A stretch of DNA of 63,528 bases, counting the filler, from Hyphochytrium catenoides (taxonomy: Eukaryota; Protista; Hyphochytriomycota): NCBI GenBank assembly GCA_900088475.1. It is 9 parts of 9 records of this genome, joined end to end, with 100 filler letters (N's around TTAATTAATTAA, not from the genome) between each part and the next. Parts side by side here need not be neighbours in the genome. Positions count along the whole stretch, not along the records: positions 5,650 to 15,481 come from FLMG01003596.1; 8 more parts are not named here. One strand, written 5' to 3'. The position numbers were made by a program, and so were the translations under genes. Below are positions 1-63,528 of this stretch, one piece after another. How positions within the stretch are numbered: position 1 is the first letter of the stretch; each line of letters starts with the position of its first letter. A model generated the notes under the pieces. It made no database searches, had not been told where the DNA came from, and was given only the letters and a program-made list of their open reading frames with translations.

Positions 1-339
1 GACTCTCTAAAAGCGCAACTCAATACTTTTCCCTCTAAGTCTAGAACTCTACCTTTCCTAAAACCCTGGATAAGACCAAAGTAAAAGAACAACAACCACA
101 AAGAGTCAGATGAAAGAACGTGAGAGAATAGTTTGATCCTCAACAGAAAATAGCATTTTATGAAGATCGCCAATACAGAAAAGCTTGATGCTGATAAAAG
201 ATTCTCCATACTAGCTAGCGATGAAGCAATCAGAGAACAATGTGGAACTATCCAGAGGCCTTGACGAGTTTATCGAAAAGGTTAAGAAAAAGACATCTTA
301 ACAACAACCTCGCTGTTCACCATCGCACATCAAGATATC

Positions 340-883
340 TGTGCAGTGGGGACCACCAAGGATCGGACGGGTCGTGACGCGATCAAAGACCCGTGACCCG
401 TTTGGACTTTCGCTTAATGGTCAAGTCATTCAGGTCATGACTTATTCGGACGGGCGGCGCTCCCCGTCACAAGTAGTTCAAGTCATGACCCGGCCTCCAC
501 TTAGGATTGTGTGAAGTAACTTGGGTCTTCTGTGAGTCCTCAGGTCATCAGCAGGTCGTCCGGGTCACAAGAAAGTCGTGGGATAGTCTATCCGGTCGTC
601 AGGAGGGGGTCCTCTTCAAGTCAGAGCCTTTGGGAACGGTTCTAAGCGACTCTTATCAATACAGCAGGCAAGCCTGAGGGCTCGCCCTTTTAGATAGGGG
701 TAATCCAGCTGTAGTGATTCTATACATCCTACCCACTACTTCAGGACCCACACCCATCCTCATCCTCGGTGGCTCCACTGCCACCGACTTCAGCCACTCA
801 CCTGGAACAGATCAGAGCTTCACTCTATATAGTTCAGTCTGCATTTCCCCGTCTTGAACCCATCTGCCTTGTACTTCACCACA
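340..883 (+). mobile_element. Putative 5' LTR of a Ty3/Gypsy-like retrotransposon
   Basis: Begins TGTG at an AT-to-GC composition shift and ends CACA directly before a PBS-like motif and gag. No second LTR is available to confirm the 5' boundary. Confidence 0.45.
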
Positions 884-895
884 TGGTAGCTGAGC
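884..895 (+). promoter_or_regulatory. Primer binding site (tRNA-iMet-like) TGGTAGCTGAGC
   Basis: TGG follows the LTR-terminal CA. Resembles the known iMet PBSs TGGTATCAGAGC and TGGTAGCAGAG. Confidence 0.6.
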
Positions 896-1050
896 TTTAC
901 CTCGTGGGCGAGGGACGAGCTTGGGAGGAGCTTGCGAGAAGTGACCGAGGAGGGCACATTTTTGCGCTGAGAGAGTAGAAAGGAGAGAGAGGAGAGAGGA
1001 AGGAGGACCAGGGCGAGGAGAAGGGAAGAGGAAGCACAGCAGGAGGGAAG

Positions 1051-2930
1051 ATGGTCGAGACGAGAGGAAGGACAACCAGAACGGCCGCAGGGGGCCGAGT
1101 AGTGGAAGGCGGGCTAGGAGCCGCAGGCAGGGAGCTGCCGGCAGCGGAGAAGGTAGAAGCGCTTATGGCGGGCGGCGTCGGGCGGCCACTTCGTCCAACC
1201 AACGCCGCCGGGCGACTGACGCAAGGGCCAGTCAACAAGCGGAGGCTGCTCCGCCGGTGCAGAGCCTACCTGAGCCGGACGCCACCACGCCGCTCACACA
1301 ACGGGAGGTTATGCTGGTATCGGCTGTGGTGGCAGCGTCCATTCGACAGTTGGAGCAACGCGGGCAGAACGGCGCTCATGAGTCACAGCTTAGGGAAAGG
1401 GCAGCGCAGTTGTTGCAGGAGGTCCACAGAGACTCCACAAGGCCAGAAAGGACTGGCCGACGGGCACAGAGGGGTGCCGAGAGCGCAGGGGAGCACAGGA
1501 GCTCCGCGGCGCCAGAAAGGACTGGCCGACAGGCACACAGGAGTGCCAATAGCGCAGGGCAGCACAGGAGCTCCGCGGCGCCGGAAAGGACTGGCCGACG
1601 GGCACACAGGAGTGCCAATAGAACACAGGAGCACAGGAGCTCCGCGACGCCAGAAAGGACTGGCCGACAGGCGCACGGGAGCGCCGAAGAGGCGCAGACA
1701 AGCACCCCGGAGGAGGAGGCAAAGGAGCTCGAATTTGAGGCTGAGGACAGTGAGGAGGAGAGGCCTCAACCGCGGCGCCTCATGGATACCTTCTCCATGT
1801 CAGGGGAGGAGTCGGCACCGGAGACAGAGCCAGAAGACAGGCTCAGATCAGGAAGCAGGACGCGGAAGGAATACCATGAAGGCTGGAGGAGGTCTGGGAG
1901 CTGGCGGGATGAATGGCCAGCGGTATTAGACAGAGGAATGGATAGTGCCGAATCAGACACAGAAGGGAAGTCAGCAAGGACTAGAGAGGAGTCACAGCTG
2001 TCGACTAGTGACCGCGAGAGCCTGCCAATCTTCGATGGCACCTGCCGGTTTCGGCAACACCTCAAGAAGTTGCAAGAGGTGACGAACAGATGGAGTGCTG
2101 CAAAGAGGGTGCGGGCCTTAGAGCTCTCCATCAGCAAACAGTATCGACACGTACTGAATCTCGTAACACCGCAGGATCGGACTACCTATAGTCGCTTAAG
2201 TGCCGTGTTACAGAAGGAATTGGACGGCGACTCCCACGGCAGCAAGGGGCGATAGCCTATCGAGCAGACTAAGGCCGAGTTGGAGGAGCAAAGCGCCCCA
2301 AGCCGAGGTCGGGAGATCGACTGGCTTGACTTTGTCAATCGGAGAGAGGGCCTCCTTAACGAACTTCGCGGGCAATATTGCCGAGCTTACGGTCAACGTG
2401 GCGAGTTGCACTTTGAAAGGATGGCGGCGATGTTGGTCGACGGGGTGCGGCGGCACCCAAGAGAGGGAACTGCGCACCCTCTTGGACAATAGAAAAGACG
2501 CTGCCGTAGACCCGGCTACCTTTATTCAGCTCGCGGATAAGATGCGATCCTTATGAAGAGCAGCTTTGAGCGTCAGCAGACCAGAAAGCAAACCGTCCCA
2601 ACCACAGAGTTTATGTGCCGCACCTGCCAAACTAACGACCACCCTTGGGCGAAGTGCTTGCAGAATCCTAGGAACAAGAGGCAGGAACGGGCGGACTCAG
2701 CAAAAAGGTCCCGGAACCGGGACCTGAAGCCACGTCAAGAGAGGCATTCCGACAAGGACCGAACAAAGGAGCAGAAATCCGTGCCCAAAGCTGATAAGAA
2801 TACACCGCTGGAGGAGGTGGAGTGCTTTATCTGCTACGAAAAAGGCCATTACCGATCAGAATGTCCTGAGCGAGCGGCTGCTAGCGTCAAGCACGTGGAG
2901 GGAAACGGGAGGGAGGCGGGGCAGTCGTGA
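1051..2930 (+). pseudogene. gag: Disrupted retrotransposon gag
   Basis: Pieces lie in two frames (1051-, 1257-2255, 2280-2492, ~2460-2556, 2553-2930), with a premature TAG at 2253-2255 and apparent frameshifts. Two CX2CX4HX4C knuckles: CRTCQTNDHPWAKC and CFICYEKGHYRSEC. Confidence 0.85.
1441..1690 (+). repeat. 69-bp tandem repeat (~3.5 copies) inside gag
   Basis: Unit GCCAGAAAGGACTGGCCGAC... encodes a 23-aa PERTGR..HRS repeat. Confidence 0.9.
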
Positions 2931-2944
2931 CGGCTCCCGTCTCC
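2900..2944 (+). promoter_or_regulatory. -1 programmed ribosomal frameshift signal (gag-pol)
   Basis: G_GGA_AAC heptamer at 2900-2906 in the gag frame, a 5-nt spacer, then a hairpin GGAGGCGGG..AGTCG/CGGCT..CCCGTCTCC (2912-2944). The protease is in the -1 frame. Confidence 0.8.
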
Positions 2945-3325
2945 GCAACAACCACAGTCACGAGCACATCCCCGAACGCCTCTGGAGACAGAGGAGGCGC
3001 AGCGGGAAGAACAATGGACCAGGAGATCCTGCCTCGAGTAGAGTTGCGGGCAAGCATTGTGGACGTACGAGTTCAGGGCCGCACTGCAAGGGCCGAGTTG
3101 GACACAGGCGCACAACTTTCGCTTGTTAATGAGAATTGGTTAAAAGAGCATGGGATAAAAGGCAAGATCGCGGGGAGGAGTCGGATCCTCTATGATGCAC
3201 TGGGCACGGGCTCGATGCGCACAAAAGGGGCGATCGACCTCATCGTAGAACTGGAGGACCACTTTCTACAATGGAAGGTTTTGGTGGTTCAAGGCCTGGC
3301 CACCGACTGTAATATGAGAATCTGA
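2900..3325 (+). pseudogene. pol: Truncated pol: retroviral-type aspartic protease only
   Basis: ARAELDTGAQLSLV catalytic motif. The ORF stops after ...VVQGLATDC, before the expected ILG-D motif. Confidence 0.85.
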
Positions 3326-3443
3326 TGCAGATCTCAAAAGAGTGAGAGAAAGAAGGTGCTCTATCTGTACCTTGGCTGGCCAGGCCTCAGTTCAGCCAAG
3401 CACCACGCAGAGGAAGACTTCGCGGGAACACACGCAAGTAGCA

Positions 3444-3543
3444 NNNNNNNNNNNNNNNNNNNNNNNNNNNNNNNNNNNNNNNNNNNNTTAATTAATTAAN
3501 NNNNNNNNNNNNNNNNNNNNNNNNNNNNNNNNNNNNNNNNNNN
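3444..3543. other. Artificial scaffold spacer N44-TTAATTAATTAA-N44 (other cores at 5594, 15526, 17321, 27823, 39985, 56362, 59590)
   Basis: The same 12-mer, with stops in all six frames, is embedded in Ns eight times. Confidence 0.98.
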
Positions 3544-4290
3544 GGAAGCTAGCGGAGTGGTCCACTCTCGCCAGCAACAAACGACTCCTTGGGTTTTCCT
3601 ACGCGGCCCGGCCCAAGTCAAAGCTATCACCTGCTACTATCTAAGCGACGGGGGGGCGCTTATACAGTATGAGGAACGACGTTTAATTAACATTTGACCA
3701 TAGATAAGAAGCTCTTCCAACACCTAAGGCTAAAAAGTCTAACATTTTCTGATCCTCCGCAGTGGAGCAGTAGTCCGCACTGTTCGATTCATTGTCGGGG
3801 AAGCTAGCGAGTGGTCCACTCTCGCCAGCAACAAACGACCCCTTGGTTTTCCCTACCCGGCCCAAGTCAAGCTATCACCTACTACTACTAGCTAAGCGAC
3901 GGCGGGCGCTTGTACATTTGCCTATACAGTAGACAAGAACAGGAAGGAAGACCATGCCCTCCTCGTAGAGCAGGTACTATTAGATCTCTTCTTCTTCTTC
4001 TTCTACTAATCCTTGTCATTTCCTTTCCGAGGCCTTCCCTGTTTGTTCTCCTTTTGTGTCCAAACTTCCTCCCTCCTGTCTCTGGTGACTACAACAGGAG
4101 AGGGGTGGTGATCGATCGGGGTACGTAGAACGCTTGTTTGATATCGATATGAGGGAATGAAAATCTACCGATCCGCAGTGGAGCAGCAGTAATCCGCACT
4201 CTTCAATTCATCGTCGGGAAGCTAGCGGTGTGGTCCACTCTCGCCAGCAACAAACTACCCGGCTCCAAGTCAACCTTTCACCTACTACAA
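3544..4290. repeat. Three diverged copies of a ~120-170 bp repeat with a hairpin core
   Basis: GCTAGCG(A/G)..GTGGTCCACTCTCGCCAGCAACAAAC recurs at 3548, 3803 and 4221. Confidence 0.85.
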
Positions 4291-4940
4291 TGATGACGAT
4301 AGGATGGATCCTTCCCCCTTCATTATTCCCTTCTTTCTCTTCTGGCTGTTATGCTCCCCTGCTGTTGCCTCCGATGTGTTTTTTTTTGTTTTACTATCAG
4401 AGGAAAATGGCGACACTTGCTCTCCGGCGGTGATGAAGTCTTCTTCTTTTGAATATGGGAATAAAGAACGTGTAGTAGTCGTCACTGTTTCCTTTTGTTT
4501 CATCTCTTGTTGATTTATAATTATTTTAGAAATGAGGACCACTCCTGTGTCTTGGGGTGGGGGTGGATTGTTGACTTTTGTTTCATCTCTTGTTGATCTA
4601 TCATTATAGAATAGAGGACGACTCTTGTGTCTCCGGCGGTAGTAGGGGTGTTGAACAGTCAACAGTTATCAATTGTCGCTTCTTTCTTGTCCATTTTTTT
4701 CTATTCAGTTCAACAATAGACGAAGCGAATAGAACCAAGAGATGCTCAACCGCCAACAAGGACCACCAACTAGCGTGCTTTTTCAGCTGATTCTGAAATA
4801 ATGCTGTTGACTTATTAGGCCGGCTGGTTCTACTTCAAGGTCGTTTGTCTCTGATTCTTTATTTTTCATTGTTTTGTCCATCCTTAGTTCCCCCGGACTA
4901 ACCAGAATCCATGCCTTCTGCCTTCACCTTACTTTCTCCT

Positions 4941-5549
4941 CTGTCACTGGTCGTTAAATATCTAAGTGTGTGTGCCGCCAACCTTCTTCTCCCTTTTTTC
5001 GTCTTCATCATCGTTTGCCCATACTTTATAGAAGTGTTTGTTCTTTCTNNNNNNNNNNNNNNNNNNNNNNNNNNNNNNNNNNNNNNNNNNNNNNNNNNNN
5101 NNNNNNNNNNNNNNNNCGCTTTTTTCGTCTTCATCATCGTTTGCCCATACTTTATAGAAGTGTTTGTTCTTCTTCCGTCACCTTCATAGTCTAGTGTTTG
5201 TTCTTTCTCCGTCACCTTCAATAATCTGTCACTGGTCGTTAATGTTTATATGTGTGTGCCGCCAACCTTCTCCTCGTTTTTTTTTTCGTTTGCCCATACT
5301 TTATAGACGTGTTTGTTCTTTCTCCGTCACCTTCAGTAGTCTGTCACTGGTCGTTAATATCTATATGTGTGTGCCGCCAACCTTCTCCTCGTTTTTGTTC
5401 GTTTGCCCATACTTTATAGACGTGTTTTTTCTTTCTCCGTCACCTTCAATAGTCTGTCACTGGTCGTTAATATTTATATGTGTGTGCCGCCAACCTTCTT
5501 CTCGTTTTTTCGTCTTCATCATCGTTTGCCCATACTTTATAGAAGTGTT
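4941..5549. repeat. ~113-115 bp tandem satellite
   Basis: CTGTCACTGGTCGTTAA recurs at 4941, 5226, 5341 and 5454. Confidence 0.9.
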
Positions 5550-6744
5550 NNNNNNNNNNNNNNNNNNNNNNNNNNNNNNNNNNNNNNNNNNNNTTAATTA
5601 ATTAANNNNNNNNNNNNNNNNNNNNNNNNNNNNNNNNNNNNNNNNNNNNCTTGGGGTCTGATTCACCCTTTTTGCCTCTTCCATTTTTCGCTGCTGTTAT
5701 TGCTGCTCGAATGCCCTCGTCGTATCTGTCATTCCTACAATTCCTGTCTCCTTCCTCCCTACAAGCCTTGTCAGAAGCACGGAGCAGTTCCTCTGTAATC
5801 ATTTTGGACTGCTCTTGAAGGCAATCTGTCCGGATAGGTGTACGATCATGATGACAATATCGTTCTTTCTTTCTCTCAAATGATGCCACGTACGCGCTCA
5901 GCTACTTTAAGGAATCCATATATTTCTTTTAAGTCTCCTTGACTGGGTTGCTTCTTCGTTACCAGTCTTCTACCGTCCTAATCTCTTCTCTGCATGTCTC
6001 AGATGAAGACATCTGCAATCCAGATAAAATCCAGATTGAATTGATCTCTGATAGATCTTCTCACCAGCTGGGTCAAGGACCAAATTCTCATGGTTTGGGG
6101 TGTTACAGTGATAGGCTCATTCTTTCGTTCAAAAGCATTTAATCTCGTAGCTACTTTAGAATTAGGTCTCTTCATAGTGCTGCACAATAGCCTCTGGGTA
6201 GATTCGGGGGAAAAACCGAGGCGTTCAACAGAATTAGGCCGTACCCCAAAATAGGTAAGAAGCAGCTAGGCTTTCTTGGTGTCCGTTTTCCTTTCTTCTC
6301 CTTTCGGTAATTTCTTACTCAAATCTCAATTTTAGGTCTCTCCATAGTCCTGCACAAGCGCTTCTGAGTAGATTCGGAGAATTTCTCTCCTTAGAACCGA
6401 GGGCATCACCAGGATTAGGGAGTACCAAAACTAGATGTACGAAGAAAGTTCGTCTGCCCCTCTTCTGCCCCCGATGTTCTGATGATCTGGTCCTCCTCCT
6501 CTGGCGCCGCAGGGTCTTCGAGTTATAGGAGTTTGGCTTGAGGCTGGCCGCAGCCGCGGCTGCTCTGTGACACTGTGTCCCACAGCGCTTTGGGTCCCTG
6601 AGACAGCCATCTGTTGAGCCTTCATTCAAGCATTTCCAGTATAGGTGACAAGGGAAAAGAGTATAGTTTGCATCGCTCGCAGCTTTGGACGAGAAATCTG
6701 TGAGGTCAGCAACAGAGTTTGGCGCTTACAAGAAGAGACAAATA

Positions 6745-7875
6745 ATGGCAGAAAAGTGGTGTTCAGTAATGCCCAAGGCGGCTACACAGCAGCACGAGTC
6801 TGTGAAGAATTATTATGGCAAAGTCCTAAGCACAACGAAGGATCTGAAGACCAGCGCTTGCACGAATAAAAGCAAGCCAACGAAGGATATCCGCAATATC
6901 CTGAAGCTCATCCCCCACGAGGTCAGGGACAAGTACTATGGCTGTGGGTCAGTTCTTCCAGGTGGGATTGAGAATTCTACCGTGGTGGACCTAGGCTCAG
7001 GCTCAGGCCAAGATTGTTATCTTGCCAGCGCGATAGTGGGGCCGAAAGGCAGTGTCATTGGTATTGACATGACAGATGAACTTTTGGTTACGGCTCGCGA
7101 AAACATCCCGGAGTTTGCCGCCAATCTCGGCTGGTCTCCAAACCTTGAGTTCCGTAAGGGTTTCATAGAATATCTCTCAGATGCTGGCTTGAGGTCAAGT
7201 AGCGTTGACATATGCATTTCCAACTGCGTGCTCAACCTTTCCCCAAGGAAGGATTTGGTGCTGAAGGGCGTCTACGGAATCCTCAAACCTGGCGGGGAGT
7301 TCTTTTTCTCCGACGTCTTCGCTTCCCGACGTCTTCCAGAGGAGCTGAGGAATCATGACATTCTGTTAGGCGAATGCATTGGCGGTGCCCTGTATGTACG
7401 TGACTTCATCCACATCTGCCATCAGGTGGGGTTCGCGGATCCACGACCTATCTCATGCTCAACTATTGAGGTTCAAGATGAGGAGCTTAGCGGTCTGGTG
7501 GGCCCAGCCGTGAAGTTCTACTCGATAACTTTCAGACTATTCAAAGTGGATAACTTAGAGACAACCTGCGAGGACTACGGGCAGATTGCAACGTACAAAG
7601 GAACGATAAAAGGCCATGAGCAGATGTACATTCTGGATGAGAAATATATCTTTGAAGCCCATAAGCCTGTCTTGGTGTGCGGGAACACGGCCACCATATT
7701 GAAGGATACGTACCTCAAGCAGCACTTTGAGCTTGTGGGTGATCGCTCTCGGCACTTCGGGCCGTTCGGGGCCGAAGAAAAAAAAATGATGACCACACCA
7801 TCCCTCTACAGTGCAGCGGGACCCGCAGGAGTCGGAGCCTCGAAAGGAGGTTGCTGCGCATGGGCAATAGAATAG
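6745..7875 (+). CDS. AS3MT: Arsenite S-adenosylmethionine methyltransferase (intronless)
   Basis: Motifs VKNYYGKVL..DLKTSAC, YYGCG, VDLGSGSGQD (SAM binding), ISNCV, GECIGGA, CEDYGQ.A.YKGTI. All four conserved Cys positions are present. First in-frame ATG is 6745. Confidence 0.95.
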   Translation: MAEKWCSVMPKAATQQHESVKNYYGKVLSTTKDLKTSACTNKSKPTKDIRNILKLIPHEVRDKYYGCGSVLPGGIENSTVVDLGSGSGQDCYLASAIVGPKGSVIGIDMTDELLVTARENIPEFAANLGWSPNLEFRKGFIEYLSDAGLRSSSVDICISNCVLNLSPRKDLVLKGVYGILKPGGEFFFSDVFASRRLPEELRNHDILLGECIGGALYVRDFIHICHQVGFADPRPISCSTIEVQDEELSGLVGPAVKFYSITFRLFKVDNLETTCEDYGQIATYKGTIKGHEQMYILDEKYIFEAHKPVLVCGNTATILKDTYLKQHFELVGDRSRHFGPFGAEEKKMMTTPSLYSAAGPAGVGASKGGCCAWAIE

Positions 7876-9070
7876 CTTTGTTTCTAGTGCTTCATCACTT
7901 TCTCTCTTCATAGGCATATTCTTGCTCAGGCTATCTGTCCTATCCGTTGAGCTCCTGCTACCTCGGTGATTGATCACCTTAACTTGTCTCTTCTTTAGTG
8001 CTTCTGCCTCTGTTGTTCACCCTCTGTCCAACTTTTTGGACTAGGAGGGCTTACCTACTCATATGTAATAGCTGGCAAGTTCCTTCAGCTCCCCAGAGAA
8101 TCAGAATGTGGAAGAAGATCCAATCTACTCACCCCGTGTGAAAAGTCCCTGCTGCATCTAACACATAGAGGAACCGACAGTGTATATCAATGTCCGCACT
8201 TTAAGCCGCTGTCCGTGTCTGGTGGATGAGCAGCCTTCAAGCTTCTAATAACCTTTCATCTACGCTCTTCTTAGTCTCTAACTTCCTCGTGCTTTCTCCG
8301 TTCTCCCCGTCCCTTCCCTGCTTCTTGCCTTGTCAATCATCTGCCTCTGTCTGTTGCGCCTCCGCTCCTCTGCAGTAGCACCGCCGCCTCGGGCAACGCG
8401 GCTTCCACATCAGACTCCAGAAGGGGGAGGTTACAAAAACCTTCAGCCCTCCCCCAGGTCTTGTCAACGCTAACCTAACAAGCCGAACCTGACATCCGAA
8501 ATCTAGGAGGCCTTTTTACGCTTTATTCTGAATCTGGCACTTGCCCTTGTCCAGAACGCGGATTTGCCGACATTGCACGAGTCTTTTCTCCCCCCAAAAC
8601 TCTGTCTCTTCTTCTTAGAGCTTTCAGATCTGCACTGTCGGCTTTCTGAAGATCAGGGAACACTCCGTAGACGAGGCTCAGGAGCTAAGAGCGGTAGATA
8701 ATGGCAAGAACTGAGGTGACATTGAAGCAGAGGCAATTATAAAGCTCAGGAGAGGAGAAGATTGACAGCCAGAAAGAACGAGCGAGAGCGCCGGTCAAGA
8801 TCTCATTTTCTCACCCTGGATCATATCTCGCCACTAGCTAGTGCTTGATGTCCCGGGTCCACAGCGCTAGACGACAAAGAGAGGAGGCACCAAGCCCTAG
8901 CCTTGCCGCTTCATACGACTTTTGCTAGTGTCTTTCGCTGTCTTTCCTAGTCCTATTTGGGCCAGCGGCTAAGCAGAGCGCAGAGACTAGGAGGACGAGG
9001 ACTTGAGTTAAACACAGCAGCGCCTGCAAAGAGCAACAGAGCAGGCATAGATCCTGCCAAACAGATAAAT

Positions 9071-11055
9071 ATGGCGACGCGAGACAGAACGTTGTACTTC
9101 GAAAAGGCGCGAAGTGAGGCCAAAAATAAGTCTCTGCGCAGACGGCAGTTGGCCTCAGTGGCAAATGGCGCTCCAGAGGGCAGATCATTGATGAGCGACG
9201 CACAGATGACAGCCTGGGAGGAGGCACGCACAACGCTGCCACCCCAGTACGTTGATACAGTGGAAGTGGTGAATGAGGATGTGCGAAAGATCAAGGACAA
9301 GAGTGAGTGGCTGCTCTCTTAAACGGGCACATCATTGTGCTTCCTGCCCGTGCCTGCTTGCCAACCCACAAACCTTCGTCTTCCTCGCTCTGCAGCTCTT
9401 CAGGGTTATCTTCATGCCTTGTTGTCTGTCTTATCTCATCCCTCTAAGGGCTGTGTTGAATCCTTAATATCTTGTTCTTCTCACCCAATGCCGACTGCGG
9501 CCCATCTTAGATTTCCTACATCTTGTCTCGCTCTCTGCTAACTCCTCCTGACCGTCGATTATTAGTTGAGGAGCTAAACAAGCTGCACACAAAGCGTTTG
9601 ATGGTGAAGTTCGATGACTCGACGACCATTGATGAAGAAAGAGAAATTGAGCAGAAGACGACGGAGATCACTAATCTCTTTCGACATGCAGAGAGGGTGA
9701 GTTGCAAAGGAGAAGTTAAAGCTATTTTTAGTGCCAAGTCGTAGCGCTTAGAGGCAGGATCATGCTATTATGTGCAGTCTCGGCTTTGTCTGGGTTTTCA
9801 GAGTTTGCCTTCGTCTATCTTAGCCGTCACGGACGTTGTTCTAAGTCGTAGGACTCCTCTATGCTGATCTCTTGGCTGCCACGCTACTTGGCTGTTAACT
9901 TCCTATATATGGCTCCTTCTTCTCTCACTCCTGCGCTGCCTTGCCTTGAATTCAGGCTCTGCAACAGGTTGCCACCAAAAATATCAAACAGCTGGTGCCC
10001 TCTGAGCAGAAGATTCGGACCAATATCCAGCGGTCGTTGGCAACCCAGCTCCAAACACTAAGTGCAGAGTTCAGAAGAAGTCAGAAAGAGTATCTCAACC
10101 GTGTCGCACTAGAGAAGAAAGGCCCAGAGGCCTTCGAGTTCTTGGAGAGCGGAGAAAAGGCTCCCCTCGAAATCGATCCGGTTAGTAGATGACAGAGGGA
10201 TATACTGCGGGAACCAGAAGAAAAGAGGGAACAAGCGAGCTTTGTATGGGCAACTGACCAGCCCTTAGATTAGGTTCCTCATTAGCTCTCAGAGACGTGC
10301 GTCGGAAGCTTGATACATACTTTCTGATGGGCACGATGTCTCTTATCGTCTCCTTCCCTTTTTATTCAGGGCTTCACCCAGGAACAGATGGCATCTCTGG
10401 AGTTATCAGAGGCAATCATCAACGAAAGGGATCATGAAATCCAACAGATCGCAAAGTCTATCGAGGAGCTTGCACAGATTTTCAAAGAGCTGGCTGTCCT
10501 TGTCATTGACCAGGTGAGAGAAGTGCTTTCACACAGTCCCAGCATGCTGTCTAAATGAGCCGCTGCACCATCCTTCTTGAACCTCTTGCACAGTTCGTTG
10601 TAATGTGTCCTCTATTCAAGAGGTCAATCACTCTCATTGTATCCTTGCCGGACAAGGGCTCTTGCTGCTCTAACTAGCCTATTGCTCTAAAGGCTGCGCC
10701 GTTCATTGTTCGTCTTAGTATATCTCTTACTTGGTGGCTCTCTCTTTTCGGTTGGCGTTTCCCGACCTCACCTTTCACTCCTCGGTTTGTATTATGGTAC
10801 ATGGTCAGCTCTTGTGCCTGATTCTCGGTCCTGTACAATCTCTCTTACTATTCCGATGCTTGAATGCCACAGGGCACCATCTTGGACCGTATAGACTATA
10901 ATATGGAGCAGGTTGTGGAGCGCACCACAACTGGTTTGAAGGAGCTGGAGACAGCAGAGAAGATTCAGAAGAACAACCGACCTGTGAAATGCATCCTCAT
11001 ACTTCTTGGACTCATCTTCTTCTTTCTAATTTTACTTATTGAGAAACATATGTAG
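9071..11055 (+). CDS. STX16: Syntaxin-16/Tlg2-like Qa-SNARE, 5 exons (9071-9302, 9566-9696, 9956-10180, ~10370-10513, ~10873-11055)
   Basis: MATRDRTLYF N-peptide, LPPQYVD, SNARE motif IFKELAVLVIDQ|GTILDRIDYNME, C-terminal TM helix, GT-AG introns. Confidence 0.93.
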
Positions 11056-11759
11056 ACTGTAAGGGATCCCCCTAGAGAGGGGAGAGGGCTTATGGCGCCA
11101 ACTTGCTTCCGAGGATAAAGGAGAGGATCAGCAGCAGAGGGAGGGGAGTGAACAACGGGGGCAAAGGGTAAAGAGAGCTATGCATGTATATGAGGTTTGT
11201 CTAGGTACAGAAAGAGCCGCCATCTGTCCATCTCTTCCAAGATATCCTCCCATTGGTGAGATGGTGGGCTGTCCAATCTCGGGCCTTCACCGAAGGTCCA
11301 GTGGACCCTTACACCAGCAGTACAAGCGGCGATAATGTTATAAACTGAACCCTCCCAGCTTCCTATTTTGTTCCAAGCTCTCCTTACTCTCTCTCGTCTG
11401 TGCCATCTTTCTCAGGGGCGCACAGGTCCCATTCTCTAAGTGGCTACCCCTAGAGCGGAAGTCTTGCTTCTCTTTAAATAACCGCTAAGCTCACCAGTGG
11501 GTGACGAGCTTCCTCAGAATCGTACGTGTCTTTGTAAGGTCTCTCGAAGACAGTGAGTTCTCTTAAGGCTCAAATAGGCAGTCAATAATTTGCCTCCTAG
11601 AGCATCCATCACCACATCGGGCTAGACAGATTGATAGACAGCCTTCCACCGATTGGAAGATTTCATAAGCCGAACGAATGACGAAGCAGCGCTTCTTTTG
11701 TTATTTGTCCTAAAAGTTTCATCTACGTGAGGTCTCTCTTTCTCTCTACCTCTCTGTCT

Positions 11760-14700
11760 TTATCTCTCATTTGCAAGCGCTGTCTCAGTAGGAGTGGCCA
11801 GCTCTACCACTTCTGTCCGTCCTTCAGCAGCTTGCAGTGCCTTCTTGGCACTGTTGGCTCTGTCCACCTTCCAAAGACCTCTAAGAGCGGCCACTCGGTA
11901 CGCTTCGGCCAGTGTTGGATAGTTAAACACTGCGTTTCTGAAATAATCTATCGTTCCGCCTGTAGACATCACGATCTGGCCAATATGAATGATCTCAGTG
12001 GCACCTTCTCCAATCGCATGGACCCCGAGAAGCTAAAGAATGGGATTGAAAGGGAAAGGAAAAGCATCATGTCAGTAGTGTTTCACTGCTGATTTAAAAG
12101 AAAGAGAGCTTATGCGTCAAAAAGGACCCTCCGCCCAATGACTGAGGGCCGCACGTAATAAAGCACGGTGAACAGGCCAAAAATGAGTTCTTGTCCAAGC
12201 AACGATGAGGGTGAGAGAAGAGAAGTAGAAGAAAGCCAAGGTTGCGCCACAAGCATGCACATAATGGTTAGCAGTCGAAGAAGAGGAGGTTTCTTGACGA
12301 GCAGTGGGTAAGAGGAACATAGATCCCCCCAATCCACCACTCCTGATAAGAAAGATAAGAGACTTCGGCGCTGGTACCTCCAACGTATGAGGGCAAAAGA
12401 TGATCTTCAAGAAGCCTGGCGTTCCGCCCAACATCTGCCCGCGCGCTAGGTCCTCATACCGTGCCACACCCACCTTAAGGAATACGAGGTATACGAGATG
12501 AAAGAGCAGGTCACAGTTAGACAAGAAGTGAAGAAAGAGGCAGCAGAGACCCGCTACGGTTGCAGCCGCTAAAGATGCCTGTTCGCTTTCACAACCATAC
12601 GATGCGGTCATTGTTCCCCTGTCCCACTCCCGCTAAAATTTCAGACAGAGCCCTTTCTAATCTACTTAGACTTACCTCATAGGGTCTGTTCTCTGCCGTC
12701 AGTGCCTGCTCAGACTTGCCGACCATGGAGATCTCAGGGATAGTGTAGATGCCAAAGGGAAAGAGGTTGCCGGATCTGAGACAACAGGGAAATCTCAGGA
12801 GCGGTGCAGATGCATCTCATCCATGGTCGTTCAGCCCTCGCATATGACTCACACTCTAAGCTTTCTGTCTCCTGTCACCCTTATCTGGAGGCAGTCAACC
12901 CCATGTCCCCCTTCCAGAGAACCTCTCTCAATCCGCTTATAAAGTCTAAGCGTCTACTGTACAGGTGTCCCTTCGCTCTTGGCAGCCACCTACCGCAGCC
13001 TCGTTCTGACCCTCTCGCTCTCGTATGGCTCCTTCAGTTCTTTCCTCTGCTCCTCCTCAGAGTGACTCCACATGTGGACCGAGGCCTGTCGACCTTGTTC
13101 CATCGAGGTAGAAGCTACATTTATCAGTTAGTGCGGTTAGTAGCGAAGCATAACGACTGAGCAGTAGCACGTTTCCTACCTAGAGCTGGGAATCCGATGC
13201 AGTCTCCGGCGGCATAGCTTACAGAAAAGAGAGTTAGCCGCGCTAGTTGGCAGAGTGTGAGAAAGACACTCCGTATGAGCGAAAAGGCAAGGGGAAAGGA
13301 GCGTAAGGTTGGAGGTAACAGAGAACCAAGACCGCTTAAGAGGCAGAAAGGGAGAAAGGCTCACATATGAGGCACATTCGTCTGATAGTTGTCGTTAACT
13401 TCAATGATGCCGCGGGGGTTGCATTTAATTCCCACCGCGGGCAGATTCAGGGAATCAGAGTTGGCCTAGCATGGAAATGATTGTGTGAGGGAACCATAGA
13501 CATCGCGTTCGTCCATTATCTCTATCTTCTTTTGCATCGTCGCTCCCTATCTTGCTCTCTAAGTCTTCCTCCTCCATTACCAGTCTTACCTGTCGTCCCA
13601 CGCAGTAGAGCAAAGCATCTCCGTATATCTGTTTACCACTGGCCAACTCCACTATTACCCCGTCACCATCTCGCTGAGGATAAAAGAATTCGGCAGATGT
13701 AGAGGAGAAAGAAGACGAGCGACAAAGCAAAGAGTGGTCAGAACGTGATGCCTTGGCTCGGCCAGGTAATGCCAGGTCTATAGAGAGAACGAAGAGAAGC
13801 TGCTACACGGAGCAGACGGACTCACCGCCACTTTGCTGAGCTGCTCTCCCAGAATAAATCTGGCTCCCTGTTGCCTCATATGATAAGCTAAGGCCTCCGT
13901 CACCTCACGGTCTGCAAAGTCTAGCACCTGAAAGGAGAAGAGAGAAAGAAGCATTAACGTCTATCCACCAGCACTTTCGCTCCTAGAACTTCCTGCTTTC
14001 ACCTTCCTTCTCTTTATCTACACACACACAGCGCTTTCACTCCTTCACTGTGTGGCTGACTCCGCTCACCCATTTGACTGCTCTATTCGCTTACCGTCTC
14101 CTTGGCGTCAATGATGGTGACATTGCAAGTAGGCAAGATGTTCAGCATGGAAGCGTATTCCATTCCTATAGGACAGAGGTGTTAGAGATTGATTAACGAT
14201 AGTTTCCCATGAGGACGTCAAAGGGAGAGGCAAGCTTTCCGGAGGGAGTATTGCTGCTGTTTCCTAGACCAGTAAGATAGAAGCCAGGCGGAACGAGGAA
14301 GATCTATGGCATGACCAAGATACAAAGAGCTGTGAACGACAGGAGGAGAAGAACTCAATGGCGCTGAGGTGCAAGAGATATAGGAGAGGTAATATTCAGC
14401 CATTCGGTAGGAGTCTCGCCACTAACTGACCAATAACGCCTGTGCCCACCACAATCAGCCTGCGGGGAATCTCTTTGAAGCCTCTGCCCCACAACAGCTG
14501 GTCGCTGAGGACAGACGAACGAACGTCAGGGGTAACGTATAGAAGAGTAAGGCCAAGACCAGACTAGGAAGTCAGGAAATTGGTGATCAAGCTCTGTCAT
14601 GTGCATCGAGAGCAAGGATCCTAAAGATAGTGGCAGATCTGATGCAAGCGGCAAGACGAAGTAGCAAGTAGAAGGAAAGAGCGAAACGGAGAGAGAGACA

Positions 14701-15361
14701 CAGAGAGAGGACAAGGCCCCATCAAGGCACCTTACCTATCAAAGATCTTCTCCCCATCGAAAGGAATATCGGGTCGGTGGGCTGGGCGAGTGCCGACGGC
14801 GATAAGAAAGTTGTCCGCCGTCAAAATTCTGTGGAGACAAAGTGGGAGAGGCCAAGAACAGCATTAACGAAAGAAGTACTATGGAGAGAGTAGGTGATCA
14901 AGAGCCATCCCACTCAAAAAGAGGATGAGATAAGTATAAGACGGATAGGCACTTGCGAAAGTCCTGATCCCAAGGACGATGTTACTCAATACAGAGCCAG
15001 AGGGGAGAGCCGTGGAAGAGAGAGAGAGGAGGGAGAGGATGACGGAGAGAGCAAGGAACTCTAGAGCAAGGAACTAGAGCAAGGAACAAGGGAACTAGAG
15101 CAAGGAACAAGGGAGCAAGGATAGAGAGAGAAGAGAGAGAAAGGAAAGAGAGAGAGGGAGAAAGAAAGAGACGGAGGGTGATCGAAGAGCATGACGCAGA
15201 GCCGCAGGAAGAGGCATTAATACCTCTTGCAGACGTTTGAGGTGAGATGTCGAGTGCAGTCCGTGTCATTGACGATTGTGTCGTTCTCCAGCACCGCCAG
15301 AGTCTTCTTCTCTGGATCCTCCAGGAAACGCCCAGAACCCGTGATGAGGGTTATCCCGTTT
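11760..15361 (-). CDS. sthA: Soluble pyridine nucleotide transhydrogenase (SthA/UdhA-like), 5'-truncated, 12 visible exons
   Basis: Spliced product includes [80 protein letters not shown] and [15 protein letters not shown]. Confidence 0.92.
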
Positions 15362-16114
15362 CTTCAGTAGGTAAAGGAACCAAACGATGAGAAATGCCCC
15401 GAAAACCAAGGACGGAGAGCGAGAGATGGAGACCAAAGAGGGAGAGGGGCGGAGAGAGAGAGAGAGAGAGGGGGAGAGAGANNNNNNNNNNNNNNNNNNN
15501 NNNNNNNNNNNNNNNNNNNNNNNNNTTAATTAATTAANNNNNNNNNNNNNNNNNNNNNNNNNNNNNNNNNNNNNNNNNNNNAGGTCGTCGCATCTCTAAA
15601 GTGAAACAGTTTATTAAACGCCGTCCTCAGCTTGTGCCGACACATCCCAAGCTTGCCCAGTGATCCACCGTCACGATAGTACAATGGCTCCGCCTTTATT
15701 GTTGGAGTCGATTAGTGCAAGAGCTTTATCCTCTTCACTCTTCTTCTTGTCGCTCTGGGAAGATGTGGACTGGTGTGAACCTTATGTCTCCTCGTTTGGT
15801 GACGGAGCTAAAAGTCCTCCTTCCGGAGATCGATAGACCAAGATGAAGGCGATGAGGAGGGCAGCTGCTTTCATTGTCATTCGTACTGGCCTCGCATGTC
15901 CTTGAAGAAGGGAAAGGAGACTTCACATAGCTCCATACAATCTCCATCATTTTTGACAATGTCTGCTTTCCTGGGTTCTCCATCTTCCGGCGTCACATGC
16001 CAGATAGCATCCGCATCCAGGATTCTTCTTGCAGTAGCTAGACTATCATCCCTGCAGATCTGCCTCGCTTCCCCTTCCGTTCCTGTGCAGACACCATGGG
16101 GCACGATTCCTTCA

Positions 16115-16633
16115 TTAAACGCCAGCCAGGTTGCCGTGAAAGTCAAGTTCGTTCTTTAAGCTCTGAACATGATCGGGAGTCTTTGGCCCATTGGGGCTGC
16201 TGGTTTTTCCTTCTTCTCTTGTCCTGACCGCCTTCGAAGAAGGTAGACGAAGAGCTTCAAGAGCTTCCAGATAGTTTAGCGGTAGTCCACCCTGTCTCCT
16301 TTTAATGGACGGCGGAAGGTGCATGAAAGCAGTCCAGGCTGTATCAAATCTTGGTTTCCATGATTCTATCTGCCGGTGAGGATAGTAGGGATGGCTTGGA
16401 CTGGCTTTGGACTTGCCGGCAGGAAAGAAACCGAACAGCAGATCTCTCCTGGATTTCCTAACTTCATCGCGTTGTGCTTCTTTGGCCCCGGAAGGTCCCA
16501 CTCCCAGTGAACGAGAAGAAGAAGTACCAGGGGCATAACCTCGGACAGCCGGGGACGACGCGGCTTCCGCTAGAGTTGTACTCACATAGACCCAAAGAGC
16601 AATGACGACAATTCTCGATAATGGCACTGCCAT
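16115..16633 (-). CDS. Hypothetical secreted protein, 172 aa
   Basis: ATG start, a hydrophobic signal-peptide-like N-terminus and non-repetitive sequence. No domain recognised. Confidence 0.4.
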   Translation of the reverse strand: MAVPLSRIVVIALWVYVSTTLAEAASSPAVRGYAPGTSSSRSLGVGPSGAKEAQRDEVRKSRRDLLFGFFPAGKSKASPSHPYYPHRQIESWKPRFDTAWTAFMHLPPSIKRRQGGLPLNYLEALEALRLPSSKAVRTREEGKTSSPNGPKTPDHVQSLKNELDFHGNLAGV

Positions 16634-17403
16634 TGCTCTGGCTCCAGCTCTCCCACTTCTTTCCTTCGCTGCTAGTGATAGTGAGAAGTGGACGGCAGAG
16701 CTAACCAGTCGAGCGGCTTGATCTCTAGACCGACAGGAGCAATGATCGGACCAATATTAGCAGCTTCTTGTAGGGCTGGTCCAAAAAAGAAGTGAATAGC
16801 CTGGTGGTTTCTGATCGAAGCGAGAAGGAGCAGGGAGAAGCACCATCCAAAAGAGCCGCGACAATGCGGGCGGGGCAAGGCTGACGCAGTCTCAACAATG
16901 GACTGGCTTCTTTGCCTACCAAACTTTGCCCACCAGAGGTTAGGGCGAAGTAACAGGAAGAGCCAGGCGGGAAGAAGAAGAAGAGAGCAGAACGAGATGA
17001 TGGATGGTTGGAATGGAACCACGATAGAGCCGGGAAGCCAGAGACAGGGACGGAGCGAAGAACGCTGAAGAGGGCAACGCGAGGAGGTTCTCGAAAGACC
17101 AATCAATCTTTCGGGAGAGTGACGGAGAAGATAAGGTTCAAGAAGAAAGGAAAGGATAGAGCAGCACCACAGCGTCGTCTCCACCAACAGCTGCTAGTCT
17201 CTCTTGGACTGGCATAAACTGAAGACAAGCGAAGAGAAGTGAAGCTATGGAACACGGAAAGCGGCAGCAACAGCTGNNNNNNNNNNNNNNNNNNNNNNNN
17301 NNNNNNNNNNNNNNNNNNNNTTAATTAATTAANNNNNNNNNNNNNNNNNNNNNNNNNNNNNNNNNNNNNNNNNNNNACTGGAGAGTGATCCTCTAACAGA
17401 GAC

Positions 17404-17438
<35 letters not shown>

Positions 17439-17826
17439 CGCTCCGGACTAGTTGTGATAAGCCGTGACTAACACTTTTGCTAAGGAGTCCTCCAATATAG
17501 AGTTTAACAATGTATTTATGGCTCAACAAAAGCTCAAAAGAGAGAAAGGGGAGAGAGAGGAGAGTCGGCCAGAACGGAGAGGTTGACCCTCAGATGTTCG
17601 GATAAGGTAGAGAGAGAGAGAGAGAGAGTGATGAGACAGGGGACAGACCAGATTCCTTAGTGCTAACAAGAGCTAGAGGCGCGCTTAGACCGATGGAAGA
17701 GAGAGCGCGTCACTCCTTTAATGATCTATAGCTGCTGAACATTTATCCTGTGGACCCTTCTCTCTCCTTGCCTAGGGCTCTCTTACAGTCTCTCTCCCTC
17801 TCTTTCTCCCTCTTTCCACGGAACTC

Positions 17827-23122
<5,296 letters not shown>

Positions 23123-23174
23123 CTTTTTCCTCTGTAGAACCTTGCTGGTCCAAGCGACACCACGGGAAGGTAGA

Positions 23175-23205
<31 letters not shown>

Positions 23206-23730
23206 AGAACTACTGCAGGCAATTAGCAGAGGAAGAGAGAGAGAGACACGCGCGAGGAGAAGAGAATCGTCGATGGCTATGGAACCGAGCTAAAGAGGTC
23301 CAGGAGTCTTGACAGCCTTAAAGGATATACAGAGAGAACTGGAGAGCCTGGAGAGAGAGAGAGAGAGACAAAGAGAGAGACAGAAGTTCCCGATTTCAAA
23401 GAGGCGGGAGTTAGGAAGACACCATCCAAGGTTATCGTTCGGCTTTCTGCGCGCAGGTCACTGGCGCATCAAGGGAGGGAGGAAGCCATCGAAGAGAAAT
23501 ATTCTTCTTCATAGAATAGGAGGTTCAGATGGAAGTGGAAAGGAAGAGAGGTGGAAGAGAGAGGAAGAGAGAGAGAGACAGACAGACAGAAATGGGGGGA
23601 AAGAAAGAGAGAGAGAGAAAGAGAAAGAGAGAGAGAGGAAGAGAGAGAGGAAGAGACAGAGACAGAGAGAGAGCGAGAGAGAGAGGAAGGGAGAAGAGAG
23701 AGAGATGGGGGGGGTGGAGAAAGGAGAGAG

Positions 23731-23775
<45 letters not shown>

Positions 23776-24135
23776 TCTTTACCAAAGCCCCATGATTAAT
23801 AGCTACCCATGATTGAGCGTAGCTAATCCAATCACTCTCAGCCACCGCCCTTGATTTCCACGGGCTCAGTATTACACTGGGGGAATGGAACAGCATCCCT
23901 TCGAAAGAATGTACTGATCCGAACAGCTTTAGTTATCGGTTTTACCGCCTGACTGATTCTCCCATTTATGATCCTTATGTTGAAGTCTGAAGGAAGCTTC
24001 GAAAGGACAACAGCCGCCCACCAGCCGCGGCCTGGGCTCCAGAGCTCCAGGGTCCCAGGGCTCCAGGGCTCCAGGGCACCACTCAGACCAGCGAGCCAAG
24101 CAAGCAGACAGCGTCTAACCAGAAGAGGGTTGTGA

Positions 24136-24171
<36 letters not shown>

Positions 24172-24340
24172 GGGAAACAGAGAGAAAGAGAGAGAGAGAG
24201 AGGGCAGAAGGGAGAGTTAAGGACGCAGCAACGATAGAGGGACGAGAAACCTTCTGTTGGCGTTCGAGGCGAGCCCTGAGGTGCACAGGACAAAGTAGAT
24301 CTTGACAGCAGCATCCCAGCCAACGTCATCTGTTCCAGTC

Positions 24341-26437
24341 ATGTCTCACGGCGCCATGCATGCTTTTCTCGTCCATCTCCTCTTTCTCTCTTCCCTTCTT
24401 TCGTCTTCCCCTAGCATCGCAAAGCCGCTAGTGATGCAACATATGGAAGATCTCTTCTCTCAAGGCACACAGGCCTTCGAGGCAGGGGAGTACCATGAGG
24501 CGCTGCAGTTCTTCCAGACCGTCCTCGAGCTCGCTCCTGACGCCGTCACAGTTCACTATAACCTGGGAGTCACGCAGGCGGCGCTCAACAGACGTGAAGA
24601 CGCCATCGCGGCCTATAATCAGACATTGAAGCTCCACCCTGATCATCCTGAGGCGCTGTATAACCTTGGCACTGTCTATCAAGCTCTAAAGGCCTTCCAT
24701 CTGGCAGAGGAGTTCTATCAACGAACCTTGCAGGTGGCGCCACAGTTCCAGCTGGTGAAAGAGCGGCTGTTGGAGCTTCAAGAACTGCAGGGGAATCTGC
24801 TGGAGGCGCTGCAGGGCTATAGACAGAGATTCAAAGAAGATCCTTCAGACGTCAACACAGTGCAGAAGCTGGCGTCCCTCTTGCTGAAGCTAACCAATGA
24901 CCCAGTAGCGCAGCGTCAAGCGATACAGAGCTCCACGCTGGTTGGCGATCCAGGTCTGCAGGTGACGGAGACAGAGTATTTCTTCCAGAGAGCAATCCAT
25001 ACTGGAGGGGCAGAGAAAGAGCCAGGACTGCGCTACGCCCTGGCGGTCCTGCTAGAAAGAGTGAGTGGAGAGACGGAGAGAGAGATGCGTACGCTTGAGA
25101 CAACGATAGGAGACAAAGATCATCCTCCTATCTCTGTCTCTCGAGACTATCTTCAGATGTACAGAGCATTCCAGAGACAGATCCTCAGTCAGCGACCCCT
25201 TCCCCAGGCCGGAGCAGGGAAGAAGAGTGATGTCTGTCCTCTCAGACTCCTCTCAGATTGGTCCCAGACAAGCCTCAAGATAGAGATCAAAAGCCTTGCT
25301 CTCCCTCCTTCTACTTCTCCTCAACCATCCACTGCTTCTCCTCTCTTCCACCTTCATCGATCTGGCCCAAACGGCGTCGCTGTCCATTCCCTCTCTCCTC
25401 CCTCTTCTCTCCGGCCGAAGGAGCTGCTGAGCGTGGAGCTGTCAAACGTTGTAGTCGACAGTGACGGAAGGGAGACCCTGATCTGGGGAAGAGACTTCTG
25501 TGAGGCGCTCGTCCTTCCTTCTCAGGTGCGGAGTCTGCTCCCTCTTCCCATCCAGGATGAAGGCAAGAAGCTCTTTCATGTTCCTCGAGCTATCAGCATT
25601 CTTAGCGGGCAGAGTTCTACCTTCTTTTCTCTCATAGATCACTCTCTCCGTCTCCTCTACCTCGCCCCACTCCTGTACGAGGAGAGAGCAGGAAAGGAGT
25701 ACAAGGTGCTTAGCTCTCCAGTCTCTCCCTACCTCTCTATCGCTATAGAGGCACTGGGTCTGAGGCAACTCTTTCGGGAGAGGTTTGTCCTTGTGGACGC
25801 TTCTTCTCTCTTTTTTGTTGACTCTCTTCGGACAGTAACCTGGACAGGAGATCTGGACACTCTTTCTCCCTCTTCCTCCGAAGGGATCGACGAGCTTCCT
25901 CCTCCTGATGCTCTGAGAAGGGTTCGCCAGCTGTTCAATCCCCTCCCTCTCCCGCTTAAGGAGAGGAAGAACTTTGTCTGGATCACCAGCTCTTTCCTCT
26001 CTTCTGCGCTCGTCAATGAACAAGAGGCGTTGGCCATCATCCAGCGCAATCTTCCTCAGTCACACTTCCTTGTGATCCTGACTGAAAAGGATCTGCCGCA
26101 GGAGCGGCTCTGGTTGCTGAGAAACGCTGTGGCCGTGGCTGGGCTGACCTCTGAGCTAGGCGAAGTGGCGCTGTTAAGCGAGGGAACGCGAGTGATTGAC
26201 ATCCAAATCCCTCTCTCCTGGCCGCCCCTTCCTCTTCTCTCTCTCTGTGAGGCCTTGGGGCTTCCATACACGCGTCTGCGCCCCGTTCCGCAGTCCGTTC
26301 TTCACTCTCTCACCGAACAAAAAGTCGTCTTACCCCTTCAGGGGCTCCGGTCAGCCATGGAGACGCTAGGTCGAGAAGAAGGTTGGCTTGGAGCAGCGAA
26401 GCCTGAGGCGGCAGAGCGAAGCAGAAGACACAGGTAG
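24341..26437 (+). CDS. Signal peptide + TPR repeats + degenerate GT61/DUF563-like domain (intronless)
   Basis: Hydrophobic N-terminus and TPR motifs (HYNLGV, ALYNLGTVY). The C-terminal LVNEQEAL...LLSEGTRVIDI segment resembles GT61. The TPR call is strong; the GT61 call is moderate. Confidence 0.75.
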   Translation: MSHGAMHAFLVHLLFLSSLLSSSPSIAKPLVMQHMEDLFSQGTQAFEAGEYHEALQFFQTVLELAPDAVTVHYNLGVTQAALNRREDAIAAYNQTLKLHPDHPEALYNLGTVYQALKAFHLAEEFYQRTLQVAPQFQLVKERLLELQELQGNLLEALQGYRQRFKEDPSDVNTVQKLASLLLKLTNDPVAQRQAIQSSTLVGDPGLQVTETEYFFQRAIHTGGAEKEPGLRYALAVLLERVSGETEREMRTLETTIGDKDHPPISVSRDYLQMYRAFQRQILSQRPLPQAGAGKKSDVCPLRLLSDWSQTSLKIEIKSLALPPSTSPQPSTASPLFHLHRSGPNGVAVHSLSPPSSLRPKELLSVELSNVVVDSDGRETLIWGRDFCEALVLPSQVRSLLPLPIQDEGKKLFHVPRAISILSGQSSTFFSLIDHSLRLLYLAPLLYEERAGKEYKVLSSPVSPYLSIAIEALGLRQLFRERFVLVDASSLFFVDSLRTVTWTGDLDTLSPSSSEGIDELPPPDALRRVRQLFNPLPLPLKERKNFVWITSSFLSSALVNEQEALAIIQRNLPQSHFLVILTEKDLPQERLWLLRNAVAVAGLTSELGEVALLSEGTRVIDIQIPLSWPPLPLLSLCEALGLPYTRLRPVPQSVLHSLTEQKVVLPLQGLRSAMETLGREEGWLGAAKPEAAERSRRHR

Positions 26438-26692
26438 CGGCACACCGTCGAAAATTCAAGAGTCCATCCCAAGAAGGAGACGAGGACATAGAGGACGATG
26501 ACTGGAATGGCTGGAGCTGCAAGACGATGAGATAGAAGAGTGCGCTGCTAGTCTAAGGAGCTTCTAGAAAGAGCACTAGTGGGAGAGCAGTGGACTGATA
26601 GAGAGTTTGTCTGACTGATTATAGCGGAGAGAGAGAACCACTCTCACTCCCGCTCATCACGGTTTAATAGATTTATCACTTTTTAGTTCCTC

Positions 26693-27419
26693 TCAGAAGC
26701 GCAGCAGCGCCAGGAGAAGCTTGAGATCGGGATTCTCTTCTTCCTCCTCTTCTTCCTCCTTCATGTCTTTCCCATCGTCATCCAGATGTGCGTAGTAGCA
26801 GCGCCGCCCGAACCTGCAGGAGCCAATGCGGCCGTTGAAGTGCCTGCAGGGCGTCCGCTGCCGCTGAGAGAGAAACTCTTCAATGATCCTTTCTTTCTCT
26901 GCTCCAGTCACGAACTTGGAAGAAGGAACAACGTGCGCGCTGCACCGTCGGCAAGATGGACACGCGTGCATCTCCTAGGGGAGGTGGAAGAGGAAAGGAC
27001 AAGTAGAGAGAGAAGAGAAACAAGTGAGAGTGGGCTCTGGGGGAGTCATGTCTCCCGGAGGGAGAGAGAGAGAAAAAGAAGCGGAGTGGAGGTAAGGAAC
27101 ATGCTTGTGAGAGGGAAGAGAGACCATAGGAAGGACATCAGGAGCAAGAAGAGAGGAGATAGGGCGAGGACAGCTGGGTTGCTTCTTGGGAGAAAAGAAA
27201 GGAAGAAGGGTAAAACCTCGTCTTCTTAGCAAGAGAAACGAGGGAGAGAGCCCAGAAGAGGAGCAGCGCAAGGAGGATCTGCACCTTTGCATGTTGCTTC
27301 TTGCTCAAGTTTCTCCATTGTCTAATACAGGGAAGGCAGTAGACGTGCGAGCATTCGACTGGACCGAAAGAATTGCAGTTTGTGGGACCCCACAGGGACA
27401 GGAAGGAGAGAACAAAGAG

Positions 27420-27454
<35 letters not shown>

Positions 27455-27640
27455 NNNNNNNNNNNNNNNNNNNNNNNNNNNNNNNNAAGAGAGAGACAAA
27501 GGAGAGAAAAGGCTGAAAGCATGCTCTGCACCTAGGAGGCCGAACCGCTTGCCCTGCCGCGGGATGTCCTCGAAGCAGATGCCACAGATGAACTCGGAGT
27601 CTCTCCCGCTCCTAGCGTTCGGCTGTGTGCAGTCCGAGGC
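26693..27640 (-). CDS. MKRN: Makorin-like RING/CCCH E3 ligase, 3' part
   Basis: CGICFEDI..KRFGLL | ECSHVYCLPCIRQWR | CPSCR..VVPS RING, followed by a CRHF..CRFGRRCYYAH CCCH finger. Confidence 0.9.
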
Positions 27641-28184
27641 TGAGGGAGAACAGAAGAGAGTTAACACTCAGCAAGAGAGAGAGAGAGAGAAAGGGCAAGT
27701 ATCGTGGCCCCAGAGGCGACTCTATGGTGGGAGATGTTCAGAATAACAGCCCAAGCTGATGTCAGAAAGAAATGAAAGNNNNNNNNNNNNNNNNNNNNNN
27801 NNNNNNNNNNNNNNNNNNNNNNTTAATTAATTAANNNNNNNNNNNNNNNNNNNNNNNNNNNNNNNNNNNNNNNNNNNNGAGAGAGAGAGAGAGAGGGAGA
27901 GAGAAATAAGGAGAGAGGATTTCGCCGTGTGGTGAGGGTGATGGCGACAGAGCTGTGCTTGGAAGAAGGAAATGACAGAAGAGAGGAGACCCAAGTGAGG
28001 AAGGGAAAAGCAATCAGCGGAGAGAGAAAGCGAGAGAAAGCGAGAGAGAGAAGAGAGGGAGAGAGAGAGGAGAGGGAGAGAGAGAGAAAAGCGACAGACT
28101 GTTCGCCTCGCTAAAGAGCGGCTCCAAAGTGCAAGAGCGGAGACGAAACGGGACGTTTCCCTCTCTGGAAGCGAAAAGCAATCT

Positions 28185-28237
<53 letters not shown>

Positions 28238-28604
28238 AGTGGAGGAGCCAGAGACAAAACAGACAGTGGACAGACAGACAGAGGGGGGAAGCGCCAACAG
28301 AGAGAGAGACAGAGAGAGAGAGACAGAGAGAGAGAGAGACGAGTGGAGAGAGAGAGAGACAGAGAAGAGAAAAGAGAGAGGAGAGAGAGAGAGGAAAAAG
28401 GGAGAGAGAGAGGCTTGTGAGACGACGAAGACACAAGATGAAACAGTTCCTCAGAAGAACGAGGAACATCGAGGCTGGACAAGGCGGCGGAGAGCAGTTC
28501 TTTTCGAGGTCTTGAGACGGCCGACAATCCTTCTCTTTCCAGGCTCTTCCACCTTCTGCACCCACATCCCACAGTGGACCACTGCTGCTTGAAAGAGAGA
28601 GTGA

Positions 28605-28641
<37 letters not shown>

Positions 28642-29240
28642 GAGAGAGAGAGGAAAAAACCCCAAGCTGAAGGAGCCGGACTCTCCACCTCCGCATCTCT
28701 GACACGGCGCGCCTGCCTCTCTCCTGTCGTCCATCAGGCGAGGCCAATCGAAGACGCTGCTTCTCTCTCTCGAGCCTGACGGCAACTGGCAAAGGCAGAA
28801 TATTCCTCCGCGCTGAACGTTCCCGCTGTGGGAAGGGGAAGGGGAACCTTTGGAAGAGAGAGAAAGAGAGACAGTGTTAGGAGAAACACGGGGAAGAGAG
28901 AGAGAGAGAGAGAGAGAAAGAGAAAGAGAGAGAGACTGGCTCTGTTTGCAGAAAAGGAAACGCGCAGGAAGAAAGAGTCTTTGAGCGTGAGGCGATGCGC
29001 CCTTGCTAGAGCTCTCCTTGCGCCGTCTCTGGAGCCGCTGGGTCAGCACGGTGGATGCCCTCGGACGGCGGGCTTGCGGGGCAGCTCCGGCGAATGAATC
29101 TTGAGCTCCTGGGCGCGCAGTTCGTTGAAAGGCAGCAGCGCGGGGCAGAGCCAAGCACACGGCCAAGATCTCTCTCAGGCCGTCGGAGACCGCCTCTGCA
29201 GAAGCAGAAGAGTCAGCAGGGCGAGAGCAGAGCGAGAGAG

Positions 29241-31544
29241 ATGCCGAAGAGTCAGCAAGCAGGCGTGCGCTTCACCCTCCGGAACCTGTTCTCAAAGCAG
29301 GGGAAAGATGCGGAAGAGCCTGAAGAGAGAGAGCAGCCCGAAGCGCCAACGGAGGCGCGACAAGGGCGCAAAGGTCCTTCATTGACCCCGCGCGCCGCTC
29401 CGGCCTCCTCTTCCTCTCCCTTCTCTTCGTCTTCTCTCTCCTATGCGCCGCCCGCCTCCTCTGCCACCGCCTCCTCGAACTCGAAAGAGAAGAGAAATAG
29501 CGGCGGAATGTTTGCTTTCCGCCGGTCGAGTGGCGAGGGGAGCGCGAGCAGTGGCGCGGGACAGGAAGGGAAGGACGGAGTGTTCTCTCCTGCCGTGCGG
29601 CTCTGGCTGGAGGAGCTGGAGGCGCGGCTGCACGGTCCGCACGTTGAGCTCTCAGACCTGCAGAGCGACCTGTCAAGACTCAGAGATGTTGCCTTGGGCA
29701 GTGCCTTTGAATATCAGGACAGAGAAGAGTATGAAGGAGGTACCCGTGGGCTCTCCCGTGTGCTTGTCTCTATGGGTGTTCACTCTTCTCTGTTCTGACC
29801 TCGGCGTTCCTCGTCTCGTCTCTCTCTCTCGCTTTTCGCTCGTCCTCCCTACTCTCCCTCTTTCTCTCTCTCTTTCTCTCTGTCTGTCTCTCTCTCTCAC
29901 TGTCATTTCTTCCATCTCCCTCTCTCTCATCTCTCACTCGCATCTCTCTTTTTCATCTCTCTCTTTTGATCTCTCTCTCTCTCTCTCTCTCTCTCATCTC
30001 TTTCATCTCTCTCTTTCATCTCTCATCTCCTCCCTTTCTCTCTATCGCTCGGTTTGTCTCTCTCTCTCTCTCTCTCTCTCTCCCTTCTGCCCGGCCCCCG
30101 TCTCTTTGGGTCTCTGTCTCCCTTCCCGAGTCCTCCCTATCATTGCTCTTAACTGATCCCCTTGTCCTTACGCTGACGTTCTCTCGCCTTTGCCTTGTCT
30201 TTTCCTACTTCAGCGTGTGACCTCCTGGCTCGTGTCTGGGCCTCTCTCTTGGCGCAGCTCGAGGCCACAGAAAGCAAGCAGAGCCGCACCCTCGGGACAG
30301 AGATCCTCGCTGCTCTGGCGGCCCGGAAAGAGTTCACGATCGTCTCTATTAAGACGGCGCCGGCGCCGCTGGGTTGTGAGGAGCAGACAGAGTACAAGCT
30401 CTACCCGCGACGTAAGCGCTCAAAAACTTTTAAGAGAGAAGAGATTCATGGCGACGCTAACAATATTGTCTCCTTTCTCTCTTTTTCTCTCTCTCTCTGT
30501 CTCTCTCCCTGTGTTCATCTATCTCTCTCTCTGCCCATTTACTAGGTTCTAACAGGAAGGAAGCACAACGATTTGAAGCGTTGCTCTTCCGCAGCCTTCA
30601 GTACGTGGACAGCCAGCTGCGGCCCATCCGATCCAAGACTCTCGCCTCTCACCTGGAGCTCCTGGCAGTGGCCTCGCGAGTCTTCGCTGTGTCTTTCCTG
30701 CTGCAGGGAAATGTGAAGCTCTCGATATTGACCTCTCTCTCAGAGGCTCATCAGCGCTATGACAACCAGCTGAGAGCTTCAAGAGGAAAAAGAGGCAGAG
30801 CAGACCCTAACTCAAAGTCCAGAGATGGCCGCGGAAGTGGCAGATGGCCGAACATCCAGTCGCTCATGCAGGACATCGCGGCCCAACTCATTGCCGACCG
30901 GCCGCGGCCAACCATCAAGGGCCGCAGTCGATCTCGGACCACATCCAAGGCCCGGGCCGTCCTTCCTCCTCCGAAGCTCTCCGTCTTACTAAACGCCGTG
31001 AAGGAGGAATGTGGCTCGATGGGTCCCAGCAGCAACTTCATCAACGTGATTCTTTGGTCCCCGATGGCGGAGCTGCAGAGTCTGCATGACAGGCTGGTCA
31101 AGGACGCAGAGTTCTTCTTCAGTTTCGTCTGCTCAGTGGTAGAGGAGCTCACTTCCAGAAGTGGCGGAGGTGAGGAGCTAGGAATGCTGATCTCCTTCTC
31201 TTTGATCATTGTCGGAGAGTTCTGGACTGGGCTGATTCTCTGCCTCACTTCTTGCCAAGCAACCGATTCAAAGCTTTTCTTCTCTCGTTTTGCTCCTGGT
31301 GCGCTCTCCTTTCTCTCTCTCTCTGTCTCTCTCTCTCTCTCTTCGCCAAAGGATAGTTACCCCGTCTTCGATTCTCTGTCTTCTCAACTCTTCCTTCTTG
31401 CAGAAAAATTAAATTGGATGACGGACTCTTCTCTTGCTGACCTGGTCGTCCTCGCCCTGAAGATAGTGCAGAACGCTGCATACAAACAATGGTAAGTCTC
31501 TCTTGCCTTCAATGCCCGAGATCTTATCCAGATAAAGCACCTGA

Positions 31545-31587
<43 letters not shown>

Positions 31588-33340
31588 CTGTCTCTCTGTC
31601 TCTCTCTGTGTATCTCTCTCTCTGTCTCTCTCATGTCTCCACTTTGGATTCTCTTCTTGGCTCGGCTCTCTCTCTCAGGGTGGATATGCAGACCGATGAT
31701 GAATGCACAGAGCGAAGCCGCTACCTCCGAGAGGTCTGGGAGAACGGACTGTACTTTAGAATGACCACGCGCTCCGCCAAGGCCATCCTCACGATGAGCT
31801 CTCGTCTCTTTAGTCTGGATCCTCAGCTTCTCAACCTCATGCTCATCGCGCTCGTGGAGCGTGTCAACATCAACTCTGTCCAGTCTGTGGGCCTCGCGCT
31901 CAGTCAAGTGGAGCGGTGGCTGGGCACGCTGTTGGTGGAAGTGGACTTTGTTGCCAGCAGCCCAGAGAGAGAGGATTATTTCCCTTCTTACTTGTTGAGA
32001 CCCGGCATCGTCTCGATTCCCATCTTCGTCTTTATGTTGCAGGAGTTCCTGCAGAGTTCTCAGTATGAAAGCTTGAAGAAGGTGCTCCTCTTCCTCTATC
32101 GGCAGCTCGACTTCTTTGACAATGAGATGCGCCTCAGCGTCATGGAGATCTTGCTAAGGTTCCACGGGCGATTGTTCCTCCACTGGCACGCGGAGGTGCG
32201 GTCATACTATCATCACATTCTTGTCTACAAGGTCTTCAGAAGGAACCGCTTGGCGCTACAGGTGAGCTAGAGCCTACAGCGGGTGCCTTCTCTCTCGCTC
32301 TCTGCCTGTCTCTCCCTCTTTCTTCTCGCCTGTCTTTCTCTCAGTCTCTCTTTCTTCAGTCACGCTAATCTGGCTCTCTCGGCGTGTCTTCTTCTTTCGT
32401 GGCCCTTTAGCCTTTACCGTTCCACCTCTGCCTACGCGCTGTTATGTTCTCAAGCTCTTGGGCTGTCACTCCTTGAGCCTGAGCTCGACTCCCTTCGCCT
32501 GCACGTCTTGTCCGTCTCTATTTCATCCATCTCTATATGCCAGCTCTCTCTCTCCCTCTTACCCATACACTCTCTCTCTGTCTCTCCCACTGTGTTTCTC
32601 TTCACCTCCCATTCCTCATTCCCTTCGCTATCAATCTCTGTTCTCTTTGACAATCTTTTCTCCTTCGCAACCCTGAGCTCACCCTCTCACTGCCTCTATA
32701 ACAGACCGTGACGGACCACATCCTCATCGCAAACGGCGATCTTCTCCATCCAACGGACATGCAGGTGCAAGAAGAACGGCGGCTGAGAGAGAGAAACAGA
32801 GGAAAGACCAAGGACGCGTCTCCCGAGGAGGCAAAGTTCTTCTCTTCCATCACTGCGGACATGCGACACGACCAGATGCTTTGGACTCTAGTTGACGCCA
32901 ACATCGCGCTAGTGATCCAGAGAGAGAGAGAAAATGCGCGGCGGTGCAATCAGAAGCACGACTTTGAGGTCCGCGCGGCGAGAAATCGCGCAAAAGAGTT
33001 CAAGAAGCTTCACAAAGAGAGACCCTCTCTCGATGGGAGACAGGACCCTACCAGCCTCAGCTCCTACGCCAGCGAGGGGATGCAGAAGCTCAGCCTGCCA
33101 TCCCAAGAAGGGACAGAGCCTCCTCGTGTACCGATCTACCTTCAGTATCTACAGCAGGACGAGCAGGAGGTGCTGGACGAGCTGTGCAGCATTGCCAATG
33201 ACTATAATCGCCGCGGCATGCAGAACTACGCGCACATCTCTCTTCGATCCTACAGCGATCTGCTGCTTAACTATTATGAATGTGCCCAGGAGCTAGGCCT
33301 CCGGGCGCTGGTCCCTTCTCCAGACCTTGGCTTTTCGTAA
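29241..33340 (+). CDS. DUF1765/UPF0592-like helical protein, 5 exons (29241-29739, 30214-30411, 30546-31491, 31679-32261, 32706-33340); start may be 29094
   Basis: GT-AG exon chain. The C-terminal KVLLFLY...RLFLHWHAEVRSYYHHILVYKV matches my recollection of the DUF1765 pattern. Confidence 0.7.
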
Positions 33341-33548
33341 GACAAGGGCAGCATTTCTATAATAAAAAGCGTTATGTGCCTCTTTCTCTGTCTCTCTCCC
33401 AACCTCTTCCCGCATACTAGAGAGACCGGGCCAGCGCCGTCATCAAAGTATCGACAGGAGCCTAAGTAAGTGATAAGCTAGGGGAATGCGCATTAACCAT
33501 CGTATAAATAAGGGGATAGCGTTATGATCCGTCAAAGATGCAAGCAAA

Positions 33549-35282
33549 CTACGCATCTTCCGCCCCTTCCAGGCGCCAGATGCGGATAAGATGGTCGTCC
33601 CCTGCGGAGGCGAGCAGCTCTGGACGCTTGGGATGCCATCGGACGCAGTTCACATCTCCAGCGTGCGCTTGAGGGCAGTGGAGAAGCTCGCTAAAGCTTG
33701 GTGTGTCAGGATTTACGTCGGAATCTTCGCGGAAGATCTTTGCGGAAGAGAGAGAGAGAGAGAGACGGAGAGAGAGAGAGAGTTATTTGCATTGTCATCA
33801 GAGAGAGTTGAGAGAAGAGACAGGATGGTACCTTGATGTCATTATTGGCGCTACAGCTAGCGATCAGGTGGTTCAGTGGACTCCAATCCATGGAGTAGAT
33901 GGACCTCTCATGTGCTCCCTGGAGAGTGCAGACACGCCGCCACCGAGGCCTGGACGTAAGAAGCTTGAAGTNNNNNNNNNNNNNNNNNNNNNNNNNNNNN
34001 NNNNNNNNNNNNNNNNNNNNNNNNNNNNNNNNNNNNNNNNNNNNNNNNNNNNNNNNNNNNNNNNNNNNNNNNNNNNNNNNNNNNNNNNNNNNNNNNNNNN
34101 NNNNNNNNNNNNNNNNNNNNNNNNNNNNNNNNNNNNNNNNNNNNNNNNNNNNNNNNNNNNNNNNNNNNNNNNNNNNNNNNNNNNNNNNNNNNNNNNNNNN
34201 NNNNNNNNNNNNNNNNNNNNNNNNNNNNNNNNNNNNNNNNNNNNNNNNNNNNNNNNNNNNNNNNNNNNNNNNNNNNNNNNNNNNNNNNNNNNNNNNNNNN
34301 NNNNNNNTGGTTCAGTGGACTCCAATCCATGGAGTAGATGGACCGCTCGTGTGCTCCCTGGAGAGTGCAGACACGCCGCCACCGGGGCCTGGACGTAAGA
34401 AGCTTGAAGTTAGGAAAGAACTAGGAATTTAGGACAGAGAACGGCGGACATAGCCAAGGAGAGAGGAAGAGCAGAGAAGAGAGGAGCTAGTTAAGATGAG
34501 AGAGTTCAGGAGACGACGCACTGTAGGGCTGGAAAGAGTTTCCAGATGATAAGATCCGTGTCATCCCCGCCAGACACCATCCTCTCGCCCTTCGCATCCA
34601 GGGCCAAGCTCCAAACAGTAGACTTGTGGCCTGTTAGGCAGAGAGCCGCACGACTTTAGTCATGAAGCAAGAAGGAGAGAAAGGCAAAGGAGAGAAAAGC
34701 GAAGAGAGAGAATGAGACAAAGAGTAAGAGAGACAGAGAGAGAGAGAGAGAGAAGGAAGCAATGGAGAGCCCGGGAAGAGATTGCGGTGGCCCCTACAGA
34801 CCTGTCAGGGTCTCTTCTAGCGTCCAGTCGTCCTCATCGTCTTTCCAGACTCTAACAGTGTCGTCATAGCTGGAAGAGAAGAGAAAGTCCTCCGTTGGAT
34901 GCCATCGGACAAACTTCACGTCCTGCGGCAGGGAGAAAGAAGGAAGGAGAAGGCACGGTCTGGAAAATTAGTAGGGTTAGAGGGAAGAGAGCGTTTTAAG
35001 CACCACTAAGGAAGGCGGTAAGAGAGAGAGAGAGTGAGAGAAAGAAGGAGGGAAAAAGAGAGAGGAAGCAAGCGGAGCTATTGGGAGAGAGAAAGAGATA
35101 GAGAGCATGGAGGGAGCAAGAACCATGGCTGACGACAAGAGAAAGAAGAGGAGGGAGAAGTAAGAGAAAGAAGTCAGAGGGTAAAGGCCCTGGTTTAGAG
35201 GAGGCGGTGACACTGAAGAAAGAGAGGAGGGCATTGAGAGAGGACAGGAATAGGAGAGAGAGAGAGAAAGAGAAAGAAAGGA

Positions 35283-35313
<31 letters not shown>

Positions 35314-35769
35314 CACAGGAGAGCTGGCGCCGTCCAAACTGAAAGTAAGCCCCACACTGACCTGCGTGTGGCCATGCAAGACACTAACACATTCAAAATC
35401 ATTCTCCGGGTCTGCCTCCCAGATCCAGATGCTCTTATCGCGGCCTGAGGTCGCCAGCAGAGTTCCTGGAAGGAGAAAGTAAGGACGGCGCGTTAAGCGA
35501 CGAAGTGAGAGCGGCGCCTGGCACGGGGCCAGTCGTGGGCTTACCATCAGGTTTCCAGCTCACGCTCTTCACCTCGTTCTCGTGCCCTTCCAGCCGCGCG
35601 ATGTGGACAAAGTCACCCTTCTGCAGCTCCCAGATGANNNNNNNNNNNNNNNNNNNNNNAGAGAGAGATAAAGATAGTTGGTTACCAGAGCTCTTGAGGT
35701 GCCACGATAAGAGAGCATGGAGAAAAAGGTGAGTCAAGGAAGAGAGAGAGCGAGCGAGCGACCGAGAAG

Positions 35770-35800
<31 letters not shown>

Positions 35801-36197
35801 CTAGAAAAGTGATAGGAGAGATGGGACCCGTTTTCCTCAAGAAAAAGAAAAGCGAGATGTAGGTAGTGCCCCTAGAACTTTGACTCGCACCATTCACAGG
35901 CCCGGATAGTTCGACTCTGAGCCTCCTCCAGAGTCGCGATGCACACCCAGCGCTCGCCTGTCAGACAGAGTGGCAAGAAGATTGCAGCCGTTAAGGATCT
36001 GGCAGAGGCCAACGGAGAATCATGACAAGATGCTAAAGATTAATGGAGTTTCTTCTGGCACCTTGCTCTGCGTAGACGCGAACCGTCTTATCGCCTCCAC
36101 AGGTGGCCAGAAGCTTGCCATTGGGCGACCAAGCGCAGTACCAGACTCTGTCTGAATGACCAGACAGCGCGGCAACCTCCTTCAGCTGGGGCATCAT
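33549..36197 (-). CDS. CIAO1: Cytosolic Fe-S assembly WD40 protein CIA1
   Basis: [50 protein letters not shown]|[22 protein letters not shown]. Part of the gene lies in N gaps. Confidence 0.93.
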
Positions 36198-36721
36198 CGT
36201 TCTGTCTCTCCTTCAGTTTAGAAGGCCTTCCAAAGCAGCCGCAAGGGATAGGCTCAGCCCCTGAACTCACTCTCTCTCTGTTCCGAAGCGGGGATCCACG
36301 TGCTTCTCAGCGATCTCTTGAGCTACTCTTCAGCTGATTCTGCTTCTGACAAGCGCTGGTAAGTTCTCCCCGTCTGACCACGACCAGCAGAGCGAGCTTC
36401 TGAGGGAGAGCGAGACACTCACGGACCACTGCTTGAGGCTCCACTGCTGGCAAACTCTGCGACCGTCCTTCTCTTCTTCCTTCGCAGATGAGATCACCGG
36501 CTGTCCAAATTGTAAAAGAGATGAATCTTGGACGACACGGCCGCCCTGAGCCCTGAGTGAGGCTAGGTAGCCGTAGCCGTCGTGCAGGATGAGAGCAAAA
36601 AGAGAGAGAAGAGAGAGAGAAAGAGAAGAAGAGAGAATGAAAGAGAGGTGAGAGAGAGCGAGAGAGAGCGAGAGAGAGCGAGAGAGAGCGAGAGAGAGAC
36701 AGAGAGAGAGAGGGAGGGGGG

Positions 36722-36755
<34 letters not shown>

Positions 36756-37091
36756 GAGAGAGAGACAGAGGGAGACAGAGAGAAAGAGAGAGAAAGAGAG
36801 ATAAAGCGTGTGATCAGAAAGTTCGGCCCTACACCACACGCCCATCGGCCGCAAGCCTACCGTTACCGGCTATCAATGTCTCTTGCTAGAAGGGACAATT
36901 GAGAGCTTGTTTGTATTTTTAGAGAGGATGCCTTGTCCATACAGCTCTAATCAGTGTGAGACTGTCTACAAGGGTTGATACAGACTGAGGTGAACGCTAC
37001 TGTACAGCGGTCTACACCTTACTTACCCCCGTATTGGTTGGTACCCAGAGAGAAAATTCTTGATGGGAGTTCCTATTATTGTCCTCCTCTT

Positions 37092-37138
<47 letters not shown>

Positions 37139-37799
37139 CCTTCTATCTTTCTTTCTCTTTCTCTTTCTCTCTTTTTTCTTTGTCTTCCTCTTTCTCTTTC
37201 TCTCTTTCTCTCTCGCTTTCTCTCTTTCTCTCTCTCTCCCACACTCTCTGCCCCCCTCTCTCTCCTCTGCCCACTCTCTCTTTCCCTCTACCTCCCCTCT
37301 ATCGCTCAAGCTCCTCCTTTTCTCTTCTCTTGAGTGCAGCTTGCCCTTCGCCTATCAGCTCCGTCCTCCCCGTTCTCTTGTCCAATAAAGCGCAGCAAGC
37401 GGCGACCCGACCAGAGAGCAAGTGAAGTATGTCTTCTCTTCTTTATGGGCCTTCCAAACCTTCCTCAAGGGAAAGAGCAGCTTTCTTTCCTTCTTCTCCT
37501 TCTTTTCTTCGCTGCGCGGCCATGTAGCAGCACAGAAGAGGAGCCGGGCAGAGAGGAGGATCTGCCCTTTCCTCTTTCTCTCTCTCTTTCTCTCTCTTTT
37601 GCTCCTCGTCCTGGCAAGCTACAGGGCCTTTCCAACGTCCTCAATAGCCCTTGACTAGGAGCTGGGAGCCCTCAACTGCGCTGGCTCTCTTCCTCAGTCT
37701 TCTATTATCCCTGAAGAGCAAAGAGAAGCCTCAACTGAAACTTCGTCACTGTCTCCTGCATCCTTCTCTCCTCCTTCTTCTTATTCAACAACGGGCAGC

Positions 37800-38939
37800 A
37801 TGACAGTCCATCAAGAGCTAGAGGAGCAGCCCCGTCGGTCTCCTGCTGACCCTGAAGCCTCCTCTCTCTCCTTCTCTCCTGCTGCCTCCTTCCCTGACGG
37901 TGGCAATCTGACCAATCCTTCAAAGGATCACCAGCAGGAAGGAGATAGAAAAGACGATAATGGAGAGAGAGTCCAGCCACGGCGGTGGGCGCTCTTCTTC
38001 GATAACGGAGGTGTCCTGAACGATAACTCTGTGCGTGGAGGACAGTGGCGGAGACACCTTGGAGACTTCTTCATCAATCGTTTGGGCGGTGACGCAGAGC
38101 TGTGGGGCCAAGCGAACCATCACATGCTTACAACGGATTATGAGACGCTCTGGGACGCTGAGAAGCTGCTGCGGTGGTACTACGGGCCCGGAGGACCCGC
38201 GGAAGGAAAGAGAAGTCTACCTGAAGAGCAGATGGCAGGCAGAGAGAGAGAAGATAGCGTAGACACTGTGGATGAGTGGCTGATGGGCTTCTCTTACCTG
38301 GACCTAGACCGCGCCTACAACTCCCGATGGATGTTGGGCATGCTGAGAGCTTATCGCCGCTTTGCTGCCTCCTCTACCGACCCACGGTCTACTATCTCTC
38401 CAGCCCTTGATCTGGCCTTCAAGGCACTGGAAGACGATGAAGAAGCGGCAGTCAAGCTCGCGGATGATGCGTCAAAGTACGTGGTGCCGCTGGTGAAAAG
38501 TGCTTTCCCTGGCACACGGGAGACGCTGGAGAAGCTGAAGTCTGACGGCTTCAAGCTCTTCACTGCTTCCAATGAGCCTTCTTTCCTTCTGCAGCTCTGT
38601 CTTCAGGGGATTGGCGTGCGACATCTGTTCGAATCCTCAGTTCTCTATGGGCCTGACACTGTCGGACTGGTGGGCAAGTTTTCTTCTGAGTATTACCGGC
38701 GAATCTTCTCCCACTCGGGAGTCAAGCCCTCAAACGCCATTGTCCTGGACGATAAAGAGAAGATCTTAAGCTGGGCCGCTGCCTGTGGAGCGCTAACAGT
38801 GCACGTAACTGGAGACTCTGTCTCTACGAAGACGAAAGAAAAGGGAGGCGTCAAGCTCGCGGCATCTTCTCCTCATATCTGTATCGAGAAGGTCGCGGAC
38901 CTGCCCGCCGTGTTAGAGAAGCTTGGGTTCTATGATTAG
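37800..38939 (+). CDS. HAD-superfamily hydrolase (intronless)
   Basis: Motif I LFFDNGGVLND, FPGTRETLEKLK..G, motif II TASN, motif III K (GKFS), motif IV VLDDK. Confidence 0.85.
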   Translation: MTVHQELEEQPRRSPADPEASSLSFSPAASFPDGGNLTNPSKDHQQEGDRKDDNGERVQPRRWALFFDNGGVLNDNSVRGGQWRRHLGDFFINRLGGDAELWGQANHHMLTTDYETLWDAEKLLRWYYGPGGPAEGKRSLPEEQMAGREREDSVDTVDEWLMGFSYLDLDRAYNSRWMLGMLRAYRRFAASSTDPRSTISPALDLAFKALEDDEEAAVKLADDASKYVVPLVKSAFPGTRETLEKLKSDGFKLFTASNEPSFLLQLCLQGIGVRHLFESSVLYGPDTVGLVGKFSSEYYRRIFSHSGVKPSNAIVLDDKEKILSWAAACGALTVHVTGDSVSTKTKEKGGVKLAASSPHICIEKVADLPAVLEKLGFYD

Positions 38940-39711
38940 ACATGAACTGGCCCAGGCAGCTTAGCCTTTTAGAGTAGACTGTCCCATACCTTTCGCGACA
39001 ATGTGGCTAATCTTTCTTAAGTGACTAAAGCTACTAAGCCCATCATCTACGACGCTCAGCAGGCCCAAATGACGTTGGGGCAGACCGCGCCCTATCTACT
39101 GACGACCAGTCCACGGCAGTGGCGACGCTTGATGACTCGTGTTGCTTGAGACGTGACAAAGAACTAATGTCGCAGGGAGCGTGTCAGAAGGCGGGAGAAG
39201 GTCGGGGACCAAATGTAGAGACTGCGCAACTGCCTGACGCTGTCCCCTAGGCTAGACAGAGCAGCCTGGGCACAGATTGGGGCCATCGCGAAGGAGAAGC
39301 ACATCGTAGCCAGGACTTTCTTTGCATGTTGGATGTATGGCAATAAATAGAAAGCAAGAGACAGCGCAACAAATTATCTTCAGTGGCTAAGGACGAAGGA
39401 AAAGACCAGGTGCAGGCTCTGCTCGTCTATAAATATCGTCGGGCAAGGGCTTTGACTCGAGCGTCGAAGGTAGAAGAGGCGATTGGCGCCTCTGGGTGGT
39501 AGAAAGGGTTCATCAGTAGCTGTCGGGAGAGGAAAAGAGAGATTTAGCTTACCACCACCGGCAACTCGTGGGATTAGAGTAGAGAAATATAGAGAATGAA
39601 AGAAAGAGAGCGAGAGGAGAGAGAGAGTTGAGAGAAAGGAGCTGAAGTAGAAGGCATCAGAGAGTTCCTGCATTGCCCCTTTCGCGTAGGGCATGCAGTG
39701 GATAGCGAACA

Positions 39712-39764
<53 letters not shown>

Positions 39765-40196
39765 AGAGAGAGGGGAACAGATAGTTCCATACAGAGAGCA
39801 TGGCACATAGAGTGAGCTGTGGGCATCGCGATGGTACCTTGATGTACAACTCATAGACCTCCTGGAAGAACACTTTGATGCCATCCTCATTCCTCGTCTC
39901 ATGCAGAAGAAGGAACTTTGTGTTGCCAGCAGTGACGAAGNNNNNNNNNNNNNNNNNNNNNNNNNNNNNNNNNNNNNNNNNNNNTTAATTAATTAANNNN
40001 NNNNNNNNNNNNNNNNNNNNNNNNNNNNNNNNNNNNNNNNGCTGACTTCTGCTGCTTCGTCAGCGCCTCTCACTCAGCTGTGGCGCCTAAGATCGGCCGC
40101 CTTATGATGTCTTATGACGCTTCCTCGTCCTTCCTCTTCTACCGTCGCTCTCTTCGTTCTTCCTCTTCCTTCCCTTTCTCTCTGTTTCTTTCTTCC

Positions 40197-40237
<41 letters not shown>

Positions 40238-40954
40238 TCTCTCCCCCTCTCCTTCCTTTCTGCCTCCGCCATGTCTCTCTCTTCTCTGTCCTCTCTACTT
40301 CTTCTCTCTCTCTCTGTCTCTCTGTCTCTCTGTCTCTCTGTCTTTCTCACTCTCACTCTCTGTCTCTCTGTCTCTCTGTGTCTCTCTCTCGCTCGCTCTC
40401 GCTCTCCCTCTCTACTTCTTATCTCTCTCTGTCTCTCTGTCTCTCTGTCTCTCTGTTTTCTTGGTCTCTGTCTTTCCCTCTTCCTCTCTCCTTCTCTGTG
40501 TGTCTCTCTCCTCCCTTCCCTCCGAAAGGTCATACACCACACATATCTCCTTTCCCTTCACTCCAAGGGTAGTACTGAACCTCAATGTGTGTTTGCACCT
40601 CCCTTTCTAAACTAAACCATGACTCTTGCTGTGAAACAAGGAGTACGAGTTTGATTAAAGTTTAGATGGATCCGGAATATGGATGTGCGAATATAGGATA
40701 TTGTACGTTCTAATGCCGAAATAGTGCGCTTGATTGGTTGCTGTGGTGTTGGGAGGAAGAGGAAGAGCGGGAACGGCGCCGCTGGCATCACAGTGGAAAC
40801 TTCATCTGCAGACCGGATCTGAAGCTTTCCTGGAGCTTCCTTGCAGGCCTGGTTGACAGCTCTTAGCGCCCAGCTGCCGTTTCGTGACGTATAAGAGAGT
40901 TCAAGCCTGTCGCGTTGTGGAAACAGCCGTAAGAACCCGAGGCGGTAGTTGGCT

Positions 40955-43900
40955 ATGAGCTATTATGGCCCGCCTGGGCATCCGGGCCCTCGACCTCCTT
41001 ACCCTCCGGGACCTCCCAGACATATGATGGGAGGAGGAATGCCAGGCCCTCCCATGGGAGGTCCGCCAATGCACGGACCCCCACGTGGACCTATTCTTGG
41101 CGCGCCCCCACCGTGGTATGGACCTCCACGCGGGGCTGGTGGGATTATCCCGCGACCTCCAGGCCCACCCCCACCTGGCTATGGTACGTCCATGGCACAC
41201 CTGATCTCATCCTCTCCCTCTTTCAATAAACCTTGAACGGAGAATGGACAGACAGCACTATACTAATCTCTAACGTCTCTTAAGTAGCCTCTGGACCGCC
41301 AGGACATGGAGGTCCTCCTCCCGGCGCAGGTGGTCCAGTGCCTCCTCCGCCTCCTGGGGCTTCGTCCTCACTCCTCAACCCGGTAGGTTAGGGCAAAGTA
41401 GCCAAGGACGCCTAATATGTAAAATGCCTAAAGCCTTGTCACTCCCTCTCTACCGCCCTTTCTGCTAAGGACTGTGTTCATACGGTGGTCAAGCTCTAAG
41501 TGCCCGTCCTCTCTTGTTCTGGACTCCTCTATTCCTTTGTCTTTTTTGTAGTGGGTTGTTCCTTTCTCTAACTAGGGCTCTGTCCTCTCCATGTGCAAGT
41601 CGTTTATCTGTCTTCCTTCAATCCCCTTCTTTCCCGTATCCTCTCCTCTCACTTTTGAACCGGCGCCCTGTCCATCTCTCTCTTGCTTTAGGCGCAAACC
41701 TACAACGTGTTCGTGGGAAAGCTGCCTTTGGACCTGCACGATAGTGTCATTAGGAACTTGCTTGAGGTGATGAGACAGCAGCTTACACCTTTGCAAGGAG
41801 GCCTAGCGAATCCCTTCACTCAGTCCTCTACAAATCGCACTTTCCTTTGACCCTACTTCCGCCTTCTTCCTCGGGTCCGGTCTTGGTGCTACTTATCTTT
41901 TTTCCGAATCTTCTGCATTATCTAACGTCTCTCCCCGTGTCGCTCTCTCCTGGGTCCCCCTCTCTCTTTCCTTTTTTGCAGCAATGTGGACCCGTAACCA
42001 AGTGGCAGAGGAGTCTAGATCCAGTGACATCAAAACCTAAGGCCTTTGGCTACTGCACATACTCAGACGCAATGAGCGTCATTCGCGCCGTGAAGCTATT
42101 AAACAAGCTGAAGATCGATTCTCAGGAGGTGCTTGTCAAAGTGGACTCCAAGACACAAGCCGCCATTGATCAGTACAAGTGCGTCTTGCTGCTCTACCAC
42201 CCCGTGTTCTTGACTCGGATTTTGCTCATTCAGCGCTTGTGCTGTCTTGGGCTCTTCGGCGGTGTGATGTGGAGAGGCAGGGTTTAAGCTGTCGCCGTGC
42301 TCCTTTGCTGAGAGATGTGTTAACAGTCTCTCCCCTCTTAACGCTATGTTTCGCGTGCTTCCAGGTCTCAGCAGAAGGCGATGGGTGTTATTATCGATGA
42401 CGTCAAGCTCTCGGCCGCAGAAGAAAGGATCAAAGTATGCTCCACCCCTCTCTAGTTCTTATCGGTCTCCTCTCACTTGGCTCAGGCAAATCGCGTCCCA
42501 TCCCATCCCATTCGCTGATTGCCGACGCAGCCAATCACTTGCCTATCCTTCCGCTGTAACGGTGAAGCTTTCTGCCACACTTACACTAACAATTCTCTCT
42601 CTTCCGCGTGTATTCGTTTAGGCTAATATTATGGAGCTTCTGGGAGACCATGCCGGTGTAGATCCAAATAGTGCCGCCCTTTTGGATGGCGAGGAGGCGG
42701 TAGGTTTGCTGAGCCAGTGATCGCCTTTCTTTATTATGTGTCTCGGTCTTGTCGTTTTTAACCTCGATTGTCTGAATCCTTTCTCTCCTCTATTTGTGAT
42801 GATCTACTTTTCTGTCCTCATCGCCCTGCTTCGGTGAGAAGTCCAGTCTATGCTCTCTCTTTGGCAAAGGTCGCGCCCGTGGCAATGAGAGACTATCTCC
42901 TAATAAGTCTCCACCCTTGTCCATATCCTGCGATCGACTTTTCAGACAATTATGAGCGAGATTGGCAAATTTCGAAAGCAAGAAGAACAAAGGAAAAGGG
43001 AATTGGAAGAGAAGAGAATGGAGATGGTCAGGGTAAGTCAACCTTGGATGGGACGCCAATAGATTAGGAAGCTTGCGCGTGGGCCTCAAAAGGAATGAAC
43101 GGAAGAGAGAGAGAGAGGGAAAGAGAGAGAGAGAGAGTCAAACCCTGAGAGAATGTGGACTGATGTAGCTATGGCGTTCGTCCTCTAGTTGGTTCTTAGC
43201 GTTCCTTTCATCTCTACTCTCCCCTGGCAGGAACAAATGCTGAGAGCTAAGGCGTCGGAGGAAAAGGCACAGGAGGAAAAGAAAGCCGATGAAGAGAAGA
43301 AAGCAGAGGAAGAGAAGGGCGGAGAGGCAGGAACTCCGCCTGATAGCCAGACCGCCGTAGCAAATCTGGAGGCCAAGCTGGCAGAGATATCCAGCGCTGT
43401 GGCTGGGAAGGCTGGAGGAGAAGGTAGAATATGCCACGCTTCTCATTCTCGGAGTTACTCCCTCTTCTCCTTGTTTCAGTCTTCCTCGGCCCGTATACAA
43501 AGCCCATTTCCATAACTCATGCTTTCTTCTTAAGCCTTCTCTCTCACTCTCCTGGTCTCTCACATGCATATAGAGGTTGGCCTTTTATCTTAAGAGCAGC
43601 CCACCTCTCCTTTTATTCTCCTTTCTCTCGCTGTCCCTGTCCATCTCTTTCTTGTACTGAGAAGCTCCTTCCGACTGCGATAGAGCCGGGAGAGCAGGTG
43701 GTCAAGAATGATGGAGACACGCCAGCCTCAAAGAGGAGGAGAGAGAGCAGGTCTCGCTCTCCGCGAAGTAGGAGCAGGAGCAACAGCAGGGGGAGACACA
43801 GACGAGATAGAAGAGGCGACAGAAGGAGAAGTAGAAGTAGGAGCAGGGACTTTGATAGGAGGGGAAGGCACTATAGGGGCCATCGAAGGAGGAGCGAAGA

Positions 43901-45714
43901 GCGGTATGGGCGGTAAGTATTTTGTCCCAGCCAGCCTGTTCCTTACTTATCCTAGTCGATGGTGCACGTTCCTTTCTCTATCTGTCCGTCTCTCGTTCCT
44001 CCTTCCTCTCCACCTGTCGTATTATTTGCTCATTGAGTATACCCATGTTCTGTTCCCTCGGTCTCACTCTGCTCCTTTTCCTCTCATTCGCGTCTTAACT
44101 TTTTGTAGCCGGCGAAGCAATGAGAGGGGAGACCGTGAAGGGAGACAGCGCAGACCATCGGTAGGCTCCGTTCTGTTTACTTCCCTCTTCCGTCTAAACA
44201 ATATCTTCAATGAGTGTCTGTGCCTTTCCTCTTTACTGTCTAGTCTCTCTATCCAAGGCCGACTTTGTTCCTATCTTGTGATGCGTTCCTTCTTTCCCTG
44301 ATTCTTGGTGCTCTCTTCCCTGTCGTCCTCAGCACTACGCTCTGTCTGGCTCCTTTTCTGATGTTAGGAGAGTGAAGCGAAGCCCGAGGTCCCTCCTGCT
44401 GCGAACCAGCATGAGGAAGAGAAGAACAAAGAGGAGACTACTGGGGCTCCTCCTACCGCAGCTCCTCTGCCTCCTGCGAACGTTCCTGCGGAGAGCAAGC
44501 CTGTGGTCAAGGTTGTTCTCGGCCTGTCAAAGCCCGCAAGCAAGAAGGCCAAGACTGCGTACGTTGCTCCCCTTGTCTCTGCTTTGCTTCTCGCCCAGGA
44601 GGCGGCTTGGTTTTTCTGAGACCATCTGTCACATCATATCCCTTTCTCTCTGTCGAACTTCATCTCTTGCCTTTCTTTCCTCTTTCGCAGATTCCTTAAC
44701 ATTTGTATCATTCTTCTGCTTGGCCCTTGATCTTGTTTTGCCTTGTCACCCTCTCTGTTGCCACCCTCACTTCTGGTTGTCCCAGGTCCAATGCCTTTGC
44801 CGCAGAAGAAGAGGCTCAAGCTAAGCCCATGAAGGCAATTGTTCCCATAGATTACACTGATGAGGAGAAGCTAGCTGCCGCTCCGATGGAGGAGAGGGTA
44901 AGCGACCGAGATGGAGACTCTTCTACTCTCATCGCCTGCAACCTCTATCTATCATGCACCTTTGTCTCATTCATCGGCCATTGAGTCAACCTTTTGGCTC
45001 ATCTTTGATAGTCGGCTCATCCTCTGTCTCTCCTCCCAGCTCGCAGCCTTCTCCCAGAAGTTCTCGCGTCCTAATGGCAGCAGCACCAAGGTAGGTCCAC
45101 CATCCGTCAGTCATTTTTCATTGAGTCCAATGAATCACTGTCGTTCTTCTGTCTCTCGAACGAGTGCAGTCATCCTAACCGCTGAACCTCTCTTGTTCCG
45201 CAGCTCTCTGCCAAGGAGCTGATCGACAAGATCCCTATTGAAAAAGACAAGCTTTTTGCACTTCCAGTGGATTGGGAAACCATCAAGAAGGTAAGGGTCC
45301 GCACATGGAAGTAAGCAGAGGAGTAGCAGGGCTGTGAGGGTTGGGATGTACAACTGTGAAGAGGAATGAGTGGACACTGGGGCAAAGCGTGAAGAAGAGA
45401 AACTGATAACAGGGAGAAAGAAGAGAGAGAGTGAGGCTAAGAGATAGGCCGAAGGATCGTAGGGTAGGAGCGGATGGCAGGGTTGGGCACAGGGAGGAAG
45501 CGGATACTGACCCATCTTCTCAGTTCCAGCTTGTAGAGAAGAAACTGACGCCATGGATTCAAAAGAAGATCATAGAGTATCTGGGAGAGGCCAACCAACC
45601 GCTTGAAGACTTTGTAGCATCACAACTGAAGAAGGCAGCGCAGCCACAGAGCATCCTTGATGTGGGCATCCCTTCACTCTCCCTCACCCTCTCTGTCTCT
45701 ATCTATTGCCCTCT

Positions 45715-45748
<34 letters not shown>

Positions 45749-46200
45749 CCTCCCCCTCACTCTCTTCCTCTCCTGTGTCTCTCTCTCCTTGTCTCTTCAT
45801 TTGCCTACTCCGGTCTCTCTTCTTCTGTTGTGGCTTGTATCGCCCTGTCCCTCTTGATACCTGCCTCTCTCTTTCTGGTCTTCCTGCCCATGTCTGCCGT
45901 CGACGCTGCTCTTATGATCTGCTTCTCCGGCGCCTCTTCGCTCTCTTCCATCTTCTCCTCTTCCTTCTCTCGTCCTTCACATTTTCCCATTTGTTCTCTC
46001 CCCTTTCTGCCGAGTCCCATCCACTAGTTGGCACCACCTGACGTCCTTTTCGAAACCTCTCTCCGCGGTGTTAAACCTGTAACCCTTTTCTTTAGGAATT
46101 GACGCCTGTGCTTGACAACGACGCGGCAATATTTGTTACTACGCTGTGGAGGAAGCTCATTTTTGAGGCTGAATGGGCGGCGATGTACCCGCCCAACTAG
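40955..46200 (+). CDS. RBM25: RBM25/Snu71-like splicing factor (Pro-rich, RRM, RS-rich, PWI), multi-exon
   Basis: TTVFVGKLP, CGPVTKWQR..KAFGYC RRM, LIDKIPIEKDKLFALPVDW, PWIQKKIIEYLGE, LWRKLIFE. Confidence 0.92.
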
Positions 46201-47270
46201 AGGTTTATTTCCATGGACCTCAAACCCAACGACCACGCCTGAACGTTTCTAAGGCTCTAGGATCGAGTCATGGCTATGCCCTGGGCTGCGGAGAGATAAG
46301 AAAGGGAGGAGGCGAGGACAAGTGAGCTCGTCCGGTGGGCACTCGGGTCCACGGAAACTGTTTCTAACTGTGTAAATGTACCGCTGTTTTGTCCCTTTGA
46401 GGGGACATTCACCTTCTGAAGAGTGATGGAGCGAGAGCAGCAGTGCATCATTGCTTGATGTAGATCTCACGTGTGGTTGCGAACTCCCCAAATAAGCCTT
46501 TCCTGCTCACATCTTCCGATTCTCTGGTCTCCCTTTTCTAGCTCTCCTACTAGCTACGATGCAGCGACCTCGCCTCAACCTCTTTCGATTCTTCTAGGGT
46601 TCCTTTCCCCATGCTACTCATAGTCATCCTGCCAGCCGTACTAGCCCACCTAGCGGACCTGTGCCAGCCTCTTTGGCTGGAGGCGTGGACAAGATTCCGT
46701 CCTGCGTAGCTACAGAGAGGACTATGGACAGTGCGCAGCCCCGTCGTTCTATTCACATGATGTGGATGCTCTTCGTCATTGATCGCACTGACAAGCAAAG
46801 GCTTCACTGTCCTCGCTCGTTCTTCGTCGTGAAAGGTTGCGCGCAGCGATCTGCTGACAGGAAAATTGATGTTTTTTAAATCTCACTTATAAGGCAATAA
46901 ATGAAGCCATTTGATTGGACAATAGCTGCATAAAGATTGAAATAAATATTTCAATTTACACAATTTTTATGCAAGTTTATCACTACGAGTACTGTTTCTA
47001 CAAGCTGAATCCACATCCTACTATATTCGCTCTTCATCACTATTATGACGACACGAGAAGGAATTTGTGGCAAGCGCTGTCCAATTGTATACAATAGGTC
47101 CAGAATGCGACTATGTGAGGACGAGTGAGAGCCAGCACTGATTCTGATTGAAGATTCGGAGCTTCAGAAACTTTGTCCTCTCACCACCCTATTCTCTCTC
47201 TCTTCCTCCTCTCCTCTCTCTTCCTCTTCTCTCTCTCTCTCTNNNNNNNNNNNNNNNNNNNNNNNNNNNN

Positions 47271-47305
<35 letters not shown>

Positions 47306-47667
47306 CTCTTCCTCTCTCTCTCGCCCCTTTCCCTCCCTCCCTCTCTCTCCCCTCCGCCCCCTATCCCTTCGTTTTTCTCTCATTGTCCCCTCGTAACTTC
47401 ATCATAACTTCATGCCTCAAGCCCCACCTCTCGCGGCAAACGAGACGCTTTGCCAAGTGAAGAGCGGAAGACAGGAGCTCGAGCCGACAACCAAAGCAGC
47501 GAAGGAGTAACTAGGCCGAAGAGAAGAGAGACAAGACGAGAATAGCCTTTATTTTCCTGCCTGAGTCCTTCGCAACGCGGCCTCTTCTCCGGACCGGGAC
47601 CAACGCGCACACGACAAATAAAAAGAGAGAGAGAGAGAGGGAACGAGAGGAGACAAGGGAGAGAAGG

Positions 47668-50473
47668 ATGAGGCCTCTGGAAGGTGAAATCCGCTATCAC
47701 GTGCCTCGGACTCAGCACCAGCACGCGACCACTTTCACCTTAGAAGGAAAGACAGTTGAGCCAGCCTTTGAGCTAGAAATCTCTTCCAACGTGTCTCTCT
47801 CCCAAGGACAAGCCGTCCGCAGGCTCACGGCGTCTCTTCTCGCGCAAGAGCCGGTGGAGCTGCAGTCTCTGCGGTTCAAAGTGGACACCGGGCGGATCGA
47901 TAACTCCACAAGAATCTTCTTGAACGGCTATCAGAGCTGGACAGACAGTCGCGAGTTCAGAGCAGACGAGAAGATCCCAGGTAACAGCACCACGGAGGCG
48001 AGAAGGATGGAAGACGGAGGGGAGAAGAGAGGGAGAGTGAAGGAAATATTAGATGATGACGGGGGAGATGGAGATGAGAGAGAGAAGAGAGAAAGAGAGT
48101 CAGAGGGAGAAGGTTAAATGGAAAAGGACGAGGAAGAGAGAGACAGGGAGAGAAAGAAGGGAAGAGAGACAGACAACGACAGAGCTGGTGGGAGACAGAC
48201 AAAGAGAGAATAAGAGAGCCCGAGAGGTAAGATGATGTAGAGAGAGAGACACGGGTCCTAGCTGACCCAATATGTATCGCTCCCAATCCTTCCCTTTCTC
48301 TTGCTCTCTCTCTGGTAGAACGGGGGAGGGACACTCAGCAAAACTTACTCTTGTCACTGAAGCTCATTCATCTCTCCTCTTCCTCTTTCTCTCTCTCTCT
48401 CTCTCTCTCTNNNNNNNNNNNNNTCTCTATCCCGCTCCCACCTATTCTCTGACTGCAGGCCTTCCCAAATACCTGCAGCCGTTGTACGCAAAGCATCGCC
48501 TGGAAAGCTATGGCGATTACTCTTTCACACCGTACACCGGCCAACCGGGAGAGCTCCACGGCTACTCTTACTCCTACATCCGCCGTCAGGAGGAGGAAGA
48601 AGACAAGACAGAGAGAGACTTGCATAGGAACACTGCAATATCCTTTGTTGGCTCTCTCTCTGAGAGAGACGCAGGATTCACTCTTCTTCGCTATGACACC
48701 AAGAAACAGCTTCTAACGGTAGAGAAGCAATGCGAAGGCCTGAAGATTGACGGAGGAGCTCGACGAATGTTATTTGACATCGTCTTCATCGAAGGAGAGG
48801 AAGAGAGTGTCTTTGACTGCTACTTTCGTCTCTTGTCTCTCTCTCCTCCCTCTTCTCCTCCCTGCGTGGGCTGGACCAGCTGGTATTATCACTATACCAA
48901 TATCTCCGAGGAGATTATCCTGAGTAACCTGAGAGCTTTCTCTTCGCGCAAGCTCCCTATCAACGTCTTCCAGATCGATGACGGCTATCAGACCGCGGTC
49001 GGAGACTGGCTTTCTATCAATGAGAAGTTTCCTAGCGGAATGCAAAGTCTCGCGGAAAGCATCAGAAGGGAAGGTTTCTCTCCTGGACTGTGGCTTGCTC
49101 CCTTTGTCTGTGAACAAAAGTCTCAGCTGCTTCTCTCTCATCCTGACTGGATCCTCAAGGCATCTCCCGATTGTGCTTCTGCGCCTTTTCTCTCTCCTGA
49201 AGGCTTCGTGGTAGCCGGGCACAGTGAGGGCTGGAGCGGAGACTTCTATGCCTTAGACATCTACCATCCTGAGGTAAGAGACTATCTCCGTCATGTCTTT
49301 AAGACGGTGCTGGAAGAGTGGGGCTTCTCTCTTGTCAAGCTCGACTTTCTCTACGCGGCGTGTCTTCTCCCTCGCTCAGGCAAGACTAGGGGAGAGATAA
49401 TGTGTGATGCTATGGACTTTCTGAGGGAATGTGTGGGCGACAAGAAGGTTTTAGGATGTGGCGTTCCTCTCTTTCCTGCTTTTGGGACCGTGGACTACTG
49501 CCGCGTGGGTTGCGATGTAAGCTTAGGATGGGAAGAAAGAGAGCCTGCGCTGATCAATTATAGAGAGAGAGTTTCTACCATCACCAGTCTGTTCAACGCC
49601 ATAGGGAGAAGGCATCTAAACGGCAGAGCTTTTCTAAATGATCCTGATGTCTTCATCTTAAGAGAAGAGGTGAACTCTCTCTCTCCTGTCCAGAGAGAGA
49701 CTCTCTTCTTTATCAACATTCTCTTCGGTGGACTCGTATTTACCTCTGACGATATCAACCAGTACATTGATACGTACCGCTCGGCTCCGTTCACGGCTTA
49801 TTGGACCCAATTCCCTATACATCCCAAGCGGAAAGTACTGGCGGTAAACACTCATGACAATATCTACTGCTGGCAGCAGCCCTCTCCGCTTTGGCAGTGG
49901 CTGACAGGTCTCTCTCCCTATTGCAACGTCTATGAGATAGACTTTAGCATAGGAGACGTGGGAGAAGAGACGGAGAAAACAGGGAGAGAGAGATTGTACA
50001 AGGTCTTCAGCAATCTAGGCGCGAGAGAGGTAGAAGTCTCCCTTCCCTCCAAAGGCTGTTTCTTCAGCGGACGCAGCGTGCGGCTTTATCGAGGAGGAGA
50101 GAAGATCAAGGTGGCTCCTTACGAGACTCTCTGTTTCTACTGGCTTATGGCAGAGAAGGAGAACACAACGCTCGTGGGCTCTTCTTCCTCTGTGGAGCTG
50201 CTGGGAGGAGAGGGACACATCTTCCCTGGAGGCGAAGTGACCTCTTTCTCTCTCGTAGAAACAGGAAAATGGAAGGTAATGTTCCATCCTGACTATCGAG
50301 GAGGTAAGACCGCTCTTAATGTGAAGCTATCCAAAGAAGAGGGAGACAAGCTGGGAGACAATGTCCTCATTAACGGAGAGCCCGCCCCAGTCCTATCCTC
50401 TTCTTGGCAAGAAGAGCTCGGTTTCTATCATGTCAGAGTCCTTGCCAGTGTACGGAGCAAGACAGATCTGTGA
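47668..50473 (+). CDS. GH36 alpha-galactosidase, 2 exons (47668-47980, 48459-50473)
   Basis: NGYQSWT, GWTSWYYHY, FQIDDGYQ, GLWLAPF, VKLDFLY (nucleophile), RVGCD (acid/base), LNDPDV. Confidence 0.9.
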
Positions 50474-50854
50474 TGTGTCTTGAGAAAGAGAACGTAGAGC
50501 GCGGCAGAGAGAGATAGAGAAAGACATGAGAGAATGCACGACAGGCTGACGGCTTGCAGACTCGAATACTTTTATAGAGAGGAGCTGATAAGGTGGAGGA
50601 GAGAAGAGAGGCTAGAGCGAGGAAAAATATCGCCTCCGTTCAGATAGCGGAGGATAGAATCATAGACAATTATAGAATAGAGCGATCTGGACTTTCTTTT
50701 TCTCAGCTTTATCACACATTGCTGTCCTCCGTCGGATAATATTAGGAGAGCAAGTGTGAATGGTGTCTATCAGGCCTGACCAAAGGATAGAAAGTCCCAA
50801 GAGAGAGAAAAAAAAGAAGAAAGATAGCATAAATGAAGAGAGAGAGAGAGAGAG

Positions 50855-50885
<31 letters not shown>

Positions 50886-50925
50886 AAGAAAGAGAGAGAG
50901 AGAGAGTTTTTGTTGACAGGTCACG

Positions 50926-53229
50926 TTAATTAGCCGCCGCAGTGATTGAAGGAGAAGAAGAAGAGGGAGAGGCAGGAGAGGAAGAGGACAACGCTCTATC
51001 AAGTCTCTTCAGCTGCTCAAGAAACATAAAGACGAGGATGCAGTACGGTCCAAAGCGCAGGTAAGAGGCAGTCACGCCTTTAAAAAGACCGCTGACGCCT
51101 TCTGTTGCCACGGTCCGCCTTATAACGTCAAAGGAGCTGGAGTACATGGCGCCATGACCTGAAGTAAGGAAAAACGCACCAAAATGGAGAGGATGAGAAA
51201 GAGCGCGACCGGGAGAGCACAAGAGGGAGAGAAGGCAGAAAAAATATTGGAGACACAGAGAGACAGAAGACAATAGCGAGAAAGAACTGCTGTTCGTAAA
51301 CATGTTGAGCGAACTATGACAAGAGACCACGAGCGCTGGAAAGGGGTAAGGTAGCGTGGAGTCAACCGCAAGAAAGCGCTAAGCCACCAAGCCTGTCGGA
51401 ATCACTCTCTCTCTCCTCCATACACATTCGTCTCTCTCTCACCTCCAGCTGATGGCTGGTTCATCATCCTGGTTGCTGCAATGTCAAACGGTTGCATGGC
51501 TACCACAACCGCTACACCGGTAAGAAGAGAAGAAGAGAAATGCAGTGGGAGAGAGTCTGGAAGAGAGAAAGAGCGCATCAAGAAGTGTTTGCACGTGTCA
51601 TAGGTAGATAGCTGGACAGCGCTCGCGACTATGACCCGCGGCATGAAGGAATCCAGGCCTGTCGATAGGTGAAGCGTAAAGCAAGAGAGAGACCGGTGAT
51701 TTTTTTGCTTGAGAGAAGAAGAGAGCAGAACTTGTGCAAGCACAATCATCAAACTCTTGATGGGAGACCGAGAGAGCGACAAGTTGCGTAGAACAGGCAC
51801 CAAAGAGAGAGAGAGGCACAAAGAGAGACAAACAGAGAAAGAGAAAAAAGGAAGCACCGAGGGAGGGAGGGAGAGAGAGAGAAAGAGAAGAGACCGCGAG
51901 ACAGCGCACGCGAGAGCAAAACGAGTCAAAGCCTCAGAACAAAGAAGGAAGGAGAAGACAAGTCATGTGTCTCTCTCTTTTGGCAGTGTTGGCTGTGGTT
52001 ACCTCTGTAGTAGCCTTTGAGGCCGTCTTCTCTATAAACCCTAAGTAACGCCTGCAGAAGTGTCTTGTCCTCACGCTGGTAGCCCACAGCTATCTCTTTG
52101 ACTGAACTTTGTGCCTGAAGAGACAGAGAGTGAGAGATTGGGGGTGGAGCGGACGGGAGAAGTGAGAAAGTGAGACCAGAGAGCGGTAAGAGAGAATGAG
52201 AAACAGCGACAGGGATGGAAAGAGAGAGAGAGAGAGAGACACAGAGAGAGAGAGAGAGAGACAGAGAGAGAGAGAGAGACCCAAAAGGTTCCGAGGAATG
52301 TAAGAGCCTCAAGCACTAAAAGTCTGAGCGCAACGGCGCAACTTCTGCCTGTGAAGGGAAGGTGCTAAACGGTGTGACAGCCAACGAACCTGGAAGCGTG
52401 TCTTCAGAAGAAAGAATGGGTTGCTGACAAGAGCTGCCAAGGCTCCTGAGCATCCAGCGAGACCGAGTGACTTCAGATAGCTAACCAACAGGTTGATATG
52501 TGTGTGTGCACAAGAGACAAGAGAGAGAGAGGAGAGACAGAGAAGGAACAGAGAGAAAGAAAAATAGAGAGAGAATAGTGAGAGAGTGAAAAGAGAGAGA
52601 GAGAGAAAGAAAGAAAGGGTGGGAGAGAGAAAGAGGAGAGAAAAAGTGAGAGAGATAGAGAGAGAGAGAAAGAGAGGCAATGAGAGTGAGAGCGAGCGAG
52701 CGAGAGAGAGACCCAAATAGACGAGTTGAAAGGAGTCATCTCGATGACTGTGAAGAAGAATACTGTCCAGGAGAGGGGAAATGGAAGCAACTTGACGAAC
52801 GCAAAGAAGAGAGAAGTCGAGAGAAAGCATCTTTAAGAGAGAGAAAAAAGGCTGTCCGTAGACAGAGATCTGGGTCGAGAGACCTACCTGGTTCCGGTTC
52901 CTGGTCTGACGCCAAAGATGTCCTTGAACACCGCATAGCCTCCGAACCTCATTCTGAAAGTACCGAAAGAGTAAGGAAAGACGGCTCCATAGCAATAAAC
53001 CACCAGATGCATAGAGGAGAGAGAGGAAGAATAATAGAGAGACACAAAGCAAGAAAACAGAGAGAGAGACAGAGACAGAGAGATGGATTGGCTACCAGCC
53101 CGAGGCGAGAGGTAGACTATGACAGAACAGCGTTGAAGATACTGTCCCATGTCTTCTCTCTGTCTCTCATCCCTTCTGCTCTCCTTCTCACCTTGATCTC
53201 TCGCCTCTCTCTGTTCCCCCTTCTCTCTA

Positions 53230-53260
<31 letters not shown>

Positions 53261-53507
53261 ACACACACAGACATACTGTCTCTCTCAGCACACACTCTTA
53301 CCCGACGTTAGAGAACTGGAGGAGACAAGCCGGAGCCAGGCCTCTCTGCAGACCTCTCAGGCCTTCTTCTCTGCCAATGCGAAAGAGAGCGTGAAAGACG
53401 CCTCTATAAACCTTAGGCGAGGCGGAAGAGAGAGAGGAAGACGCTTTGAGTTCTCCCTGGAGCTGCAATCTTGTCTTCACCACGTCCATAGGATTTGTGC
53501 AGCAGAT
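50926..53507 (-). CDS. Mitochondrial carrier, OAC1/SLC25A34-35-like (5' end unresolved)
   Basis: PMDVVKTRLQLQGEL, NPFFLLKTRFQ|AQS, SAVQLSTYD, PFDIAATRMMNQ, YLRFGP. Confidence 0.88.
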
Positions 53508-54395
53508 CNNNNNNNNNNNNNNNGAGAGAGAGAGAGAGAGAGAGAGAGAGAGCAGAGAGGGAGAGTGAGATCAATCAAGGTCACAGCAAAAGGTCCATCA
53601 GCAAGCGTTAGAGCGTGTTCTGAACCTTTCGAACGTCAACGAAAGCTTCATAAACTAAAAATAAATTTCAGTCCAAACCCACATTCTTCCTTCCGAAAAC
53701 CCCCTTTTACCAGGTATGGGCGGAGCCATGGAGAGGGCGAGAAGAGTGAGGGAACTATGAGCTCATGAAAGAAACACTGAAATAAGTTCGATCGGTGTTC
53801 CGTTATTTTTCAGCACTTTCGGTGTGTCCCTTGACCAGTGCAGTTTCCTCTTCTTGAGCACAGAATATCCAGCAAAGAGAGAGGCAGAGAGAGAGAGAGA
53901 GAGAGAGAANNNNNNNNNNNNNNNNNNNNNNNNNNNNNNNNNNNNNNNNNNNNNNNNNNNNNNNNNNNNNNNNNNNGAGATAGAGTATATGACGAAGAGC
54001 GAGAGTGGAAAGAGATACAAAAGCTTGGAAGGGCCAAGATTAGCAGTAGTCGAGAGAGCCAGCGCATAGAGGAGATCGAGAGAAAGGAAAAGAGAGTGAG
54101 AGAAAGAGAAAGAGAGAGAGGTACAAGTTTGTGACAGAGGAGAGTGGAAGAAGAAAGATAGAAGAGGAAAGAACCAATGGGAGCTGAGGAACGTAAGAAG
54201 CTAAAATCGACTTACGAGAGAAAGAACGTGGGAGGAGAGAGGAGAGTGGCTGACAATGCATAGCTTAAGACGACTGTCTAGAGCAAGTCATTGATCTGGA
54301 GATATGGAGGAGAGAAGGGTGGCGAGTGTGCAAGGGTGGAAGAGAGTGCACCAAGGAAGAGGGTGAGAGAGAGAGAGGGGAGAGAGAAAAAAAAA

Positions 54396-54439
<44 letters not shown>

Positions 54440-55065
54440 AGTAACATAGCGGGCGCCATCCCAATGGCCGCTCAAACGGCGCCGCCAGCCAGGTAACAAA
54501 ACAGACGGCAAAGCAGAGAATAGACTTCACTTTCCAACGCCGGTGCGGGCAACGCATTTTTACCTCGGCTGTCGAAGCTTTGAACTTTCTTCTTCCTTCT
54601 TTTTACCTAATCTTTCTTCCTATCTCTCTTTCTTTCTCTTTCTCTCTCTATAATTATCCTCTTCTGGTCAGCCTTTCTTCAGTGTCTCTTTCACGTGTTC
54701 TAAATCTGGTAGTCTTCTTTGCATTCCCCTTTTCTCTCTTTTTCTCTCTCTTTGTCTCTCTCTCTCTCTCTCGGTTCTCTCTCTTGTCCGTCTGCCGCTT
54801 GAACGCTCTTGGGCTTTGGATTTCTCTCTATTGCCAGACGCCATTCTTCAGCTTTCCGAGCCCTTGCAACGGTCTTTAAACCTCTGACCAGGACAGCAAG
54901 ATACACTCTCCTGCAAAGAAACGACACGGAGAAGAGAATAAGACATGAGATAAAGAAGGCCAGTGCGAAAGAAAGAAACAGAGAAGGAAAGAGACACTCA
55001 AGAGGAGGCTATAAAGATCAAGATAGGAGTCTGTAAGTCCACGAGGACAGAAGAGACATCTGGAC

Positions 55066-55412
55066 ATGGCCCGTCTGGGCATATTTTCTCTCTCCCTTTG
55101 CACTCTTCTTCTCTCTCTTCTATCTCTTCTATTCCTGGCATCGGGACAGCCTGTCTTCTCTCCAGGAGGACTGGGAGAGACAAGCGATAGTGCCGACAGA
55201 AGCGCTAGCGGAGAGAGAAGTGACAGCGGAGAGGGAGAAGGCGATGACGTCGCAGTCTGGAGTCCGCTCGAAAGGCCTGTCTCCTTTCCAACTGCATCTC
55301 TCAGGAGAGGATGGCCAGAGATCACAGCGGTCTCTGTGGTCACCAAAACGACAACCCTGAAGGCCAGCGGGGAGAGCGTCCAAGGTGATGGACCCTTCTT
55401 TTGCATCTGTCT

Positions 55413-55446
<34 letters not shown>

Positions 55447-56317
55447 CGATCGATCGATCCGTCCCTTTCTGTTTGTGTCTTGCTCTTTTCAGGGCCCAAA
55501 GCTGTTATTGTGACTATCATAGGCCGTCCTTCCCGCTCTTCGCAATCTGACATTCTCTGTCTCTCCATCGGTCTCTCTCTTTGTCTCTTCTCTCGTTCTG
55601 TCTCTCTCTCTCCCTCTTGCTCTCCACAGTCACATGGCGTGGCATCCCGACGGTGCAGCCTTTTGACTGGATTGGTCTGTTCATTGAGGGATCAGAAGAT
55701 GACGCTCCTCTTGAGAAACAGCGTGCCTTTAAGGCNNNNNNNNNNNNNNNNNNNNNNNCTTGTGGTTATTATTCAGCTTTCTTTCTCTCTCGTTCTCTCC
55801 TCCCCTCCTCTCTCCAGCTCGTCTCTCTCTGGCTCCTCTCTTCTCTTCAAAATTCTCTTCCATGATCTCTCTCTCTCTCTCTCTCACCTCTCCCGCTTAT
55901 ACCTTCTTCGGTCTCCCGCAGCTACTCGTCCGCCGCGTGCTCAATGTGAGAAAGCCCTTAGTGTTCCGTTATATGAACCAAGAGAAAGAAGGAAAGACAG
56001 AGATCGGCTCCAGAGTGGCCGGATCGTCTCCTTTAACCTTCCGAAATCTCAACGAGGAGCCTCTGCAAGTGCACATTGAGCTTGCTGACGATCCTCTGGC
56101 AATGAAAGTGAAGTTCGTGACGAACATTCCGACTGGAGGAGAGACGCAGGCAACGCCAATCGTACGCTATGGGACAGAGCGCAAGGCTCTCTCTCTTGTC
56201 GCCAGAGGAGGAGAGACGACGACCTATCGTGCAGAAGATATGTGTGGCTTCCCCGCTAACTCGACTACTGGCGGCTTCTTCATCCATCCCGGCTTCTTCC
56301 ACACTGTGGAGCTCAAG
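55066..56317 (+). CDS. Secreted purple acid phosphatase, N-terminal part (catalytic domain beyond the scaffold end)
   Basis: Signal peptide, VTWRGIP..DWIGLF, PLQVHIEL, PIVRYG, TYRAEDMCGFPA..HPGFFH; typical of long plant-type PAP N-termini. Confidence 0.8.
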
Positions 56318-57251
56318 NNNNNNNNNNNNNNNNNNNNNNNNNNNNNNNNNNNNNNNNNNNNTTAATTAATTAANNNNNNNNNNNNNNNNNNNNNNNNNNN
56401 NNNNNNNNNNNNNNNNNATCATCGCTTGCGTGTCTGCTTGATCTTAGACTTGCCAAAGGGAGGAATGACATCACATCCCACAGGCCTACAGGTACTACTG
56501 AGAGTCCATCAAGGTCTTCGGCAGTAGAGCTTGCTGATGGCTGTGGGAGCCTTCGTGCTGCTAGCTTCTCGATGCTGTTTCTTGCTCTAAAGTGGCTGCT
56601 CTTGGAAGAGTGAGCTCCAGATGATACTTTGGCCTTCGATAGTAGCTGTAGACAGATCTCCTTGTAGGTAGACTGCGTCAACATAGAGAATGTGGATAAG
56701 AAATGCAGCACCAGCCATCCCTGGGTGAGATGCTCGTATTGTCTAACATAGTTGTAGTCACTGAACGCGATCTGGCTTCTTGTTTTGCTGTGCACTAGCA
56801 CACCGTGGGCCTACTAGTGTACACCATGGTCAATGAAAAAGGCTCATCGGGCCCTACAGTCTGCGACCAGGCGGAGCAGCCACTCGTCCAACAACGAAGC
56901 AGCGGGAGAGAGAAGCAGAGAAGAATTGACGCAAAAAGGTGGTCATAGTAGACGACGAGAGAGCCGAACGAAAGAATTTAAAAAAGAATCCTCTGCCCAT
57001 GGCCAGAAGCCCCAAACCTAGCACGGAGAGATGATGGAGGCGGGAACCGTGACTGGACTGATGTTATGCAGGCTTTATTTCTGTCTTTCTCAAATAGAGA
57101 TGAAGGTCGCTACGGAAAGGAAGAAGAAGAGGCGAATGATAGTGCATTGCTGCCAAGCTTTGTCTCCCTTCTGTTCTTCTCAATACCTCTTTCTCTTTCT
57201 GCCCCTGTCCCTCAGTTCTTTTGTCTTTTTTACTTCTGTCTCGCGTGCCTT

Positions 57252-59246
57252 CTACTGCGAGTCCTTCTTCTCCTTGAACTCTGCATCTACCACCTTCTCG
57301 TCGCTAGTCTCTGCTCCCTCCCCTGCTTCTGCCGCGCCTGCGCCACCTGCGCCCTTGTACATTGCGTCTCCGATCTTCATGGCTCCCTGCTGCAGAGCAG
57401 AGATCTTTGCCTTGATGTCCTCGATGTCATCGCCTTCTATTGCGCTCTTAAGATCTGCAATTTGCTGTCTGATTGTATCTACATCTGCAGGCTGAAGCTT
57501 GTCCTTGTGCTCCTCCAGAGACTTCTCCGTGGAGTACATAAGAGAATCTGCGTCATTCCGAGCTTCGATGAGGACCTTGCGCTTCTTGTCGTCCTCTGCG
57601 TGAGCCTCAGCATCCCTCACCATCTTTTCAATCTCTGCCTCTGACAGGCCTCCAGACGTCTGGATAACGATGCTCTGCTCCTTGTTGGTGGCCTTGTCCT
57701 TTGCACTAACATTAACTATACCATTGGCATCAATATCGAAGGAAACCTCAATCTGAGGAACGCCTCTAGGAGCAGGAGGAATGCCTACAAGGTCAAAGGT
57801 ACCGAGGAGCTTGTTGTCTGCTGCCATCTCTCTCTCTCCTTGGAAGACCTTGATTCCGACCTGGGTCTGGCCGTCAGCAGCGGTGGAGAAGACCTGGCTC
57901 TTCTTGGTAGGGATGGTGGTGTTTCTGTTGATGAGACGGGTGAAGACGCCTCCTAATGTCTCAATACCGAGAGAGAGAGGCGTGACATCAAGAAGAAGAA
58001 TGTCCTTTACGTCTCCCTTGAGCACGCCTCCCTGAATAGCGGCGCCCATAGCCACAACCTCATCGGGGTTAACGTTCTTGGACGGCTTCTTCTGGAAGAA
58101 GTCCTCCACTGTGGTCTGGACCTTAGGCATTCTGGTCATGCCGCCCACAAGCAGAACCTCCGTGATGTCGCTCTTAGAGATGCCAGCGTCCTTCACGCAC
58201 TTCTTGCATGGATCTACGGTTCTCTGGATGAGCTTGTTGACCATGTTCTCAAACTGAGCACGAGTGATCTTCAGGTTAAGATGCTTAGGTCCTGAAGCAT
58301 CAGCGGTGATGAAAGGAAGGCTCACTTCTGTCTGCGCAAGGCCATCAAGCTCTCTCTTGGCCTTCTCTGCAGCTTCTCGCAGTCTCTGCATGGCAAGAGT
58401 GTCCTTTGACAGATCAATGCCCTGTTCTTTCTTGAACTCTGCTACGAGGTGCTCTAGCAAAGTCTCATCGAAATCTTCGCCTCCAAGCATTGTGTCTCCG
58501 TTGGTGGCCTTGACCTCAAAGACGCCGCCAGAAATCTCCAGAATAGAGATATCGAACGTGCCTCCTCCCAGATCGAAGACTGCGATGAGCTTGCCATCGG
58601 CTTTGTCCAGTCCATAGGCGAGAGCAGCAGCGGTGGGCTCGTTGATGATTCTTAGCACGTCCAGGCCGGCAATGCGTCCTGCATCCTTGGTAGCTTGACG
58701 CTGAGAGTCATTGAAATAGGCAGGAACGGTGATGACGGCCTGTCCAACCTGCCGTCCGAGGAAGCTCTCTGCCGTCTCTTTCATCTTCTGCAGAACGACA
58801 GATCCTACCTGAGAAGGAGACATCTTCTTTCCGCCTGCCTCTACCCAGGCATCGCCATTGGGGCCACGGACAATCTTATAAGAGACCATCTTCCCCACCT
58901 GCTGCACGTTCGCATCGTCAAAGTTTCTCCCGATGAGTCTCTTTGTGGCGTACAGAGTGTTGGTGGGGTTGGTGACCGCTTGACGGCGCGCAGGCATGCC
59001 CACAAGACGCTGTCCGTCCTTTGTGAAGGCAACGACGGAAGGCGTGGTTCTGGCGCCCTCTGCGTTCTCAATAACACGAGGGCTCTTGCCCTCCATCACC
59101 GCCACACATGAGTTGGTGGTACCAAGATCAATGCCGATAATATCTCCGCGAGCTGCATTATAGAGACTTTGGCTGGAGCTGAAGGCGCGGAAAGACTTGG
59201 CCGGAGCGAAGAAGCTCTGTGGCTTGAAAGCTACGCGAGAGAGCAT
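57252..59246 (-). CDS. HSPA9: Mitochondrial Hsp70 (intronless)
   Basis: Arg/Ser-rich presequence, [12 protein letters not shown], the mitochondrial/proteobacterial GDAWV signature, [17 protein letters not shown] at 59246. Confidence 0.97.
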
Positions 59247-62200
59247 TTTTGCCTTTCTCAACCTTCTATTTCTTCTGTCCTATTCTTTAGGCTATAGAGA
59301 TCGTGGCTAGAAACTCTGATCTGAAAGCTTCAGATAGAGATTCCACAGATACTAAGCAGAGATTTTTGCAGATGAAGCTCAAGAGAGACTTGGAGCTTTT
59401 CTGTGATGAGAACAGCGAACGTCTCAGAATGGAATGGAGAGCGACAAAGCTTTCAGGAAGATTTGGTGGAGGCCAAGTGCTCTCTCCTTGGTCGGGTGTG
59501 TTAGGTCAACAGAAAGATGAAGAGGAGAGAGAGAGAAAAGAGAGANNNNNNNNNNNNNNNNNNNNNNNNNNNNNNNNNNNNNNNNNNNNTTAATTAATTA
59601 ANNNNNNNNNNNNNNNNNNNNNNNNNNNNNNNNNNNNNNNNNNNNGGTAAGTAATAAGGTAATTTATTGTTGAAGTGGGTGCTCTTAGACCAGCGGGAAA
59701 TACCCCGCTAAACTGCCAGAAGTGCAGATCTAGGCCAGCTTCCCGGGCCATAATAAGAGGCCTATTCCATGATGGTGATTGCCTTGCTCGTCGTTTGCTC
59801 TTCTAGAACTGCAACAAGCTAGATGACCCACGACTTGTAAGCCATTTATCCTGTCACAAGCAGGGTAGTGATAGACCACTCAGGCAACATCACAGCTGTG
59901 GAGAGGAACTTCATCTTCATCCGAATGACGACAGAGAGGTAACTACAATCGAAGGCTCGCTGCTGTTATTATTGGATTACTAGCCAGCGGACATATGCTG
60001 CGTTCCTCTTCTTATCCTCTCCCTGCTAAGTAAGAGACAGCAGCTGTAAGGCAGAGCTGCAGAACCTGCACCAAGAGACGGGACAGCATGATGGGAACAA
60101 CCTCTCATCATCATATCCCAATATTCTCGTCATCACCACCACTTCTCCCTTCTTCAGAGAAGGACAATATGCAACTTCAAGGTGATAAGAGGCAGGCCCC
60201 GTCAGGCTCGATATGCGATTTCCTTCTCCTACTCGCAGCAGCTGTGCTACGCGCGTGTGGTCTCATCAAAACGGAAGAAGGCATCCGGGGGTACTGTTAT
60301 TATTTATTCGTCAATCATCGAATAAGCCATCCTCATTCTCCTAAAAGAGCAGCCATCACCTGTTATTATGTACTATGACCAAGATATGTGAATAAGGGGA
60401 CTGACTGACTGAGATTTACAAGATGGTAACTCTGAGAGGAGGTGACGACGGTTATCCTCTCTTCTTTTCTAGCGGTAGAACAGACAGCCATGAAAGGACG
60501 TAACGTGCTTTGGTCTACTCTCTCTGGGTACGATAAGGAGTCAAAGATAAAGCAGACGACAGCAGCAGAGGATGGGCGAAGCTTAGAAGAAGGGCGAGGA
60601 TTCTGGTGTTGTCTGCTGCTAGCTGCTGCTGCTGAGTGGACCTTCAGGAGTAGCCCTTTTATCTCTTCTTTCAGGGAGACGACCGTGAACTTCAAGCAGC
60701 TCTTAAGGGAAGCCATCCATAACGACAACAATCGCAAGAGGGACAGTGCATTACTTTAATGCACTACTTACCATGAAGACGACTCATAGATAAAACGACG
60801 CACCGGCCGCCAGCAGAGCAGCTCCATCACCAGCATTTCCTGTTCCCAAGATCTCAACCCAGTATCTTCTATGGACCAAAAGTGGGGCCAGGTCTAACTT
60901 ATTATCGTTATGTCTATTACGTCGGCCAAGCAAATGTCAGCCGACGTCTTTCTTTTTCATTGAGTCCAGAGGAGCGTGCGTTCTCCAGGAAACATAAGCA
61001 ACGCACAGGAGGTAGCAGGGGCAGCTAATAACTTTATCGGAGGCTCGTGTCATCAGCGTTCTCTGATCTTCAATGTTGCCCGTCACTCGGTGGTGACAGT
61101 CAGGGAAGAAGGGTCAACACATCGTGTTTATTGTTGTTCTCTTCTAAATTGCTGAAGTAAGTCTGTCACCTTTCTCTCTATGTAACAAAAGTGTCACGAC
61201 AAGACGCAGGAAACAAAGACAAACATTATTATCCCTTGTTGAAGAAGCTGCTGATGAAGGACACATTTTTCCTCGTTTCTCTTCAATAAGGAGGATTGCA
61301 TAGCTGACTGTGGATAGAACTACTACGAGTACCAGCAGGTGCAACGAGAGCTGCGTGAATCAGGCTTGTCCTCAAGAGTTTTCTTATGGCTAAAAACTAG
61401 TAGGATGATGGTTTTGCTGTCTTATTACCACCTATCCTTCCGTTGCAGGAGCAGGGATAGTGTGTCAAAGCAGAAGACAGGCGCCCAACTCCTTGGGTTG
61501 AGGATCCACTTGTAGGAGCTAGAACCTTCCCATGAACCCTCTCGCAGGGTTCTGCTAGCCTTTCGAGTGCCCGTCTTTCCGGGAGTGCGCAATGCTCAAC
61601 TTCCTCGAGCCTTTTGGTCACCGGGAAACACACATCGCACTTCTTGCAGCGAACCAAAGCCTGCTGCTCTTTCCCCAAATGGAGTTATTCTTTCATTGCT
61701 ATCGAATTACTTCTTAGATTTCTTAGGCCGTAGAGTAGTATTTCCCATCGCATAGTAGTAGCAACAAGCGATAAATATGAGGCATCTACTACCAGGTACT
61801 AGCGGCGCTGTTTGTTCTTGCTGCGCGGCGTCACTTCGTCTCCAGCAGGTAGCACTACTGATGTACTATTAGTGCTCTTCATTTCTCACTCTTCTCCGTC
61901 CTCTTTGCTTCCTATCTTTGCGGCGTCGATGGCCACCCTTGTAGGAGATCTTCTAGTAGATCCCGCTTTAGAACAACTGACAGGAGTTTTATATATTCTT
62001 TTAGGAAAGCTGCTTACCACTACCACGCATCTCTACTACTAGAGTAATAACGATGGAGAAGGAAGATTGGCTAAAGAAGAGATGAAGCCAGAGTTTGGTG
62101 AAATGTGAGTTCCTTCTCTCTCTTCTTTCCTTGGCGCGGTGTCTATAGAACTACTGTCGCAGCTACCACGGAAGATGACGTTTTAGCAAGTACATAGTAC

Positions 62201-63528
62201 TTAGTTATAATCACTACTTAGTCCGCAGGCGTTCTCAAGGCCACCTGTTGGATTATAGTAGAGCTCAGGGCTGGTTGATAGATACAAATATTTCTTATAA
62301 GTATAGCAAATACTGATTGTAGGTGGACCAGACTACTTGTCTTGGCAATAAGGCCAAAAACTCCTCATCCTACTACTGTACTTGTTTCACGTAAAACGGT
62401 TGTTTGGGCTGTCACAAGCTGTTTAGGAGTAACCTCCACAGAAGAGAAGCTTTTTTTTTATTATAAAACATTGAGACAGTATTTGTAGGGCTCAGTTATG
62501 CCTAATAATAATAATTGATAAATAGGGAATTTTATAGAAGTCTTTATAAACAATTGGTAGTGAATGCATAGGGATTACAATAAAGTAATAAAAACTAAGC
62601 CTGATGAGATTTGATTGTTGTGTCTTCTGCAGCTGCTTTTGTTAGCCCGTCAATTTTCTAGTTCAAGAGGTGATGATCGCTGTGGCACGGATCAATTCCA
62701 TCAATCCTAGTAGTTCTAGGGTCTATACATTGCCTATCGCTTATGATACCCTAAGCTTTGGCCAATTGCAACGTCCTGTCTAAGATTTAGACGCACGGAT
62801 GTGGTTTTGGCGGTTCGTGAAATATTTGCTCAGTCTTTTCAGGCTGTGCTTCTTGTCTTACCTAAACTGTCTAGTCATGACATGTACTTGAGTCCTCGAA
62901 AGACCTTTCTTTTTATTCTTTGGGCTTAGGTTTCTAGCATTTTTATCTGTGACCGCTTAGACCAAGGATAGTCACTCCACTGACTTGGGTCTAAATGATG
63001 ACTCGCAAATGGAAGGCGATGATGGACAAGACAGAGCGGGGCTGAAGAGACAGAGCGTGAAATTGAGTAGAAAAATGGGAATAAAGCGCTTCAAAGAGGA
63101 GGCAGAGAGAGAGAGAGAGAAAAAGAGAGAGAAAAAGAGAGAGAGAGAGAGAGNNNNNNNNNNNNNNNNNNNNNNNNNNNNNNNNNNNNNNNAGAGAGAG
63201 AGGAGGAAAGGAGAGGACCACCCCATACACTATGGACCCAAGAGCTGAGCAAAGGGCAATGAGGAGCGAAGCAGAGGGAGAAACAGGAGGAGAGTTGCAG
63301 TTAGGTCATGGAAACCGTCTTGTCGATCAGAGGCGCAGAGAGAGAAACAGATAAGTTCCGAGCAGAGGAGGAGGAAGTGCATCGCTCTTCAAAAGCTTCG
63401 GGGAGGACAGACATAGAGAAAGGACCATCTATTACCAAGGATCCTTCATGCACTGAACTGTCTTCCGCACCCTTGTCCCTTCTTCCACATCTCAGTCCCT
63501 TCTGCGCGCCGTTCTCTCTCTCTCTCTC

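What the first reader, a model, noticed from the sequence alone, without database searches (positions are those of the whole stretch)
11760..15361. Bacterial-type soluble transhydrogenase domesticated with at least 11 spliceosomal introns
Seen: 12 GT-AG exons assemble a flavoprotein ending [15 protein letters not shown], with YPT in place of the HPT of lipoamide dehydrogenase and glutathione reductase. It sits on the same scaffold as eukaryotic STX16, so it is not contamination. Known: SthA/UdhA is characterised as a bacterial energy-independent NADPH/NADH balancing enzyme, whereas eukaryotes typically use membrane-bound NNT. Inference: an old horizontal acquisition giving a little-studied redox-balancing route in a protist.
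Basis: partly seen in the sequence, partly recalled or inferred. Interest (0 to 1): 0.7.

Follow-up and report, generated by a model that had tools for sequence, protein, structure and literature searches.

The report
Intron-rich eukaryotic soluble transhydrogenase (SthA) gene
This is a real, intron-split nuclear gene for a bacterial-type soluble NAD(P) transhydrogenase (SthA family), but similar genes are already annotated in many other protists, so it is an ordinary member of a little-studied eukaryotic gene family.

Summary
On the minus strand, 12 exons (15361 to 11763, stop TAA at 11762-11760) are joined by 11 canonical GT-AG introns. They encode the C-terminal 430 residues of a flavoprotein ending [15 protein letters not shown].

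- **Family:** exon by exon, ten of the eleven stretches scanned match NCBIfam NF003585 (SthA), nine of them best; the last exon scores 88 bits, against 29 for MerA and 26 for lipoamide dehydrogenase.
- **N-terminus:** the missing three exons lie on another contig of the same genome (C4113). The splice phase fits, giving a 15-exon, 584-residue protein.
- **Motifs:** both SthA hallmarks are present (CxxxxT and YxxxxE), plus a basic, acid-free N-terminal extension that looks like a mitochondrial presequence.
- **Tree:** the protein sits inside SthA (98/98) and far from Lpd and Gor.
- **Eukaryotic context:** introns, a Tlg2/STX16-like SNARE gene on the same contig, and intron positions shared with Saprolegnia genes rule out contamination.

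The reading as a special domestication does not hold. Eukaryotic SthA genes form one clade (100/99) spanning oomycetes, brown algae, raphidophytes and EukProt entries that I take to be opisthokont protists and Rhodelphis. Many are already auto-annotated as EC 1.6.1.1. This genome carries three paralogues and also the membrane NNT. I found no biochemistry for any eukaryotic member.

The parts
15362..15481 (-). 3' part of intron 3, cut by the contig end. It ends in the acceptor ...ctactgaAG and begins in a (CT)n microsatellite.
   Evidence: The contig C1777 ends at window 15481. Acceptor phase 2 matches the phase-2 donor of the last exon on contig C4113.
15224..15361 (-). Exon 4 of the gene (first exon in the window): (R)[19 protein letters not shown]...TSNVCKR
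   Evidence: It aligns with P0002 and E. coli SthA. The NCBIfam scan of this stretch gave no SthA match, only a weak GroES hit.
14736..14828 (-). Exon 5: [30 protein letters not shown]
   Evidence: NF003585 positions 135-165, E 1.9e-5.
14431..14504 (-). Exon 6: [26 protein letters not shown], holding the second Rossmann GxGxxG for NAD(P)H
14095..14165 (-). Exon 7: [23 protein letters not shown]
13826..13927 (-). Exon 8: [34 protein letters not shown]. The donor is ambiguous between 13826 and 13822.
   Evidence: NF003585 positions 210-247; two equal-scoring junctions.
13590..13673 (-). Exon 9: [28 protein letters not shown]
13365..13465 (-). Exon 10: [33 protein letters not shown](I)
   Evidence: NF003585 positions 273-306, E 2.9e-7.
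13180..13217 (-). Exon 11 (38 nt): [12 protein letters not shown], followed by a 65-nt intron that paralogues B and C lack
12994..13114 (-). Exon 12: [16 protein letters not shown] plus a charged insert ([24 protein letters not shown]) that bacterial SthA lacks
12676..12775 (-). Exon 13: [33 protein letters not shown] (start of the dimerisation domain)
   Evidence: NF003585 positions 343-381, E 9.5e-12; Pyr_redox_dim.
12378..12473 (-). Exon 14: [32 protein letters not shown]
11760..12032 (-). Exon 15: [19 protein letters not shown]...[21 protein letters not shown], a 34-residue non-conserved tail, then stop TAA (11762-11760). It holds the YxxxxE motif.
   Evidence: NF003585 88.4 bits, MerA 28.8, Lpd 26.4; PDB 9n4y SthA 54 bits, LPD 31.8.
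12033..15223 (-). Span holding the 11 complete GT-AG introns: 15223-14829, 14735-14505, 14430-14166, 14094-13928, 13825-13674, 13589-13466, 13364-13218, 13179-13115, 12993-12776, 12675-12474, 12377-12033
   Evidence: donors are GTA/GTG/GTC and acceptors are pyrimidine-rich ...AG. Lengths are 395, 231, 265, 167, 152, 124, 147, 65, 218, 202 and 345 nt.

Best explanation
The window holds exons 4-15 of a 15-exon nuclear gene. Exons 1-3 lie on contig C4113 of the same assembly. The gene encodes a 584-residue FAD flavoprotein of the SthA/UdhA family (soluble, energy-independent NAD(P)+ transhydrogenase, EC 1.6.1.1).

Inferred mechanism, by homology with E. coli SthA: FAD accepts a hydride from NADPH (or NADH) and passes it to NAD+ (or NADP+) with no proton-motive force. 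The family's single Cys-Thr pair (CxxxxT) and the Tyr-Glu pair replace the redox disulfide and His-Glu dyad of disulfide reductases, so no thiol substrate is reduced.

The roughly 45-residue basic, acid-free N-terminal extension suggests import into mitochondria. There the enzyme would equilibrate the NADPH and NADH pools beside the proton-translocating NNT that the genome also encodes.

The gene belongs to an old eukaryotic clade of bacterial origin and is the orthologue of oomycete 'paralogue 1'.

Shown: gene structure, family membership by sequence, motifs, phylogenetic position, eukaryotic residence. Inferred: catalytic activity, direction of flux, oligomeric state, mitochondrial location, expression.
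For: - Exon structure and frame. Phase-consistent join to C4113, giving one ORF of 584 codons.
- Ten of the eleven stretches scanned match NF003585 colinearly (profile positions 135-464), nine of them as best hit.
- PDB best hit is the SthA entry 9n4y.
- Identity is 56.5% to a bacterial SthA, 43.5% to E. coli SthA, and 26-27% to Lpd and Gor. The alignment shows GGVCVHTGT (CxxxxT), GSGPAA, GTGVIG and FNYPTLAE (YxxxxE).
- These are the two motifs that the literature uses to separate STH from flavoprotein disulfide reductases: PMC9460512.
- Careful ML tree: SthA against Lpd/Gor 98/98; eukaryotic clade 100/99; window protein with oomycete paralogue 1 at 98/91.
- Three intron positions are shared with Saprolegnia genes of both paralogue types.
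- The first 36 residues have no Asp or Glu, with 4 Arg, 1 Lys and 8 Ser (sequence). Other eukaryotic homologues also carry Arg-rich N-terminal extensions that bacteria lack.
- PntB/NNT is present in the same genome.
- An SthA homologue was detected as protein in Nannochloropsis: PMC7554720.
Against: - No eukaryotic member has been assayed, so activity is inferred from about 44-57% identity and two motifs.
- No RNA run could be listed, so splicing, expression and the join across two contigs are unverified.
- The join rests on phase, colinearity and matching (CT)n contig ends.
- Targeting is judged from composition only; no predictor was available.
- The protein has inserts absent from bacterial SthA (a charged loop in exon 12 and a 34-residue C-terminal tail) whose effect is unknown.
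- With three paralogues in the genome, one or more may have changed function.
Confidence: 0.75

Rival explanations
1. It is an SthA-family flavoprotein whose eukaryotic clade, or this paralogue, has shifted activity. It might act as an NAD(P)H oxidase or diaphorase, or as an NAD(P)H:quinone reductase, rather than a true transhydrogenase.
For: E. coli SthA already has a side oxidase activity that releases H2O2 (PMC9460512). There are three paralogues at about 55-67% identity, which leaves room for new functions. The eukaryotic clade has its own inserts. NCBIfam holds neighbouring families such as NAD(P)H-quinone dehydrogenase NF005883 (a weak hit on one exon).
Against: Both STH-defining motifs and both nucleotide-binding motifs are intact in all three paralogues. 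The SthA model outscores every other family on nine of the ten exon stretches that match it. Branch lengths in the eukaryotic clade are not unusually long for paralogue A (0.37, against a median of 0.46).
Confidence: 0.15
2. It is a non-functional or unexpressed copy (a pseudogene), or a mis-assembled chimaera of two paralogues across the contig gap.
For: The gene is broken over two contigs. No RNA evidence was obtainable. The genome has other paralogues that could supply the function.
Against: The reading frame is uninterrupted over 15 exons, with canonical splice sites. All invariant family residues are kept. A 66-residue fragment from another public assembly (P0001) is 81% identical, including the non-conserved tail, which implies purifying selection in a relative. 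The other two paralogues have their own copies of the exons in question, so the C4113 exons are not theirs.
Confidence: 0.05
3. It is a dihydrolipoamide dehydrogenase, glutathione reductase or other class-I disulfide reductase that was misread as SthA.
For: The fold and Pfam domains are the same (Pyr_redox_2, Pyr_redox, Pyr_redox_dim). Some oomycete homologues carry the NCBI name 'dihydrolipoyl dehydrogenase'.
Against: The second redox Cys is Thr and the catalytic His is Tyr. Identity to Lpd and Gor is 26-27%, against 44-57% to SthA. It is separated from Lpd and Gor at 98/98. HMM scores are 88 bits against 26.
Confidence: 0.01
4. It is bacterial contamination of the assembly, or a very recent transfer.
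For: The family is bacterial in origin, with 56% identity to Acidobacteriota-type SthA.
Against: It has 14 spliceosomal introns. A SNARE gene and a protist-type arsenite methyltransferase lie on the same contig. Its nearest relatives are oomycete genes (66-68% identity). Intron positions are shared with Saprolegnia.
Confidence: 0.01

Closest known systems
E. coli SthA/UdhA and the Pseudomonas and Azotobacter STH (EC 1.6.1.1; NCBIfam NF003585; PDB 9n4y)
   Same: Colinear over the whole bacterial protein. Same FAD and NAD(P) GxGxxG motifs, CxxxxT and YxxxxE motifs, and dimerisation domain. Identity is 43.5% to E. coli and up to 56.5% to Acidobacteriota-type SthA.
   Different: It is nuclear and has 14 introns. 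It has an N-terminal extension of about 45 residues (putative presequence), a charged insert of about 25 residues after ...VHMW, and a 34-residue C-terminal tail. Its oligomeric state (octamer or filament in bacteria) is unknown. It has not been assayed.
Oomycete 'NAD(P)(+) transhydrogenase (Si-specific)' paralogue 1 (for example Pythium insidiosum GLD96277.1 = P0002, Saprolegnia parasitica SPRG_12054 = P0172)
   Same: Orthologues. Identity is 66-68%, sister at 98/91 in the tree, with the same insert region. Three intron positions are shared with Saprolegnia.
   Different: Oomycete genes have 0-6 very short introns (41-54 nt in Saprolegnia), against 14 introns of 65-395 nt or more here. This genome has an extra close paralogue (B) of this type.
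Brown-algal and other ochrophyte SthA-like genes (Ectocarpus P0193, Chrysoparadoxa P0195, Nannochloropsis W7T7X5)
   Same: Same eukaryotic clade ('type 1', 99/96). They are also intron-rich (10 and 14 introns). A protein product was seen in a Nannochloropsis proteome.
   Different: No intron position is shared with the window gene (0 of 10 and 0 of 14). Ectocarpus has a much longer acidic insert.
Dihydrolipoamide dehydrogenase and glutathione reductase (flavoprotein disulfide reductases)
   Same: Same fold and the same three Pfam domains.
   Different: CxxxxC is replaced by CxxxxT and HxxxxE by YxxxxE. Identity is 26-27%. It sits in a separate clade.
Proton-translocating NNT/PntAB (EC 1.6.1.2; now EC 7.1.1.1 by my recollection)
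   Same: [quoted passage not shown]
   Different: An unrelated membrane protein coupled to the proton gradient. It is encoded separately in this genome on contig C454.

Membership tests
SthA / soluble pyridine nucleotide transhydrogenase (STH, NF003585) | CxxxxT motif in the FAD domain in place of the redox-active CxxxxC (PMC9460512) | tested here: met
   GGVCVHTGTIPSK on exon 2 (contig C4113) aligns with E. coli SthA GGGCTHWGTIPSK, against Lpd GGVCLNVGCIPSK. The motif lies outside the window, on the contig joined by inference.
SthA / soluble pyridine nucleotide transhydrogenase (STH, NF003585) | Tyr replaces His of the C-terminal His-Glu pair (YxxxxE) | tested here: met
   FNYPTLAE at window 11763-12032, against Lpd HAHPTLHE and Gor AIHPTAAE.
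SthA / soluble pyridine nucleotide transhydrogenase (STH, NF003585) | Two GxGxxG dinucleotide-binding motifs (FAD and NAD(P)H) and a Pyr_redox_dim domain | tested here: met
   GSGPAA (C4113 exon 1) and GTGVIG (window exon 6). Pfam Pyr_redox, Pyr_redox_2 and Pyr_redox_dim hit exons.
SthA / soluble pyridine nucleotide transhydrogenase (STH, NF003585) | Whole-protein score above the curated NCBIfam cut-off (465 bits) | not tested
   Ten exon stretches match the model, colinear over profile positions 135-464; their bit scores sum to about 268, and nine have it as best hit. The cut-off is tuned to bacterial equivalogs.
SthA / soluble pyridine nucleotide transhydrogenase (STH, NF003585) | Groups with characterised SthA and apart from Lpd and Gor in a tree | tested here: met
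   Careful IQ-TREE run of 58 rows. The SthA clade includes E. coli SthA at 98/98, with Lpd, Gor and the genome's own Gor-like ORF as outgroup.
SthA / soluble pyridine nucleotide transhydrogenase (STH, NF003585) | [quoted passage not shown] | not testable with these tools
   This needs an enzyme assay (thio-NAD+ or thio-NADP+).
Flavoprotein disulfide reductases (Lpd, Gor, MerA) | Redox-active CxxxxC disulfide and a His-Glu dyad | tested here: not met
   The second Cys is Thr and the His is Tyr.
Spliceosomal-intron-bearing nuclear gene | Frame restored only by removing GT-AG introns; eukaryotic neighbours; transcripts spliced | tested here: inconclusive
   GT-AG introns and frame restoration are met. 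Eukaryotic neighbours are met. Spliced transcripts could not be checked, because no RNA run was listed.

The most novel reading that the evidence does not exclude
Eukaryotes of several supergroups (stramenopiles, and the EukProt entries I take to be opisthokont protists and Rhodelphis) inherited one bacterial SthA, of Acidobacteriota-like type. It duplicated early into two types and is targeted to mitochondria. That would give these lineages an unrecognised, energy-independent NADPH/NADH valve working beside NNT. Pseudofungi would retain introns older than the duplication, and the three paralogues here would be partly specialised.
Probability: 0.3. Interest if true: 0.5.

Novelty: new member of a known kind. 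Interest (0 to 1): 0.3.

Why it matters
Textbook accounts, and the reviews read here (PMC4518329, PMC9460512), treat the soluble transhydrogenase as a bacterial enzyme and NNT as the eukaryotic one. This gene is one more well-supported case showing that many protists carry SthA-type genes in the nucleus. They are often present in two or three copies and probably serve the mitochondrion.

That bears on models of redox balance in oomycete pathogens and oleaginous algae, and it offers a clean old example of a bacterial gene that later gained many introns. The family is already auto-annotated widely, so the remaining value is in doing the missing biochemistry and localisation, not in the discovery of this locus.

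Tried and rejected
- **Coccidian origin.** My first guess, from GC content and GA repeats, was a coccidian genome. I dropped it. The neighbour ORF's best named hit is Plasmodiophora and the SthA is sister to oomycetes. The genome statistics (4759 records, introns of about 200 nt) fit the Hyphochytrium catenoides assembly (4758 scaffolds plus the mitochondrion; PMC5795050). This identification is an inference, not a test.
- **RNA evidence.** The look-up of sequencing runs listed none.
- The spliced 584-residue model has no reference, so it was never sent to a search, family scan, fold prediction or atlas tool. Exons were searched singly by reference. No whole-protein HMM score, structure prediction or targeting prediction was therefore made.
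- **Literature.** Searches for eukaryotic STH biochemistry or HGT reports found only bacterial work and one proteome table.
- **Ancient introns shared across stramenopiles.** I tested whether introns are shared with brown algae as evidence of antiquity. None is. Sharing is limited to Saprolegnia.
- **Quick trees.** The quick trees were superseded by the finished careful tree.
- **Tree sampling.** Sequences left out of the final tree were most bacterial hits and most loci, kept to a sample of 23 bacterial rows. The bacterial sister group is therefore only loosely defined. It is also biased by the search patterns.
Full report
**Observation.**
The piece (window 5650-15481) is the whole of contig C1777 (9832 bases) of a 61.0-Mb, 4759-contig genome. 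On the minus strand between 15363 and 11763, twelve stop-free stretches carry peptides colinear with a class-I flavoprotein.

I enumerated every GT/GC donor and AG acceptor between neighbouring stretches. I kept those that preserve the frame and scored them against the Pythium orthologue P0002. This gave one clear best junction for each of the 11 gaps, all GT-AG with good consensus. The exception is the exon 8/9 boundary, where two pairs four bases apart score equally.

- **Exons:** 15361-15224, 14828-14736, 14504-14431, 14165-14095, 13927-13826, 13673-13590, 13465-13365, 13217-13180, 13114-12994, 12775-12676, 12473-12378, 12032-11763.
- **Stop:** TAA at 11762-11760.
- **Introns:** 65-395 nt.

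**Family.**
I scanned eleven stop-free stretches singly by reference.
- Ten match NCBIfam NF003585 (Si-specific NAD(P)+ transhydrogenase, SthA) in colinear order over profile positions 135-464. It is the best hit for nine of them.
- The last exon scores 88.4 bits, against 28.8 for MerA and 26.4 for lipoamide dehydrogenase.
- Pfam sees only the generic Pyr_redox, Pyr_redox_2 and Pyr_redox_dim domains.
- Among solved structures the best match of the last exon is 9n4y, 'soluble pyridine nucleotide transhydrogenase' (54 bits). Dihydrolipoyl dehydrogenases follow (31.8 bits or less).

**Missing N-terminus.**
A search of the window's own genome with NF003585 found N-terminal exons at the end of contig C4113 (locus L011).
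- The three exons are L011 724-949, 1505-1650 and 1789-1880.
- They encode MLQLLSSAHSCALRGKRALSRSPSVSRFLSM...NFDLVVIGSGPAAQKCAIDSAKRG / KKVAVVDKRALQGGVCVHTGTIPSKTFREAIIHLTGYRHKGFYGNSAQ / PLRRIGVSDILDRVKKVEHVETDIVRDQLL(R).
- The last exon ends in a phase-2 donor (CTCAG|GTCAGT). The window's first exon starts with a phase-2 acceptor at 15361. Together they make the Arg codon of ...DQLLRNGITL..., which matches ...HQLLRNGVEL... of P0002.
- On the sense strand both contigs end in (CT)n, so the assembly broke in a microsatellite inside intron 3.
- The joined model, built only in a local script, is one ORF of 584 codons in 15 exons.
- An in-frame TAA lies three codons before the ATG.

**Hallmark residues.**
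- FAD motif GSGPAA.
- GGVCVHTGTIPSK, that is CxxxxT. E. coli SthA has C..T; Lpd and Gor have C..C.
- NAD(P)H motif GTGVIG.
- FNYPTLAE, that is YxxxxE. Lpd has HAHPTLHE.

Partipilo et al. (PMC9460512) give exactly these two substitutions as what distinguishes STHs from flavoprotein disulfide reductases. They show that the Cys and Thr are needed for efficient, well-coupled transhydrogenation.

Identity of the model is 65.9% to Pythium paralogue 1, 57.3% to Ectocarpus, 56.5% to a Blastocatellia SthA, 43.5% to E. coli SthA, 25.9% to E. coli Lpd and 26.9% to Gor.

**Relatives.**
The last exon was searched against 1.84 billion cluster representatives. It found 1623 proteins, many of them short exon-sized fragments, plus full-length proteins.
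- The nearest named full-length protein is from Pythium insidiosum. UniRef calls its cluster 'NAD(P)(+) transhydrogenase (Si-specific)', and Heterosigma has the same name.
- A word search with that Pythium protein shows the family in every oomycete genus listed, usually as two paralogues about 57% identical to each other.
- It also appears in Ectocarpus, Undaria, Ascophyllum, Chrysoparadoxa, MMETSP transcriptomes and EukProt entries 'Nk52', 'Clim' and 'Rmarinus'. From memory I read these as Chromosphaera, Corallochytrium and Rhodelphis.
- Bacterial SthA follow at 52-55% identity.
- A scan of bacterial genomes puts the closest ones (50-55%) mostly in Acidobacteriota, with Krumholzibacteriota, Gemmatimonadota, Binatia and others. 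The scan patterns bias this list.

**Tree.**
This was a careful IQ-TREE run (LG+C20+F+G4 PMSF, 58 rows, 513 columns). Supports are ultrafast bootstrap / SH-aLRT.
- SthA-like sequences, including E. coli SthA, separate from E. coli Lpd, Gor and the genome's own Gor-like ORF at 98/98.
- All eukaryotic rows, plus some unnamed metagenomic ones, form one clade at 100/99. It nests in a poorly resolved group of Acidobacteriota-type SthA (93/96).
- The stramenopile sequences split into a 'type 1' clade (99/96) and a 'type 2' clade (99/91).
- The window protein (A) is sister to oomycete paralogue 1 (98/91). A second paralogue of the genome (B, contig C4384) lies just outside (99/87).
- A third paralogue (C, contigs C4171 and C960) lies in type 2, with oomycete paralogue 2 and Heterosigma.
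- Rows for B and C are my own approximate models.

**Introns as a clock.**
I mapped exact intron positions for Ectocarpus (10), Chrysoparadoxa (14), Saprolegnia parasitica type 1 (4) and S. diclina type 2 (6) from their genomic loci. I compared them with A (14), B and C on one alignment.
- Three positions with identical phase are shared between this genome and Saprolegnia across both types:
  - AKET^VLDF (phase 0): A, B, C and Saprolegnia-1.
  - VGRQ^ANSD (phase 0): A and both Saprolegnia genes.
  - NVPH^IYAAGD (phase 2): A, B, C and both Saprolegnia genes.
- C shares PTLAE^AYRV with Saprolegnia-2, which independently supports the orthology of C with type 2.
- Two more positions are shared only among A, B and C.
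- The ochrophyte genes share no position with the window gene A or with Saprolegnia; the only overlap is one position common to paralogue B and Chrysoparadoxa.

So the gene has lived in nuclear genomes since before the hyphochytrid/oomycete split, and apparently before the type 1/type 2 duplication. Why the brown-algal genes of type 1 lack those introns remains unexplained. It could be loss with regain elsewhere, or parallel insertion in the pseudofungi.

**Context.**
- The same contig carries a 396-residue single-exon arsenite-methyltransferase-like ORF at 6685-7875 (+). It has protist-wide homologues; the best named hit is Plasmodiophora at 60%.
- It also carries a multi-exon Qa-SNARE gene at 8951-11052 (+). 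Pfam SNARE scores 58 bits. The best natural PDB match is Tlg2, the yeast syntaxin-16 orthologue.
- The genome also encodes a PntB/NNT on contig C454 (406 bits). SthA is therefore an addition to NNT, not a replacement.
- The record count (4759 = 4758 scaffolds + the mitochondrion), the size, the intron length and the sister position to oomycetes fit the published Hyphochytrium catenoides assembly (PMC5795050). This is an inference.

**How it most likely works.**
By homology, the enzyme is an FAD-dependent, energy-independent hydride shuttle between NADPH and NAD+. In bacteria it usually runs towards NADH when NADPH is in excess (PMC4518329).

The N-terminal 36 residues have no acidic residue, 4 Arg, 1 Lys and 8 Ser. 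They precede the point where bacterial proteins start, and other eukaryotic homologues have similar Arg-rich extensions. I therefore infer a mitochondrial matrix location. Activity, direction, oligomeric state and location are all untested.

**Novelty.**
The gene is a sound new instance of a family that databases already label in dozens of eukaryotes and that was seen as protein in Nannochloropsis (PMC7554720). I found no paper characterising any eukaryotic member, nor one discussing its origin. Hence the verdicts: observation confirmed, interpretation partly supported, interest low to moderate.

**Limits.**
- No RNA run was listed.
- The contig join, the start codon and the models of paralogues B and C are inferences.

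Noticed in passing
window 6685-7875 (+): An intronless 396-residue ORF with a SAM methyltransferase domain and a C-terminal Cys pair. Its homologues are named arsenite methyltransferase. The best named hit is Plasmodiophora brassicae (60% identity), with wide distribution in protists and algae.
   Followed up: partly
window 8951-11052 (+): A multi-exon Qa-SNARE gene of Tlg2/syntaxin-16 type. It has the N-terminal peptide MATRDRTLYF..., a SNARE domain (Pfam 58 bits) and a C-terminal membrane anchor. Exon boundaries were not worked out.
   Followed up: partly
G000:C4384 about 70350-75020 (-) (L017); G000:C4171 (-) plus C960 (+) (L019, L018): Two further SthA-like paralogues sit in the same genome, both with CxxxxT and YxxxxE. 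B is 67% and C about 60% identical to the window protein over the aligned parts (55% in the tree alignment). Paralogue C is also split over two contigs, and C4171 has a run of N after its N-terminal exon.
   Followed up: partly
G000:C454:12249-13806 (-) (L107, L108): A proton-translocating transhydrogenase beta domain (PF02233, 406 bits) lies in a 623-residue open frame. The genome therefore has NNT as well as three SthA genes.
   Followed up: partly
window 15362-15481 and L011 1881-1937: The gene is broken between two contigs exactly in a (CT)n/(GA)n microsatellite inside intron 3. Such repeats are very common in this genome: one search lists 73 matches, nearly all of them to the repeat-rich parts of the query.
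   Followed up: no
L021 (Ectocarpus FN649751.1), L106 (Chrysoparadoxa), L104 and L105 (Saprolegnia): Intron positions of SthA genes are shared between this genome and Saprolegnia across both paralogue types. None is shared with the intron-rich ochrophyte genes of the same clade, except one position common to paralogue B and Chrysoparadoxa. Whether this is loss or parallel gain is unexplained.
   Followed up: partly
P0193 (Ectocarpus siliculosus) in the alignment: The annotated Ectocarpus protein lacks the conserved segment ...VPYEVGVARYEE... between two exons. This looks like a gene-model error in the public annotation.
   Followed up: no
G000:C3930:18227-19669 (+) (L004): An intronless 581-residue open frame groups with E. 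coli glutathione reductase (100/99). It has a long Ser/Arg-rich N-terminal extension.
   Followed up: no
G000:C251:11173-11781 (+) (L005): A 218-residue open frame scores 170 bits on the SthA model over profile positions 258-460. It is probably the genome's lipoamide dehydrogenase or another relative. It was not classified.
   Followed up: no
whole genome G000: The 4759 records, the 61-Mb size and the ~200-nt introns match the published Hyphochytrium catenoides assembly (FLMG01000001-FLMG01004758 plus the mitochondrion). The identity of the organism is inferred only.
   Followed up: partly
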